Shown: positions 1 to 64,000 of the stretch, piece after piece | How the letters are laid out: each line of letters begins with the position of its first letter | Numbering within the stretch: the first letter of the stretch is position 1 | Assembly: GCA_963514005.1 (NCBI GenBank) | Contig: OY740794.1 | Span: 46,872,001-46,936,000, forward strand | DNA from: Raja brachyura | Taxonomy: Eukaryota | DNA length: 64,000 nucleotides | Direction of reading: 5' to 3' | The notes under the pieces: generated by a model | What the model was told of the DNA's origin: nothing | Database searches by the model: none | The model's input: only the letters and a program-made list of their open reading frames with translations | Made by a program: the position numbers and the translations under genes

Positions 1-22
1 GAGGGTTTATAGTGGATGTCAG

Positions 23-838
23 TCAGTAGTCTATCTCCTGTATTTCCGACATTTCCCTACCATTTCTTGACCTCACTATCTCCCACCACTTTCCACATCT
101 TCCCATCTCCTTCCCTGTCTGCTTTCCACAGAGACCGCTTCCCTCCGTAACTCCCTGGTCAATTTGTCCCTTCCCACCTGATCCACCCCCTCTCCTGGCA
201 CTTTTCCCTTGCAACCGCAGGAGATGCTACACTTGTCGCTTTACTTCCCCCCTTGACTCCATTCAAGGACCTAAGCAGTCTTTCCAGGTGTGGCAGAGGT
301 TCACAAGCACCTCCTCCAACCTCATCTATTGCATCTGCGGCTCTAGATGTCAGCTGCTCTACATCGGTGAGACCAAGCGTAGGCTTGGCGATCGCTTCGC
401 CGAACACCTCAGCTCGGTTCGCAATAACCAACCTGATCTCCTGGTGCTCAGCACTTCAACTCCCCCTCCCATTCCGAATCCGACCGTTCTGTCCTGGGCC
501 TCATCCATGGCCAGAGTGAGGACCACTGTAAATTAGAGGAGCAACACCTCATATTTCGCTTGGGCAGTTTGCACCCCAGCGGCATGAACATTGACCTCTA
601 ATTTCAGGTAGTCCTTACTTTCTCCTCCCCTTCTCAGCTCTCCCTCAGCCCACTGGCTCCACCTCTTCCTTTCTTCTTCCCGCTCCCCCCCCCCCAAACC
701 TCACATCAGTCTGAAGAAGGGTTTCGACCCGAAACTTTGCCTATTTCCTTCGCTCCATAGATGCTGCCTCACCCGCTGAGTTTCTCCAGCATTTTTGTCT
801 ACCTTCGATTTTCCAGCAGCTGCAGTTCCTTCTTAAAC
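23..838 (+). mobile_element. Penelope-like retroelement 3' remnant (GIY-YIG endonuclease plus terminal repeat)
   Basis: ORF 288-536 reads NLIYCICGSRCQLLYIGETKRRLGDRFAEHL, a Penelope-type GIY-YIG motif. It is followed by the CTGAAGAAGGG..CCCGAAA / GATGCTGCC..CTGAG..CTCCAGCA..TGCAGTTCCTTC tail that recurs through the window. Confidence 0.85.
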
Positions 839-3762
839 GTTTTATTAAGCAATACAGATTTGACACACACGTGTTTGGTAAGGACCTGAGCAAATTTCCT
901 GCCATTGCAATCAAACACACCAGAAGACTGACGGCTTCCTAATTAACTCCTGCCAGAACACTGCCACGTGATAGTCCCAGCTCCTCGTCAAAGATCACAG
1001 AGCTCTATAATCTTTGCTCCTGACGAGGTTCTAGCAATAAGTGGCTTGACCAACAGATGTCGCCACAATGCTCTAAATTGAAGAACTCCATTGATCTTAC
1101 TTTCTCTGTCCTCATTTGAACTCATTCACAATTTATGCTTTGGCAACCACAGTCACTATTACATCATTCCTTCTATTTAGATGATTGACTCGTTGAATTC
1201 CCAGAGTGTGTCTACATATGTCATTTATTTATTTAGAATATGTGTACTTCTAAATATTATCAAAAGGAATATATAAAAGTGAGAGCTGTTGTCTTTCATA
1301 GGTAAAAAGTGAGAAAACTGACATTTAGCCTGGAATTATTCATACACGCTGCGAAGGTATTTCCACTGGAGAATATGTCGCAAAAACTTGAAACAGAGGT
1401 GTAAATGTATCATGGCAAAATTCTTGGGGCTCTTCCAATACTGCTGCTGCAAATTCAGCGGGTGTGCAAAGATGGAGTGGAAAGTAGGGCACTGCCTGAT
1501 TTGGGAATTATCAATAGGGAGAGCTTCCACCCATTCCTACTGAAGCCAGTGCCATAGAAAAAAAACATGTGCGGATGTGTTAGTCAATGAGTGTCCATGT
1601 CGATTTAAAGAAAGACTTATGAAAAGCCAGTCTACCCAAATGTATCTCGACCCACTCCTGAGAGGCCTGGTTTGAAGAAAACAGTGTAAGGCTGCAAAAT
1701 TTGCCATCAGCTACTGAGTTAGTTCTAATATGATCACCTATGTGTGTAAGCTCAACTGTGGCACAATTTGCACAAATTCTTAATGACATTATGATGAGCA
1801 CGGCAAGCTCCTTTCATAATATATACAGAGTATGTTGTTCATGATTTCAGTCAGCAAACATTGTTGATCTGTCACCAGGACAGCAAAATTGGAAATAAAG
1901 ACACAAAGTGCTGGCGTAACTCAGTGGATGAGGCAGCACCTCGGGATCCTTCAGACCTGTAACGTCCCCTATTCATGTTCTCCAGAGATGCTGTTTGACC
2001 CACTGGGTTACTTCCACACCTTGTGTCTTTTTTGGTAAACCAGCATCTGCATTTTCTTGGGTCAGCAAAATTTATTTCTAAACACATATTGAGCAACACT
2101 AAAGATCCACCAGCATTTTTATTGATAACTGCATACATTTCATTTCATTGCATACGTTTTGGTTACTTTCCATATGGTTTTAATTAGCCGTTGATTCAAA
2201 AAAAGATTTGAGAACTTATGGGAATTGGTGTGGCAGGTTCAGTAGGATTTTACCTGGCTTCCTTATAAAATTAATTGTCCAGTGACATGAGTGCATGAGA
2301 GGATATCCAACTTGGACACCAATGTGCCTGGGCAAAGGAGCAGAAAGGATAGCCAACAAAGAAGAGGTGGGAAAGTTCTCTCGGGATGCCATGGTCACAG
2401 AGGCTCTTCAATGAGCAACTTAAACCTCAGCATAAGTGCTGTTTGAATGATCTGCTTTTCACAAGGACATTCCCTTTGAAAGCTACCACATCCCAGTCAC
2501 AACTCCAACCTCAGAACAAGGTGAGGTGAGAGTTGTTGGGGTCACCCCATAACTTCCAGGCAGTAACTGGAGTTCTTCTACCTCACCGTTTGCCACCCCA
2601 CTACTGCAGAAAGGAATTCACTGGCATTCACTATTCAAATATTTTGTTGTATTCTTGACTTAAACCAGCAGGCTGAATTTGCTTGGGTTGCTGACTGCTT
2701 TTAGGTACAGGATACCATTAATTGGGTCTCTGGTGCTGTGAGGCAGCAACTCTACTGCTGCGCCACAGTGCCACCATCTTCAGATGGGTTTCCAGGGTCC
2801 ATGGTGGGCGAGAGAGCCAGGCCTGCCGCGCAGCTCCGCTGTCCTTGTGCCGCATGGTCTGACGGTCCTGACTCATCACTCATATAGCCAATTTCTCTGT
2901 GCCTGTGACTCAGCATAAGTGCAATGTTGCCACACAATTGCTCAAACACTGACTTCACTGTCGGGACTGCTCCAAAGAAACCCTGTCATACTTGGCAGAG
3001 CACGTCTGAGGATATGCGGTGGATTCTTGTCTGCTGCAAAGCTTTGCCATTATGAGGCTCATTGCCAGGTGCATAATGGCCCACTGAGCAACAGGAAAAG
3101 AAAGAGCAACCCCAGACAACCCATTTCCTGTCACACTGACTACAAACAATTTATCTGCCATCATTTATAGAACAAAGAACAGTGCAGCACAGGTGCAGGT
3201 CCTTCTGCCCAGTGTCTGTGCCGACCATGATGTCAAGACCAACTCTTATCCATATCCCTCTATTCTCTGAATATCCATGTGCCTATCCAAAAGCCTTTTA
3301 AATGCCACCATCGTATCTGCCTCAACCACCACCTCCGGCATGGGGGAGAAGCCACAGCTTTCGACTATGCACGAGTTTGACTACGAGCAAGAGCAAAATG
3401 TACTTAAACAAGAAGAAGTTTGGATGAATATTTAACTGTTTTTACTACGACAATAAAGAAACTATTAATTAAGAGGCTGTGTTTTGAAGATTTATCTTTG
3501 GACGGCTTTGAATGTCTCGTGGAGAGCTCGCATGCGTATCTCCTTAACCGTCTTCAATCATAGTGGCTAGAGGAAAGATTCCTTGAATTATATAATAATC
3601 TGCCATTACACTCCTTTAAACTTTGCCCCTTTCACCTCAAAGATATGCCCTTTGGTATTTGACATTGCCATCTGGGAAAAAGGTTCTGACTGTCTACCCT
3701 ATCTATGCCTCCTTTAACGTAACTTTAATTCCTCATTCAACAAGTCTCACATCCTACTTCCC

Positions 3763-4191
3763 ACTGTCATATGAGGAAAGATTGAAAAGACTAGGCTTGT
3801 ATTCACTGGAGTTTAGAAGGATGAGGTGTGATCTGATAGAAACATATAAAATTATAAAAGGACTGGACAAGCTAGATGCAGGAAAAATGTTACCAATGTT
3901 GGGCGAGTCTAGAACCAGGGGCCACAGTCATCGAATAAAGGGGAGGTCATTTAAGACTGAGGTGAGAAAAAACTTTTTCACCCAGAGAGTTGTGAATTTA
4001 TGGAATTCCCTGCCACAGAGGGCAGTGGAGGCCAAGTCACTGGATGGATTTAAGAGGGAGTTAGATAGAGCTCTAGGGGCTACTGGAGTCAAGGGATATG
4101 GGGAGAAGGCAGGCACGGATTATTGATAGGGGACGATCAGTCATGATCACAATGAATGGCGGTACTGGCCGAATGGCCTCCTCTTGCACCT
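3763..4191 (+). mobile_element. CR1 LINE 3' fragment
   Basis: [41 protein letters not shown] is the CR1 ORF2 C-terminus. The (TTTCTATG)n tail resumes at about 5084-5111 after an insertion. Confidence 0.9.
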
Positions 4192-4216
4192 GCACTCCTC
4201 CTTCCCTCCATGGACT

Positions 4217-5082
4217 CCGGTGGTGGCACGACTCACGTTGCAGCGGCCCCTACAGCCTGTCTGTCTTTTTTTAATTTTTGTCTAGTTAAATGTAGTTGTT
4301 TGTGTTTTTTTTGTATGTTTCTAATTGTGTATATGTGGGGGGTGGGAAAGGGAGGGAGGGGGAAACTTTTACAATCTCTTCCCCGCACGGAAGACCCGAC
4401 TTTTTCCCTGTCGGGTCTCCCTGGTCGTTGGGGCCTAACACAGTGGAGCGGCCTCCGACCGGGACGACCTGGGGGCTCCAGTCACTGAGCCTGTGGAGCT
4501 GCGGACTCACCATCGTGGGGCTGGCCGGCCTCGGAATGTGTCGAGCGGTGGTGGCTCGCTGCTGCGGCCCGACTCCGGAGCTCCAGCTCCAGCTCCAGCT
4601 GCAGACCTGTGAACTGTCGGGATATCGGGAGCTCGCAGGTCCGGGTGAGAGACCGCTCACCGGAGCTCCCGCAATACAGCTTCTCCAGCCCGTGTCGCGG
4701 GGTTGGAGCGACCCGGAGCGGGGCCGTACATCGCCCGGCGCGGCTTCAATGGCCGTAGGACATTCCAGCGCCCGCCGAGGTCTCCAACGTTGTGACTTTT
4801 GGGGCTTGAGCGGGGCCGTACATCGCCTGGCCCAACGCGGCCTCAATGGCTGTGGGACATTCCAGCGCCCGCCGGGGGCTTCGACCTCGGGAGAGAAATG
4901 GTGCGGGGGAGAGAGAAGACTTTGCCTTCCATCACAGTGAGGAGGAGATTCACTGTGATGGATGTTTGTGTAAATTGAATTGTTTGTATGTTTTGTAGGA
5001 ATTGTTATGTTTGTATGGCTGTAGAAACAGAATTTCGTTTGAGCCTCTCTGAGGTTCAAATGACAAATAATAAAAAAAATCA
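4217..5082 (+). mobile_element. Unclassified GC/CpG-rich interspersed element inserted in a CR1 tail
   Basis: Splits the CR1 3' UTR (..cttgcacct | ..ctattttctatg). Contains an internal duplication (GGGCCGTACATCGCC..AATGGC..GGACATTCCAGCGCCCGCCG twice) and an A-rich 3' end. Boundaries approximate. Confidence 0.55.
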
Positions 5083-5944
5083 AATCTATTTTCTATGTCT
5101 ATGTTTCTATGCTGCAAATATCACAGTGACTGCATGGACGAAGGAATGACATGAATGAAAACATGAAACTACTTCATAAACCAAGATGGGCCAATCTCCA
5201 TACAAATATCAATTATTAATCCTCTTGTATTCCCTTGTATCTATCCTTTAGGTGCCTTTTGTCTCCTACCCAGTGATTGTGGCATGACTGGAGAAAGGCT
5301 GTTGATTTCAGAGGAGGAGGCAGCAGATGGTTTTAGAGGATAACTCTTGAAGGGTTGGTGGTGGAGCACAACGTCATGGGATAAGCGGCAACAGTCTGCG
5401 TTGGTCGGCTGCAGGCATCAGCAAGGTCACTGGTGAAACGGCAATGGTGAGATCATGATCTCTCATCCTGAGAGGGTCAAAGGTAATGATGTGGACAAAA
5501 TGCTGGAGAAACTTGGTGGATGAGGTAATGATGTAGTGAGGGAAATGTTTCGGGAAAACATTGGGCTTTGGTTACAACAACTACAGCTTTTTAATCAGAT
5601 GACAACGTGGACCGATGAAGAAGTGGGATGTGAGAAGGAAGATTATGTATGAAAAATCCATCATCCTATATGGTTAGAGTGGTGATGTGGTCATATTTAT
5701 GGTGAACATTCTGCTTGTAGTTAAGATGATGTGGCTGTGTCTGGGTTCTGTCAATTATCTCCTGATGTCTGTGATTACACACCAGCTTGAGAGGGGAACC
5801 AAATTAACATTAGCCGTGGCTGAATAACGTCTCTACCAATGTCCCCAATGCAATGTTGGAAAGGTCTCTGTTCCCCAGGGCAGAGTGGGGCAACACCTGT
5901 CGGTCGATGCTGCAGTCACAATTCCTCTCTATTTTAAGAGATGT

Positions 5945-6430
5945 TCATAAGTTCATAAGTCACAGGAGCAGAATTAGGCCGCATTCAATCATGGCTGATC
6001 TATATTTCAACCCATATCTCCTGCCTTCTCCTCATAACCCCAGACACCTTTACTACTCAAGAATCTGTCAATCTCCGCCTTAGAATACCCAATGCTGTCT
6101 GTGGCAATGAATATCCACAGCCGCCTGTGGCAATGAATTCCACGGATTCACCATCCCAACTAAAGAAATTCCACTTCATCTCCTTTCTAAAAGTACATCC
6201 TTTTTATTCTGAGACTATGGCCTCTGGTCCTAGACTCTCTCACAAGTGGAAACATACTCTCCACATCCACTCTATCCAGGCCTTTCACTATTCGTTAAGT
6301 TTCAATGAAGTTTACCCCTCATCCTTCTAAACCCCAGCGAGTATAGGCCCAGAGCCGTCAAACACGTATCATATACTAACCTAATCATTTCTAGGATAAT
6401 TCTCATAAACCTTCTCTGGACTGTCTCCAA
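5945..6430 (-). mobile_element. CR1 LINE 3' fragment (degraded)
   Basis: Reverse complement matches the CR1 3' end seen elsewhere in the window (GAGAGTCTAGGACCAGAGGCCATAGTCTCAGAATAAAAGGA). Confidence 0.8.
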
Positions 6431-8370
6431 TATTATTAAAGCTATCACTTTTGCACTTCATCACAACACAAGGTGACTGACAGTCCAAATTTGAATAGGA
6501 GACACAAAGGACTGCAGATGCTGGAATCTTGAGCAAAAGACAAAGTGCTGGAGGAACTCAGCGGATCAGGCAGCAGACTGGGGATCTGAATATTGAATGG
6601 GACTTCAATTGTTAAAAAGTAATTTGAACTCCAAAAATTAAAGGATATAGCTTAGAATGAGATGGCCTGGCCTTTTCTTTTCTTGTTTCCTCCAAACTTA
6701 AAGTGCTTACAACTCTTGATTGACAGTATTCTCTTGGATCAACAGTTATAGTTCACACTCCTCAGCCTCAGTCTTAGTTGTTCTTTTCCCTCTTGAAACC
6801 GAATGTGGTTGATGGAAGCAGTATTTCTTGCAGTATGCTCTCCACATCCAACTTCCCTTATTTCAATAGGAAAAGGCTGTGATGCATGAGATTGATACAG
6901 GACAAGGGGTGGAAGACTGCAACCTTCACGTGGCTTCGACGAATGAAATGAACCCGGCGTGCACAATCACATAAAACAAGTTGTCCTACAACTTTAGGCT
7001 GTGCATGCCATACGCAAGGAGATCCAGGACATGCAATTTCTGTAATGATTTTCCCAGCTTGAACCCTTGATCTACAAAGGTCATCCTGTATACAGGGCTG
7101 CCAACTCTCACGCTTTCGGCGTGAGAATCACGCCTTGGAGTTATTTCTCACGCCCTAACGCTCATGACCGAGTTCTCACACTGAGTTCAGTCCCTGCGCC
7201 AGTTTGTCCCTTTGCGCCGGCTGCCAGCGCTCTTTGCAGTCTGGGGAAGCGCATCGGATGACGGCTGAGAGTAAAGTTGCGTCTCTTCTCTTCTCTTTGG
7301 TCGAATGTGCAGCTGCCGACAACAACAACCAGGTGAAGCAGTTGTCAAACAAGTGGGGGGGGGGGGTGTACAATGAGGCCAAGCATCTAGGACAGGGTTC
7401 GGACTACGGGCACAGGGCCCGTAACCCGAAAAACCGCGTTTTAAAAAAAAAATCGTTTTCGCAGGGTCCCAACCTGGAACAGAAGCCACAACCACCCCCT
7501 CTTCTCCCTCTCAATACCTTCCCCGCCCACCACTCATTCTGTTGCAGGCGAGCCTACCTGGGAACTGCGGCCAGTCCCTGGGACGCGAGCTGACCTGGGA
7601 ACGGCAGCCAGTCCCTGGGCACACAGAATGCCAACTTGATCAGTATGGACAAATTGGGCCAGCCATGTACATGTTGTATAACTGACTCTATGCAGATCTG
7701 AATGGGCTTAGAATTACCATTTAAGCAAAATTGCCCTCACTTTCCCCATTTTGATTCTTGAGATTAATATCCCTTTGCTCTGTTAACAGCGTTAAAGTAC
7801 TTATGAGGTAGAGTCAGGAAAGGGAACATGTTATTTTTTTTAGTTTGCTTTAATTTGTTAGTTGATTTTTTGTTGACTGCCATAATTTCTGAAATAGTCT
7901 TAAAGTAACGTAACTGTTATAAAGCAGTAATAAGTGATTTTTGTCCAAACAATTGGAACTTGCATAAAATGTTTGAATTATTAGCAAGGCTGCCAACTCT
8001 CACGCAGTGAGCGTGAGACCCGCGCATTTCACAAAATTCTCATGCACTCACGCTGATCACAAAATTATATAATGAGAATAGGACCTGTTTGGCTTAACAA
8101 ATAGTGCAGGAAGGAATTGCAGATGCTGGTTTAAACTGAAGATAGACACTAAAAACTGGAAAAACTCAGCAGGATAGGCAGCATCTCTGGAGAGAAAGGA
8201 TGGGTGATGTTTCGAGTTGAGACCTTCAGCCTGAAGAGGTTGAAAACCAGCCATAAAACACAATGACTGGACATGTGTGTTATCCAACTAAAGGCAGAAA
8301 TCAGAATCATGTGTTCATCTTTATTCACGTGACACCATAATAAATATATTACAGAAAAAATAATTTAATG

Positions 8371-8576
8371 GGGTGGCACGGTGGTGCAGCGGTAGAGTTG
8401 CTGCCTTACTACCACATGGGTTTGCTCTGGATAGTCCGGTTTCTCCCACATCTGAAAGAAGTGCAGGTTTGTAGGTTAATTGGCTTCTGTAAATTGTCCC
8501 TGGCGTTATGGATGGAATTGGCGTATGAAAGATTGCTGGTCAGTGTGGACCTGATGGGCGGAAGGGCCTGTTTCCA
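8371..8576 (+). mobile_element. tRNA-derived HE1/V-SINE-like element
   Basis: A-box-like GGTGGTGCAGCGGTAGAG head and the GTGCAGGTTTGTAGGTTAATTGGC core shared with copies at about 37981-38293 and 48114-48418. Confidence 0.7.
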
Positions 8577-9619
8577 TATATATTTTTACATATATATCTT
8601 AATTTCATTGAACCATATATGATTGAATATGTGGCATTATTTTTGTCTTGTTTCTATATTCAAAGGGTAAGGTTGAAACCGTCTGAAGAAGGGTTTCGGC
8701 CCGAAACGTTGCCTATTTCCTTCACTCCATAGATGCTGCCGCACCCACTGAGTTTCCCCAGCAATTTTGACTACCTTCGATTCTCCAACATCTGCAGTTC
8801 CTTCTTGAACAAGGCTGATTGATTTATTTGTGCAGATCAGTGATGGAAGTCTGACTTTTGCTTTGTTTCTCTGAGTTTCTCTCAATATATATGCATAACA
8901 GCAAGAATATAATCTGATTTCCATACATGAATATAGTCATTCATGTGCTGCACCTGTTGAGCAGAGCTTGGCACTATTGTGGAATGTAATTAGGAATGTA
9001 ATATAGCCTAACCTTATTCAATCCTAATCCAATTTAAAGCATAAATGTTGCATCCAAGTGCAAGTTAAAAGACTTGCTACAGTATGCACCAGATTGCACA
9101 ATGTCAAGCTGAAAAATGTAAAGGCTACTTACCGTGGCAGGGGGAACACCATTTATTGACAAATATCAATAAATGATATTTATCTCTATCATTCATTATA
9201 CTGGGCATGCTCTTGACATGTATATACCAGTATTCCCAAGCAGCATTTGAGTTAACTACAAATGTTGAAACACTGCCCCACATACCCAGGTACACGTCTT
9301 TAACATATACTGTATCAGGAAAAGCAGGGAGGCAAATGTGTGACATCCCTGTGTAAACACTCAGACTGTGACTTTAGGTTTTGACCTTGTTCCAGTAAGT
9401 TTTTAGATGCGCTATTGAGAACCAGCGAACAAATAAATCCAGAAAGTTATCTATCCACTTTACTTTCAATGAAAGCTTAGTTATTACCCTTTGTATCAAC
9501 CCTCGTGCATGTCCATTGGAGACAGACAACTCACATCGTTCTGCAGCTCAAAAGACAGTTTTCACTAATGCTGTAACCGTTACAGTGTAACAGCATTGCA
9601 AAGTAAAACTCCCCTTTCC

Positions 9620-9979
<360 letters not shown>

Positions 9980-10037
9980 TAGATAGAACAATGACATTGT
10001 TACTTGCAGCAGCACAACAGTATATGTAAACATAGTG

Positions 10038-11071
10038 TAGCAATGTTACAAAATTTTGAGATTTTAAAAATCAAGTCTGCAATTTATCCCATCAGATAAA
10101 GCATAAAAAGAAGTTTAATTTGACACCTAATTTACTTTCATATCTTCAGTATTAAGAAAGTTATGGCCATTTTCATACTCGTAAATGAGCATCTTGTTCC
10201 CCATTGCCTTTCAATTGACTTAACTCAAAAGCTGTGATCTGGAAAAGTTAAATGTCCATAACATTCTTAAAAATTAAGAGAACTCAATGAAATTTTCAGT
10301 TATTATAGATTGAAGCATTCTGAAACAAATATTAAACAATCTTACTTGGATGACCTGAAATTAAAGCATATAATTAGTTAGTTATCTAATTGTAGCTAAT
10401 TACAAAATTCAATGAGTAGATCTAAACATCTATCAATTTCTTAAGAAAAGATAAACTTTTTTAAAATTGCCTAAGTGTCCAAATAACATTCACATAATAA
10501 TCCACAATATAACATAATTTTTAAATCTCATTTTCATGAATTTCTGGGCCAAATGGAAGGAATTTAGTGTTTTATGCTGTAAATTAATGGCCATTTAAAT
10601 CAACTAGCGAGTGGGTTTTAGCGGAATGCGGTGGATTGGAACGTTGCGGTTAGCGGTGAAGTCGGGGGGGAAAATACTGGGGGTTCATACATTTTTTGGG
10701 GAACCCATTTCGCAACATAAAAATATTATTAATGCCTCCCGAAAAACCAACTTTTAATATAAAAATAAAGTATTTACCTTTTTTTCTCCCCTACGCAAAA
10801 TGCTTCCGGTTGTCTGCGGTCACGGCTTTTGAAGGTGATTTTTAAATTACTCTAGTTAATAAATAATCTAGAGTAACTTAAAAATACCTTCATTGATGAA
10901 ATGTCGGAGCGATTTTTCTTCAGCAACCAAATCGCCCGACATTCATCGATTATCCCAGTCTGTCGAAAAACGGCACTTTAAGCCCGCCCCCCTCTGCACG
11001 GCGCGAAAGTCGCGCACACGGGGAGCGGCAGAAGTGCAGCGCCGGTAAAGGTAAGTTTTGTAACATACCTA
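10038..11071. mobile_element. Non-autonomous TIR DNA transposon
   Basis: Imperfect TIRs TAGCAATGTTACAAAA and revcomp TAGGTATGTTACAAAA. Flanking duplication CATAGTG at 10031-10037 and 11072-11078. No transposase ORF seen. Confidence 0.8.
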
Positions 11072-11129
11072 CATAGTGCACTGTAAACAATATGATAAAC
11101 GAAAACAAAAGTTCAGTGTGCATATATAA

Positions 11130-11900
11130 TAATAATCAACTTTATTTCGGACTCAAGGTCCAGACAAGGGACAACATTACATAAAAATACATTGTATATA
11201 AAAACACCATAAAATACATATAACATCTTAGTATATTATTTATAAAAGCATCATAAATTATATATATATATTTAAAAACACAATACACAAATTAAAATCC
11301 AGAATAAAAAAGAATGATCAATGCCCTACAACGAGACAACGATACCAGTGTCCCCACAACTGGGATTCATAGCTTGTAGTGCTAAACCTTATGTTTGACA
11401 AGGCCACAATAATTACATTTTCAGAGTCATTTATCCTGCAAATGAATTTACACATATGATTTCTTAGGATAGCTTCTAGAGTACTGACTCCTGCAGCCAC
11501 AAACATGTTACTATCACTATACCATCTAAGGTTTCCTTAGCAGTGTTCTCATGGCATCATTATAGGATACCTTTAATCTCTGCAAACTTGTCTTTCCATA
11601 GTTTGACCACAGGTGCGCAGTATAGAGTGGTGTGCAATATGCTCTAAACAGTGACATCTTCACCACATCTGTACATGCACCAATTTACACAAGCGAATAT
11701 TCGCCTGAACATACAGCATACGTCGTTGCCTATAAATATCCTCATCACCTGTCATTTGTTCTGTAATAAAATGCCCTAGATATTTTATCTTATTGCAGAC
11801 ACTAAGATTATTGTCAGACAATTTAAAATCAGGAAATTTTAGACATTTATCCTCTTTGGTCCTACAGATCATAACAGCACTCTAACAAGCATTATATTTA
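11130..11900 (-). mobile_element. RTE-X-like LINE 3' fragment
   Basis: Minus-strand frames give KIKYLGHFI..DEDIYRQRRMLYVQAN, LFRAYCT..LW and SNMFVAAGVSTLEAILRN..KFICRI..SEN..LW.HW, typical of the RTE-X post-RT region. Frameshifted. Confidence 0.7.
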
Positions 11901-12136
11901 ATATATACATACACACTTAAAAACAAACAATAAAAGTGTAAAAAGACAAAACCAACGCTCCCAAGTCTATATGTTTAAGAAAGAACTGTGAATGCTGGAA
12001 AAATTGAAGGTGGACAAAAATGCTGGAGAAACTCAGCGGGTGAGGCAGCATCTATGGAGCGAAGGAATATGTGACATTCGGGTCTAGGCCCTTCTTAAGA
12101 CTGAAGGGGTGAAGTCTGAAGACCTTCCAAGTCTAC

Positions 12137-12287
12137 AGTTCAGAGCTTATTTGTAGTGTTTAATTGCCTGATGGCTGCAGGGAATAAGCTGTTCCTGGAC
12201 GTGACATTTTTTAGGCTCCCATACCTTCTTCCTGATGGCAGGAGTGAAATTAGAGTGTGGCCAGGGTGATGTGGTTCCTTAATGATA
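12137..12287 (-). mobile_element. Rex1/Babar-like LINE 3' fragment
   Basis: IIKEPHHPGHTLISLLPSGRRYGSL..LFPAAIRQLN motif. An opposite-orientation copy lies at about 14500-14740. Confidence 0.65.
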
Positions 12288-12298
12288 TATATATAATT

Positions 12299-14468
12299 CT
12301 TTAGGGAACGAGGGTTTCCCTCGTCCATTATAGATGAGGTTTTCACTAGGGTCTCATCGATATCTTGCAGCTCTGTTCTTGCTCCCCCTACCCCCCCCCC
12401 CCCCCCATTCGTAACGAGGACAGAGTCCCCCTTGTCCTCACCTTCCACCCCATCCACTCTTTAGATTCTGGAGTAGTTCCTGAGGATTGGAGGGTAGCTA
12501 ATGTAACCCCACTTTTTAAAAAGGGAGGGAGAGAGAAAATGGGGAATTACTGACCTGTTAGTCTAACATCGGTAGTGGGGAAACTGCTAGAGTCAGTTAT
12601 TAAAGATGGGATAGCAGCACATTTGGAAAGTGGTGAAATCATTGGACAGTCAGCATGGATTTACAAAAGGTAAATCATGTCTGACGAATCTTATAGAATT
12701 TTTCGAGGATGTAACCAGTAGAGTGGATAAGGGAGAACCAGTGGATGTGTTACATCTGGACCTTCAGAAGGCTTTCGACAAGGTCCCACATAAGAGATTA
12801 GTATACAAACTTAAAGCACACTGTATTGGTGGTTCAGTATTGATGTGGATAGAGAACTGGCTGGCAGACAGGAAGCAAAGAGTAGGAGTAAACGGGTCCT
12901 TTTCAGAATGGCAGGCAGTGACTAGTGGGGTACCGCAAGGCTCAGTGCTGGGACCCCAGCAATTTACAATATATATTAATGATTTGGACGAGGGAATTGA
13001 ATCCAACATCTCCAGGTTTGCGGATGACACGAAGCTGGGGGGCAGTGTTAGCTGTGAGGAGAATGCTAGGAGGCTGCAAGGTGACTTGGATAGGCTGGGT
13101 GAGTGGGCAAATGCCTGGCAGATGCAGTATAATGTAGATAAATGTGAGGTTATCCACTTTGGTGGCAAAAACAGGAAAGTAGACTATTATCTGAATGGTG
13201 GCCGATTAGGAAAGGGGAAGATTCGACGAGACCTGGATGTCATGGTACACCAGTCATTGAAAGTAGGCACGAAGGTGCAGCAGGCAGTGAAGAAAGCAAA
13301 TGGTATGTTAGCATTCATAGCAAAAAGGATTTGAGTATAGGAGCAGGGAGGTTCTACTGCAGGTGTACAGGGTCTTGGTGAGACCACACCTGGAGTATTA
13401 CACACAGTTTTGGTCTCCAAATCTGAGGAAAGACATTCTTGCCATAGAGGGAGTACAGAGAAGGTTCACCAGACTGATTCCTGGGATGTCAGGACTTTCA
13501 TATGAAGAAAGACTGGATAGACTCGGATTGTACTCGCTAGAATTTAGAAGATTGAGGGGGGGATCTTATAGAAACATACAAAATTCTTAAGGGGTTGGAC
13601 AGGTTAGATGCAGGAAGATTGTTCCTGATGTTAGGGCAGTCCAGAACAAGGGGTCACAGTTTAAGGATAAGGGGGAAATCTTTTAGGACCGAGATGAGAA
13701 AAACATTTTTCACACAGAGAGTGGTGAGTTTCTGGAATTCTCTGCCACAGAAGGTAGTTGAGGCCAGTTCCTTGGCTATATTTAAGAGGGAGTTAGATGT
13801 GGCCATTGTGGCTAGAAGGATCAGGGGCTATGGAGAGAAGGTAGGTATGGGATACTGAGTTGGATGATCAGCCATGATCATATTGAATGGCAGTGCAGGC
13901 TCGAAGGGCCGAATGGCCAATTCCTGCACCTATTTTCTATGCTTCTATGTTTCTATCAGCCATCCCATACAGCATATAAATCCTCTGACATTTTCAGCAC
14001 CTCCAAAAGAACCCCACCCCTTTCTGCTTTCCGTAGAGACCGTTCCCTCTGCAATTCCCTGGTCAACTCGTCCCTTCCCACCCAAAACACCCCCACCCCA
14101 AGTACTTTCCCCTGCAACCACAGGAGATGCAACACCTGACCCTTTTTTTAAACTCTGCCCCCTCGACTCTGCCCAAGGACCCCAACAGTCTTTTCAGGTG
14201 AGGCAGAGGTTCATCTGCACTTCCTTCAACCTCATCTACTGTATCCACTGTTCCAGGTGTCAATTCCGAGACCAAGCGCAGGCTCAGCGATCGTTTCGCC
14301 GAACACCACCGCTCAGTCCACCTAAACATACCTGATCTCCTGGTTACATAGCACTTTAACACCCCCTCCCATTCCCAATCTGACCTTTCTCTTCTGGGCC
14401 TCCTCCATGGTCAGAGTGAGGCCCAGCGTAAATTAGAGGAACAGCACCTCATAATTCACTTGGGCGGT
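12299..14468 (+). mobile_element. Penelope-like element interrupted by a CR1
   Basis: DRVPLVLTFHP before the CR1. PLSAFRRDRSLCNSLV, TFPCNHRRCNT and QRFICTSFNLIYCIHCSRC after it. Confidence 0.8.
12455..13954 (+). mobile_element. CR1 LINE, 5'-truncated, RT domain
   Basis: PEDWRVANVTPLFKKG, QHGFTKGKSCLTNL, KAFDKVPH, GVPQGSVLGP and FADDTKL, with stops and frameshifts. CR1 tail at 13930-13954. Confidence 0.95.
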
Positions 14469-14499
14469 GAATACTGCCCAGACATCCTGTCATCGAAGA

Positions 14500-14740
14500 G
14501 ATAAACAGGAGTCGCTGCCTCAAAAAGGCAGTCAGCATCAGAAGAGACCCACACCACCCTGGCCACACTCTCATTTCACTCCTGCCATCAGGAAGAAAGT
14601 ATAGGTGCCTGAAAACTGTAACTTCCACATTCAGGAGCAATTTCTTCCCTACAACCATCAGACTATTAAACACTACAACATTTAAATAAGCTCTGAACTA
14701 TATAGACTTTGGGGCATTGTTTTTAGCTTTTCACTATTAT
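14500..14740 (+). mobile_element. Rex1/Babar-like LINE 3' fragment
   Basis: GACCCACACCACCCTGGCCACACTCTCATTTCACTCCTGCCATCAGGAAGAA translates to DPHHPGHTLISLLPSGR. Confidence 0.65.
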
Positions 14741-14943
14741 ATATGTGTATATAACGGATCAATAATGGAAATCATTTTCCCCTCTCTTTAAGTTATTTAA
14801 AGCTTCCCAGGTGCTGCCCCAGTTTAGATCAACTAACAGAATACAAGCTTAGTTTGGAATTATTTTATCAGTGAAATTCGATCTAAGCGTTGAAGTTCTG
14901 TAAACAATAAAAGGTCCTTATTTAACATTTGTCCATTTTTCAG

Positions 14944-15016
14944 GCAGGAGGAAGTTCAGGACTTCTGATGGACCTTGCAGCTAATGAAAAAGCAGTCCAT
15001 GCAGATTTCTTTAATG
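14944..15016 (+). CDS. COPS9: COP9 signalosome subunit 9, coding exon 2
   Basis: TTTTTCAG acceptor, [24 protein letters not shown] plus one G, GTGGGT donor (phase 1). Confidence 0.97.
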
Positions 15017-16493
15017 GTGGGTAATCTTTTCATAATTTTTTTTGCACCATTTTCTGGTCCATTTATTTATTGTGAACTTATTGTGGCTGATTGAGTATTC
15101 TGCTTTAATTGTCATTTCCAAACTTGCCCATTTATCATTTCACTTTAAACATCTTATGTGTTTCCTCTGACGCCCATGTTATCTGGGTTATATCATGATT
15201 ACACAATGCAGTCTGGTTATTTTTTTAAACTCTTTCTTAAACTAATATTTTGGAGAATCTCCTCCACATTTTGCACCAAATCTTCAGTTGCAAAGCTCAT
15301 TATAGTCACACATATTGCTTTCTCAAGTTATATGAAATGCTGAGGGATTTTCAGCTTCTGTATGACAATATTCAGAAAATAGTGTACTTGCAATACCTCA
15401 GGCAGTACACAAATTGCTATGTTCAAAGATTCAAAGTAAATGCAAAGATTACTGATGAAAGTAATCTTCCCTCTTTCTACAATAAATTGTAGTGTTTCGG
15501 TATCTGGCACCATAGCGCAGTAAAGAAAGGAGATAAACATTTAAAAATCTCTAAGAATTTTGTTTCCATATTTTATCTTTGGCTTTTCTAGCTTATTATT
15601 GGAATTCCATATTAAAAAATTCAGTGTATTCTATTTTAGCATGCTAATTTAGTATTGTATTGATGTGTATGTCACACAGAAATGAATGTGGCGAACTTTA
15701 AACTTAGTTAAGATCTCAACCACTTAAGTAGGAATTTTACTGTTCTGTTGTCGGGGCTAGTGGTATGGGGAGAAGGGAGGCACGGGTTATTGATTGGGGA
15801 CGATCAGCCATGATCACAATGAATGGCGGTGCTGGCTCGAAGGGCCGAATGGCCTCCTGCACCTATTTTCTATGTTTCTATATGACAATTAAATACTCTT
15901 GACACATTTGATACAAGACCTCCGTCGTAAACATTCAACAGTTCTAGGAACAAAGGATCAGAATTAGCTGCAGTAGCAAACCAGTAGCACCTTTGGCGAC
16001 TTTATGGAGCGGTTGTCTCAGAGATCTAATGATTTGTGGTAAGCGTCCCTTCTTAAATGGCTGTTGGTGTTTGCAACAAGATACTCTTCCTGCAGATATA
16101 TTTTATTTCTCTTCCGCTATTTGTTTTAATCTGAAAAGCAACATATGCATAGGTAAGAATATAAAGTGGAGCACCAAAGGTTTTGAAGGACAACAGCATG
16201 CAATTTACTGCACTATTTGTCTGCAGCTTTACCAGGCTTGCTCTCCAAAGTATCCCAGCTAGTCTTTTTCTTACCTTGGATCTATTTTGGACTAATATAA
16301 AGGAATATGGCCAACTGCAAAAAAATGCATTTACCATTGTTTACACATTAGGAGTGCTATTTTTTTAAAAATTTCCAGTCTGGTCAATGGAATTTAATTT
16401 TCATCTTCTTTTACTCCACATGATTCTTTTGAGGAGAAAATAATTATACTCCTGTGGAAGAAACACCCAGTGAGACAATTTCTCACTGCCTTC

Positions 16494-17051
16494 ATGACCA
16501 CATCTGGAGTACTGTGTACAGTTTTGGTCTCCTAATTTGAGGAAGGACATCCTTGTGATTGAGGCAGAGCAGCGTAGGTTGACGAGATTGATCCCTGGGA
16601 TGGCGGGACCGTCATATGAGGAAAGATTGAAAAGACTAGGCTTGTATTCACTGGAATTTAGAAGGATGGGGGGGGGATCTTATAGAAACATATAAAATTA
16701 TAAAAGGACTGGACAAGCTAGATGCAGGAAAAATGTTCCCAATGTTGGGTGAGTCCAGAACCAGGGGCCACAGTCTTAGAATAAAGGGGAGGTCATTTAA
16801 GACTGAGCTGAGAAAAAACTTTTTTACCCAGAGAGTTGTGAATTTATGGAATTCCCTGCCACAGAGGGCAGTGGAGGCCAAATCACTGGATGGATTTCAG
16901 AGAGAGTTGGATAGAGCTCTAGGGGCTAGCGGAATCAAGGGATATGGGGAGAAGGCAGGCACAGGTTATTGATAGCGGACGATCAGCCATTATCATATTG
17001 AATCGAAGGGCCGAACGGCCTCCTCCTGCACCTATTTTCTATGTTTCTATG
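16494..17051 (+). mobile_element. CR1 LINE 3' fragment in COPS9 intron 2
   Basis: [36 protein letters not shown] and a TTTCTATG tail. Confidence 0.9.
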
Positions 17052-18158
17052 ACTTGGGAGTGTTTGATTGATATTGGTGTTGTTCACAGCTAGAGGGCAG
17101 ATGATGCTAGTTGAACTGTTAGGTGAACAGTGAGGTATTTATGCACTGCTGTTGTTATCAAAGTCTCATCTAAATTGCAAATGTTTATTATAATTGTAGT
17201 TTTAAAATGTATAAATTTTACTGAATTTGTCAGGTGAACTTGTTTATGATTTCAGTCACCTTCGTGTCCTGTGCTATGGTGCCAGTTACGGAAACACTAC
17301 GATTTATTGTAGAAACAAGGAATTGCTTATGCAGGTCTACTGAGCAAAGACAAACGCTAGAGTAACTCATCGGGTCAGGTCAGCATGGATAGATGACGTT
17401 TTGGGTCTGGACCCTTCAGTTTAAAGGTCGAGACCCAAAATCTCATCTACCCATGTTCTCCAGGGATGCTGTTTGACCCACTGTGTTACTGGAGCATTTT
17501 GTGTCTTTACTATGATTTATTGTTTAGATTTATAAAGAAATTGACATTGAATTATCCAATTTGAAGCAATCACTCCCTCCTCCCTCGCTCCTTCCTGTGC
17601 CCTCCCCACCAACCCAGTGCTTACCCATTTCTAGCACTATCCTGCCCAGTCAGCCTGCACCGTTCCCATCCATCATCTCACGTCTGTCATTTCCCCTTTC
17701 CTTTCCAGCTATAACACTCCCTCTGGCTTTACATTTCACTCTTCTTACCTGATACCATTTTGTCTCCTTTTCATTTCCAGCTTTTGTCACTTACTGTCAC
17801 CTGCCAAACTCCCCTTACCTGCATCTACCTATCACTTGCCAGACTTTGTCTCATTCCCACTTCTCTTTTCCTCTCCCACAATAGAACTGAAGGAGGGTCC
17901 TGATTTGAAACGTCACTTGCCATTGCTGCCCCCCCCCCCCCCCCCCCGATGCTGTGTGACCCACTGAGTTACTCCATCGCTGTTTTTTCTCCCTTGTGTT
18001 GAATGTTTAAATTTGGGAGGAGGTAGAAGGAAATTAGCCTTTCTCATTTTCAACAGATTGGTTGAGTATGTGTAAATGACAGGAAGTAAAGGCAAAGAAA
18101 GTAGCAGAAAGAAATGAATTATTTCAGGGTAATTAATTATGCATTGTTTACACTTTAG

Positions 18159-18196
18159 ATTTTGAAGACCTCTTTGATGACGATGATATTCAGTAA
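18159..18196 (+). CDS. COPS9: COP9 signalosome subunit 9, coding exon 3
   Basis: CTTTAG acceptor, (D)FEDLFDDDDIQ*. Exon lengths 63+73+38=174 nt give 57 aa plus stop. Candidate ATTAAA polyA signal at 18344-18349. Confidence 0.97.
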
Positions 18197-18618
18197 TTTG
18201 GTCTCTTCATTCAAACCTCAAATGTGGAAGAGGAAAGAAGATGGACAATACTGTAGCATATTCAAAACATCTTGTGTTTGTTAAACAGCCTGTTTTATAA
18301 ATATGGATTTGATCACTCATTTTTGTTTTAAAGTGTACTTTTTATTAAATTAATAACTTTTTTTGTAAAATATACTTGTAAAACTGTAGTTTTTTTCCTT
18401 TCAACAGCCAACAAATATGCGATAGCATTGAAGGACGCATGTTGGGGTACATAGTTTAATCAAATCATTGTAAATACTTTGTTCCACTGTTTAGAAACTA
18501 CTTAGCAATTTTTGAGCGAAGATTTATGTTGTTAGGATATATTTTGTTCATTGGTGATAACGTTGCAGAGCTGTGAAGTGTATTAAACTCTCCTCTGGCT
18601 TCCAGTTTTTATTCCTGA

Positions 18619-19562
18619 CTAGACTAAGTGGGACCCAGTCCCTGTCACATGGGAGGCCTGGTCCCCCAACGCAATATTCCACCCGTTCCCCCAATGCAAC
18701 CAGTCCCCCCAATGCAATAGTGCGCCACTCACGCATAGCCCCCAACTGCGCAGGCATGGCTCATTTCCCCTCATCCCCAGTACTCCCTCCCCCTCCTCTT
18801 CACTCTCCTTCTTTCCCCTCTCCTCTTCCCCTCCCCAATCCCTCCTTCTCCTTTCCCCTACCCTTAGTCACTCCCTCCCTAACTCCCTCCATAACTCCTC
18901 TTCCCTCCCTACCCCCTCCTTTCCCTCTATCCCCCACTCCACACCTCCTCTATCCCCCCCACTATCCTTCCTGATTTTCCCCCACTGCCCTCTATTCCGC
19001 ACCCTACCTCCCCCAACCCCCCCCCTCTATTCCCCCTCCTCCCCCCATCTCCCTCCCTACCCCTTCCTCTCCCTCAATCCCCCCACTCTCCCTTCTCACC
19101 TTCTCAGGATCTTTCCCATATCCTCCTCCCCTCCCACCCTCCCCCAATCCCTCCCTCACCTCTCCCTCCCTGTCCTTTCCCCTACCCTCAGTCACTTCCT
19201 CCCTCCATCAATAAAAATCACCTTCTGCAGTTCCTTCCTCCACAGGCCATTCATTGTTAACTGTGGTTTAGATCTAGCTGACTTGGCAATTGGACCAGTT
19301 TGCATCGTGTGTGTGAGTTACTCAAACTCCACGTAAACTGCTCATCCTTAACCCCGACTCTCACTCCCTCCCTCTGTCCAATCCAGCTCAGCCATCGCTC
19401 GGCCCGTCCCTGTGCTTTCCGACCATCGCTGCTACTGCTTGGCCCGTCCCCGCCCTGCCTGCCTGCTCGCTGCCGACGCCGTGCCGTGGGGGGGGGAGGG
19501 GGGGTGGGATGGAGTCGGTGTTCGTCACGGTGATTATAACCATATATATCAGTAAAGATAGA
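18619..19562 (-). mobile_element. Non-autonomous Helitron
   Basis: Minus strand begins TCTATC and ends GGGACTGGGTCCCACTTAGTCTAG (hairpin plus CTAG). Sits between host A (18618) and T (19563) with no TSD. Confidence 0.75.
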
Positions 19563-19894
19563 TTTCAACCTTTTTCCCAATGATAGATGTAACTAATTAA
19601 CACACAGATTCCTACTTTCTGCCTCTCCTTTCTTGAATCAGTCATTATATTTGTGGATTTTCTATCCAGAAAATGTTCGAAGGAATAATGCCCACAAAGT
19701 TTTAATGATAAACATGGTTCTTATTTTAAACATTTATACTGTTCCTGCTGACTTGCATTTCATGTCCACAGTGAGGTTATAAATCTCAAGTTTTCCCAAT
19801 GGTGAAAGGTCTGCCTGCTTCCTACTTTTCTCTGGAAAGTAGGAGATGTATATTAGGTAGTTTACTTGTTATTGAGCAAAAAAAAACTATTATG

Positions 19895-20502
19895 GTGGGG
19901 TTCACCAAGGCCAGATGGAAAATTAGGTTGAAAGGTAAGACGGTCGATGAACAGTGAATGGCATTTAAGGAAATATTTAATAATTCTCAAGAAAGGTATT
20001 TTCCATTGAAGTATAAGGACTCTGCAAGGTCCATCTGAGGCTTACTAAGGAAATTAAGGATGGTATCATTAAAAGAAAAGCCATTGAATGAAGCATTTAT
20101 TAGTGGAAAGCCAGAAGACTAGGAACATTTTAGAAACCATCAAAGAATGGCTAAAATAATAATTAGAGTAAGTCGTTTAAGAAGGTAAACCAGCTAAATA
20201 TATCAAATCAGATGCTTAGGGCGTTAATAATGTATAAACAAGAAGATGGGGACAAGAGTTAGTGCTTGTCCTTTAGAAGATGAGGTGACGAATTAATAAT
20301 GGGAAATAGAATACTTAACAAGTATTTTAAACCTGCCATCAGCTCAAGTACAAATTATAGTAATAAAAAAACAGGGTGAAGGGAAGACAAGAATTTAGGA
20401 CAATGAACAGCACTAGTGAAAAGGTTTCAGGTTAACTAATGGGATTAAGAGCTGAGAGGACACCTAGACCTGAAGGCCCACATCCCAGGGTCCTAAAATA
20501 GG
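19895..20502 (+). mobile_element. Old, degraded CR1 internal fragment
   Basis: Decayed similarity to the pre-RT region of the CR1 at 58759-59497 (AATAATGGGAAAT.., GACCTGAAGGCCCACATCCCAGGGTCCTAAA corresponding to PGPDxLHPRVLK). Confidence 0.6.
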
Positions 20503-21206
20503 TGTTAAAGAAGGAACTGCAGATGCTCGAGAATCGAGGGTTACACAAAAAGCTGGAGAAACTCAGCAGGTGCAGCAGCATCTAAGGAGCGAAGGAGATA
20601 GGCGACGTTTCGGGTTGAGACCCTTCTATCAGACTGGTCAGGGATCAGAGAAACGAGAGATAGGAAGACACCTAAAATAGGTGTCTTTAGTAATAGCGAA
20701 TGCATAGGTCATGATAAGTCAAAGTTCTCTGGTCCTCATGAAAAGCAAATCAACAGGAACATGTTCATAGGTTATAGGAGCAGAATTAGGCCATTTCAAT
20801 CATGGCTGATCTATCTTTCCCTCTCAACCCCATTATCCTGCCTTCTCCCCACACCCTTGCTAATCAAGAATCCCAATCCACGTCTTCTTTGATCTGTCCT
20901 TGTCACACCTTGGATGCTCTTTGTGCCCTTCCATCTCTCTAGTGACCCTCTCCCCTAACTCTGTTTGAATGGTTCTTTATGTCACGTATGCACTGCATAA
21001 TGAAATTCTTGCACCCGTCGCCACATTTTGATGCCAAAGGGAGTGTCGCCCAACGTGGACCCACGACACTGAAATTAAGAGTCTCATGCTCTATTGTCTG
21101 AGCTAGCTGGGCAATCAAGGATTTCGACCCGAAATGTCACCTATTCCTTCTCTCCTGTCCCACTGAGTTCCTCCAGCATTTTGTGTCTGTCTTCCTTGAA
21201 AATACC

Positions 21207-23877
21207 TGGACATGCCACCATTGCGTGAACAACTCCACCAAACGGGGTGGTGGCAGCTCGTCGAGAGACATGGAGAATCAGAGACAGTCAGACAGTCATG
21301 GGAGCGCATTCAAGAATTCCAACGAAAGACTCATGCTTGAACTGAGATATGATTATGAAGGTACGCACAGACATGGATAACACAGTGGCTTCCGCCACAA
21401 TATGTTAGAATACTGAGTTCTTATGGAATCTTGTTTATAAAGTTTCGAATTTAAAGTTTATAATTATGTATATAGATATGTATATTCATAGACAAATCTG
21501 TTTATAAGCCTGGTTCTAAAAATATCACCAAGCATCACAGACCTCATGTGAGTGTAATTAATGTTGATTTAATACAACTTTCTGTACCAGATAAATCCGA
21601 CTGTTAGGGAGATTAGTGAAATATTAGAGCTAGAATGAATGGAGGGACCCATAGAGGGTTACCCCCCTTATCTAGGAGAGGGCCCTTTCTTAGTGTTAGG
21701 CTTCCCCCCTCAATTTACAAAGGGATTCTGGATCTATGGAGGAGAGAGAATACCCTTTTTTGGGAGTCCATATATGTTTTGATGTTTTGTTTTGCCAGGT
21801 AAAACACCTTTGTTTGTTCATATGTTTTGGTTTTGTGTTCAGAATGGTTCCGGTGTTGAGTTGAGGGGATACAGTGAAATCAATCACACCAAGTGTAATG
21901 ATGCAATGTCAAGGACTTAAGCTGATGTCTCTAAATGTTAATGGTTTGGGTAATCCAATTAAGAGGGCTAAAGTCATGACTAAATTGAAAAAAGTGAAGA
22001 TGCATATTATTTTCTTACAAAAAACCCATTTATCGCGAAGTAAACAGCTCATTTCCAAGGATGATGGGAATCATAGATAAATTTAATTTTTATGCAGGAT
22101 ATAAAGTGAATATTTCAAAAACTCAAATCCTATTTAATTGTCCTCCAGAAGAAATCAAACAAAAGTATAATATTAAATGGGATTCAAAATCAATCAAATA
22201 CCTAGGGGTACATATAACAAAAAATATATCAATGTTGTATGGGGCCAATTATAATCACATCAACCAAACCATATGAAAGGATATAGAAAGATGGTCCACC
22301 TACCCAATGGATTTTGTGGTGAATGTGGTGAAAATGAATATTTTGTCAAGGCTATTGTACTTGTTTCAATCTCTGCCAATAGAGGTACCATTAAAACAAT
22401 TCATGGAATGGGATAAATTAATATCTAGATTTACTTGGCAAGGAAAGAAGGCCAGAATTCGATACACTACACTCCAGTTGTCAAAGGACAAAGGTGGAAT
22501 GGCACTTCCACATTTTAGGATATATTTCTATGCAGCCCAACTTCGACCACTAATTAAATGGTGTGAGGACAGCTATATGGCTATGAGGAAAGAGATTGAG
22601 ACATATATCCCTGACTTCCACATCCAAACACTTTTGGGAGAAGAAGCGCTTCCTGGACATATCAGGAGTATAATCGATCCAGTAACAATATTTACTTTAT
22701 AAACCTGGTTCACTCTTACCAGACAACTTAAAACTTCTTGTCGTTTATTCAGTTTAAGATGGATAGCTTTGGATAATGAATTTAAACCAGGGATGTATGA
22801 CTCAACATTTAAAGAGTGGATGAAGAAAGGAATGACTGCATTTTGTACTGTTATTGAAAATGGAGACCTAAGAAGTTTTCAAGATTTGAAGGATAGATTT
22901 GCACTTCGGAACCAAGACTTCTTTAGATACCTCCAACTGAGAGATTATTACAATAAAAATGTAAAAAGGGAGGCACTAGAAGAAAAGATCCAATGATAGA
23001 AGTGATAGTTAATGCGCATCATCAAAAAACATTAAGGATTATTTCTAAACTTTATCATAGTTTAATAGAATGTCAAGCTAAAACTGCATTTTATGTAAAA
23101 TTTAAGTGGGAAAAGGAATTGAATATTACAATCTCAGAAGAAGAATGGCATCATATGTGTGTAACACTACAGACATCCACTAATTCACAAAATTGGAGAG
23201 AATTTAATTGGAAAAAATTGATTTGTTTCTTTATTACGCCTAACATAAAAAGCAAGCAAATTCTAAGGCAGCAAACATGCTGGAGGCATGCAATGTGGTC
23301 AAACAGACGCAAATCATGAACATATCTTCTGGAGTTGCCCAAAAATTGAACCATTTTGGGACAGAGTGAATTCAGAATTAACGGAGGTATTGGGATATAT
23401 AGTCTCCAAGAAGTGTTCCATTTTATACCTGGGTAATATAAATACAGTGATGCTGAAGGAAGACCATTACTTGGTTAAAATCCTACTCACAGCTGGCAGA
23501 AAGACCATTACAAGAAACTGGCTTGCAGTGGACACACCCAGACTTAGACAATGGATAGACATAGTACAGGAAATATTTGTCATGGAGAAAATGACATATT
23601 CTCTAAGAGTGAAAGAAGATGAGTTTAACAGAAAATGGGAAAAATGGATTAGGTATAGAAATAAAGACACCAACACTGTATAATTGTATTGACAATAATG
23701 TCCATTATTGGAAAATGTTCTAATATGAAAATAGTTCTGTGTACTGCATCATTAACTGTAAACTGAGCCCCCCACTACACTGTTGTACGTTTCATTGCAT
23801 TGTTGTATGTTTTGTTGTTATATTTGTGTTTTATTTGTGTATACATAAAAGCAATAAAAACTACGGTGGAAAAAAAA
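21207..23877 (+). mobile_element. L1-clade LINE, 5'-truncated and internally deleted
   Basis: ORF1-like C-terminus, then ORF2 APE start (SLNVNGL..IFLQKTHL) joined to the RT end (GYKVNISKT, IKYLGVHI), CCHC knuckle (CG..HIFWSCPK), AATAAA and A tail. TSD GAAAATACC at 21198-21206 and 23878-23886. Confidence 0.9.
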
Positions 23878-25658
23878 GAAAATACCCAATGAATGGCCTG
23901 TCGCCATGTAGTATTAACTTTCAAATAAGTAAGTTTATCTTGAAGAACTACCTAAAAATATGAATAGGTAATATTTTTGAACTAAAAATAAATGAATGTT
24001 TTCTGAAAATTAATGATGCTTTCAACTTCTACTTGCTATACAGAACACATTTTACATGTCTGCCACAGCAGTGTAGCTGCCCAGTTGTTTTAATTATTTC
24101 TCCATCAGAATCACAAGCCAAATTGTTTGACTGTAAACAGTAACAAATTAAAGTTTTACTTCCCCCCACACTCCCACACATATAATTTGGAACAGCTTCA
24201 GTTATTTTTTTACAACATTCCAGTTTGTTGGATATAAATCCAGTGATTTAATTATTTGCACATTTTCTAATGGTTTATCTTTTTTTTAAATAATATGCTG
24301 CTGATATAAACACATTGTGAACCACGTTACATGTTCAATTAAATAGGAACAATGTTTCTTAAATCTTTTGGGTGATTACATGATAATTTAATTACAATAA
24401 CAAGCAAGAGTGAATTAATTGTACATTGGATTGTAACCTTGAAGAGTAGTCTTCAATTACTGTGGCTCTGTTATTGCCCAATAGAAAACAAATATTACCA
24501 ACCAGTATGTTCAGTACTGTAACATACCCACAGACTGAGAAGATACCACATTCAAAAATATGGATTGTAGCACAACAGTTTTTTTTTCTGGAGAACTTAC
24601 TATTGCTGATTGTATTGAGTAGATATAATAAGGGGTAAGGTGGTGCAGTGCTGAATGGGGGAACTGAAAGAGAATTGTGCCAATCTGCCTTGCCTCTAAG
24701 CATTGTATAATGTAGAATGACATATCTGATCACCAGAGTCTTCACAATAAGATGTGTATAGGAAAAAAGGATAAAGAAAATAATTGAAGATAATTAGAGT
24801 GAAACTTATTGTAAAACAAAACTTTCATTGAGCACTAGTAAACACTTGTCAACATTTTCAGGATTCAAAATATTCATTTGAGCATCCAAAAACAATTTAT
24901 TTTAGAAAGCAACACAAAGGCATAAATATTTTTTAAACTATTGGAGCATAGAATATTTGTCGTTTGTGTTTGGAAGTGCTTGCAGTTTGTATTAATACCT
25001 TGTGTTACCTGATCATGGAACTGTCTCCTTGACTCCAACTATAAGGGACGATTGCAATTAAAAGTCTGTAACATCAATGATGTACTCAATAAGCTATGTT
25101 CAAAATTTGCAGAATGCCTTTATAGATGACAGCAAATTGGGATGACAAATCTCACTGCGCTTTACAGAGTTCATAGTAACATCATTTTAGGTGTTGTGCA
25201 AAGAAATGGAGTTAAGGAAAATTTGCAAAGCTCAAAAACATATAATTAATTTAGGAGCTATCATTCATTTTTAAGTAATTATCCAATTCTGATTTCTGTA
25301 TTATTTAAATGTATTTGATTTAGGAGCAAAATTTGGTCATCTGAAATTAAATTAAATCCACTGTAAAGTAACACTGAGCCATTGAGCAATTGAAGTAAAA
25401 GACAAACTTTTTGACTTGTAAGTCTTCATCAGAAATCCTTAATTTAATAAAGCATTTTTAATCAAACTAATCACGTTATCTCAAATTTTGCTTAAATGCT
25501 GATTAATCTGATTCATTGCTTACACTGTAGGCTTTGTTCTGTTCTTATTTTTACCTTGAATCTCCCACCTTGTTGTGCCAATGTAACAGATGAACCATCA
25601 TCAGAATGGTTGAGGAGTGTGCTATTGTGTGCATGAATTGGCCCAGAACAACTATCTA

Positions 25659-27113
25659 CAGTGTATTCAGGTGTTTAGAAATTGTTGCAAAGTAATTTAA
25701 AAGAAATAACTGAAATATCACATTTACATAAGTATTCAGATCCTTTACTCAGTACTTTGTGAGGCACCTTTGGCAGCGATTACAGCCTCAAGTCTTCTTG
25801 GATATGACGTTACAAGCTTGGCATACCTGTATTTGGGTAATTTCTCCCACTCTTCTCTGCAGATCCTCTCAAGCTCCGTCAGATTGGATGGGGAGTATCG
25901 ATGCACAGCTATTTTCAGGTCCATCCAGAGATGTTTGATCTGGTTCAAGTCCGGGCTCTGGCTGAGCAACTCAATGACATTCACAGACCTGTCACGAAGC
26001 CACTCCCGCATTGTCCTGGCTGTGTGCTTAGGGTCATTGTTCTGTTGGAAGGTGAACCTCTGCCCCAGTCTGAGGTCCAGAATGCTCTGGAACAGGGTTT
26101 CATCAAGGATCTCTCTGTACTTTGCTCCGTTCATCTTTCCCTCGATCCTGACTAGTCTCCCAGTTTCTGCCGCGGAAAGACATCCCAACAGCATTATGCT
26201 GCTACCATGATGCTTCACCGTAGGAATGGTATTGGCCAGGTGATGAGCGGTGCCTGGTTGGCCAAAGAGTTCAATCTTGGTTTCATCACCAGAGAATCTT
26301 GTTTCTCATGGTCTGAGAGTCCTATAGGTGTCTTTTGGCAAACTCCCAAGTAGGCTGTCATGTGCCTTTTACTGAGGAGTAGCTTCCATCTGGCCGCTCT
26401 ACCATAAAGGCCTGATTGGTGGAGTGCTGCAGATATAGTTGTCCTTCTGGAAGGTTCGTCCATCTCCACAGAGGAACTCTGGACCTCTGTCAGAGTTCTT
26501 GGTCACCAAAGCCCTTCTCCCCCGATTGCTCAGTTTGGCCGGGCAGCCAGCTCCATGAAGATTCCTGGTAGTTCCAAAGGTCTTCCATTTAAGAATGATG
26601 GAGGCCGCTGTGCTCTTCAGGACCTGCAATGCTGCAGAAATTATTTTATACCCTTCCCCAGATCTGTGTCTCGACACAATCCTGTCTCGGAGGTCTATGG
26701 ACAATTTCTTTGTGGCTTTTTTTTTGCTCCGACGGGCACGGTCGACTGTGGGACCTTATATAGACAGGTGTTTGCCTTTCTAAATCATGTCCAATCAATT
26801 TAATTTACCACTGGTGGACTCCAATCAAGTTGTAGAAACATCTCAAGGTTAACCAATGGAAACAGAATGAACCTAAGCTCAATTTGGAGTGTCAAAGCAC
26901 AGGGTCTGAATACTTAATGTAAATGTGATATTTCAGTTATTTCTTTTTAATTACTTTGTAAAAATTTCCAAACACCTGTTTCCGCTTCTTCATTCTCGGG
27001 TATTGTGTGTAGATTGTTGATAAAAAAATTTTTTAAATCCATTTTAAAATAAGGCTGTAACATAACAAAATGCGGAAAAAGTGAAGGGGCCTGAATACTT
27101 TCTGAATGCACTG
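25659..27113 (-). mobile_element. Tc1-family (IR/DR) DNA transposon, inactive
   Basis: TA target duplication. Termini CAGTGTATTCAG and revcomp CAGTGCATTCAG. Frameshifted transposase: LRDRIVSRHRSGEGYK, KHHGSSIMLLGC, FQQNNDPKHT, SPDLNQIKHLW. Confidence 0.93.
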
Positions 27114-27769
27114 TACGCCATCATGCTTACCTGCACTAATTCCGCTTCTCTGTATTAATTCCATATCCCTCTATGCCTTGCTCCATCCAGATGCCTTAAA
27201 TGTTGTTCCTGTTCCCATTTCAACACCTTCTTTGTTAGCTCATTCAAGGTATCAACAATTATATGTGTGAAAAATGTACCTCCCTGATCCCTTTTAAACC
27301 TCCTCAGGTTTTCACCTGTTAACCTAATCCTTCTAGCTTTAGATACCTTTACCAAGGGATTCTGACTTACTCTATGCCTCTCATAATTTTATCTATATTA
27401 CTAAAAGTCTGATCTTGACCACTTCCTGTTGTTCTGTATATTGATTTTAGAAAAAACGCTGCCACCTACGGCTGTGATTTTTTGCCGTCTTACACAGAGT
27501 CCCCATCCATTGCGCAGGACAAGAGGATTTTTCCCATTGATGAAAAATAAAAGAGTTATTAGTGTTTAAAACATGTTGAGACTCTCTCTCCTGAAGGCCA
27601 CGCCCCTTCTGGAGGGACTATAAAACCCGGAAGTTTTGAGTGCCTCAGTCAGTCTCTGCAAGATGGGGGAGCGAGAGGGTCACGTCACTCAGTCTGAGCT
27701 GTGAATAACACATGTCTACTAACTTGTGAGTAGTTTCACTGACCTGTCAGTGCCCTTCATGTGGTTTGA

Positions 27770-28730
27770 AAATATAGTTTGGAAATGCTAAAGCTGCGTT
27801 GCCTTTGGTTTGGAAATGCTAAAGCTGTATTGCCTCTGGTTTAGAAATGCTAAAGCTGTGTTGCTTTTGGTTTGGAAATGCTAAAGCTGTGTTGCCTTTG
27901 GCTTGGAAACACTAAAACTGTGTTAGACAATAGACAATAGGTGCATGAGTAGGCCATTTGGCTCTTCTAGCCAGCACCACCATTCAATGTGATCATGGCT
28001 GATCCCCAATCCGTACCCCGTTCCTGCCTTCTCCCCACATCCCCTGACTCTGCTATTTTTAAGAGCCCTATCTAGCTCTCTCTTGAAAGCATCCAGAGAG
28101 CTTGCTTCCACCGCCCTCTGAGGCAGAGAATTCCACAGACACACCACTCTCTGTGAGAAAAAGTGTTTCCTCGTCTCCGTTCTAAACGGCTTACTCCTTA
28201 TTCTAAAATTGTGGCCCCTGGTTCTGGACTCCCCCGACATCGGGAACATGTTTCCTACCTCAAGTGTGTCCAAGCCCTTAACAATCTTATATGTTTCAAT
28301 GAGATTCCCTCTCATCCTTCTACACTCCAGAGTGTACAGGCCCAGCTGCTCCATTCTCTCAGCATATGACAGTCCCGCCATCCCGGGAATTAACCTTGTA
28401 AACCTACGCTGCATTCCCTCAATAGCAAGAACGTCCTTCCTCAAATTAGGGGACCAAAACTGCACACAATACTCCAGGTGTGGTCTCACGAGGGCTCTGT
28501 ACAACTGCAGAAGGACCTCTTTGCTCCTAATTGCCTTTGCCTTGCCTAATTAAAGTTGCCTTTGGTTTGGAAATGCTAAAGCTGTGTTGCCTTTGGTTTG
28601 GAAATGCTAAAGCTGTGTTGCCTTTGGTTTGGAAATGCTAAAGCTTTGTTGCCTAATTAAAGTTGCCTTGCCTAATTAAAGTTGCCCAGCCTAATTAAAG
28701 TTGCCCTGCCTAATTAAAGTTGCCTTGCCT
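27770..28730. repeat. Minisatellite arrays (30-bp TTGCCTTTGGTTTGGAAATGCTAAAGCTGTG-type and 19-bp TTGCCTAATTAAAGTTGCC-type), split by a CR1
   Basis: Tandem copies visible at 27770-27923 and 28555-28730. Confidence 0.85.
27924..28527 (-). mobile_element. CR1 LINE 3' fragment nested in the Helitron
   Basis: ORF 27923-28504: [29 protein letters not shown]. Confidence 0.92.
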
Positions 28731-31700
28731 TCTATATTATTAAAAGTCTAATCTTGACCACTTCCTGTTTGCGTTTTATATTGATTTTAGAAAAAACGCT
28801 ACCACATATGGCTGTGATTTTTGGCCATCTTACCCAGAGTCCACCTTCGCTCGTCAGGTGCCAAAGATTTTTCCCATCGATGAGAAATAAAAGAGTTATT
28901 AGTGTTAAAAAATGTTGAGATTCTCTCTCCTGTCAATAACGCCATGAAGGTCACACCACTTCTGGTGGGAGGGACTATAAAACCCAGAAGTGTGGGCGTG
29001 GCTCAGGGTCTGCAAGATGGAGGAGGGAGAGGTCACGACTTGCTGTCTTTAGTGGCCTTGCACCCTGCTTGAAATGGTATGAAACTGCAATTTAATTTGG
29101 TGGCCTTGCACCCTGCTTGAAGTGGTAAGAAACTGCATTTGAATTTGGTGGCCTTGCACCTTGCTTGAAATGGAATTTCAAGAAATAGCCGTGAGTCAAC
29201 TGCCAGCACAATAGGCTTGAGTGGCTGAGCTGCCATCACAAGAATCCATTCGGCCCACAATGTCCATACTAGCCCTCAGGAAACCAGTCCCTTCAGCCCA
29301 CAACACCCATACTAGCGCTCCAGAAAGCCCTGCCCCCCCTCCCCCCACTGGCCACCAATATTGGAATTGGTGGAGTATTTCGTTAGGCGACCAGCACTCC
29401 CGTGTGATGCTGGGACCGAACGGGTCCCACTTGGTCTCGTATACCTCTATTGTATCACATTTCAGCCTCCTTCACTTCAGGGAAAGCAGGTGAGTCTTCA
29501 TGTTCAGACCACGCCACTGTAGGAACCAGAAAGCTTCAATATTAATACAACATATTTTCCTTCTAGTTTCCCTCTCCCTTGACTCTCAGTCTGAAGAATG
29601 GTCTCGACCTGAAATGTCACTCATTCCTTTTCTCGAGAGATATGCCTGTTCCGCTGAGTTACTCCAGCAGTTTATGTCTATCTTCTGTGTAAATCAGCGT
29701 CTGCAGTTCCTTCCCACACATTGTTTCCTTAGTGGTGGCTTGCCTTTCTACTGTGAATAATTGGCTTAATCCGGTTCGTATATCTTACTCTGGCCTCCGT
29801 AAATTGCCCCTAGTATGTAGTGAGTGGATGAGAAATGCGATAACATAGAACTAGTGTGAACGGTCGGTGTGGACTCGTTGGGTCGAATGACCTGTTTCTT
29901 TGCTGTATCTCTAAACTAAACTTGAATCTGTGAAGCGCTCTGATGGAAATATAAAAATACTTCACCCGTTGTGTTACCAACTGTTCTTTGGTTCTTCTTA
30001 ACCAACTCTTCATCTGTACCACTTTGAGATATTCTTGTCCAGGCTTCTGCCAATCCTACTCACAAACTATTCACTGGAATTATGTGAATGAATGGGAGAT
30101 GATAGATATACTGTTCTCAGGGCATCCCAACATGTTTCACATCAAAGGAACTATATTTGAAGTCAAGACAATGTCTCAAAGAATTTGTCTTTGCTTAAAA
30201 AGGAACTGTGGTAACTCATCAGCAAGCTTTATCCATAATGTAAATCTACTTCTTTGTTGGAACTCCAAAATGTCACAAAGGTGGAGACTAGAAGTATTAC
30301 ATTTCCTGCGTACATTGCACATTGAAAACACAGCATGTCTTTGTCGGTATCTCTAAGTAGGAAGGAAGTGGGAGCTTGATCGGGTATCTAATTAATATTC
30401 AGCAATTATATTAGTAACGTGGGATTGTAGAAATGAAAAAGGATGAAAAATATGCGATGTTCCTGCAAGCCTTCAACGTTCTGAAGGGTTTTTCGAGCAC
30501 TCATGCTGAAAGACTGTTTAGATTAGCTGGTAGTTTTATAGGGGCAAAAAAAAAGTTAGGAGGCATTATTTCCATACAGAAGGTTATCTGGCGGATTCTG
30601 TTGCAGGAGACTTATTTACACCACTTAAAATGAATTGATTGTGTTTGTAAAGGAATTATATAAAGAGGATGAGGATGGCAATGGCACATGCACAATGGAG
30701 AGAATCACTTTGTTCAACTGTTTTAATAGCTCTGATCGTCTGTGCCTTGTTACAGTACTGTGAAAGCTGCCCGTCAAACTCCCACCCAATACCAACCTCA
30801 GTGCTGGTTGCAAATGGTAGAAGTGAAACTATGACTGTACGAAGTCAGTGGGTATTTTTAAATTGGCAAAAATGCAACAGGTGGTTAAATATTCTTAAAA
30901 TTGTATTCCAAATTGCTCCTGGTAGTTTGAATGCTATGTACTTAATTGCAGCATTTTTTTGTAATAGAAAAGGAACTGCAGATATTGGTTTATGCAAAAG
31001 ATAGACACAAAATGCTTGTGAAGTCAGCAGGTCAGGCAGTATCTCTGGAGAAAATGGATAGGTGACATTTCGGGTCTTCAGACTGAAGAAGGGTCCCGAC
31101 CCGAAACGTCACCTATCCATTTTCTCCAGAGATGCTGTCTGACATGCTGAGTTACTCCAGCAATTTGTGTCTGGCTGCAGCATTTTCTGCTTTTATTTAA
31201 AATTTCTGAACAGCTGCAATCCGTTTGGTTTTATGGTTTGGTGAGGTTGAACCTATTATAAGTATCAAAGAAAGATCATTATATTTTTCTAAGAACTATA
31301 CCTCATGTAGTATGTGGTAGTATTTTGCCTAAAAATATATGATACTCGGCATTAAATCACATATGGCATTAATGGAAATTTAGAACGTTGTGTCATTATT
31401 GAAATCATGCCTTCTGCCGAGTTTTAATCTCAGGTAAAGAAACTGTTTTGGGAATAATTGGAGCATTCTCTTGTATTCCCTGAATCCTATTCGCCATCAC
31501 AAATAATTTGTGTACTGATTAACACAATCTCAGAAATAGCCATTGCACTCCTGGTGATATTTTCCAATTCCTCATTTCTCAAAAGTTGTTGAGTCTGAAA
31601 AAAAAATTACAATGGGATTTAATGAAATAATTTTTGCATTTAGAAGTGACTGTTGTATTTTGTATCTATAGCGACGTTATAAATAAATTATATATTAAAG

Positions 31701-34700
31701 ATATTAAAGATGAAATTGTCCAATTTTATGTCGGTAATTTTATTTGGATGATTATTTTTTATATGGTGATTTTTCTTTGTAAAGTGACTTGTACTTGAGT
31801 ATCTTCCTCTATTACTTGTCAATCTAGAATGTACTTAACATAAATTGCTGTTCATCAAAGCAGAACCAAGTCTTTAAATATCCTAACCGGTTGTACAGTT
31901 ATAGGTGTCTGTTGAAGGGATCCAATTGCTTTGTAGCTAACAGCATGCCATCTCCATGTGATGTCCCTATTTGTTTCTTATTTAAAAGGTTGCAAAAACA
32001 GAGGAGTGATCTCAAGGTAGTTCCTAGGATTATCCTGAGCAGTTGCAGTTGCAGTGGCAGTGGCTGCACTGTAAACTGGGGGAGCAGGATTGTGACTCTG
32101 GAGTTACTGACTCTCAATTGAAGATTTGGTTAAATCACACAAGAGGTGCTGAAAAGTAACTGAGTAGGAATACCAATGAATAGCTGGTGAGTTGATTTGT
32201 TTATATTGTCACTTTAAAAAAAAAGTTATTTATTTAAATATTTCCACATTGGTAATTTTGCAATGATAAAACTTTATGCGGTTAGTCTGGCAGCCTGCTG
32301 CTAATAAGATTTATATGATTCAGGGTTGAAAATCATGAAAGGATCATTCTAAATTCCCTTGCAGCTTCATTCTGTTGGATATTCATTCTTGCAGCATATG
32401 AATAAGGGAGAGGTATCCAATCTCTGTTTTATTAATTTACCACTGACTCTGCAGAATTGTTTCATGGGCTTTGATGAAACAACCTTTCAATGTAGAAATC
32501 CTAATCAGGAAGGGCATTTTAAATACTTTATGTCCCCATTTCCAGGAGTACTTATAATTCTCACCTATCTATATTGAAAATAAGTTTTAACACTTCAGCA
32601 TTGTGTTACAGTGAAAATAATTGTTTAGTTTAGTTTATTATCATGTGTACTGCGGTACAGTGAAAAGCTTTTTTGTTGCTTGCTATCCAGAAAGACTATA
32701 AAATATTACACATGATTGCAATCAGGTTATCCACAGTGTACAGATACAGGATTCAGGGAAAGTCCAGTAAAATCTGATTAAAGATAGTCCGAGGGCCTCC
32801 AATGAGGTAGATGGAAGGTCAGGACTGCTCTCTAGTTGATGATAGGATAGTTTAATTGCCTGATAACAGCTGGGAAGAAACTGTCTCTGAATCTGGGAAT
32901 GTATATCATTTATGAAAGCTCAGTGAATAATTGTTTGTCATATAACTGTTATTGGAAATAAATTAAGATTTTTGAAACTCATTATTATATTAGAGACATA
33001 CCTTAAATTCATATTGATATTGTTGAGTACTCAATTCAAATTCTAAGCGTGGAGAATTCTTGAAAATATTTGTTTTTGGAGTTTTTGTGATTCAAAAAGG
33101 GTACCTATTTTGAAAGTATCAGAAAGACCTCTCCTATTGGGTCGTCTTTCAGTGGTAAGAGTGGAAGATGGTGGGGGTAGTGGAGGATCATATCAACTCA
33201 CTGTACAAAACCATAACACACATCAAGATCCAACATGTGTAGGTGTGTGCATAATATGTACCCTCCACGAAACTGTCAAATGGAAAGTATTTTGGATGCT
33301 TAAGGCAATTGCTGATTCTAATTGTGCATTGTTCATGTTGAAGCTATAAAATTCAGGAACCTGAATGTAGGTACGAGCTTTATCAAACAACCAAATGGTA
33401 GAGTGGTAATTTGATACTTAATGGAACCAAATTCAAGAGGCTGGGACACATTAATGCACATGTCCAGTCACACTTCTAGAATATTTAGTAATTTTTACAA
33501 TTGTCAAAGATGCAACTTGTCGTTTCTCAGCCATCAGCTTGGTGGCCACAAATGTAGGTGGAATTGCAGTTTCCGAAATGTCTAACTAAGCAAGTGCTCA
33601 ACTGTTAGACTGAAGCTCGTGAAGAGCCAAGAAATATTTCAAAAGCAGCTTATGGAAACAGTCATATTATCTGTTATTAAAAAGGACAAAGAGTGGGATC
33701 TTTAATGTCTAATGTCAAGACAAAGAGTGGGATCTTTAAGACTCTCCATTAAAGTATAAATCCTGCCAACACCGTTCTCCAATGAAGAGTATGAAGACGT
33801 GCAAACAACTACACAAACTGTACTCATTAAAAAAAAAAATCTGATCAAGATTGCTTCATTAGTATCTATTTATTGATTTACTTAATCTTCATAATTTTCA
33901 CAAAATAACCATTATGTTGTTTTTCTGATGATTTTGATTTCACATAAGGCAGTATACATTCAAGAGAGAGCTAGGTAGGGCTCTTAAAAATAGCGGAGTC
34001 AGGGGATATGGGGAGAAGGCAGGAACGGGGTACTGATTGGGGATGACCAGCCATGATCATATTGAATGGCGGTGCTGGCTCGAAGGGCCGAATGGCCTAC
34101 TCCTGCACTTATTGTCTATTAAGGCAGCAATGGAAAACCAGGATTTGTGGACTAAGCTGTACTTGATTAGATCCTATTTCATTGCAAACTGTTTAATCTG
34201 CTCCATGTGGATAGGGCATAGACTTACTGTTTGAGATAGTTATTGAAGATGCCAAATTAAAGCAGTTTGAGGAATTCTAACTAAATTCCCAGAGTACACA
34301 CGTTTATGATATTAGGTGTTGATAATGTAACTTTAATTAGTACTGGTTAGGTAATCTCATCTGTATTGTTTATGATAGTGGTTCAGAGGGAAAGGAGGTG
34401 AAACTCAGGGGTTTGCTTCTTTTCCAGTCAAAGTGCTGTTGGATTATGAATAATTTAAAAACATTTTTTCCAGATCCAAGACATCACCTGTCTATGTTAT
34501 CCAGGGATGCTGCCTGACCCGCTGAGTTACTCCAGCACTTTGTTTTGTTATTGTCAACCAGCATCTGTAGTTCTTTGTTTCTACAAGGGTCTTCATCTTC
34601 ACATTTAAATTTATAATGTGAATTATCATGGTCACTTCTTCTCATGCCCTTCTGATCTCTGCTTCCAGAGAATAAATCTCAAACCCACGTAGAAAGCATG

Positions 34701-37700
34701 GGGTTAGATAAAGCCTGTCACTTTCACAGACGAGTCTATCACATTTTGTGCCCCGTACAAACAAAAAAGGTAATTGTTTGCATGGCTTCTCCGGGCAGTC
34801 AAGTGAAATTCCATAATATTGAAGATAGACGCAAAATGCTGGAATAACTCAGTGGGTAAGGCAACATTTCTGGATGAAAGGAATAAGTGATCGAGACTAT
34901 CTTCAGACCATAATATTGATCTATCTTCAGCATCCAACCTCAGAAAACTGCTTTTCATAAACAGTAACTTTTCCTTTAAGTTTTGACTTGTGATTTAAAT
35001 AAGAAGGCTGAGGAAAAACAAGAGCTGGATGGACTGATACACTCCAAAACAAGAGCTGGATGGACTGATAGACCTGGATCATATGCTGTTTTCATTCAAT
35101 TTAACAACACAAAAGGGGTTTGCATCAATGTTTTGTCCTAAGGAAACTGCCGAGAAAGCAGGCAGGCCAGATGCATGAAGGTAGTGAATATGAGCAAAAC
35201 ATGCTTTAACTTCTATTTGTCAGTGTAATTAGGTTGATCTGCCCACAGGGAATGGTGTTCATGACTAAATTTCCATTGCCGAGGAAGCACAAGAACAGGT
35301 AGGTGAGCACGTCACAAGTACGATTCTACAGGTAAAAGGGTTGTACAATTTGTTACCCTATACAGATCATACAACGTTTGATGTTGTCAGGAAGCACAAA
35401 GGAAATTCAGTATACTTCTAGATAACTGGCTGGCATGATAAATGTTAGGTTAGGTTCATCATGGTCACATGTACTGAGGTACAGTGAAAAGTTTTTTTTT
35501 GCATTGCTATCTAAACAGATCAAAAGTGCCATAAATAGATACAATGTTCAAACTCAAGTACAATAGATAGAGCAAAGGGGAAGATACAGAGTGCGGAGCA
35601 TAGTTCTCTGTATTGTAGCACATTGCAGCACACCAGTTCCTTAGACAGAGTCCAATGTCCTCAATGGGATAAGGGAGAATCGAACAGTACCCTTGCTTAT
35701 GGAAGGATCATTCCGAAGCCTGATAACAGAGGGGGTAAATCTGTTCCTGAGTCTGGTTGGGTGCACTTTCAACCCTCTGTATCCTCTGCCAGACGGGAGC
35801 AGGGAGAAGAAGAAATGACTGAAATGGGGCAAGTCTACTGAAAAAAACCCCTGAAATAATTGTATTTATTTCCACAAGGGACTCCCGCAAGAAAAAAAAA
35901 CATGCATTGTATTGTAGCTCTAATCAGAACAATGATTACAAAAAATGTTTATGAAGAGCTCAAAAAGTGTGTTTATCTATTTACAAACTTGAATAGTATG
36001 ATAATGATTTGAATCAATACCAATTCAGACTTAAAGATGAAATGCTGGGTTTAGAAAAAAAATTAAATGAATTCTGACAGTGAATACATTCCTGCATGTA
36101 TTCTGTTGTTCCAAAACAATCAAAGTATAAAGGATGGAGACTAAACTGAAGTAATTCTCTTTGAATATTCTCAATCATTCAATTTGTTCCAAGTTTTTAT
36201 TTTGGGGGATGATTATATTCTCTTTATTTTAACAGATTAAACCTACCTCTTCAAAGAGTACTGTTGGTCATTTGTCCTGAGCTTTTCTTTGGCTCAATGT
36301 CACATGTTGACGGATTTATTATTACTGTGAAGCTTTTTGGAATGTTTCATGGCATTAAAGGCGATACATAAACACTATTGTTGTTTCTTGCTCCCTCCCT
36401 CCCCCCTCCTTGCTTCTAAACCCTTATTGCACACATCCCTTGACCACACTGTCTGAATTCAGGGCTCTGCAATAATTTGTCATAAAGTACGAGGTTGGTC
36501 ATAGGGTCATGCAGAGCGATACAGTGTGGAAACAGGCCCATTGGCCCAAGTTGCCCACATTGGTTAATATTGGGTGACTTTATTTTTCTGCTCTTCCTGT
36601 CATCTTTCTGACAAGCATTTAGTTCCCACTTGGTCTGTTTCTCTGAGATCAGTGCATATGGTATGGATATGATCTCTAACTTCAGTAAGTGTGGTGTCAC
36701 ATACTGCTCTAACATAGTACAGTCTTTATATTGTGCCATTCAATATCTAATAATTGTTCTTACTTAATTATTTTATTAAATTAAATGTGTATTTTTTTCC
36801 TTCTTTCTCCAATACAAGTAATTTTTTTAATTTGAATGCACATTTAGTTTAATTTAGTTTAGAGAAGAGATACAGCACGGAACCAGGCCCTTCAGCTCAC
36901 CGAGCGATCCCCGCACTTCTGATGTTTTCAGAAAATGAAGAGAAAGGCAATTAGTTTTCCTTCCCCCTTCTCTGAATCTTTCCCCAACTATGTCTCCAAC
37001 AATTAAGTACTTGAGTTGAAACAAGGTTGGACTTTGCTGTGGATGCTTCAAGGTTAAGAGCGTATGTTAAAAAGCAACCATCTGTGCAAATCACTTTACA
37101 TTAATTGGTCACCTCAGATCTATTAAAAAGGGCGCTTTCAAGTGGAAAATGGCCTATTACTTTTAAAAGGAATTGTCTTGTTGAGGATACAGTATGGAAA
37201 TTGGGTCGGTTTAACATTTTAACACGTTTCTGCTACTTTGTGCTGTAAAAAACTACAAGATTTATAAGAATTCAAACACAGTGGTTGTCCTGAACACCAA
37301 TCAATTCCAGACAAATTATGGAAGCAATAGTTTGTGAGTTTAAATTCCTTCCATTAGATGTAGTTTACTTTGCCAGTGCATAAGAAAAGGACAAATGGGA
37401 GGATTGAATGGAAATAAAGTGCACCTTGATCTGAATTCCAAAACTTTTATTTGGAAAATCTATATGTGTGTTTTTCTTTAATAACACCTTTGTTCTCCAT
37501 TGGCCTGGAAGAGCCTTGTTAACTGCTCATTATCTGGCTCTACTCAGATAATTTATGCCAGCCTTGGGTAAAAATGGCTCAGAATTATAACTATCATCTG
37601 AGGCAAACATAAATTAATATTTTTCATGGGGCAGGTATATCGAAAAAGGTTTAGTGGATCTGAGCCAAAATGAATGCAAAAAGGACCAGCTAAAATGGGA

Positions 37701-37980
37701 CATCATGGTCGGCATGGGGGTGTTGGGCTGAAGGGCCTGTTTTACTCTATGACTACTGATTGCACAGTACTGGGGACGAGGTCAGAGGTCAGAGGTCAAG
37801 ATGGACCAGCACCTGACATTCAACTGATGGCCAACTATATATGAAATAGCAACGTCCGGTCAAAGAGTATTTACCTGCAAACCCCCATCAAACATTGACA
37901 TGTAGGGATCCTTCATCAGGTTGTCCAAAACATATTTGAGAAATCTGATTAATCATTTTTTATAAGGCAATGTACGTGTG

Positions 37981-38293
37981 TTTAGTTTAATAAAGAGATA
38001 CAGCATGGAACAGGCCTCTACGGCTCACCAAGTCCATGCAGACCATTGATCACCCATTCACACTAGCTCTATTATCCTACTTTTCCATTCGCTCCCGACT
38101 CATTGGGGACAATTTACAGAGGTCAATGAAACTACACAACCATCTGTATTTAGGATGCGGGGTGAAATGGGAGCACACAGGAAACCCACGCAGTCACAGG
38201 GAGAATGTGCAAACTCCACAAATACAACACAAGGGCAGGATTGAACCCGGGTCTCTGGCAATGTGATGCAGCAGCTCTACCAGCTGCACCACT
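37981..38293 (-). mobile_element. HE1/V-SINE-like element
   Basis: Revcomp has the GTGGTGCAGCTGGTAGAG A-box, GGGTTCAATCC B-box and a TAAAC tail. Confidence 0.7.
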
Positions 38294-40159
38294 AAGCCTC
38301 TCTCGTGAGTGCTGAGTCCAAACCATGGGTGACCAACCCACCTTATGGGCGAGAGCACTCTGCAGCCATATAAATGCCTATTTGAATTGGTCTTTAGGTT
38401 CCCAATGAGGCAAAGCAAGCATAAAAAATAAAATAATCCCTTTCTTCAAATGTTACTGTAAGTAAGCAGTGCATACAATGAAGGATTATGGAGAGATTTC
38501 AAAGAATTAGCTGTAAAACCATCGTATGATTGAATGAATATGAATTGAATGTGGAACTAATATTAGACACAGGTAATAACATGGAGGTCTAATTTGTTCA
38601 GAAGAGTAATATTTTTATAAATATTTCAAGGCTAAAGCAGATGATGGGTATATATTTATTTTCCAAGGATATTTATATGGGTGACATCACTATGATTAAA
38701 TGGCTCAACTCTCCAGGCTTATTTTTGTTCCGATACAAAAATGTTCGGGGTCCAGACTCAAAACATCACCTATCCATGTGCTTCAGAGAAGCTAGACACA
38801 AAATGCTAGATTCATCAGCGGGACAGACAGCATCTCTGGAAAGAAGGGTTTTGGGTTGAGACCCTTCTTCAGACCCAACATTATGTGTTGTTCTTCAGTG
38901 TTCGCTATTAAACTTGGCTCGGACAAAACTCTGAACATTAATACCTCTTTATCTGTTATTTGCTCTTTATCAATTTATTCATTCATGTGTGTATTTACGT
39001 ATATAATGGTATATGGACACACTGATCTGTTTTGTAGTCAATGCCTACTATGTTCTGTTGTGCTAAGCAAAGAAATAATTTCATTGTCCTGTCAGGGACA
39101 CATGACAATAAACTCTTTTGATTTGACTTTGACTAAATCAGCATCTGCAGTTCCTTCCTACACATTTCTTTGGATAAGCTGCCTGATCTGCTGAGTTACT
39201 CCAGCATTTTGTAGTCATTTCCTCAGATTAGGATATGTTTTTATAATATTGGCCATAGCAGAAAGGAACACATCCACTGCTGAATCCAGAGGTTGTGATA
39301 CAAGTCCCACTCTAGAGACTGAATATAAAAATCTAAACCAGCATTTCAATGCGGTTCAGTGAAAGCTGCAATGTTGGAGGAGGTGGGTGAGACTTTCTAC
39401 TGGATCTGTCTTTTCTTCTAGTTGGAGGTAATACATCGCAAGGCTTGATTTCAATGAAGAGCAATGGGGTTGTACCTGGTGTCCAGGCCAATATTTATCC
39501 CTCAATTAACATCACTAATAATCTGATCATTTATCACATTGTGTTCCTTGAAAGCTTGCTGTGTGCAAATTGGTTTGCTGTGTGTCCTATATACCATTAG
39601 TGTCTGCAATTCAGATCTATTTCACTGATTGCAAAAGACTTTAGGACATCAGAGTTTGTGAAAGCTTGCTTTATAGATACAAACCTGATTTACTTTATAG
39701 CCGAAAGATACTTTCATTGAAATGATAAAGTATCAACATATTTAAACATGGTTAAAAATAACGAGACAAGTTTATTTTCAACTGGTTGTACTGATTCAGC
39801 AACTACCAATGCTGGGCATAAATGGGATCAAGTTGTAAAAACTGCTTACTTTAGCAGAGGAATAGTGAGCTATAATTGTATAATAAAAAACACAGCATTA
39901 AAAATTGTCCATGTTTAAGTGGGCAAGCTAAATCATTGGGACTTCACCACATCATCCAATGGTTTCCTGCTAATTTATATGTTTCTTTCATCTTATGATT
40001 AAAGGAAACTGAAGGGTGCCTTTTGGTAGGTAGGGAATGTTGTTCTGCCTTTACAATAGCTGGAAACTCATTATAAGCAAAATTCAGATGGGTCCAGTAA
40101 TAGGAGATAGTACAGAAAATTAAAACAGTTTGGTGTCTCAATTTTGGGACTGGCAATTT

Positions 40160-40275
40160 TACTGACTCATTTGGCACACATTCTGACCAATCATCCCTAG
40201 TTTCACTCCCAGACGCACTCACTGTTTTAATGGACTATAAAACAACATATTTGAGACAAGCATGATCAAAGCTCC
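40160..40275 (+). promoter_or_regulatory. Candidate core promoter of the actinodin-like gene
   Basis: AP-1 TGACTCA (40163-40169), TTGGCA (40171), CCAAT (40187-40191), TATAAAA (40236-40242) and TCF-like ATCAAAG (40265-40271). About 1 kb upstream of the acceptor (41228) that precedes the ATG exon. Confidence 0.5.
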
Positions 40276-41257
40276 TACAGGATTGCCAATTCTGTTTTGA
40301 GAAACCCCTGCAGCTGGTTTTGCATGTCACATTAAGTTTATATCGAATTGAATTGAAATAATTTCAATTTTGAATCTTTTCTGTAAATATTTATCCAGTC
40401 CGTAGACCAGCCAATGGCATTTATTGTCAATTCCAATTGTCCTTTGGAAAGCATATGGTGACCAATTATCCTAGAGACATTTTGGTAAAGAGGCCTCCAG
40501 AGTGGACCTACAGTACATTGGCAATGCTGGGTTTTAGCTCCAGTACGACAACATATTTCCAAGTTACAATGTTTAACTTTGTAGAGAGCTTAAAAGTGAT
40601 GGCTTGCAAATGTCCCTGCTGCACGTCCTTCGATCTGGTGATCTCAAACAAAATGCACGCAGGTCACGGGGAGAATGCACCAACTCCATAAAGACCGAAC
40701 CCGTAGTCGGGATAGAACCCAGGACTCTGGTGCTGTAAGGCAGCAACTCTTTCACTGCATCACGTAGAAATGTTCTTAGAAAACTTTAGATAATATTTCA
40801 TCGGTTGAAGCAGAGTATAACTAATAACATTTCTGGAATTGGATTAGAAGGGATGATGTGAAAATGCATAGGAAATGTGTAGGAAGGAATTGAAGATGCT
40901 GGTCTAAACCAAAGATAGAGACAAAATGCTGGAGTAACTTAGCGGGACAGGCATCATCTCTGGAGAGAAGGGTCGAGTCCCTTCTTCAGAGTGAAGAACA
41001 CACCAGAGTTACTCCAGCACTTTGTGTCTATCAGTTTGTGGAAAAGGATAGGGTTTGTAAACTTTAACTGTTACTAGAAGATTTACATAATAGACTGGGT
41101 TGCAGTTTCTTTTTTTGCATGTTGCTATATGGATGTTATTAATCCCAGATTGTGCATGAAAATGTGCCATCAATTTGTGCTCAACATCATAAGAGGCAAT
41201 TAAACACATTTTATTATGTTTTCCACAGTTTACACAGGTGATAAAACATAGGTTAAC

Positions 41258-41327
41258 ATGGGCGATGCAAAGGAGAACTTTTTTTCTTTGATCCTGGCTA
41301 CTGTGGTTCTGACCATGTACTTACCCG
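41258..41327 (+). CDS. Actinodin-like protein, first coding exon (signal peptide)
   Basis: TTTTCCACAG acceptor at 41228, AACATGG start, MGDAKENFFSLILATVVLTMYLP with a hydrophobic core, GTGAGT donor (phase 1). Confidence 0.8.
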
Positions 41328-41655
41328 GTGAGTGGAATTATTTTGACTACTATTAATATTTTATAAGAGGTTTTCTTCTCGTTTAATAGTACACATATGC
41401 ACTCCACCTGGCTGACTATCTAAATAAAAAGCCTATTTTCATGCCATTTGATTCTTGTTAAATCAGAAAAATATATAGTATTGACATGTAAACATTAATG
41501 ATATACAATATTTGGTCAGTTTTATCTAACATTACTATAATACTATTTGCTGAACATGTATTCCATGCTATGCAAAGATGTCAAACCAAAGTAATCTCTG
41601 ATATATTCCAGATTTTGCCTCTGTTTTTGCTTTACTAATCATGATCCTATCTCTA

Positions 41656-41783
41656 NNNNNNNNNNNNNNNNNNNNNNNNNNNNNNNNNNNNNNNNNNNNN
41701 NNNNNNNNNNNNNNNNNNNNNNNNNNNNNNNNNNNNNNNNNNNNNNNNNNNNNNNNNNNNNNNNNNNNNNNNNNNNNNNNNNN
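41656..41783. other. Assembly gap (N run) within an intron
   Basis: 128 N characters. Confidence 0.99.
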
Positions 41784-43323
41784 AATGCATCCATCAGCAC
41801 AAAACACCAAACTATTTCCACTTAATTACTAGGTATAAATAAAGTTGTCTGCTTTTTAACATGGAATGGCAGAGAAAGGCACCATTTAACTTTTCAAGTC
41901 TGAACAAGCAGTCTAAAACTGCTGCCCAATTAAATCTAGTATCCAACTATTTCCATCAGTTCCTTCCTATCTCTCATTTACTGCCAACAAGGAACTTAAT
42001 GTGAGATGAGGGTTTCCTCATGTCGGCTGACAATATTTAGCTCAATGTATAGGAAGGAACTGCAGATGCTGGTTTAAACCGGATAGACACAAAAAACTGG
42101 AGTAACTCAGCGGGCCAAGCAGCAACTCTCGAGAAAAGAAATAGGTGATGTTTCGGGTAGAGACATTTCCAACATTTAGCTCAAGCTCATTATTAATGTC
42201 TCCACTCACTTTAAATTGACTACTTTTTAAACATTCAGCACTGGATGAAATTTCCTTCAGCCAAGCACGGGGAAGACTGATTTCATTATCTTCAGTGCCT
42301 ACAACAGACCACATTCCTTAAGCAGTGACGCTATCTTTTTCCTTGGTATTCATCTGAAACTGAGCCAGACTTTCTGGTTCGATTTCAGTTGAATACCAAG
42401 GAGAGTAAACCAGACATATTTAACCTCATGCCACAAGTAAAGTTGCCTAATTCCACCATCATGTCACTGTTAGATTGCACCACACATTCATGCCTGTAAC
42501 CTTGTGGTGTGACCATTCCAATGCACATCTAGCCAGCCTCTCTCATTCTATAAAACTTCCACACCCGCTCCTCTTGGATCAGCTAGAAGGAGGGCCCCAA
42601 GAAAAGAACAGTTTTCATACTAACAATTTTATTTTCCCTATCCTTTTTGTCAGGAAATAAAAAGAAGAAATGTTGTTTTTACGGTAACTTTCCTCAAAAA
42701 AGTAGTTGTTAAACGGCATCATTATGGAAACATATTATGTGGGTGGAATTGTTAAAATTCCATGTTAAAAAGCAGACAACTTTATTATGTGGGTGGAATT
42801 ATGTCCTGTCACACCAAATGTGGGTACAGTGTTTTACGTCACTACAATTAACGCTAAAATTAAGTTATGTGAAATGCATTTTGCACAAGATTCAACAGAA
42901 TAAACATTTGGGAGCAAAAGACGTAAAATTATACAAGAGCACTTCAAACGTTTCTTGCTCTACAATTCATACAATTCATTGAATTGTTCAATTATATTTT
43001 GTCAAAGTCAAAGTAAACTTTATTGACAATTCAAGTAATGCAACAAGTAGTTACACAGAGGATTGAAATTGTGTTTCCCCATACTCCAAATGTGCAAGTA
43101 ATATTTATTTATAACACAGACAGACAACAGACCATATACCATTTTGCAAACAATATATGTTTGATTGCACTGAATACTATGGTAGTTGTTCTGGAGGCAA
43201 TTTGATTTTGCAGTTTTAGAAGCATACCAGCCATAATATTATTAAGGAATATTCTGCAATTTATCCATAACCTGATCAAAATAAAATATTCTGAAAGATG
43301 AATTACATTCCTTTATAACCATA

Positions 43324-43657
43324 TAACCATATAACCATATAACAATTACAGCACGGAAACAGGCCTTCTCGGCCCTTCCAGTCCGTGCCGACCATTTATT
43401 TTCCCCTAGTCCCATCTACCTGCACTCAGACCATACCCCTGCATTCCCTTCCCATCCATATACCTATCCACTTTACTTTTAAATGTTAAAATCGATCCTG
43501 CCTCCACCACTTCTGCAGGAAGATCATTCCACACAGCCACCACTCTCTGAATAAAGAAGTTCCCCCTCATGTTACCCCTAAACTTCTGTCTCTTAATTCT
43601 CATGTCATGCCCTCTTGTTTGAATCTTTCCTACCCTCAATGGGAAAAGCTTATCCAC
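43324..43657 (-). mobile_element. CR1-like LINE 3' fragment (second subfamily)
   Basis: QTRGHDMRIK..NFFIQRVVAVWNDLP, with a (TATGGTTA)n tail. Confidence 0.85.
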
Positions 43658-44942
43658 TGCATATTATAAGCTTATAACTGTATATTATAAGCTTATAACT
43701 GTAAAATTTCTACAAAGAACATTGTAATATTAATAGCCAATTATGTATTTTATTTGTAAATCATTTTTCCACCATGTCTCTTATTCCCCAGTGCGTAACA
43801 GCAACAAGTAAAAGATTATTTGGTTAGGAAAATGCTATTTATTATACAAATGCAGAATGTATTAAACAATGGATTGTGATTTAATCGAGCTGTTGAGATA
43901 ACCTTGTTAAGTCAGAAACTTTCTTACAGTTTGGCTTTCTTCCCAACCAATTGTTCAAGCGCTTTTGATTGCAACATTCATCTTAATTTAGTTCAACATA
44001 GAAACTGACAAGTTACTAAAGAACAGTTAGCAATGATACGAACCAATCTCTAGAACTAAATTAAAACATTTAATTTCATTCTTTGAGTCTTTCTTGGGAT
44101 GTGTGTGGGGTGGAGGGTGTCTTCCTAAACTGTTGTAGTTCAAGTGGGTGAATTTACTCCCACCTTGTTGTTAGGTACTGAATATAAGAAGCAACAGAAT
44201 ACTATGTGCTCGTGGAGTCTATTCAATAAAATAACGGCTAGCCCTGAGATTCAATTTTATTCTCCTCCCTGATCCCAAAATCTCTCGATTTCTATTATAT
44301 TCTAAAATCTTTCACTCAGCCTTGAATCAAATCACCCACCAGCTGACCATCCAGAACCATTATGTGTATAGATGCTAAATGATTTGCAACTCTGATTGAA
44401 TATATATCCTCACATCTAAATCACAAATGCCTGCTCTTCTATTATTTTAATCCATTGACTCCTTCATGCACTGTGCTATTTAACCATTTTACAAAACTCA
44501 ACATTTCCAAGAAATAAAATCATTATAGTTGTGACAGGAAATCTGCAAATTATTAAAGCCAAATCAAATCAAAATGAAGCTGCTGTTATCATAGGTAGGG
44601 TTTTCATAAAACATTATTTACTACTCAGCAAACGTTTTAACTAGTATGAGGAGTAAGCATGTAAAATTATTTACTAAATTTCTATAATGCTTCAAGCAAA
44701 TTAGATTAGCTTTGTAGTTTCAGGTTTGGGTTTCCATTAGGTCACATTAACAGCCTGCTCCTGCTGATAGAATTTTGCAAGTAAAGTGTTTGAAGATCAC
44801 ACCAGTAAAATATCACCTGTGGCACTGGGACATGAGGAGTTCACTGTGTTTACAGAACAGCCTATTTAGCAGATAATGGCTTTGGCCCTGTTCCTTCAGT
44901 CTGTCACATCTGCTTTGCTTACATTTTGTTGGTTTCTTTCAG

Positions 44943-44987
44943 ACATGCTGGAGGCTAACGTTCTTCGCCGGCTCTTGAAAAGGGATG
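44943..44987 (+). CDS. Actinodin-like protein, coding exon 2
   Basis: TTTCTTTCAG acceptor, (D)MLEANVLRRLLKRD, GTAAGT donor. Phase 1-1, compatible with the flanking exons. Confidence 0.8.
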
Positions 44988-46482
44988 GTAAGTAGCTCGC
45001 TGCATGTTAATGGAACACAGCAAAAGCATCCAAGTCATAAACAGTCACCAATCAGAGAAATCGTTGTTCTAAATTGAGCTAACCACTTGCATTACTTACA
45101 AGCAACTGACCCTGATAATGTAGACTCAAGGAACTGCAAATGCTGGTTTGCAAAAGAAGACACAAGATGCTAGAGTAACTCAGTGTGTCAGGCAGCATAT
45201 CAGGAGAACATGAATTGGCAATGTTTTGGGTCAGGATCCTTCTTCAGACTGATAACATTGTTAATATCTGGATTATTTGGTGTGTTAGTTAATCATACCA
45301 AGTAGAGTCATAGATTCATACAGTGTGGAAACAGGCCCTTCTGCCCAACTTGCCCACACCGACCAACATGTCCCATCTACACTAGTCCCACCTGCCTGTG
45401 TTTGGCCCATATCCATCTAAACCTGTCCTATCCATGTACCTGAAGTAGGTAGGTTTCATCAAAGTGTAAAGAATTGTCCTAACCAGAAACATCACCTATG
45501 CCTGACTCGCTGACTTACTCCAGCATTTTGTTTTTTTCTTTTGTAAATTAGCATTTGCAGTTTCTTGTTTCTACAGCATCAGTGGAGAACATGGATAGGT
45601 GATGTGTCAGGTTGGGACCCTTCTTCAGGCTGATAATGTAGCAGAATTCTGAATGCTTGGTGTTGGATTTCCTCACACCAAGTAGGTAGGTTTCAAGGTT
45701 TGATTCCCACTCTGTCATCAGTTAGCTGATCATTGCTAAACACATCTGTGAAGAGTGTAATCATTCTGCCTATACTCTGGGAGGGGAAACAATCTTAACC
45801 AGTCTTCCTGCTGTTGTTTGTTGATCACTAAAGTCTACAGGAAATAAATTTACAATGTTTCTTCCTCCCCCTGCCAGGCACTTCTCCCACTCAATGAAAG
45901 TAAAATAGCTCACTGGTACTCATTAACCTTAAACATCAAACACAACTACCCTAGACAAGGAAGCTGGAAAGATGTTGGTCCGGAGAGAACAAGTTTTGAT
46001 CCCAAGTTACAGTTCTCGGGGCTGGGTTGTGCCAGAGGAGATAGGGATGGGAGGGGGTGGAGGGGGGCGGGGGGGGGGGGGGGGGTGGAGGGAGAGTTGA
46101 TGAGGGTGCGCCACGATAATTTAAAGGAAAGGAGAGTCCTTTTAATGCTAGTTTGCCATTAAACTTATGTAATTTCCTTTGAAACCTATGTTGTCCTTTT
46201 TCCATTATAATCTTGGAAATGTTTTAGAGTAGAATTATTTTTACTATTTATGAAGTACATTTTTAAATAAGCCCCACTTAATATATATAAAGCTTGGTGA
46301 TTTGATGGTGTACATTGAATATTTGTAATTTAAAAAACACCTATCGTAAATGACACAGCAAGTAATGCTATTTTCATAATTTGTTTGTTTCTTGGCACAT
46401 TGCTCTTCCAAAGGTGCTTATTCTTTCTGTTGGATGGCATCATTAGTTCTCTGACACCTTTTTGATACCTCTCCTCCATTAG

Positions 46483-46533
46483 GCACACAGATCGTTACAG
46501 CGAGTACAAATGGCGAGATCATAGTCAAGCCTG
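46483..46533 (+). CDS. Candidate additional 51-nt exon of the actinodin-like gene
   Basis: Branch-like CTGAC, pyrimidine tract and TAG acceptor. Open in phase 1-1: (G)TQIVTASTNGEIIVKP. The donor GTCAAT is weak. Confidence 0.45.
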
Positions 46534-47909
46534 GTCAATCTTATCTTGCATCTATAAATGTATTATTATGTAAGCAGGGATTGCTGATTAATGAGCAGTA
46601 CAGGAATCAAGAACCAGAGGACATCGGTTTAGGGTGAGAGAGAAAGGTTTAATAGCAACCTGAGGGGCACATTTTTCACTGGTGGGTGTATGGAACGAAC
46701 TGCCAGAGGAGGTAGTTGAGGCAGGTACTATAACAATACTTAAAAGACATTTGGACAGGTACATAGATAGGAAAGGTTTAGAAGGATATGGGTCAAACAT
46801 AGGCAGGTAGTGTTGGAAGGAACTGCAGGTGGTGGTTTAAACCAAAGATAGACACAAAAAGCTGGAGTAACAGCGGGACAGGTAACATCTCAGGAGAGAA
46901 GGAATGCCATTTTGGGCATTCGGGTCGAGATCCTTCTTCACACTGTAGTACTAGTGTTGATGGGGCATCTTGGTCTGCATGGGAAAGCTGGGCTGCCAAA
47001 GTGCCAGTTACTGTGCTGCAAGAATCCATGACTCCAACAGCAATGTTAAACTTGGCTTTTTCTCCTCTTTGAACTTTTAGTTGTTAAATCTATCTAAGAA
47101 AACACTATAAATATTTAGCAGATCGACAAGGAAGAAATCTTAAAAGACATGTTGTAATTCTGAAATAAAACAGAAAAAGCCAGAAATACTCAGCAAATTA
47201 GTCCCCATGGTGAATAAAATGAAGATAATGCTTTTGTATCAAAGAGCACAAAATTACCAGATTGTTGTAAGAATTGGTTTACAGAGCTTTTTTACACAGA
47301 GCTAATTCATGCAGGCTACAACAATTTGTCGCTCAAAATCAAGCAACACTACTTTATTTTGAAAGAATACCTCAAATCTGCGTTCTCATGTGATGATATA
47401 TTTGGGTCAAATGAAATCTGTTTCACTACACATGAAGCATTGCAAAGATGTGGTCAGCAGTAGGACTTAAAATTATGTTACGGTCAGAAAATGATGTAAA
47501 ACTAATTAGGTATAGGATGGAACTGCAGATGGTGGTTTACACTGAAGATAGACACAAAATGCTGGAGTAACTCAGTGGGACAGGCAGCATCTCTGGATTG
47601 AAGGAATGGGGGAAGTTTCAGGTCGAGACCCTTTGTCAGACTAATTATAATGGTATTGAAAAGGGCCTATTCTTACATTTTAAAACTCATACTTTTGTGA
47701 TGTGATATTATTAAAATAACTTGAATTTATATTGAATTCCATCTTAATTTTAAATGTAATTATCACCAATTGAAATGTTTGCATGAAGCATAACATGGTG
47801 AAGAGGAAAAGTATGGAATTTACTTTCCTCAGAGCTAATGTTTCAGAAGTATGGTGGTGAAATGTAAAGCTTTAATTTCAGCTGTTTTCATTGTTTCTAT
47901 TTCCTGCAG

Positions 47910-48061
47910 TTGATGAAGACAAAATAGCTGTGGAGCCCAAAGAAGCAAACAATTTTTTAAGCAAATTGATACGCTCAAAACGGCATACAAAAAGGCATCA
48001 ATTTCCCCCTGATTTCTGGAAGGCATATCAGCATTTTTCTGACATAGGATTTGATGAAGGA
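47910..48061 (+). CDS. Actinodin-like protein, propeptide/conserved-domain exon
   Basis: TTTCCTGCAG acceptor, (V)DEDKIAVEPKEANNFLSKLIRSKRHTKRHQFPPDFWKAYQHFSDIGFDEG, GTAAGT donor (phase 0). Furin-type site RSKR. Confidence 0.9.
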
Positions 48062-48113
48062 GTAAGTATCTAATATTCTTGTGATAGAGGCATCGATATT
48101 TACTAACTATGAG

Positions 48114-48418
48114 GGCAGTACAGTGGTGCAGCGGTAGAGTTGCTGGCATAATGCGCCAGAGACCTGGGTTCGATCCTGACTCCAGGTGCTGTCTGTACAG
48201 GGTTTGTACTTTCTGCCTGTGACCGCATGTGTTTTCTCCGGGTGCTCCAGTTTCCTCCTACATTCCAAAGACGTACAGGTTTGTAGGTTAATTGGCTTCT
48301 ATAAATTGTAAATTTTCCCTAGTGTGTTGGATAGCGCTAATGTATAGGGTGATCACTGGTTGCCTCAGACTCAATGGGCAGAAGAGCCCGTTTCCATGCT
48401 GAATCTTTAAAGTCTAAA
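48114..48418 (+). mobile_element. HE1/V-SINE-like element
   Basis: GTGGTGCAGCGGTAGAG A-box, GGGTTCGATCC B-box and GTACAGGTTTGTAGGTTAATTGGC core. Confidence 0.75.
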
Positions 48419-48524
48419 GGAACTAAGAGGTGCACATGGCAATCTGCTAGTAATTGTTCATGAAAGAGGTAAGCCATTTAGGACTGAAATGATGAAAAAC
48501 GTTTTCACCCAGAGAGTTGTGGCA

Positions 48525-50335
48525 AAATTTTTCATCATCTCAGTCCTAAATGGCCTACCTCTTATTCTTAAACTGTGACCCATGTTTCTGGACTCCCCCA
48601 ACATCGGGAAAATGTTTCCTGCATCTAGCTTGTCCAAACCCTTAATAATTGTATATGTTTCGATAAGATCTCCTCTTATCCTTCTAAATTCCAGTGAATA
48701 TAAACCCAGTCAATCCATTCTTTCATCATATGTCAGTCCCGCCATCCCGGGAATTAACCTGGTGAACCTACGCTGCATTCCATCAATAGCAAGAATGTCC
48801 TTCCTCAAACTAGGAGACCAAACCTGCACACAATACTCCAGTTGCAATCTCACCAGGTCCCTGTACAACTGCAGTAGGACCACCTTGCTCCTATACTCAA
48901 ATCCTCTCACTATGAAGGCCAACATGCCATTTGCTTTCTTCACTGCCTGCTGTACCTGTATGCTTACTTTCAGTGACTGGTGTACAAGGACACTTAGGTC
49001 TCATTGTATCCCCCATTTTCCTAATCTGACACCATGCAGATAATAATCTGCCTTCTTGTTCTTGTCACCAAAGTGGATAACCTCATTATACTGCATCTGC
49101 CATGCATCTGCCCACTCACCCCATATATCCAAGTCACCCTGCAGCCTCATCGCATCCTCCTCGCAACTCACATTGCCACCCAATTTTGTGTCATCCGCAA
49201 ACTTGGAGATGTTACTTTTAATTCCTTTGTCTAAATCGTTAATATATATTGTAACTGTGGTCCCTACACTGAGCCTTGCTGCACGCTACAAGTCACAGTC
49301 TGCCATTCTGAAAAATATTTGTTAATTCCTACTCTCTACTTCCTGTCTGCCAACCAGTTCTCTATCCATGTCAATACCCCACCCCAATACCATGTTCTCT
49401 AATTTTGCACACTAATCTCTTGTGTGGGACCTTGTTATAGGGTTTTTGAAAGTCCAGATACACCACATCCACTGGTTCTCTCTTATCTATTCTACTTGTA
49501 ACATCCTCAAAAAATTCCAGATTAGTCAAGCATGATTTCCCCTTCTAATCATAAATCCATGCGGACTTTGACCGATCCTGTCACTGCCTTCCAAATGTGC
49601 TGCTATTATATCTTTACTAAATAACTCAAGCATCTTCCCCATTACTGTTGTCAGGCTAACTGGTGCATAATTCCGTGTGTTCTCTCTCTCTCCTTTCTTA
49701 AAAAGTGGGGTTACATTAGCTGCCCTCCAGTCCACAGGAACTGATCCAGAGTGTATAGAACATTGGAAAATGATCACCATTGCATCCACAAGTTCTAGGG
49801 CCACCTCCTTGAGTACTCTGGGATGCAGAACTTCAGGCCCTGGCGATTTATCTGCCTTCAGTCACAGCAGTTTACCTAACACCATTTCCTGACTAATGTG
49901 GATTTCCTTCAGTTCCTCCCTCACTCCAGTGACATGGTCCTCTAGTATTTTTTGGGAGATTCTTAGCGAAGACAGAACCAAAGTACTTGTTTAACTGGTC
50001 TGCCATTTCCTTGTTTCCCATTATAATTTTACCTGTTTCTGACTAAGGGATCTACATTTGTCTTCACTAATCCTTTCCTCTTCACACATCTAAAGAAGAT
50101 ATTACACTCAGTTTTATATTCCTCGCAAGCTTTCTTTCGTGCTCTATTTCCCCCCCCCCCCCCCCTCTTAATTAACCTCTTTGTCCTCCTCTGTTAAATT
50201 AACATAGAAACATAGAAATTAGGTGCAGGAGGAGGCCATTCGGCCCTTCGAGCCAGCACCGTCATTCATTGTGATCATGGCGAATTCTAAATTTCTCCCA
50301 GTCCTTCAGTTTACTGCTTTTTCTGGCCAATTTAT
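48525..50335 (-). mobile_element. CR1 LINE, degraded, in the last actinodin-like intron
   Basis: VPVDWRAANVTPLFKKG and KKANGMLAFI..LEYCVQVWSP in fragmented frames. Confidence 0.9.
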
Positions 50336-50421
50336 TAATATGCCTGTTCCTTGGATTTAACGCTTGGATTTAACATTGGATGTTATTATAACTGCTTCTG
50401 TTTGCCTCGTGTATTTTCCAG

Positions 50422-53400
50422 GTATATGAAATGGACAGAACGTATCTGCAATATATTCAGGCCAAGAATAGAGACGAGTCTGCCCAGTCGCATCAAGCAC
50501 TCCTGCAGCATCTACGGGAAGCGGAATGTGACACCACAAAAGACCCTGACTGTCAGCCAAGTGTTCTTCACAAACGTTTACTTGCCGCGCAGAGGGCATG
50601 CGATCCTTACAGAGATCCGCATTGCAGGACGGAAACTCCGCCGTGTGATCCAACCAAGGATCCATATTGCAGCCCCAGGGCACTCTCCTGTGATCCAAAG
50701 ACAGACCCCTATTGTAGAACGGACGCGTACGCTTGTGACCCCAGGACAGATCCTTACTGCAGAAGAGCAGCGGCATATTCCTGCGATCCCAAGACCGATC
50801 CCAATTGTAGAACGGCGGCAGCCCATTCCTGTGACCCAAAGATAGACCCCTACTGCAGAACAGAGTCATCCTCCTGTGATCCCAGGAGAGATCCATATTG
50901 CAGAGCAGAACCCTACCCGTGCGACCCACAAAAAGATCCCTTCTGCAGAGTAGCGGCACATGCATGTGATCCAAAGACGGATCCCTATTGCAGAACAGAG
51001 GCATACCCTTGTGATCCCCGGAGAGACCCGCATTGTAACGTTGAGCGCTGCGATCCATATCGGGACCCCAGCTGTAAAACTCAATTGCAACCATGTGACC
51101 CGCAGAAAGATCGCTATTGCATCCCGGAATTGCATTCTAGGCAGTTGGCACCATTCCCATGTGACCCGCGATACGACTCAGCGTGTAATCAGCAATCGTA
51201 CACTTATGCACAGTATGCCGAATTGGTGAACACCTACTGCAACCCCTACGACCCAGACAGCCCGCACTGCCAGGCGTTGGTTGCATACATCAAGCAGACG
51301 TGTGATTCGTACACGGATCCCAACTGCTTTCCAAGGTCAAAGCAGGAAGTGCATTCTGCACGCCCCGCCTGTGACCCTGCAAGGGATCCCTATTGCCGCT
51401 CTGCTGTGGCTGTGTCTAAAACACCATATGATTGTGACCCATACTATGACCGCAACTGCCATTCGGCATTCCACCCCAAGGACGAGCCTGCCCCAGACCC
51501 AGAGTGTGACCCCAGGTCTGGCCGTAGCTGTAATCCCGACAGACCGGAATATGGTGGTGACGACGAGCTTCGCTGTGATCCATATCATGATCCCAACTGT
51601 CGTCAAAATGTCAAATCCATTGACCGAGTTCGCAGGCCGCCAGCCTCATATAGAGGCCGGACCAAGGAAGGCTATCCCTGTGACCCCCACTATCATCCGG
51701 ACTGCTATCCCACCCGTCATTCCCAAACTGCCACTGCTTGTGACCCGTCCGATGATGACTGTCGTGGACATGAGGAAAATAATCATGTACCGGAACACGG
51801 CCGGAATTGTGACCCTACACGTGATCCTTATTGCGGTGAAACAGCAGCCACGGAGAACTGTGACCCATACACTGATCCCGAGTGTAACGCCCGATACCAG
51901 GCTAGGCAGCGACAAAGAGACTTAGAGAACTGTGACCCATACACTGACCCCGAGTGTAACGCCCGATACCAGGCTAGGGAACAACGAAGAGTGGATATGG
52001 AGAACTGTGATCCGTACACTGATCCCGAGTGCAGATCACAGTCCAGGGCTCGGGAACAGCACAGAGTGGACATGGAGAACTGTGACCCATACACTGACCC
52101 CGAGTGCAACGCCCGATATCAGGCTAGGGAACAACGAAGAGACTTAGAGAACTGTGACCCATACACAGATTCAGAGTGTTTTTCCCGATATCAAGCCAGG
52201 CTGCGACAAAGAGGGGACACAGAGAACTGTGATCCACGCACTGATCCCGAGTGCAGATCACAATCCAGGGCTCGGGAACAGCACAGAGACTTAGAGAACT
52301 GTGACCCATACACTGATCCCGAGTGTAACGCCCGATATCAGGCTAGGGAACAACGAAGAGACTTAGAGAACTGTGATCCACACACAGATCCAGAGTGTTT
52401 TTCCCGATACCAGGCCAGGCTCCGACAAAGAGGAAGCTCGGAGAACTGTGACCCATACACTGATCCCGAGTGCAGATCACAATCCAGGGCTAGGGAAGAG
52501 CAAAGAGTGGACATGGAGAACTGTGACCCGTACACTGATCCCGAGTGTTATTCCCGATACAGAGCTAGACAGGAACAGAGAGGATATTTGAAGAGCTGTG
52601 ATCCACGCACTGATCCCGAATGCAGATCACAATCCAGGGCTAGGGAAGAGCAAAGAGTGGACATGGAGAACTGTGACCCGTACACTGATCCCGAGTGTTA
52701 TTCCCGATACCAGGCTAGGGAACAACAAATACGAGATTCCGAGAACTGTGATCCATACACGGATCCCGAGTGTTATTCCCGGCACCAAGCTAGACAGCGA
52801 CAAAGAGAAGACACTGAAAACTGTGACCCATACACTGATCCGGAGTGTTATTCCCGATACCAGGCCAGGGAACAACAAAGAGTAGCCTCTGAGAATTGTG
52901 ATCCACGCACTGACCCCGAATGTAATTCCCAAACTCGGTCCAGAGAGCAGCAAAGAAAAGCCACTGAGATCTGTGACCCATACACTGATCCCGAGTGTTA
53001 TTACTCTCTATATTACGCCAGGGAAAAGCAGAGAGCTGGTGCCGAGAATTGTGACCCGTCCGCTGATCCTGAGTGTGAATCCCAATCCCGCACTAGGGAG
53101 CAAGAAAGAGGAACCACTGGGAACTGCGACCCTTCCGGGGATCCCGATTGTCAACTCAAAAGGCCTTCAAGAGAGCAAGAGGGAACAGCCCCTGAGAAAT
53201 GTGATCCCTACACTGATCCTGAGTGTTATTCCCGATCACATGCCAGGGAGGAAGAAAGAACAGCAGCGGAAAATTGTGATCCTAACACTAACCCTGCATG
53301 TAATTCCCAAACCCATAGCAAACAGCAAGAGAGAACGGACGTGGAAACTTGTGACCCGTACACTGATCCTGAGTGTTATTCCCGATCCCACGCTGGAGAG

Positions 53401-54213
53401 GAAGAAATAGCCCGTGAGAAGTGTGACCCATACACTGATCCTGAATGCTACTATTCTTTATACCGGGCTAGAGAGCAGGAAAGAACGACCACAGAAAACT
53501 GCAATCCTAATTTTGAATCAGATTGTGATGGATACGAGTCTGACGTTAACGAGCAATACCGGACAGCCGCAGAAGATTGTGACCCAAACTATGACCCAAA
53601 CTGCAACAACCGACCAACTAACTCAAATGAATCAAATCGCGATTGCCCATCTGACGTGGATCCTGATTGCAGCGGCACTCCTTCCCACAGCAGTGAGAAA
53701 ACAGACACCGAAGAATGTGACCCTTATGACCCCTACTGTGGTGGAGACGCAATGGATTATCATCCATCAGAGAAGGCCTGTGACCCTGACTACGACCGTG
53801 ACTGTGCCGCATCCCAGTCTCACGAGGACGACCAAGTGCACAAAGAAGACTGCGACCCGCTCTATGACTCCAGCTGCCACGATGAAGAGGAGGGTGTGTA
53901 TGAAACAGACTCTGACTGTGATCCCGACTATGATGTCGATTGCCACGTGCAGCCATTCGCCTTTAAGGATGAAGAGCTCGATTCCCAAGATACGGGACGC
54001 TATGAAATGATCTGTGATCCAGACCTTGAATACTCATGTCCTTTCGAGAATGATGCCAATGATGTGACAACATCTTACGATGACTATCACCCAGCATATA
54101 ACCCTTACAGTGCAGGGTATGATAAACTGTATCAAGGCGATCAGGAGACTGATGGAACTGAAAAGGAAGATGATTCCCAAGGAAATCCAAACGAATCTGA
54201 CGATAAAATTTAA
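50422..54213 (+). CDS. Actinodin-like (elastoidin-type) protein, terminal repeat exon
   Basis: TTTTCCAG acceptor at 50421, phase 0 (VYEMDRTYLQY..). Uninterrupted 1263 codons with about 53 C(D/N)PxxDPxC-type motifs, the signature repeat of fish actinodins. Paralogue identity (and1/and2/etc.) not determinable here. Confidence 0.9.
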   Translation, partial: VYEMDRTYLQYIQAKNRDESAQSHQALLQHLREAECDTTKDPDCQPSVLHKRLLAAQRACDPYRDPHCRTETPPCDPTKDPYCSPRALSCDPKTDPYCRTDAYACDPRTDPYCRRAAAYSCDPKTDPNCRTAAAHSCDPKIDPYCRTESSSCDPRRDPYCRAEPYPCDPQKDPFCRVAAHACDPKTDPYCRTEAYPCDPRRDPHCNVERCDPYRDPSCKTQLQPCDPQKDRYCIPELHSRQLAPFPCDPRYDSACNQQSYTYAQYAELVNTYCNPYDPDSPHCQALVAYIKQTCDSYTDPNCFPRSKQEVHSARPACDPARDPYCRSAVAVSKTPYDCDPYYDRNCHSAFHPKDEPAPDPECDPRSGRSCNPDRPEYGGDDELRCDPYHDPNCRQNVKSIDRVRRPPASYRGRTKEGYPCDPHYHPDCYPTRHSQTATACDPSDDDCRGHEENNHVPEHGRNCDPTRDPYCGETAATENCDPYTDPECNARYQARQRQRDLENCDPYTDPECNARYQAREQRRVDMENCDPYTDPECRSQSRAREQHRVDMENCDPYTDPECNARYQAREQRRDLENCDPYTDSECFSRYQARLRQRGDTENCDPRTDPECRSQSRAREQHRDLENCDPYTDPECNARYQAREQRRDLENCDPHTDPECFSRYQARLRQRGSSENCDPYTDPECRSQSRAREEQRVDMENCDPYTDPECYSRYRARQEQRGYLKSCDPRTDPECRSQSRAREEQRVDMENCDPYTDPECYSRYQAREQQIRDSENCDPYTDPECYSRHQARQRQREDTENCDPYTDPECYSRYQAREQQRVASENCDPRTDPECNSQTRSREQQRKATEICDPYTDPECYYSLYYAREKQRAGAENCDPSADPECESQSRTREQERGTTGNCDPSGDPDCQLKRPSREQEGTAPEKCDPYTDPECYSRSHAREEERTAAENCDPNTNPACNSQTHSKQQERTDVETCDPYTDPECYSRSHAGEEEIAREKCDPYTDPECYYSLYRAREQERTTTENCNPNFESDCDGYESDVNEQYRTAAEDCDPNYDPNCNNRPTNSNESNRDCPSDVDPDCSGTPSHSSEKTDTEECDPYDPYCGGDAMDYHPSEKACDPDYDRDCAASQSHEDDQVHKEDCDPLYDSSCHDEEEGVYETDSDCDPDYDVDCHVQPFAFKDEELDSQDTGRYEMICDPDLEYSCPFENDANDVTTSYDDYHPAYNPYSAGYDKLYQGDQETDGTEKEDDSQGNPNESDDKI
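51853..53499 (+). repeat. Coding minisatellite, about 22 units of 72-78 bp (ENCDPYTDPEC plus R/E/Q-rich spacer)
   Basis: Recurring GAGAACTGTGACCCATACACTGATCCCGAGTG, with all length variation in multiples of 3. Confidence 0.95.
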
Positions 54214-54570
54214 ATTTATTTGCCTTTTTAGCTTCGGACAAAAAGCTATTTATGTTGGTTTTATTCATATTGTATGTCTTCGAATCATGTTAGAAAATGG
54301 AAGGGATATTGATCTAAAAGCATTGGTTTAAGTAAATGAAATAACTCGTTTCTTACTAATCTGTGTCAGAGCCAGGTGTTTTACAGGAATTCTTGAATGC
54401 AGCATTTTTCAATATGTTGATCATAAACAGAGTAGATATCTTAAAATACAATTGGCCACCAAAGATATACTCTTTCATAGACTAATGTAGCAACAACAGC
54501 TAAATCATGTACAATCCTAGGAAGAGTTTGATGACTCTTTTATGGTGTAGCTTCCATATTATGAAAAAGT

Positions 54571-54630
54571 AATAAACATTTTTATTTTGTTTGTTTTATT
54601 TCTTGTAAGGTATCAGCATATGCAAATAAA
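54571..54630 (+). terminator. Candidate polyadenylation signals of the actinodin-like gene
   Basis: AATAAA at 54571-54576 followed by a T/GT-rich tract, and a second AATAAA at 54625-54630. Confidence 0.6.
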
Positions 54631-56019
54631 AAAAAGTGTTGATTTCTCTTTGCATTTATGAGTCCAATATGTAAGTATTCACTGCATTTCACTTTTAGTT
54701 TGGTTATATCTGAGGCCCAACTGTTGTGTATACATACCAAAACACAGTGTTGGAGGAACTCAATGAGTCAGGCAGCATCTGTGGAGCGAATGGACAGTTG
54801 ACATTTTGGACTCAGTCTGAAAAAGGATCCCAGCCCAAAATATTGTCTGTCCGTCCTCTACAGATGCTGCCTGGTCTGCTAAGTTCCACCAGCGCTTTGT
54901 GTTTTGTTCAGGATTCCAGCAACTTGTGTCTCTCCATCACATATTGTATGTCCTTCTGTAAAAAGAGTGAGAGCAAGTAAATACATTCATCCTCATATCC
55001 ATCCCAACAGTACATCCTTTTATTCTGAGGCTATGCCCTCTGGTCTTAGACTCTCCCAATAGTGGAAACATCCTCTCCACATCCACTCGATCCAGGTCTT
55101 TGTGGAGTGTGGAAAAATAGGAAAAATAATTTGTTTTTATACATTGTTGTTGAGGGACAGCATGTGGATAGAAGTGTGCACAGATAGAACCTTGGGTATC
55201 TCCATTGGAAGCAATGCAGTACCAGGAAATATATTGCAGGTAGTTCTCGAAGTTATGCCTTTCAAAGAATATAGATGGGACAAGGATTGACATCTTTATT
55301 TGGTGTTACAAGATGACGTGCTTGACAGTGGCCACCTTCGACTTGGGGAAACGTTAACTACAAAAAGTGCTCTTTATCTGCATACTTGAAGCATGCAATT
55401 GGTAAATATTTTGAGGACTCGGGGTGATTGTGAAAGAATGTTGGTCAGAGGAGAAGAAGGAGAGATGCTGGGTGTGAGTGTGGGAAGGACAGAAGAGGCA
55501 AGTCTCAGAGAGCAGGAGAAAATCAAACAGATGATACAGTGAGCGGAGAAGGGAAGATGGAAGCAGGATGAATGATAGGAAGAAAGTGGACAAAAGAAGG
55601 AGAGGGCATGGAAGGAGTGAGAAGTTGGAAAGGAAATGAAGAGAAAAGGAAGAGCAGAAGAGAAAAGGAAAGAGGGAAGATAGGAAAGGAATAGACAATA
55701 GGTGCAGGAGTAGGCCATTCGGCCCTTGGAGCCAGCACCGCCATTCAATGTGATCAGGGCTGATCATTCCTGCCTTCTCGCCATGTCCCCCTGACTCCGC
55801 TATCTTTAAGAGCCCTATCTAGCTCTCTCTTGAATGTATCCAGAACGTATCCAGAATGGAAGGGGTAGAATGGGAGCAACTAGCAGGGAGGGGATGGGAA
55901 AGGTGACGGTTGCCGGGATCGATGAGGGTGGCAATGGTGGGTGTAGATGAGTGGAAAGGATTGAAGGTGTGGAAAGGAGAACAGATCAAGAATCAATGGG
56001 AATGGTTAGGAGGAGACAG

Positions 56020-56330
56020 GAGAGGCGAGATGAGGAGAGGAGAGGGCGCTGTGATCTGCGGCGGGCGAGCAGACGACTCCTTTTCGCCGCATGGACGATC
56101 GACTGGTCTGAAGACACCTCTTTCTTTTCGCGTTTCCTAACTCTCATTTGGAGATCAAAGTGCAAACACGTTCAGACATCGCCCCGTGCACCCAGAGGTG
56201 ACTAGAACCAGTAACATCTACTGGGGGCGAGCAGACCAGGGCTTCCGGGTCCGGGGTGGAATCACCAGCCGCGCCTGGCGCTCCAGCCGGACAGTGCGGG
56301 ACCTGGATCATTCATCCCTTTGAAATTATG
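56020..56330. promoter_or_regulatory. Unique CpG-rich segment, possible promoter or first exon of a downstream gene
   Basis: Dense CpG, a CTTCCGGG ETS-like motif and GGGCGAGCAGAC twice. No match to other repeats in the window. Confidence 0.35.
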
Positions 56331-57410
56331 CTCTTCGTATTGCACAGCGTTCAAGGGAAAGGCAGAGGCTCCGTGTATAAGATTTAAAGGCGGAGACATT
56401 AGGTCTGAAGAAGGGTCTCGACCCGAAACGTTACCCATTCCTTCTCTCCAGAGTTGCTGTCTGTCGCGATGAGACGTACTCCAGCTTTTTGCCTCCAGAA
56501 ATGCAACAGTGCCTATCTTAGTTGCAATGGTTGCAATCTGGAGGCTTGGTTGCATTCTGGAGGCTGTCCAGCTGGTGGTGTAATTAAAGATAGACACAAA
56601 ATGCTGGAGTAACTCAGCGGGACAGGCAGCATCTCTGGAGAGAAGGAATGGGTGAAGTTTCGGGTCGAGACCCTTCTTCGTGTATAATTAAGTCAATTGT
56701 AACTGACAGATGCACGAGGGTACAAACGCTGCTTCACGGATAAGCCTGATGTTAACATGGGAGTGTGAGGTGCGGTAATGGTTGGCCGGCAGGGATGGGG
56801 GAATGTGTGGAATGCTTCGTGAACTTCAGACAGCAATAATTAAGGACTGGAACCATATGCTGCTTAATAGTGTCTGAAGAAGGATCACCACCAGAAATGT
56901 CGTCTGTCTATGATCTCCACAGATTCTGACTGAACCGCAGAGTCCATCCAGTATGTTGTATTTCGCTGCTTTGTAACCGGGATTCATGAACCAGGATGTC
57001 TTTTAGCACCTGGGAAGTGAAACTATTCACTTGGGGAAAAAAGTAGAAATTCTAGATATCTAATCCAAGCACAGTAAATTATCCTCGTGTGTAGAATGGT
57101 GCTAGTGTACCATGGTGATCGATGGTCGGTGTGGACTGATCGGCCTGTTTCTGCGCAACACCCCTAAAAGTCTAAGGTACAAGGACCTACCAATGGACCA
57201 GCCATCCTACCAGAGGATAAAGGCTGAACTGGTGAAAGAAACAGAGTACAAAGCAATGATTCGACATTAGACACAAAACGCTGGGGTACTTCAGCGGGTC
57301 AGGCGGCAGAAGGGTCTCGACCCGAACGGTCACCATTTCCTTTTCCCTGGAGATGCTGCCTGTCCCGCTGAGTTACTCCACCTTTATTTTGTGTCTATCT
57401 TCGGTTTAAA

Positions 57411-59496
57411 CATAGAAACATAGAAAATAGGTGCAGGAGTAGGCCATTCGGCCCTTCGAGCCTGCACCGTCATTCAATATGATCATGGCTGATCATCCAA
57501 CTCAGTATCCTGTACCTGCCTTCTCTCCATACCCCATGATCCCTTTAGCCACAAGGGCCACATCTAACTCTCTCTTAAATCTAGCCAATGAAATGGCCTC
57601 AACTACCTTCTCTGGCAGAGAATTCCAGAGACTCACTACTCTCTGTGTGAAAAATGTTTTCCTCATATCAGTCCTAAAGGAATTCCCCCTTATCCTTAGA
57701 CTGTGACCCCTTGTTCTGGACCTCCCCAAAAATCGGGAAAAATCATTGTGCATTGAGCCTGTCCAACCCCTTAAGAATTTTGTACGTTTCTATAAGATCC
57801 CCCCCTCAGTCTTCTAAATTCTAGCGAGTACAAGCCGAGTCTATCCAGTCTTTCCTCATATGAAAGTCCTGACATCCCAGGAATCAGTCTGGTGAACCTT
57901 CTCTGTACCTCCTCTATGGCAAGAATGTCTTTCCTCAGATTTGGAAACCAAAACTGTACGCAATACTCCAGGTGTAGTCTCACAAAAACCCTGTACAACT
58001 GCAGTGGAACCTCCCTGCTCCTATACTCAAATCCTTTTGCTATGAATGCTAACATACCATTTGCTTTCTTCACTGCCTGCTGCACCTGCATGCCTACTTT
58101 CAATGATTGGTGTACCATGACACCCAGGTCTCGTTGCAACTCCCCTTTTCCTAATCTGCCACCATTCAGATAATAGTCTACCCTCCTGTTTTTGCCACAA
58201 AAGTGGATAACCTCACATTTATCCACATTATACTGCACCTGCCATGCATTTGTTCACTCACCCAGCCTATCCAAGACACCTTGCAGCCTTCTAGCATCCA
58301 CCTCACACCTAACACTACCCCCCATCTTAGTGTCATCCGCAAACTTGGAGATGTTGCATTCAATTCCCTCGTCCAAATCATTAATATATAATGTAAATAG
58401 CTGGGGTCCCAGCACTGAGCCTTGCGGTACCCCACTAGTCACCGCCTGCCATTCTGAAAAGGACCTGTTTACTCCTATCCTTTGCTTCCTGTCTACCAGC
58501 CAGTTCTCTATCCACATCAATACTGAACCCCCAATACCGTGTGCTTTAAGTTTGTATACTAATCTCTTGTGTGGGACCTTGTTGAAAGCCTTCTGAAAGT
58601 TTAGATATAACACATCCACTGATTCTCCCCTATCCACCCTACTAGTTACATCCTCGAAAAATTCTATAAGATTCGTCAGACATGATTTACCTTTCATAAA
58701 TCCATGCTGACTTTGTCCAATGATTTCACCGCTTTCCAAATGTGCTGCTATCCCATCTTTAATAACTGACTAGCAGTTTCCCCACTACCGATGTTAGACT
58801 AACTGGTCTGTAATTCCCTGTTTTCTCTCTCCCTCCTTTTTTAAAAAGTGGGGTTACATTAGCTACCCTCCAATCCTCAGGAACTACTCCAGAATATAAG
58901 GAGTTTTGAAAAATTATCACTAATGCATCCATTATTTCTGTGGCTACTTCCTTGAGTACTCTGGGATGCAGACTATCTGGCCCTGGGGATTTATCGGCCT
59001 TTAATCCATTCAATTTACCCAACACCACTTCCCGGCTAACCTGGATTTCACTCAGTTCCTCCATCTTACTTGACCCCCAGTCCCCTGCTATTTCCGGTAG
59101 ATTATTTATGTCTTCCTTAGTGAAGACAGAACCAAAGTGGTTATTCAATTGGTCTGCCATGTCCTTGTTCCCCATGATCAATTCACCTGTTTCTGACTGC
59201 AAGGGACCTACATTTGTTTTAACTAATCTCTTTCTCTTCACATATCTATAAAAAACTTTGGCAGTCAGTTTTTATGTTCCCTGCCAGTTTTCTTTCATAA
59301 TCTATTTTCCCTTTCCTAATTAAGCCCTTTGTCCTCCTCTGCTGGACTCTGAATTTCTCCAAGTCCTCTGGTAGGCTGCCTTTTCTGGCTAATTTGTATG
59401 CTTCATATTTTGTTTTTATACTATCCCTGATTTCCCTTGTTATCCATGGATGCACTACCTTCCCTGATTTATTCTTTTGCCAAACTGGGATGAGCA
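57411..59496 (-). mobile_element. CR1 LINE, 5'-truncated, RT domain
   Basis: KSPGPDSLHPRVLKE, QHGFMKGKSCLTNL, GVPQGSVLGP and KFADDTK, with a CATAGAAA tail. Inserted into a Penelope-type terminal repeat. Confidence 0.95.
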
Positions 59497-61609
59497 ATTA
59501 AACCAGCATCTGCAGTTCCTTCTTACACACAATGCTTCAAAATTGTTGATCATCCAATAAAACTGCTGGCTGACAGGGCAACAAAAGTAAAAATCTCAGA
59601 TATTCATAACTTTTAGAACATTTTACACAAAGTGAAATAAATTGTGTCGACCCTCTGGGGCAAGATGACTTGTTTCAGTCTTTGATTTGGGGGAGTTAGT
59701 TGGACTGGTAGCCAAGTAGCCCTGGACTGCTGGCCACTAGTTTCACTTCCTGTTTGTAGCTGTTTGGGGTACAAGGGGAAAAATAAATTATATCCTGGTT
59801 CATACAAAGATCTGGATATGCGTGTGCATGTGTATGTCCATGTGTCATCAACATTGAACTGATCCTGAGACTTAACAGGAGACAAGTTTCAGCCACCACA
59901 AAAACACAAGAGAATCGCAGATGTAGGCTACCTAGCCACTCAAGCCATCTCCGACAGCCATACTCTGTTGGTAACTGAATAGTTCCCAGGCCTTACCTTC
60001 CCTTTGCCAATAGCCTATCACCCTCAGTTCCACAAACTTCAAACATTTATCTATCTTCACTTTAAATGCTTCTAGTGATCCATCCTCCACAACTCTCTGG
60101 AGATGAGAATTCCAGAGATTTGCTACCCTCTACAAAAATAAATCCCAACCTAGCTCGGTGTTAAATGGCCACCCACTTGAAATCGTGTTATTTCATTAAT
60201 AACTGTGAGAAAAGGGGTTAACAGACATGGTTGATTTAAACTAGGAATGGAAAAATATAGCTTAGAAAGAAATAAGGTTTCATCAAAGCCAGACTGTTAG
60301 TGGGATAGAAAGTAACGACAGGTAGAACAGAGAGAACTTTGAGATAAAAAGTAGCAAATAGATAGAAACTTCAGTATAAGCCTTTGACGTCAGGAGATGT
60401 TCCGAGGCGTTCCTGGACTTTCTCGTGGGAATGTGGGCTTTATGTTATAATTAAAAAGAGGCAAAATGGTGAGAAAAGAGGGTGTGGCTATAATGTAATG
60501 AAATGTATAAAGATAGAATATATCCCGACCCTTGGTGTGCCTCTAGGGGACAGCAAAGGAGAGGCACCTATTCAGCAGAATATTATCTTAATAAAAGCTT
60601 CTTTGCTGACTTTGTCTCAAGCAGTGTTTGTGATTTTTTATATCTCACAATAACTCAATGAAAATCAGCATCCGCTGTTCTTTTCTACACAATAAATAGT
60701 ATCAGTTCATTCTGCTTAACGTATCCCTGTAAGACAATCTACCAGGAATCATTTTTTCTAAAACATTGTTGCACTCCCTCTAATGCAAGCATATAAAAAC
60801 TGATTGATTGATTCCTTAGGAAGGGAGATCAGATTTGTTTATTTTTTCATGTGTGGTGTCACCAGGGCCATGTATAATTTCAAAACGTCATTTCATTTGG
60901 ATTTAAAACCCTTTAAACTATAGGCCAACCTATCATTTGCCTTAATAAATCCAAATGACCAGCAACCTTGAATTATACAAATTCATTTTATTTGAATTAT
61001 AATTCGAAATTCCATCCTTTTGTAGAAAATATTAAAAACGGAATTCGAAATTAGAAGCCATGTTATTACCAAGAATGACCGCCAGAGGGTTCACCAGCAT
61101 TGCTCATTGCATTGAGGGCCTTTTCAGTGGATTCAGTTGGAAATCCCTGGAGCCCCATGTTTCAAATCAGAAGGGAGAACTCCTATTGTAGTTACTTATT
61201 GTTAGACAGTTATTACAGTCCGCTGTTATACGTTCCTCACCTTGGGCAAGAACACTTGTTGGGAAGAAGACTTAGCAATGCAAATAGAAAAAAATGATTT
61301 CTTCAGTCACTTTTCTGGACTTTTATGTTGTATTGGGACCAAGAGCAGCAAAGATGAAAGTGTTTCTTCACTGAACAAAGAAAAGTGCGGAAAAAAGCAG
61401 AGCACGTGATGTTTTGAAACATTGTATATTTTTCAGAGGTGTGGATCTTTTGATAGTGTTAAATAGTATCATAAATGAAATAAATAATGTAGTAAATGGG
61501 AATGGAGAGATTTAAAATCAAGAAACTATGTAGCCTTTGTTAAGAGTTCATGGTTTGCGAAGAATCGGAAGAAGGGTTTCGACTATGATTAATGTTTTGG
61601 AAGAGGGAA

Positions 61610-62540
61610 ATATTAATGATTTGGCAGAGGGAATTAGGAGCAACACTAGCAAGTTTGCGGATGACACAAAGCTGGGTGGCAGTGTGAACTGTGAAGAGGA
61701 TGTTAGGAGGTTGCAGGGGGACCTGGACAGGTTGAGTGAGTGGGAAGATGCGTGGCAGATGCAGTATAATATAGATAAATGTGAGGTTATCCACTTTGGC
61801 AGCAAAAACAAGGGGGCAGATTATTATCTCAATGGGGTTAGGTTAGGTAAGGGGGAGGTACAGCGAGACCTGGGTGTCCTTGTACACCAGTCACTGAAAG
61901 TTGGCGTGCAGGTACAGCAGGCAGTGAAGAAAGCTAATGGAATGTTGGCGTTCATAACAAGAGGATTTCAGTATAGGAGTAAAGAGGTTCTTCTGCAGTT
62001 CATAGGGCTCTGGTGAGACCACATCTGGAGTATTGTGTACAGTTTTGGTCTCCTAATTTGAGGAAGGACATCCTTGAGGCAGTGCAGCGTAGGTTCACGA
62101 GATTGATTTGGGAAGGCGGGACTGTCATATGATAAAAGATTGAAAAGACTGGGCTTGTATTCACTGGAGTTTAGAAGGATGAGGGGCGAACTTATAGAAA
62201 CATATAAAATTATAACAGGACTGGAAAAGCTAGATGCAGGAAAAATGTTCCCAATGTTGGGTGAGTCCAGAACCAGGGGCCACAGTCTTAGAATAAAGGG
62301 GAGGTCATTTAAGACTGAGGTGAGAAAAAACGAGGGCAGTGGAGGCCAAATCACTGGATGGATTCAAGAGAGAGTTGGATAGAGCTCTAGGGGCTAGTGG
62401 AGTCAAGGGATATGGGGAGAAGGAGGGCACGGGTTATTGAAAGTGGATGATCAGCCATGATCACAATGAATGGCGGTGCTGTCACGAAGAGCCCAATGGC
62501 CTCCTCCTGCACCTATTTTCTATGTTTCTATGTTTCTATG
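61610..62540 (+). mobile_element. CR1 LINE 3' fragment
   Basis: INDL..SKFADDTKLGG..WQMQYNIDKCEVIHFG and a TTTCTATG tail. Confidence 0.92.
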
Positions 62541-62633
62541 AATAAAACATCATCTATCTATGTTTTCCAGCAATGCTGCCTGACGCGCTGAATTAGTGGG
62601 GTGTGAAACTGTGATAACATAGAAGGTCATAAG

Positions 62634-63170
62634 GTCATAAGGAATAGTAGAATTGGACCATTTGGCCCATCAAGTTTACTCTGCCATTCAATCATGGCTG
62701 ATTTATCTCTCCTTCCTAACCTCATTCCCCTGCCTTCTCCCCATAACCTCTGACACCCATACTAATCAAGAATCTATCTACAGTATCACTGCCTTAAATA
62801 TATCCACTGACTTGGCCTCCACAGCCTTCTGTGGCAAAGAATTCCACAGATTCGCCACCCTCTTACTAAAGACATTTCTCCTCATCTCCAGCCTAAAAGA
62901 ACATCCTTTAATTCTGAGGCTATGATCTCTAGTCCTAGACTCTCCCACCAGTGGAAACATCCTCGCCACATCCACTCTTTCCAAGCCTTTCACTATTCTG
63001 TATGTTTCAATGAGGTCTCCCCTCATTTTTCTAAACTCCATTGATTACAAGCCGAATGCCGACAAACGCTCATCATAGGTTAGTAAACTAATTCCTGGGA
63101 TCATTCTTGTAAACCTCCTCTGGACCCTCACAAGAGCCAGCACATCCTTTCTCAGATATGTTGCCCACAA
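62634..63170 (-). mobile_element. CR1 LINE 3' fragment
   Basis: EFRKMRGDLIETY..RTRDHSLRI..LWNSLPQK. Confidence 0.88.
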
Positions 63171-64000
63171 TTGGTCCCAGAACCATTGTCCAGGTGATCG
63201 CTGGTTGGCATGGGCTCAGTGGACCTCAGTGGATCATACTGTGTCTCCTAAGTAAACAACTCTAGAAGGTGACCACCATAAAATGCGGGGTAAACAAAAA
63301 TGGGACTAATATAGGGATTTTGTAAATTGTTGGTCGATGTTCAATGCAGTCTCACTGGGCTGAAGGACCTGTTTTCAAGCTCTATCCCTCCCGGAGTCTA
63401 TGAACGTAATCTTTAATTGAAATTTAGAACCTTCTACTGAAGAGTAACCAAGTGAACGACAAAGCGTCCCTTGTCTGTAACAAATCCCTTCTGGTATTGC
63501 TTGCTTGTGCTAAGAAGGAGTTCTAAATATGGAGCCACAAGATCAGACTGCTGCATATAGACAGCTTGCTTAACTAATTGGTATTTTTCCCATAAACTAG
63601 TTCCAACATTATTGTTCCACTGGAAATTGGCAAGTCAATTTTCACCCTCACCACGACCAAGAAATTTAACAGGAAACCATGAGTTCATAAAAGTCTGGTG
63701 CTTTGTGATAAATGTAGTAGGTATTGACATGACTCTGAATGATATCATGCTCTAGCACTTTGCAGCCATGTCTACAAGTAATGAAAATTCTGTCTTAACT
63801 GTTCATATTTATAATTGTCCTTCAAGTGTGGATAACTCACTGAAATTATGTTGTTACTTTCACTGTGCTTGTCGTACATAGGCAGTAATTCCAGATTAAA
63901 ATGTGATCGTGTTCATACAATAATGATCCCAAAGGCAATTTCGATGGAGATGCTTAGTTTAAGAATCTTTATTTGCTTATTTTTTGACAGCCATGGAAGG

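What the first reader, a model, noticed from the sequence alone, without database searches (positions are those of the whole stretch)
41258..50460. Actinodin-like N-terminus looks like augurin/ECRG4 in sequence and intron positions
Seen: ANVLRRLLKRD / KIAVEPKEANNFLSKLIRSKR / PDFWKAYQHFSDIGFDEG, with introns after LP-G (phase 1), after KRD (phase 1) and after GFDEG (phase 0). Recalled human ECRG4: GNKLKLMLQKRE / [21 protein letters not shown] / PEVQQWYQQFLYMGFDEA, with introns, as I recall, at equivalent positions and phases. Inference: this gene is an augurin-family prohormone scaffold fused to a repeat exon. Actinodins would then have a surviving tetrapod relative and might release an augurin-like peptide.
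Basis: partly seen in the sequence, partly recalled or inferred. Interest (0 to 1): 0.85.

Follow-up and report, generated by a model that had tools for sequence, protein, structure and literature searches.

The report
Actinodin, ECRG4, otospiralin: one family
The front end of this cartilaginous-fish fin-fibre gene (actinodin, described in 2026 as having no known relatives and lost in land vertebrates) matches the secreted protein ECRG4/augurin in sequence, intron layout and neighbouring genes and lies next to the inner-ear gene otospiralin, so the three are likely one ancient family with members surviving in mammals.

Summary
Observation confirmed; homology inference supported and extended. 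The window holds a four-exon actinodin1/2 gene (1,352 aa, 35 strict repeats). Its exon 3 matches Pfam Augurin (26.8 bits, cut-off 27); six other actinodins pass the cut-off. Profile-profile actinodin vs ECRG4: 96%, above all shuffles, in both halves of the domain. This genome's own ECRG4 has the same intron phases (1,1,0) and the same 152-nt exon 3. New here: ECRG4 lies between NCK2 and one ST6GAL-type gene, actinodin between NCK1 and its closest paralogue, the pattern of a whole-genome-duplication pair. Otospiralin lies 43 kb upstream on the same strand and matches the mature helix pair (94%), so it is likely a second tetrapod relative. Corrections: the repeats sit inside the homologous last exon, not in a fused one; one conserved furin site would free only a short propeptide, not an augurin-like hormone. 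Against: an actinodin-only search of 1.84 billion proteins returned neither relative; the tree is unresolved; human introns and splicing were not tested. The link is latent in automatic Pfam labels, but I found no paper stating it.

The parts
41258..41327 (+). Actinodin1/2 coding exon 1: hydrophobic signal-peptide-like segment ending Leu-Pro, then a phase-1 intron
   Evidence: the own and3/4 exon 1 also ends Leu-Pro + phase 1; no signal-peptide predictor was run
44943..44987 (+). Exon 2 (45 nt, phase 1/1): first propeptide helix. Counterparts: ECRG4 48 nt, and3/4 42 nt, otospiralin 27 nt, all phase 1/1
47910..48061 (+). Exon 3 (152 nt, phase 1/0): second propeptide helix, furin motif, first mature aromatic helix ending at the conserved Gly. 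ECRG4 exon 3 is also 152 nt, phase 1/0
47972..47983 (+). R-S-K-R furin-type site (aa 60-63), equivalent to the site that splits ECRG4 into ecilin and argilin
   Evidence: 32 of 32 actinodins, 4 of 4 ECRG4; processing names from passages of PMC10088197
50422..50526 (+). Start of exon 4 (aa 90-124): long second mature helix, still within the region shared with ECRG4 exon 4 and otospiralin
50527..54213 (+). Rest of exon 4: cysteine repeat array (35 strict C[N/D]PxxDPxC, 43 by a looser pattern, 106 Cys in the whole protein), a second R-V-R-R site at aa 491, acidic tail and stop

Best explanation
This is a cartilaginous-fish actinodin1/2 gene whose first three and a half exons are homologous to ECRG4/augurin, and it is likely ECRG4's sister copy from an early vertebrate whole-genome duplication, with the adjacent otospiralin likely a tandem member of the same family. 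Shown: four exons with intron phases 1,1,0 shared with this genome's ECRG4 and and3/4; profile similarity; NCK1-otospiralin-actinodin-ST6GAL on contig C14 versus NCK2-ECRG4-ST6GAL on C6. Inferred mechanism: the protein is secreted, furin cuts after R-S-K-R and removes a roughly 40-residue ecilin-like propeptide, and the predicted helix pair (homologous to the start of argilin and to mature otospiralin) stays attached to the disulphide-looped repeat array. There it most likely acts as a matrix-docking or self-association head that places the repeats on fin collagen fibres, not as a released hormone. The repeats expanded, or were lost in ECRG4, inside the shared last exon.
For: Pfam Augurin: exon 3 alone 26.8 bits, E 6.2e-6; cut-off passed by 1 of 17 and 5 of 60 retrieved proteins; 11 of 11 full-length and3/4-type proteins hit it at E<=0.041. 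HH-align (pairwise E): AND1/2-ECRG4 96%, 1.8e-9; bony-fish rows only 91.6%; AND3/4-ECRG4 96%; 0 of 60 shuffles reach any of these. Pre- and post-furin halves each beat 80 of 80 shuffles. A profile from 4 ECRG4 sequences ranks this exon 3 second, after ECRG4's own exon 3, among 22,614 ORFs (E 7.8e-6). Introns; 26 of 27 exon-3-only actinodin gene calls read on Val-Ser straight after the equivalent position, the translation of a phase-0 donor. Paralogon: the NCK2 exon's only other match at E<=1e-10 is C14:46.605 Mb (68%); the C6 sialyltransferase exon's best non-self match of 12 is C14:47.139 Mb (73%, next 58%); NCK and the family gene share a strand at both loci; glypican pairs and SoxB genes also pair C6 with C14. 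Otospiralin: same strand, 43 kb upstream; phase-1/1 exon 2; 12 of 17 actinodins hit PF15182 weakly (E 0.006-0.09); post-furin AND-OTOS 93.8%, 0 of 80 shuffles; the ESM Atlas top three look-alikes of ECRG4 outside its own family are otospiralin clusters (0.82-0.84, lead level only). AlphaFold gives the same five-helix order in an and3/4 protein and ECRG4.
Against: An actinodin-only profile against 1.84 billion representatives returned 61 hits, none recognisable as ECRG4 or otospiralin. The window's exon 3 misses the Augurin cut-off by 0.2 bit. OTOS-ECRG4 direct HH-align is not significant (0.5% and 1.1%; 14 of 60 and 11 of 80 shuffles reach it), and otospiralin lacks intron 3, the propeptide helix and the R-x-[KR]-R site (0 of 11). 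My ECRG4 alignment holds only 4 chondrichthyan sequences. ECRG4 exon 1 was not located, so its intron-1 phase comes from the exon-2 frame. The ST6GAL gene's orientation relative to the family gene differs between the two loci. The four-group tree is unresolved (p-AU 0.44-0.54). The ECRG4 model is low-confidence (pLDDT 52.5). Cleavage and docking were not tested.
Confidence: 0.75

Rival explanations
1. Same homology, but actinodin is processed to release a free argilin-like signalling peptide in the fin fold.
For: The furin site and the mature helix pair are conserved; the window's protein has a Lys-Arg pair early in the repeat region and R-V-R-R at aa 491; 12 of 20 and1/2 proteins have a dibasic pair within 90 aa downstream of the first mature helix, in 11 of them an Arg-Arg at one position.
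Against: 0 of 32 actinodins have a second R-x-[KR]-R within 90 aa; the downstream dibasic pairs are absent from sturgeon, bichir and bamboo-shark and1/2 and from 10 of 12 and3/4; the conserved Arg-Arg falls in the stretch that is one long helix in the and3/4 model.
Confidence: 0.12
2. The likeness is convergent: a generic signal peptide, amphipathic propeptide and R-x-K-R motif shared by many secreted proproteins, with the intron match and location coincidental.
For: No ECRG4 or OTOS in the database-wide actinodin profile search; short alignments (30-60 columns); the pre-furin motif recalls other propeptides (recalled, untested).
Against: The post-furin half alone matches (87.8%, 0 of 80 shuffles); signal peptides were excluded from the ECRG4 and actinodin profiles; three introns match, with an identical 152-nt exon; a gene landing by chance in the 0.53-Mb NCK1-ST6GAL interval of a 2,700-Mb genome has odds of about 2 in 10,000 (my arithmetic).
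Confidence: 0.05
3. ECRG4 and actinodin are homologous, but otospiralin is an unrelated neighbour whose aromatic helix resembles them by chance.
For: No direct OTOS-ECRG4 profile match; no Pfam OTOS hit near its cut-off (best 16.9 of 27 bits); different exon count in the mature part.
Against: Post-furin AND-OTOS 93.8%, pairwise E 1.8e-7; adjacency on the same strand; shared phase-1/1 small exon 2 with an Ala-Asn-Val-x-Arg run in both genes of this genome; Atlas features link ECRG4 to OTOS without my choosing it.
Confidence: 0.15

Closest known systems
Actinodin and1/2 (teleost, sturgeon, bichir, lungfish, shark)
   Same: Best relatives of exon 4 are named actinodin1; C[N/D]PxxDPxC repeats; conserved N-terminal domain; it is a member.
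   Different: Much longer: 1,352 aa and 35 strict repeats, against 11 repeats in the partial lungfish transcript (PMC4764851, passages) and 497 aa in bamboo shark; keeps the propeptide helix that most teleost and1/2 have eroded, which is why the ECRG4 likeness is visible here.
ECRG4 / augurin (Pfam PF15187)
   Same: Propeptide helices, R-x-K-R site, aromatic helix-Gly-helix, intron phases 1,1,0, 152-nt exon 3, position downstream of an NCK gene on the same strand.
   Different: Not the orthologue (true ECRG4 is on C6 beside NCK2); ECRG4 has a short Tyr/His/Asp tail in place of a 1,200-aa cysteine repeat array.
Otospiralin (Pfam PF15182)
   Same: Adjacent gene on the same strand; phase-1/1 small exon 2; mature Asp-Phe-Trp helix, Gly, second helix; Lys-Arg before the mature part in 6 of 11 sequences (the chondrichthyan ones).
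   Different: About 100 aa, no propeptide helix, no R-x-[KR]-R, no phase-0 intron, no repeats; no direct profile match to ECRG4.
Actinodin and3/4 (this genome, C50:1.734-1.751 Mb, minus strand)
   Same: Same four-exon plan and phases; HH-align 99% to and1/2; equally similar to ECRG4.
   Different: 339 aa with 1 repeat by the loose pattern; I could not place C50 in the paralogon.

Membership tests
Actinodin and1/2 | C(N/D)PXXDPXC repeats | tested here: met
   35 strict copies; motif as defined in PMC4764851
Actinodin and1/2 | Closest relatives are and1/2, not and3/4 | tested here: met
   (named actinodin1 hits); a separate and3/4 gene exists on C50; AND1/2 monophyly not rejected, p-AU 0.50
Actinodin and1/2 | Expression in fin fold and presence in ceratotrichia/actinotrichia | not testable with these tools
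   no RNA evidence obtained
Augurin homology group (PF15187) | Score at or above the Pfam cut-off of 27 bits | tested here: inconclusive
   exon-3 ORF alone 26.8 bits; the spliced protein was not scanned; its shark orthologue P0001 scores 33.2
Augurin homology group (PF15187) | Intron positions and phases 1,1,0 | tested here: met
   own-genome ECRG4: exon 2 phase 1/1, exon 3 152 nt phase 1/0; exon 1 not found; the human gene is four-exon per PMC4287990 passages, its phases not tested
Augurin homology group (PF15187) | Furin-type site between propeptide and mature part | tested here: met
   R-S-K-R aa 60-63; 32 of 32 actinodins, 4 of 4 ECRG4
ECRG4 orthologue | Located beside NCK2; short precursor without repeats | tested here: not met
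   true ECRG4 is at C6:72.36 Mb; this gene is beside NCK1 and has a repeat array
ECRG4-like peptide-hormone precursor | Release of a short mature peptide | tested here: not met
   by sequence only: no second R-x-[KR]-R within 90 aa in 0 of 32 actinodins; actual processing is not testable here
Otospiralin family (PF15182) | Score at or above the Pfam cut-off | tested here: not met
   no OTOS hit for the window's exons; best relative 16.9 bits
Ohnologue pair with ECRG4 | Flanked by reciprocal paralogues on paralogous chromosomes | tested here: met
   NCK1/NCK2, ST6GAL-type pair, glypican and SoxB pairs on C6 and C14; one genome only
Ohnologue pair with ECRG4 | Rooted tree dating the split to the vertebrate genome duplications | tested here: inconclusive
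   no outgroup found; three groupings not distinguished

The most novel reading that the evidence does not exclude
Actinodins, ECRG4 and otospiralin are one vertebrate family of secreted connective-tissue proteins built on a furin-unmasked helical hairpin that binds collagenous matrix; ECRG4 is a repeat-less ohnologue of actinodin, so tetrapods lost only the repeat-bearing members, and the two mammalian orphans work through the same matrix-binding head that builds fin fibres.
Probability: 0.35. Interest if true: 0.88.

Novelty: new variant of a known kind. Interest (0 to 1): 0.74.

Why it matters
[quoted passage not shown] Placing it with ECRG4 and otospiralin gives it an origin (an older secreted gene, doubled with the genome, with repeats added inside the last exon), a domain map (propeptide, furin site, helical head, repeats) that can be tested by deletion in zebrafish, and two mammalian relatives whose own mechanisms are poorly defined. 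Otospiralin is reported in catshark chondrocytes (PMC13188829, passages) and in zebrafish skeletal matrix (PMC3946537, passages), which fits a shared matrix role. The link is partly latent in databases: automatic Pfam labels already mark 22-23% of Actinodin3/4 cluster members and the bamboo-shark protein as Augurin, which tempers the novelty; the paralogon and otospiralin links go beyond that.

Full report
The gene. Reading the region and splicing at GT-AG sites gives four coding exons on the + strand: 41258-41327, 44943-44987, 47910-48061 and 50422-54213, with intron phases 1, 1 and 0 and a 1,352-aa product. It has 35 strict C[N/D]PxxDPxC repeats (43 by a looser pattern). The first 200 residues of exon 4 retrieve 17 proteins, most named actinodin1, the best a bamboo-shark protein that already carries an automatic Augurin label. 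The host is a cartilaginous fish, probably a ray or skate (inferred from 87-90% identity of its otospiralin to batoid proteins). A separate and3/4 gene lies on contig C50 with the same exon plan, so the window gene is and1/2. The and1/2 and and3/4 labels on unnamed database proteins are my assignment by similarity.

Sequence homology with ECRG4. The exon-3 ORF hits only Pfam Augurin, at 26.8 bits against a cut-off of 27 (E 6.2e-6). Among retrieved relatives 1 of 17 and 5 of 60 pass the cut-off; 5 of 17 and 19 of 60 hit at E<=0.1, including 11 of 11 full-length and3/4-type proteins. With signal peptides removed, HH-align gives AND1/2-ECRG4 96.3% (pairwise E 1.8e-9, 52 columns), bony-fish AND1/2 alone 91.6%, and AND3/4-ECRG4 96.1%; reversed templates score 9-13 and none of 60 column shuffles comes near. 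To exclude a generic propeptide likeness I split the domain at the furin site; both halves match independently (post-furin 87.8% for all actinodins pooled, pre-furin 66-88%; 0 of 80 shuffles each). Against this, a profile of nine actinodin N-termini run over 1.84 billion representatives did not return ECRG4 at E<=0.001: the likeness is significant at the scale of a family library or a genome, not of that database. My ECRG4 alignment is shallow (4 chondrichthyan sequences); the Pfam model is the independent, broader test.

Gene structure. This genome has a true ECRG4 on C6. Its exon 2 is 48 nt, phase 1/1; its exon 3 is 152 nt, phase 1/0, the same length as in the window gene and ending at the aligned residue four positions after the conserved Gly. 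Exon 1 was not found. In the representative set, 26 of 27 exon-3-only actinodin gene calls continue Val-Ser right after that position, as a phase-0 donor reads, so the intron is general in actinodins. Human introns were not tested; PMC4287990 (passages) gives four exons. The last exon begins inside the shared domain, so the repeats are an expansion (or, in ECRG4, a loss) within a homologous exon rather than an exon fusion.

Paralogon. On C6, minus strand, an NCK exon (72.409 Mb; SH3 domains) precedes ECRG4 (72.36 Mb), with a sialyltransferase exon at 72.209 Mb. That NCK exon has one other strong match in the genome, C14:46.605 Mb, + strand, and the sialyltransferase exon's best non-self match is C14:47.139 Mb (73%, next 58%). 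The window gene (46.913 Mb, +) lies between them. The names NCK1/NCK2, ST6GAL1/2 and ADIPOQ are recalled from human gene order, not returned by a call. Glypican pairs and SoxB genes also occur on both contigs. A chance landing in that 0.53-Mb interval is about 2 in 10,000. This is the pattern expected of whole-genome-duplication sisters; the ST6GAL orientation differs between loci, implying a local inversion. It rests on one genome.

Otospiralin. Twelve of 17 actinodins hit Pfam OTOS weakly at the mature helix. The genome's only otospiralin above cut-off ends 43 kb upstream of the actinodin start codon on the same strand; profile scans of 394 kb of C14 found no other family member, though small exons of unrelated genes between the two were not excluded. 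It has phase-1/1 introns around a 27-nt exon 2 but no third intron. HH-align: 74% (and1/2), 66% (and3/4), and 93.8% for pooled post-furin actinodins; none directly to ECRG4. The Atlas, asked for ECRG4 look-alikes outside its family, returned three otospiralin clusters first (0.82-0.84, below its 0.9 bar). A supplement table of PMC13188829 lists Otos in lamprey, mouse and turkey and a second gnathostome paralogue, so the tandem pair may predate the genome duplications. The four-group tree cannot order the splits. I put otospiralin's membership at about 0.8 and ECRG4's at about 0.93.

How it likely works. R-x-[KR]-R sits 13-19 residues before the aromatic helix motif in 32 of 32 actinodins and 4 of 4 ECRG4; none has a second such site in the next 90 residues. 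AlphaFold models give five helices in the same order for an and3/4 protein (pLDDT about 90 over the two mature helices) and ECRG4 (low confidence); no solved structure matches. In ECRG4 terms (PMC10088197, passages) cleavage would free an ecilin-like propeptide and leave an argilin-like head on the repeats. Since and1/and2 loss abolishes actinotrichia and reorients collagen (PMC13120675 and PMC13573005, passages), I infer the head is a docking or assembly module. Cleavage, binding and expression are untested.

What is known. [quoted passage not shown] Searches listed no paper linking the families; the library lacks most subscription journals. PMC6497306, PMC10416458, PMC11612004 and PMC3946537 were seen as term passages only. 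Automatic Pfam labels already carry the Augurin link for a fifth of Actinodin3/4 cluster members. Earlier scan findings: none.

Verdict. The gene is an ordinary though very long actinodin1/2. The statement that actinodin genes were lost in tetrapods stands; the statement that they have no relatives does not. Interest 0.74.

Noticed in passing
G000:C6:72.359-72.369 Mb (L002, L007, L008): This genome's ECRG4 has an in-frame stop 14 codons into exon 4 where related sharks and rays read through, a 1,290-aa LINE-like ORF in intron 3, and no exon 1 that I could find: truncated gene, pseudogene or assembly error.
   Followed up: partly
G000:C14:46.936-46.941 Mb (L030), just past the window's end, minus strand: Collagen plus C1q gene, adiponectin-like by recall, tail to tail with actinodin.
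   Followed up: partly
G000:C50:1.734-1.751 Mb (L043, L054-L056): and3/4 gene on a small repeat-rich contig; 339 aa with a Pro/Tyr/Asn-rich tail and 1 repeat; chromosome of origin unplaced.
   Followed up: partly
window 47912-47983: The helix before the furin site recalls the propeptides of vitamin-K-dependent proteins such as UCMA (from memory, untested); no Pfam scan here returned such a family.
   Followed up: no
window 51852-53407: The middle of the repeat array is a recent 75-bp (25-aa) tandem expansion with higher-order 150 and 225-bp periods, absent at this length in bamboo shark; may vary between species or be affected by assembly.
   Followed up: no
window about 54060-54120: Near the C-terminus a Tyr-Asp-Asp-Tyr run resembles the last residues of ECRG4; bony-fish and1 proteins end with a similar Asp-Tyr. 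Probably compositional; not tested.
   Followed up: no
G000 whole-genome family searches: The p53-family search found loci on only two contigs (C14, C33) and the SoxB search loci on three (C6, C13, C14); a third p53-family gene was not seen, which may be a search or assembly limit.
   Followed up: no

Follow-up and report, generated by a model that had tools for sequence, protein, structure and literature searches.

An actinodin and1/2 gene beside COPS9 in Raja brachyura and the likely kinship of its N-domain with otospiralin and augurin

Actinodins are a standard example of genes restricted to fishes, and their loss has been connected with the transition from fins to limbs (PMC13120675, PMC4764851). 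Otospiralin (OTOS), a protein of the inner ear, has an unclear function and an unknown ancestry (PMC4815520); it has been found in the zebrafish skeletal matrix proteome (PMC3946537) and in catshark chondrocytes in a matrix context (PMC13188829). Augurin has been described as a hormone-like signal (PMC10088197). No published link between the three families was found in the literature, and the superfamily relationship discussed here is probably unreported so far.

The window analysed comprises 64,000 nucleotides of the Raja brachyura genome, to which all coordinates refer. An earlier note, made from its letters alone, had described an otospiralin-like motif in a gene next to COPS9.

Structure and identity of the gene

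Judged by its sequence, this is an intact gene of a known kind, actinodin and1/2. The predicted four-exon model (41258-41327, 44943-44987, 47910-48061 and 50422-54213, all on the + strand) forms a single open frame of 1,352 aa. Coding exon 1 (41258..41327), located by tblastn with the Chiloscyllium protein P0002, carries the ATG and a hydrophobic signal-peptide core and ends in phase 1 at a GT donor (41328); the 45-nt mini-exon (44943..44987, phase 1-1) holds the motif ANVLR where signal peptidase likely cuts; the core exon (47910..48061, phase 1-0) encodes a pro-segment, an RSKR furin-type site (aa 60-63), helix 1 and the Gly turn; and the last coding exon (50422..54213, 1,263 aa) encodes the Cys-Asp-Pro repeat array, with DNA periods of 45 nt and 75 nt. 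The signal peptide and the dibasic processing site were read from the sequence. An ORF at 30651-31004 had been considered as the signal exon and was dropped after the real exons were located.

The otospiralin-like helix-Gly-helix motif is interrupted by a phase-0 intron (48062..50421, +), with its first half at 48011..48061 and its second half, the second helix, at 50422..50448. The predicted splice 48061^50422 reproduces the 26-residue string of the earlier note letter for letter: the intron opens with GT at 48062 and closes with a pyrimidine tract and CAG ending at 50421, and P0002 is collinear with the window protein over the junction.

The gene shares with known And1/2 genes (zebrafish and1/and2, lungfish QNR56071.1, coelacanth, gar) the signal peptide, the dibasic site, the N-domain, the C(N/D)PxxDPxC repeats (criterion of PMC4764851) and the COPS9/otos neighbourhood. 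The protein is far longer, however, with 35 strict repeats (and 106 Cys in all) compared with at most 739 aa and 14 repeats among the retrieved relatives, and unlike other And1/2 it has no W(-5), and its turn, D-I-G-F-D-E, is augurin-like. And3/4, of which this genome has a copy on contig C50, shares the N-domain and the phase-0 intron, but is short, has few repeats and another second helix, and lies between COPS6 and MCM7.

When a profile combining the window gene, the shark orthologue and a single and3/4 exon served as query, named actinodins from lungfish, coelacanth, gar and teleosts were retrieved with E-values down to 3e-29, and it is in this search that the window N-domain is similar to them. 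P0002 was the sole match in word-based searches with the actinodin N-domain, and the ESM Atlas returned no usable match to the 50-aa exon. From the 75 matches at E<=0.001 among 1.84 billion proteins, 28 actinodin-type proteins and nine augurins were kept for profiles together with the window protein; the unrelated repeat proteins P0014, P0030 and P0032 and single-exon fragments were removed. P0040, labelled Lampetra planeri, is probably contamination (a 31-kb contig, 65-75% identical to several teleost And3); it was included in the local profiles and left out of the 16-row actinodin profile A3 and of the tree.

Relation of the N-domain to augurin and otospiralin

The evidence argues strongly for homology between the actinodin N-domain and augurin, and more firmly than for the otospiralin link. 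Alignment of the two profiles (hhalign) gave P 8e-10, and the actinodin profile retrieved augurins at E 7.7e-5 to 9e-4 among the 1.84 billion proteins. Pfam Augurin matched the and1/2 core exon alone with E 6.6e-6 and 26.7 bits (cut-off 27), P0002 with 33.2 bits and several actinodins with 27-32 bits; true augurins score 80-190 bits. Three introns (phases 1-1-0) occupy matching places in actinodin and augurin of this genome, and the position of the phase-0 intron is the same in its and3/4 and augurin and absent from otos. The mini-exon has counterparts of 27 nt in otos and 48 nt in augurin. Augurin / ECRG4 (PF15187) has in common with the window gene the pro-segment, furin-type site, first helix, N-x-L mini-exon and three intron positions and phases, but it lacks the Cys repeats, has another tail and is retained in tetrapods. 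The His/Tyr-rich C-terminal augurin tail ending VNYDDY is absent from the window protein, which has the repeat array instead.

Homology with otospiralin (PF15182) is likely. All ten sequences of the OTOS set, which are from fish with zero from tetrapods, were matched by A3 with 18.0-22.8 bits in one domain, compared with 12.2 bits for the best single domain among the three alignments listed from 177,635 PDB sequences, where the best total was 20.3 bits (two domains) and the next 13.6. A larger actinodin profile gave 21-27 bits, or 22-30 without the shark rows, and at most 6.9 for reversed OTOS; none of 20,000 local shuffles reached 21.4 bits (maximum 18.1). In a set of 10,762 six-frame ORFs, nothing outside actinodin/augurin was matched except the otos exon (21.3 bits, best decoy 7.0). 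The profile-profile comparison that the earlier note had proposed gave a score of 40.85 with P 1.5e-7 (2.6e-6 in an alternative run), whereas 200 column shuffles reached at most 20.9, 200 hydrophobicity-preserving shuffles at most 21.8 and the reversed profile 11.7; scaled to 24,736 Pfam families this is a modest E of ~0.004-0.06. And1/2 alone (P 6e-5) and and3/4 alone (P 2e-4) gave weaker values against OTOS.

The significance is present at the family level and not for the single window protein. With the OTOS profile, 9 of 27 actinodins scored above the best PDB decoy (12.0 bits), and the other 18 did not, including the window protein with 8.7 bits over its first 150 aa and 3.9 bits at full length. 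The likeness to gag p30 that has been cited for otospiralin scored 12.0 bits, lower than nine actinodins. Pfam OTOS (cut-off 27 bits) did not match the two and1/2 exons scanned separately, and its matches to actinodins were weak (six proteins, E 0.016-0.54, with an unrelated repeat protein at E 0.018). There was no otospiralin among the 75 matches of the large search. Augurin and OTOS profiles did not match directly (hhalign P 0.37; <=2.8 bits), so their connection runs via actinodin. Of the single family envisaged in the earlier note, the actinodin-augurin link stands as strong and the actinodin-OTOS link as good, while a direct augurin-OTOS link was not recovered.

The actinodin-OTOS match covers about 33-47 columns of an aromatic-rich helix, with the columns W(-5), D, F, Y/F, (S)IG and E in common, and is free of gaps over the stretch that begins at W(-5) and includes the Gly turn. 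The ungapped motif of the earlier note is upheld, but as a match between single sequences it is weak: the count of 10/26 identities belongs to the human OTOS core quoted in that note, and becomes 7-9/26 against the ten retrieved otospiralins. The note's Q-H pair does not represent the family consensus: 14 of 21 actinodins lack Q in the first column and at least 16 have Y in the second, and otospiralins have E-Y in 10/10. In AlphaFold2 models the helices span residues 32-42 and 45-79 in actinodin and 16-29 and 32-45 in OTOS, with breaks at the aligned Gly. Foldseek found no PDB match for either model at E<=0.001. As a side observation, and a lead only, three augurin clusters were the nearest non-OTOS neighbours of an otospiralin in the ESM Atlas (0.81-0.82).

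The otos gene consists of a signal exon, a phase-1 mini-exon with ANVIR and a core exon, also of phase 1, that contains a dibasic site. Its first two intron phases agree with those of actinodin; phase-1 introns behind signal exons are common. The ANV(L/I)R motif was seen only in cartilaginous fishes, and the dibasic site, common to the window gene and cartilaginous-fish otospiralins, is missing from the retrieved teleost ones. Otospiralin resembles the window gene in its W-x5-DF..Y/F..IG helix-Gly-helix in register (at the family level), in its signal exon and phase-1 mini-exon, and in locus and strand; it differs in its size of about 90-105 aa, its PYWPYST lead-in and its single core exon, and lacks the pro-helix, the repeats and the intron that interrupts the helix.

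The COPS9 locus and alternative explanations

COPS9 (MYEOV2) lies upstream on the + strand, with coding exon 1 at 9824..9886 (read from sequence), exon 2 at 14944..15016 (ends approximate; Pfam MYEOV2 E 1.2e-11) and the last coding exon at 18159..18196 (ends approximate; motif scan). A true otos (Pfam OTOS score 96.8) is located 2.2 kb before the window start, as the earlier note had anticipated in placing otos 5' and this gene 3' of COPS9. The order is otos-COPS9-and1/2, all on the same strand, with otos and COPS9 12 kb apart and a further 23 kb separating COPS9 and and1/2, and a teleost segment likewise lists otos, myeov2 and and1 together (10.1101/265538). Glypican genes on the window's contig are 11 Mb away, so the mouse Otos-Gpc1 adjacency (PMC3420870) is not valid here; NDUFA10, looked for as a neighbour, was not located. 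A search of this genome for a second otos found none. The three findings that the earlier note had named as counter to its proposal (shared residues not conserved within families, no significant profile match, no COPS9-actinodin linkage in other fishes) were not made, save for the Q-H identities.

The whole is best explained, with good probability, by an actinodin N-domain, a predicted helix-Gly-helix, that shares homology with augurin and probably with otospiralin as well, with otos, the second gene upstream, in the same orientation. That the gene is instead augurin-like, with repeats acquired separately in cartilaginous fishes, is very improbable and already largely refuted: a 72-column tree places the window and Chiloscyllium proteins beside augurin, and Pfam Augurin is their top match, but the repeats are those of the actinodin family, the post-intron segment is of the and1/2 type, the place beside COPS9 is that of teleost and1, and a separate augurin gene lies on contig C6. 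It is unlikely, though less so, that only actinodin and augurin are homologous and that the OTOS likeness reflects convergence of short secreted amphipathic helices in a coincidental neighbourhood. The match is short, helical hairpins are common folds, otos lacks the helix intron, the augurin and OTOS profiles gave no direct match, and the large search yielded no otospiralin at E<=0.001. Against this, hydrophobicity-preserving shuffles attain half the hhalign score, OTOS stands above all single-domain PDB decoys among the alignments listed and above every local ORF decoy, the two families align gap-free from W(-5) to the Gly turn inclusive, and the mini-exon motif and the linkage would be additional coincidences.

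Under the preferred reading of shared homology, a stricter version holds that otos and actinodin were born as tandem duplicates at COPS9 and have been paired there since, and for this we see the case as evenly balanced. The shared strand, the one small gene between them, the close spacing and the teleost linkage speak for it, as does the improbability of chance proximity of two related genes; and as lamprey has an Otos and gnathostomes have a second Otos paralogue (PMC13188829, Table S15), otos would be old enough. On the other hand, all three OTOS placements survive the AU test (p-AU 0.70 with and1/2, 0.63 with and3/4, 0.11 with augurin), no otos copy is found in the 160 kb around and3/4, COPS9 sits between the two genes, and otos must have lost the helix intron. 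Of the earlier note's tandem paralogues, the linkage is borne out, and the tandem origin at COPS9 is a hypothesis. This genome carries and1/2, and3/4 and augurin on three separate contigs that look paralogous, and the genes were therefore likely spread by vertebrate genome duplications; the otos-and split was likely earlier, possibly by a local duplication kept at COPS9.

Implications for actinodin and otospiralin

By analogy, actinodin would be secreted, lose its signal peptide and be cut by a furin-type protease at RSKR, which would expose an aromatic amphipathic hairpin that may dock on or nucleate the collagen fibre, and the ~50 Cys-Asp-Pro units would form disulfide loops coating and cross-linking the fin fibre. 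On this view otospiralin would be that hairpin minus the pro-helix, internal intron and repeats, acting in collagen-rich matrix, and augurin the hairpin carrying a different tail.

The databases contain a newt entry, XP_078527378.1, that is an apparent and3/4-type actinodin protein, at odds with the published view that tetrapods have none. Loss of the repeat-bearing copy in tetrapods, as proposed in the earlier note, agrees with published accounts for and1/2 and is challenged for and3/4. A broader synthesis, which we put forward tentatively and regard as possible, is that actinodins, otospiralin and augurin make up a single family of secreted matrix proteins in vertebrates, built on a helical hairpin. 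Within it, otos and actinodin would be an old tandem pair still linked at COPS9; tetrapods, rather than losing the family, would have kept the repeat-less members, and newts a real and3/4; and otospiralin would organise collagen fibres in the inner ear as the head of the fin-fibre protein does in the fin.

If the newt record is confirmed, loss of and3/4 postdates the origin of tetrapods. If the shared domain is true, actinodins gain an origin and surviving tetrapod relatives, and otospiralin gains a testable role in collagen matrix with named residues.

Identity and structure of the window gene

The window (G000:C14:46872001-46936000) is cartilaginous-fish DNA, and its gene is an ordinary member of the known actinodin family. 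Two further coding exons were located by tblastn with P0002, the Chiloscyllium orthologue of its protein, and together with the sequence this gives predicted and1/2 coding exons at 41258-41327, 44943-44987, 47910-48061 and 50422-54213 (+), which form a single open frame of 1,352 amino acids. The splice placed inside the otospiralin-like motif by the earlier note is canonical and in phase 0, and yields exactly the 26 residues reported. The protein has a secreted-type N-terminus, RSKR at 60-63 and then a repeat array, with 106 cysteines and 35 strict copies of C(N/D)PxxDPxC, the actinodin repeat motif according to PMC4764851.

An N-domain profile run against 1.84 billion proteins gave 75 matches at E ≤ 0.001, and the 30 looked up by name include actinodin1/2 in lungfish, coelacanth, gar and teleosts, actinodin3 in rays, sharks and teleosts, and augurins in ray, frog and camel. 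Since the genome has a separate and3/4 on contig C50 and an augurin on contig C6, the window gene is assigned to and1/2; a 72-column tree places its protein beside augurin, outside bony-fish and1/2.

At 51852-52998, 15.5 copies of a 75-nt unit enlarge the repeat array far past that of relatives; superimposed on them is a higher-order period of 225 nt (79% matches). The pro-segment at 47940-47990 (A-x-x-F-L...R-x-K-R) presumably resembles propeptides of Gla-type secreted proteins. A run of 128 N (41656-41783) lies within the first coding intron and leaves the model exons unaffected. Broken Tc1-like transposase frames, recognized by eye, lie between COPS9 and the actinodin gene at 25700-26800 (-), and LINE-like fragments are scattered across the whole window.

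Relationship to augurin and otospiralin

The actinodin-augurin link is strong. The core exon matches Pfam Augurin at E 6.6e-6, augurins are among the matches in the 1.84-billion-protein search (best E 7.7e-5), and hhalign of actinodin against augurin gives P 8e-10. Furthermore, in the augurin gene of Raja brachyura a mini-exon of 48 nt (phase 1-1) encodes N at its sixth codon, like that of the window gene, the core exon is of phase 1-0, and the last intron falls at profile position 64/65, just where it does in the window gene. The precomputed Pfam label on P0002 is PF15187 (Augurin), and thus the link was latent in databases. The last augurin exon (L013 ~1665 (-), G000:C6 ~72359665) carries an in-frame TAG 13 codons in, and sequence is conserved past it up to the normal end, so that either the allele is a nonsense one or the assembly is in error here.

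Homology of actinodin and otospiralin is likely, the match being good but short. The earlier note had counted 10 of 26 identities to a human OTOS core; with 10 retrieved fish otospiralins the count is 7-9 of 26, and the Q-H pair included by the note is the consensus of neither family. Taken alone, the window protein gives no significant match to OTOS, either with Pfam on two of its exons scanned separately or with our own OTOS profile. The 16-row actinodin profile A3 detects 10/10 otospiralins (a set of fish sequences, tetrapods being absent) at 18.0-22.8 bits with one domain each, and on 177,635 PDB sequences at E ≤ 10 it returned six rows, i.e., three APPBP2 entries at 20.3 bits (the sum of domains of 12.2 and 7.6) and others at ≤13.6. 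A larger local actinodin profile scores otospiralins at 21-27 bits (22-30 without shark rows) and their reversed sequences at ≤6.9, and local shuffling of otospiralins gave no score of 21.4 bits or above in 20,000 sequences (19,466 scored, maximum 18.1). When 334 kb of the Raja brachyura genome were translated into 10,762 six-frame ORFs, only the otos exon matched strongly besides actinodin and augurin (21.3 bits versus 7.0). With hhalign, actinodin and OTOS score 40.85 (P 1.5e-7), compared with maxima of 20.9 and 21.8 for 200 column shuffles and 200 hydrophobicity-preserving shuffles, respectively. In the reverse search with the OTOS profile, the top-scoring PDB decoy is a Gag protein (12.0 bits), and 9/27 actinodins rank above it. 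AlphaFold2 predicts helix, two-residue Gly turn and helix for actinodin and OTOS (mean pLDDT 79 and 67), with breaks at aligned positions, and the clusters that the ESM Atlas lists as nearest to an otospiralin are three of augurin (0.81-0.82), which provides a lead only.

Several results count against the link. Subfamily actinodin profiles taken singly reach only P 6e-5 and 2e-4 against OTOS in hhalign, augurin and OTOS profiles do not match (P 0.37), no OTOS is found among the 75 matches of the large search, and Pfam OTOS hits six actinodins weakly (E 0.016-0.54) and an unrelated protein at 0.018. On balance, an actinodin-otospiralin-augurin superfamily is probably real, and it is apparently unreported. 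Full-text searches returned no paper with actinodin and otospiralin together (most subscription papers, including Zhang 2010, being outside coverage), none with actinodin and ecrg4, and none linking the families among the matches listed; the one paper in which three of the six names co-occur is off topic. Otospiralin ancestry is called unknown in PMC4815520; the survey also drew on PMC10416458, PMC6497306, PMC11612004 and PMC12923738.

Gene neighbourhood and origin

A true otos lies 5' of the window (96.8 bits with Pfam OTOS), ending ~2.1 kb before its start; its exon shares 90% identity with a protein of a stingray and 85-86% with those of two sharks. The coding exons of otos comprise a signal exon, a mini-exon of 27 nt (phase 1-1) and a single core exon, which lacks the phase-0 intron found in the window gene. 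The mini-exon encodes ANVIR, where the window gene and elephant-shark and3/4 have ANVLR. The order is otos, COPS9 and and1/2, all (+), then a collagen/C1q gene (-), which we take to resemble adiponectin. In the product of the latter (L015:177-5420 (-), just 3' of the window), the signal peptide is followed by a long Glu-Ala/Glu-Pro repeat. An Ig V-set-like exon (L010:126-551 (-)), ~16 kb 5' of otos, occupies the place of mouse Gpc1, and the C14 glypican pair is 11 Mb away. At L047:2500-2973 (-), a 158-aa open frame spans UPF0193 positions 81-217 without intron, possibly a retrocopy. 10.1101/265538 lists otos, myeov2 and and1 within one teleost segment, and a mouse table in PMC3420870 lists Ndufa10, olfactory receptors, Myeov2, Otos and Gpc1, and no actinodin.

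The and3/4 gene (G000:C50:1733700-1747340 (-), pieces L023 and L011), whose upstream exons were not found, lies between COPS6 (named from its sequence, with Pfam JAB and MitMem_reg) and MCM7. We take these to be direct neighbours on human 7q22, in a region paralogous to 2q37/3q. A glypican pair is present on C6 and likewise on C14. Spread of and1/2, and3/4 and augurin through genome duplication fits these neighbours and pairs. The tandem origin of and1/2 with otos proposed in the earlier note is plausible but unproven: no OTOS placement is rejected by the AU test (p-AU 0.70, 0.63, 0.11), and a profile search of six-frame ORFs found no otos within 160 kb around and3/4. PMC13188829 (with its Table S15) gives an Otos in lamprey and an Otos paralogue in gnathostomes, with none listed for skate or catshark.

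Putative function and tetrapod actinodins

Actinotrichia require and1 and and2 (PMC13120675), Otos is found in catshark chondrocytes (PMC13188829) and zebrafish skeletal matrix (PMC3946537), and a putative site for furin is described in augurin (PMC10088197). After cleavage, the helical hairpin that AlphaFold2 predicts in the actinodin N-domain may dock on or nucleate the collagen fibre, the repeats would form disulfide loops coating it, and otospiralin would be the hairpin by itself; we consider the odds for this mechanism, with its putative binding, about even.

The large search recovered P0031 (XP_078527378.1), a protein of the newt Lissotriton helveticus whose gene lies on a sequence of 922 Mb, at E 5.4e-10. 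Its alignment to actinodin3 of ray spans 243 columns and reaches E 1e-43, versus 3e-16 for lungfish and1/2; its N-domain shares 53-60% identity with the and3/4 proteins of shark, ray and sturgeon, and its closest matches are shark rather than teleost sequences. It clusters with and3/4 in the 72-column tree, with and1/2 placement not formally rejected (p-AU 0.076), and carries degenerate repeats, of which three fit the motif loosely and none strictly. Judged by sequence, this single record would be an and3/4-type actinodin. CAM9136012.1 (P0040), labelled Lampetra planeri and located on a contig of 31 kb, is an actinodin3 that shares 65-75% identity with several teleost proteins, and is probably contamination, not lamprey actinodin. 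The term actinodin is absent from a newt genome paper, and no urodele actinodin is reported among the matches listed in the full-text search. And genes are described as absent from tetrapods in PMC13120675 and PMC4764851, which the newt record, if confirmed, contradicts, and the COPS6-MCM7 interval predicts the site at which to search for tetrapod and3/4 remnants.
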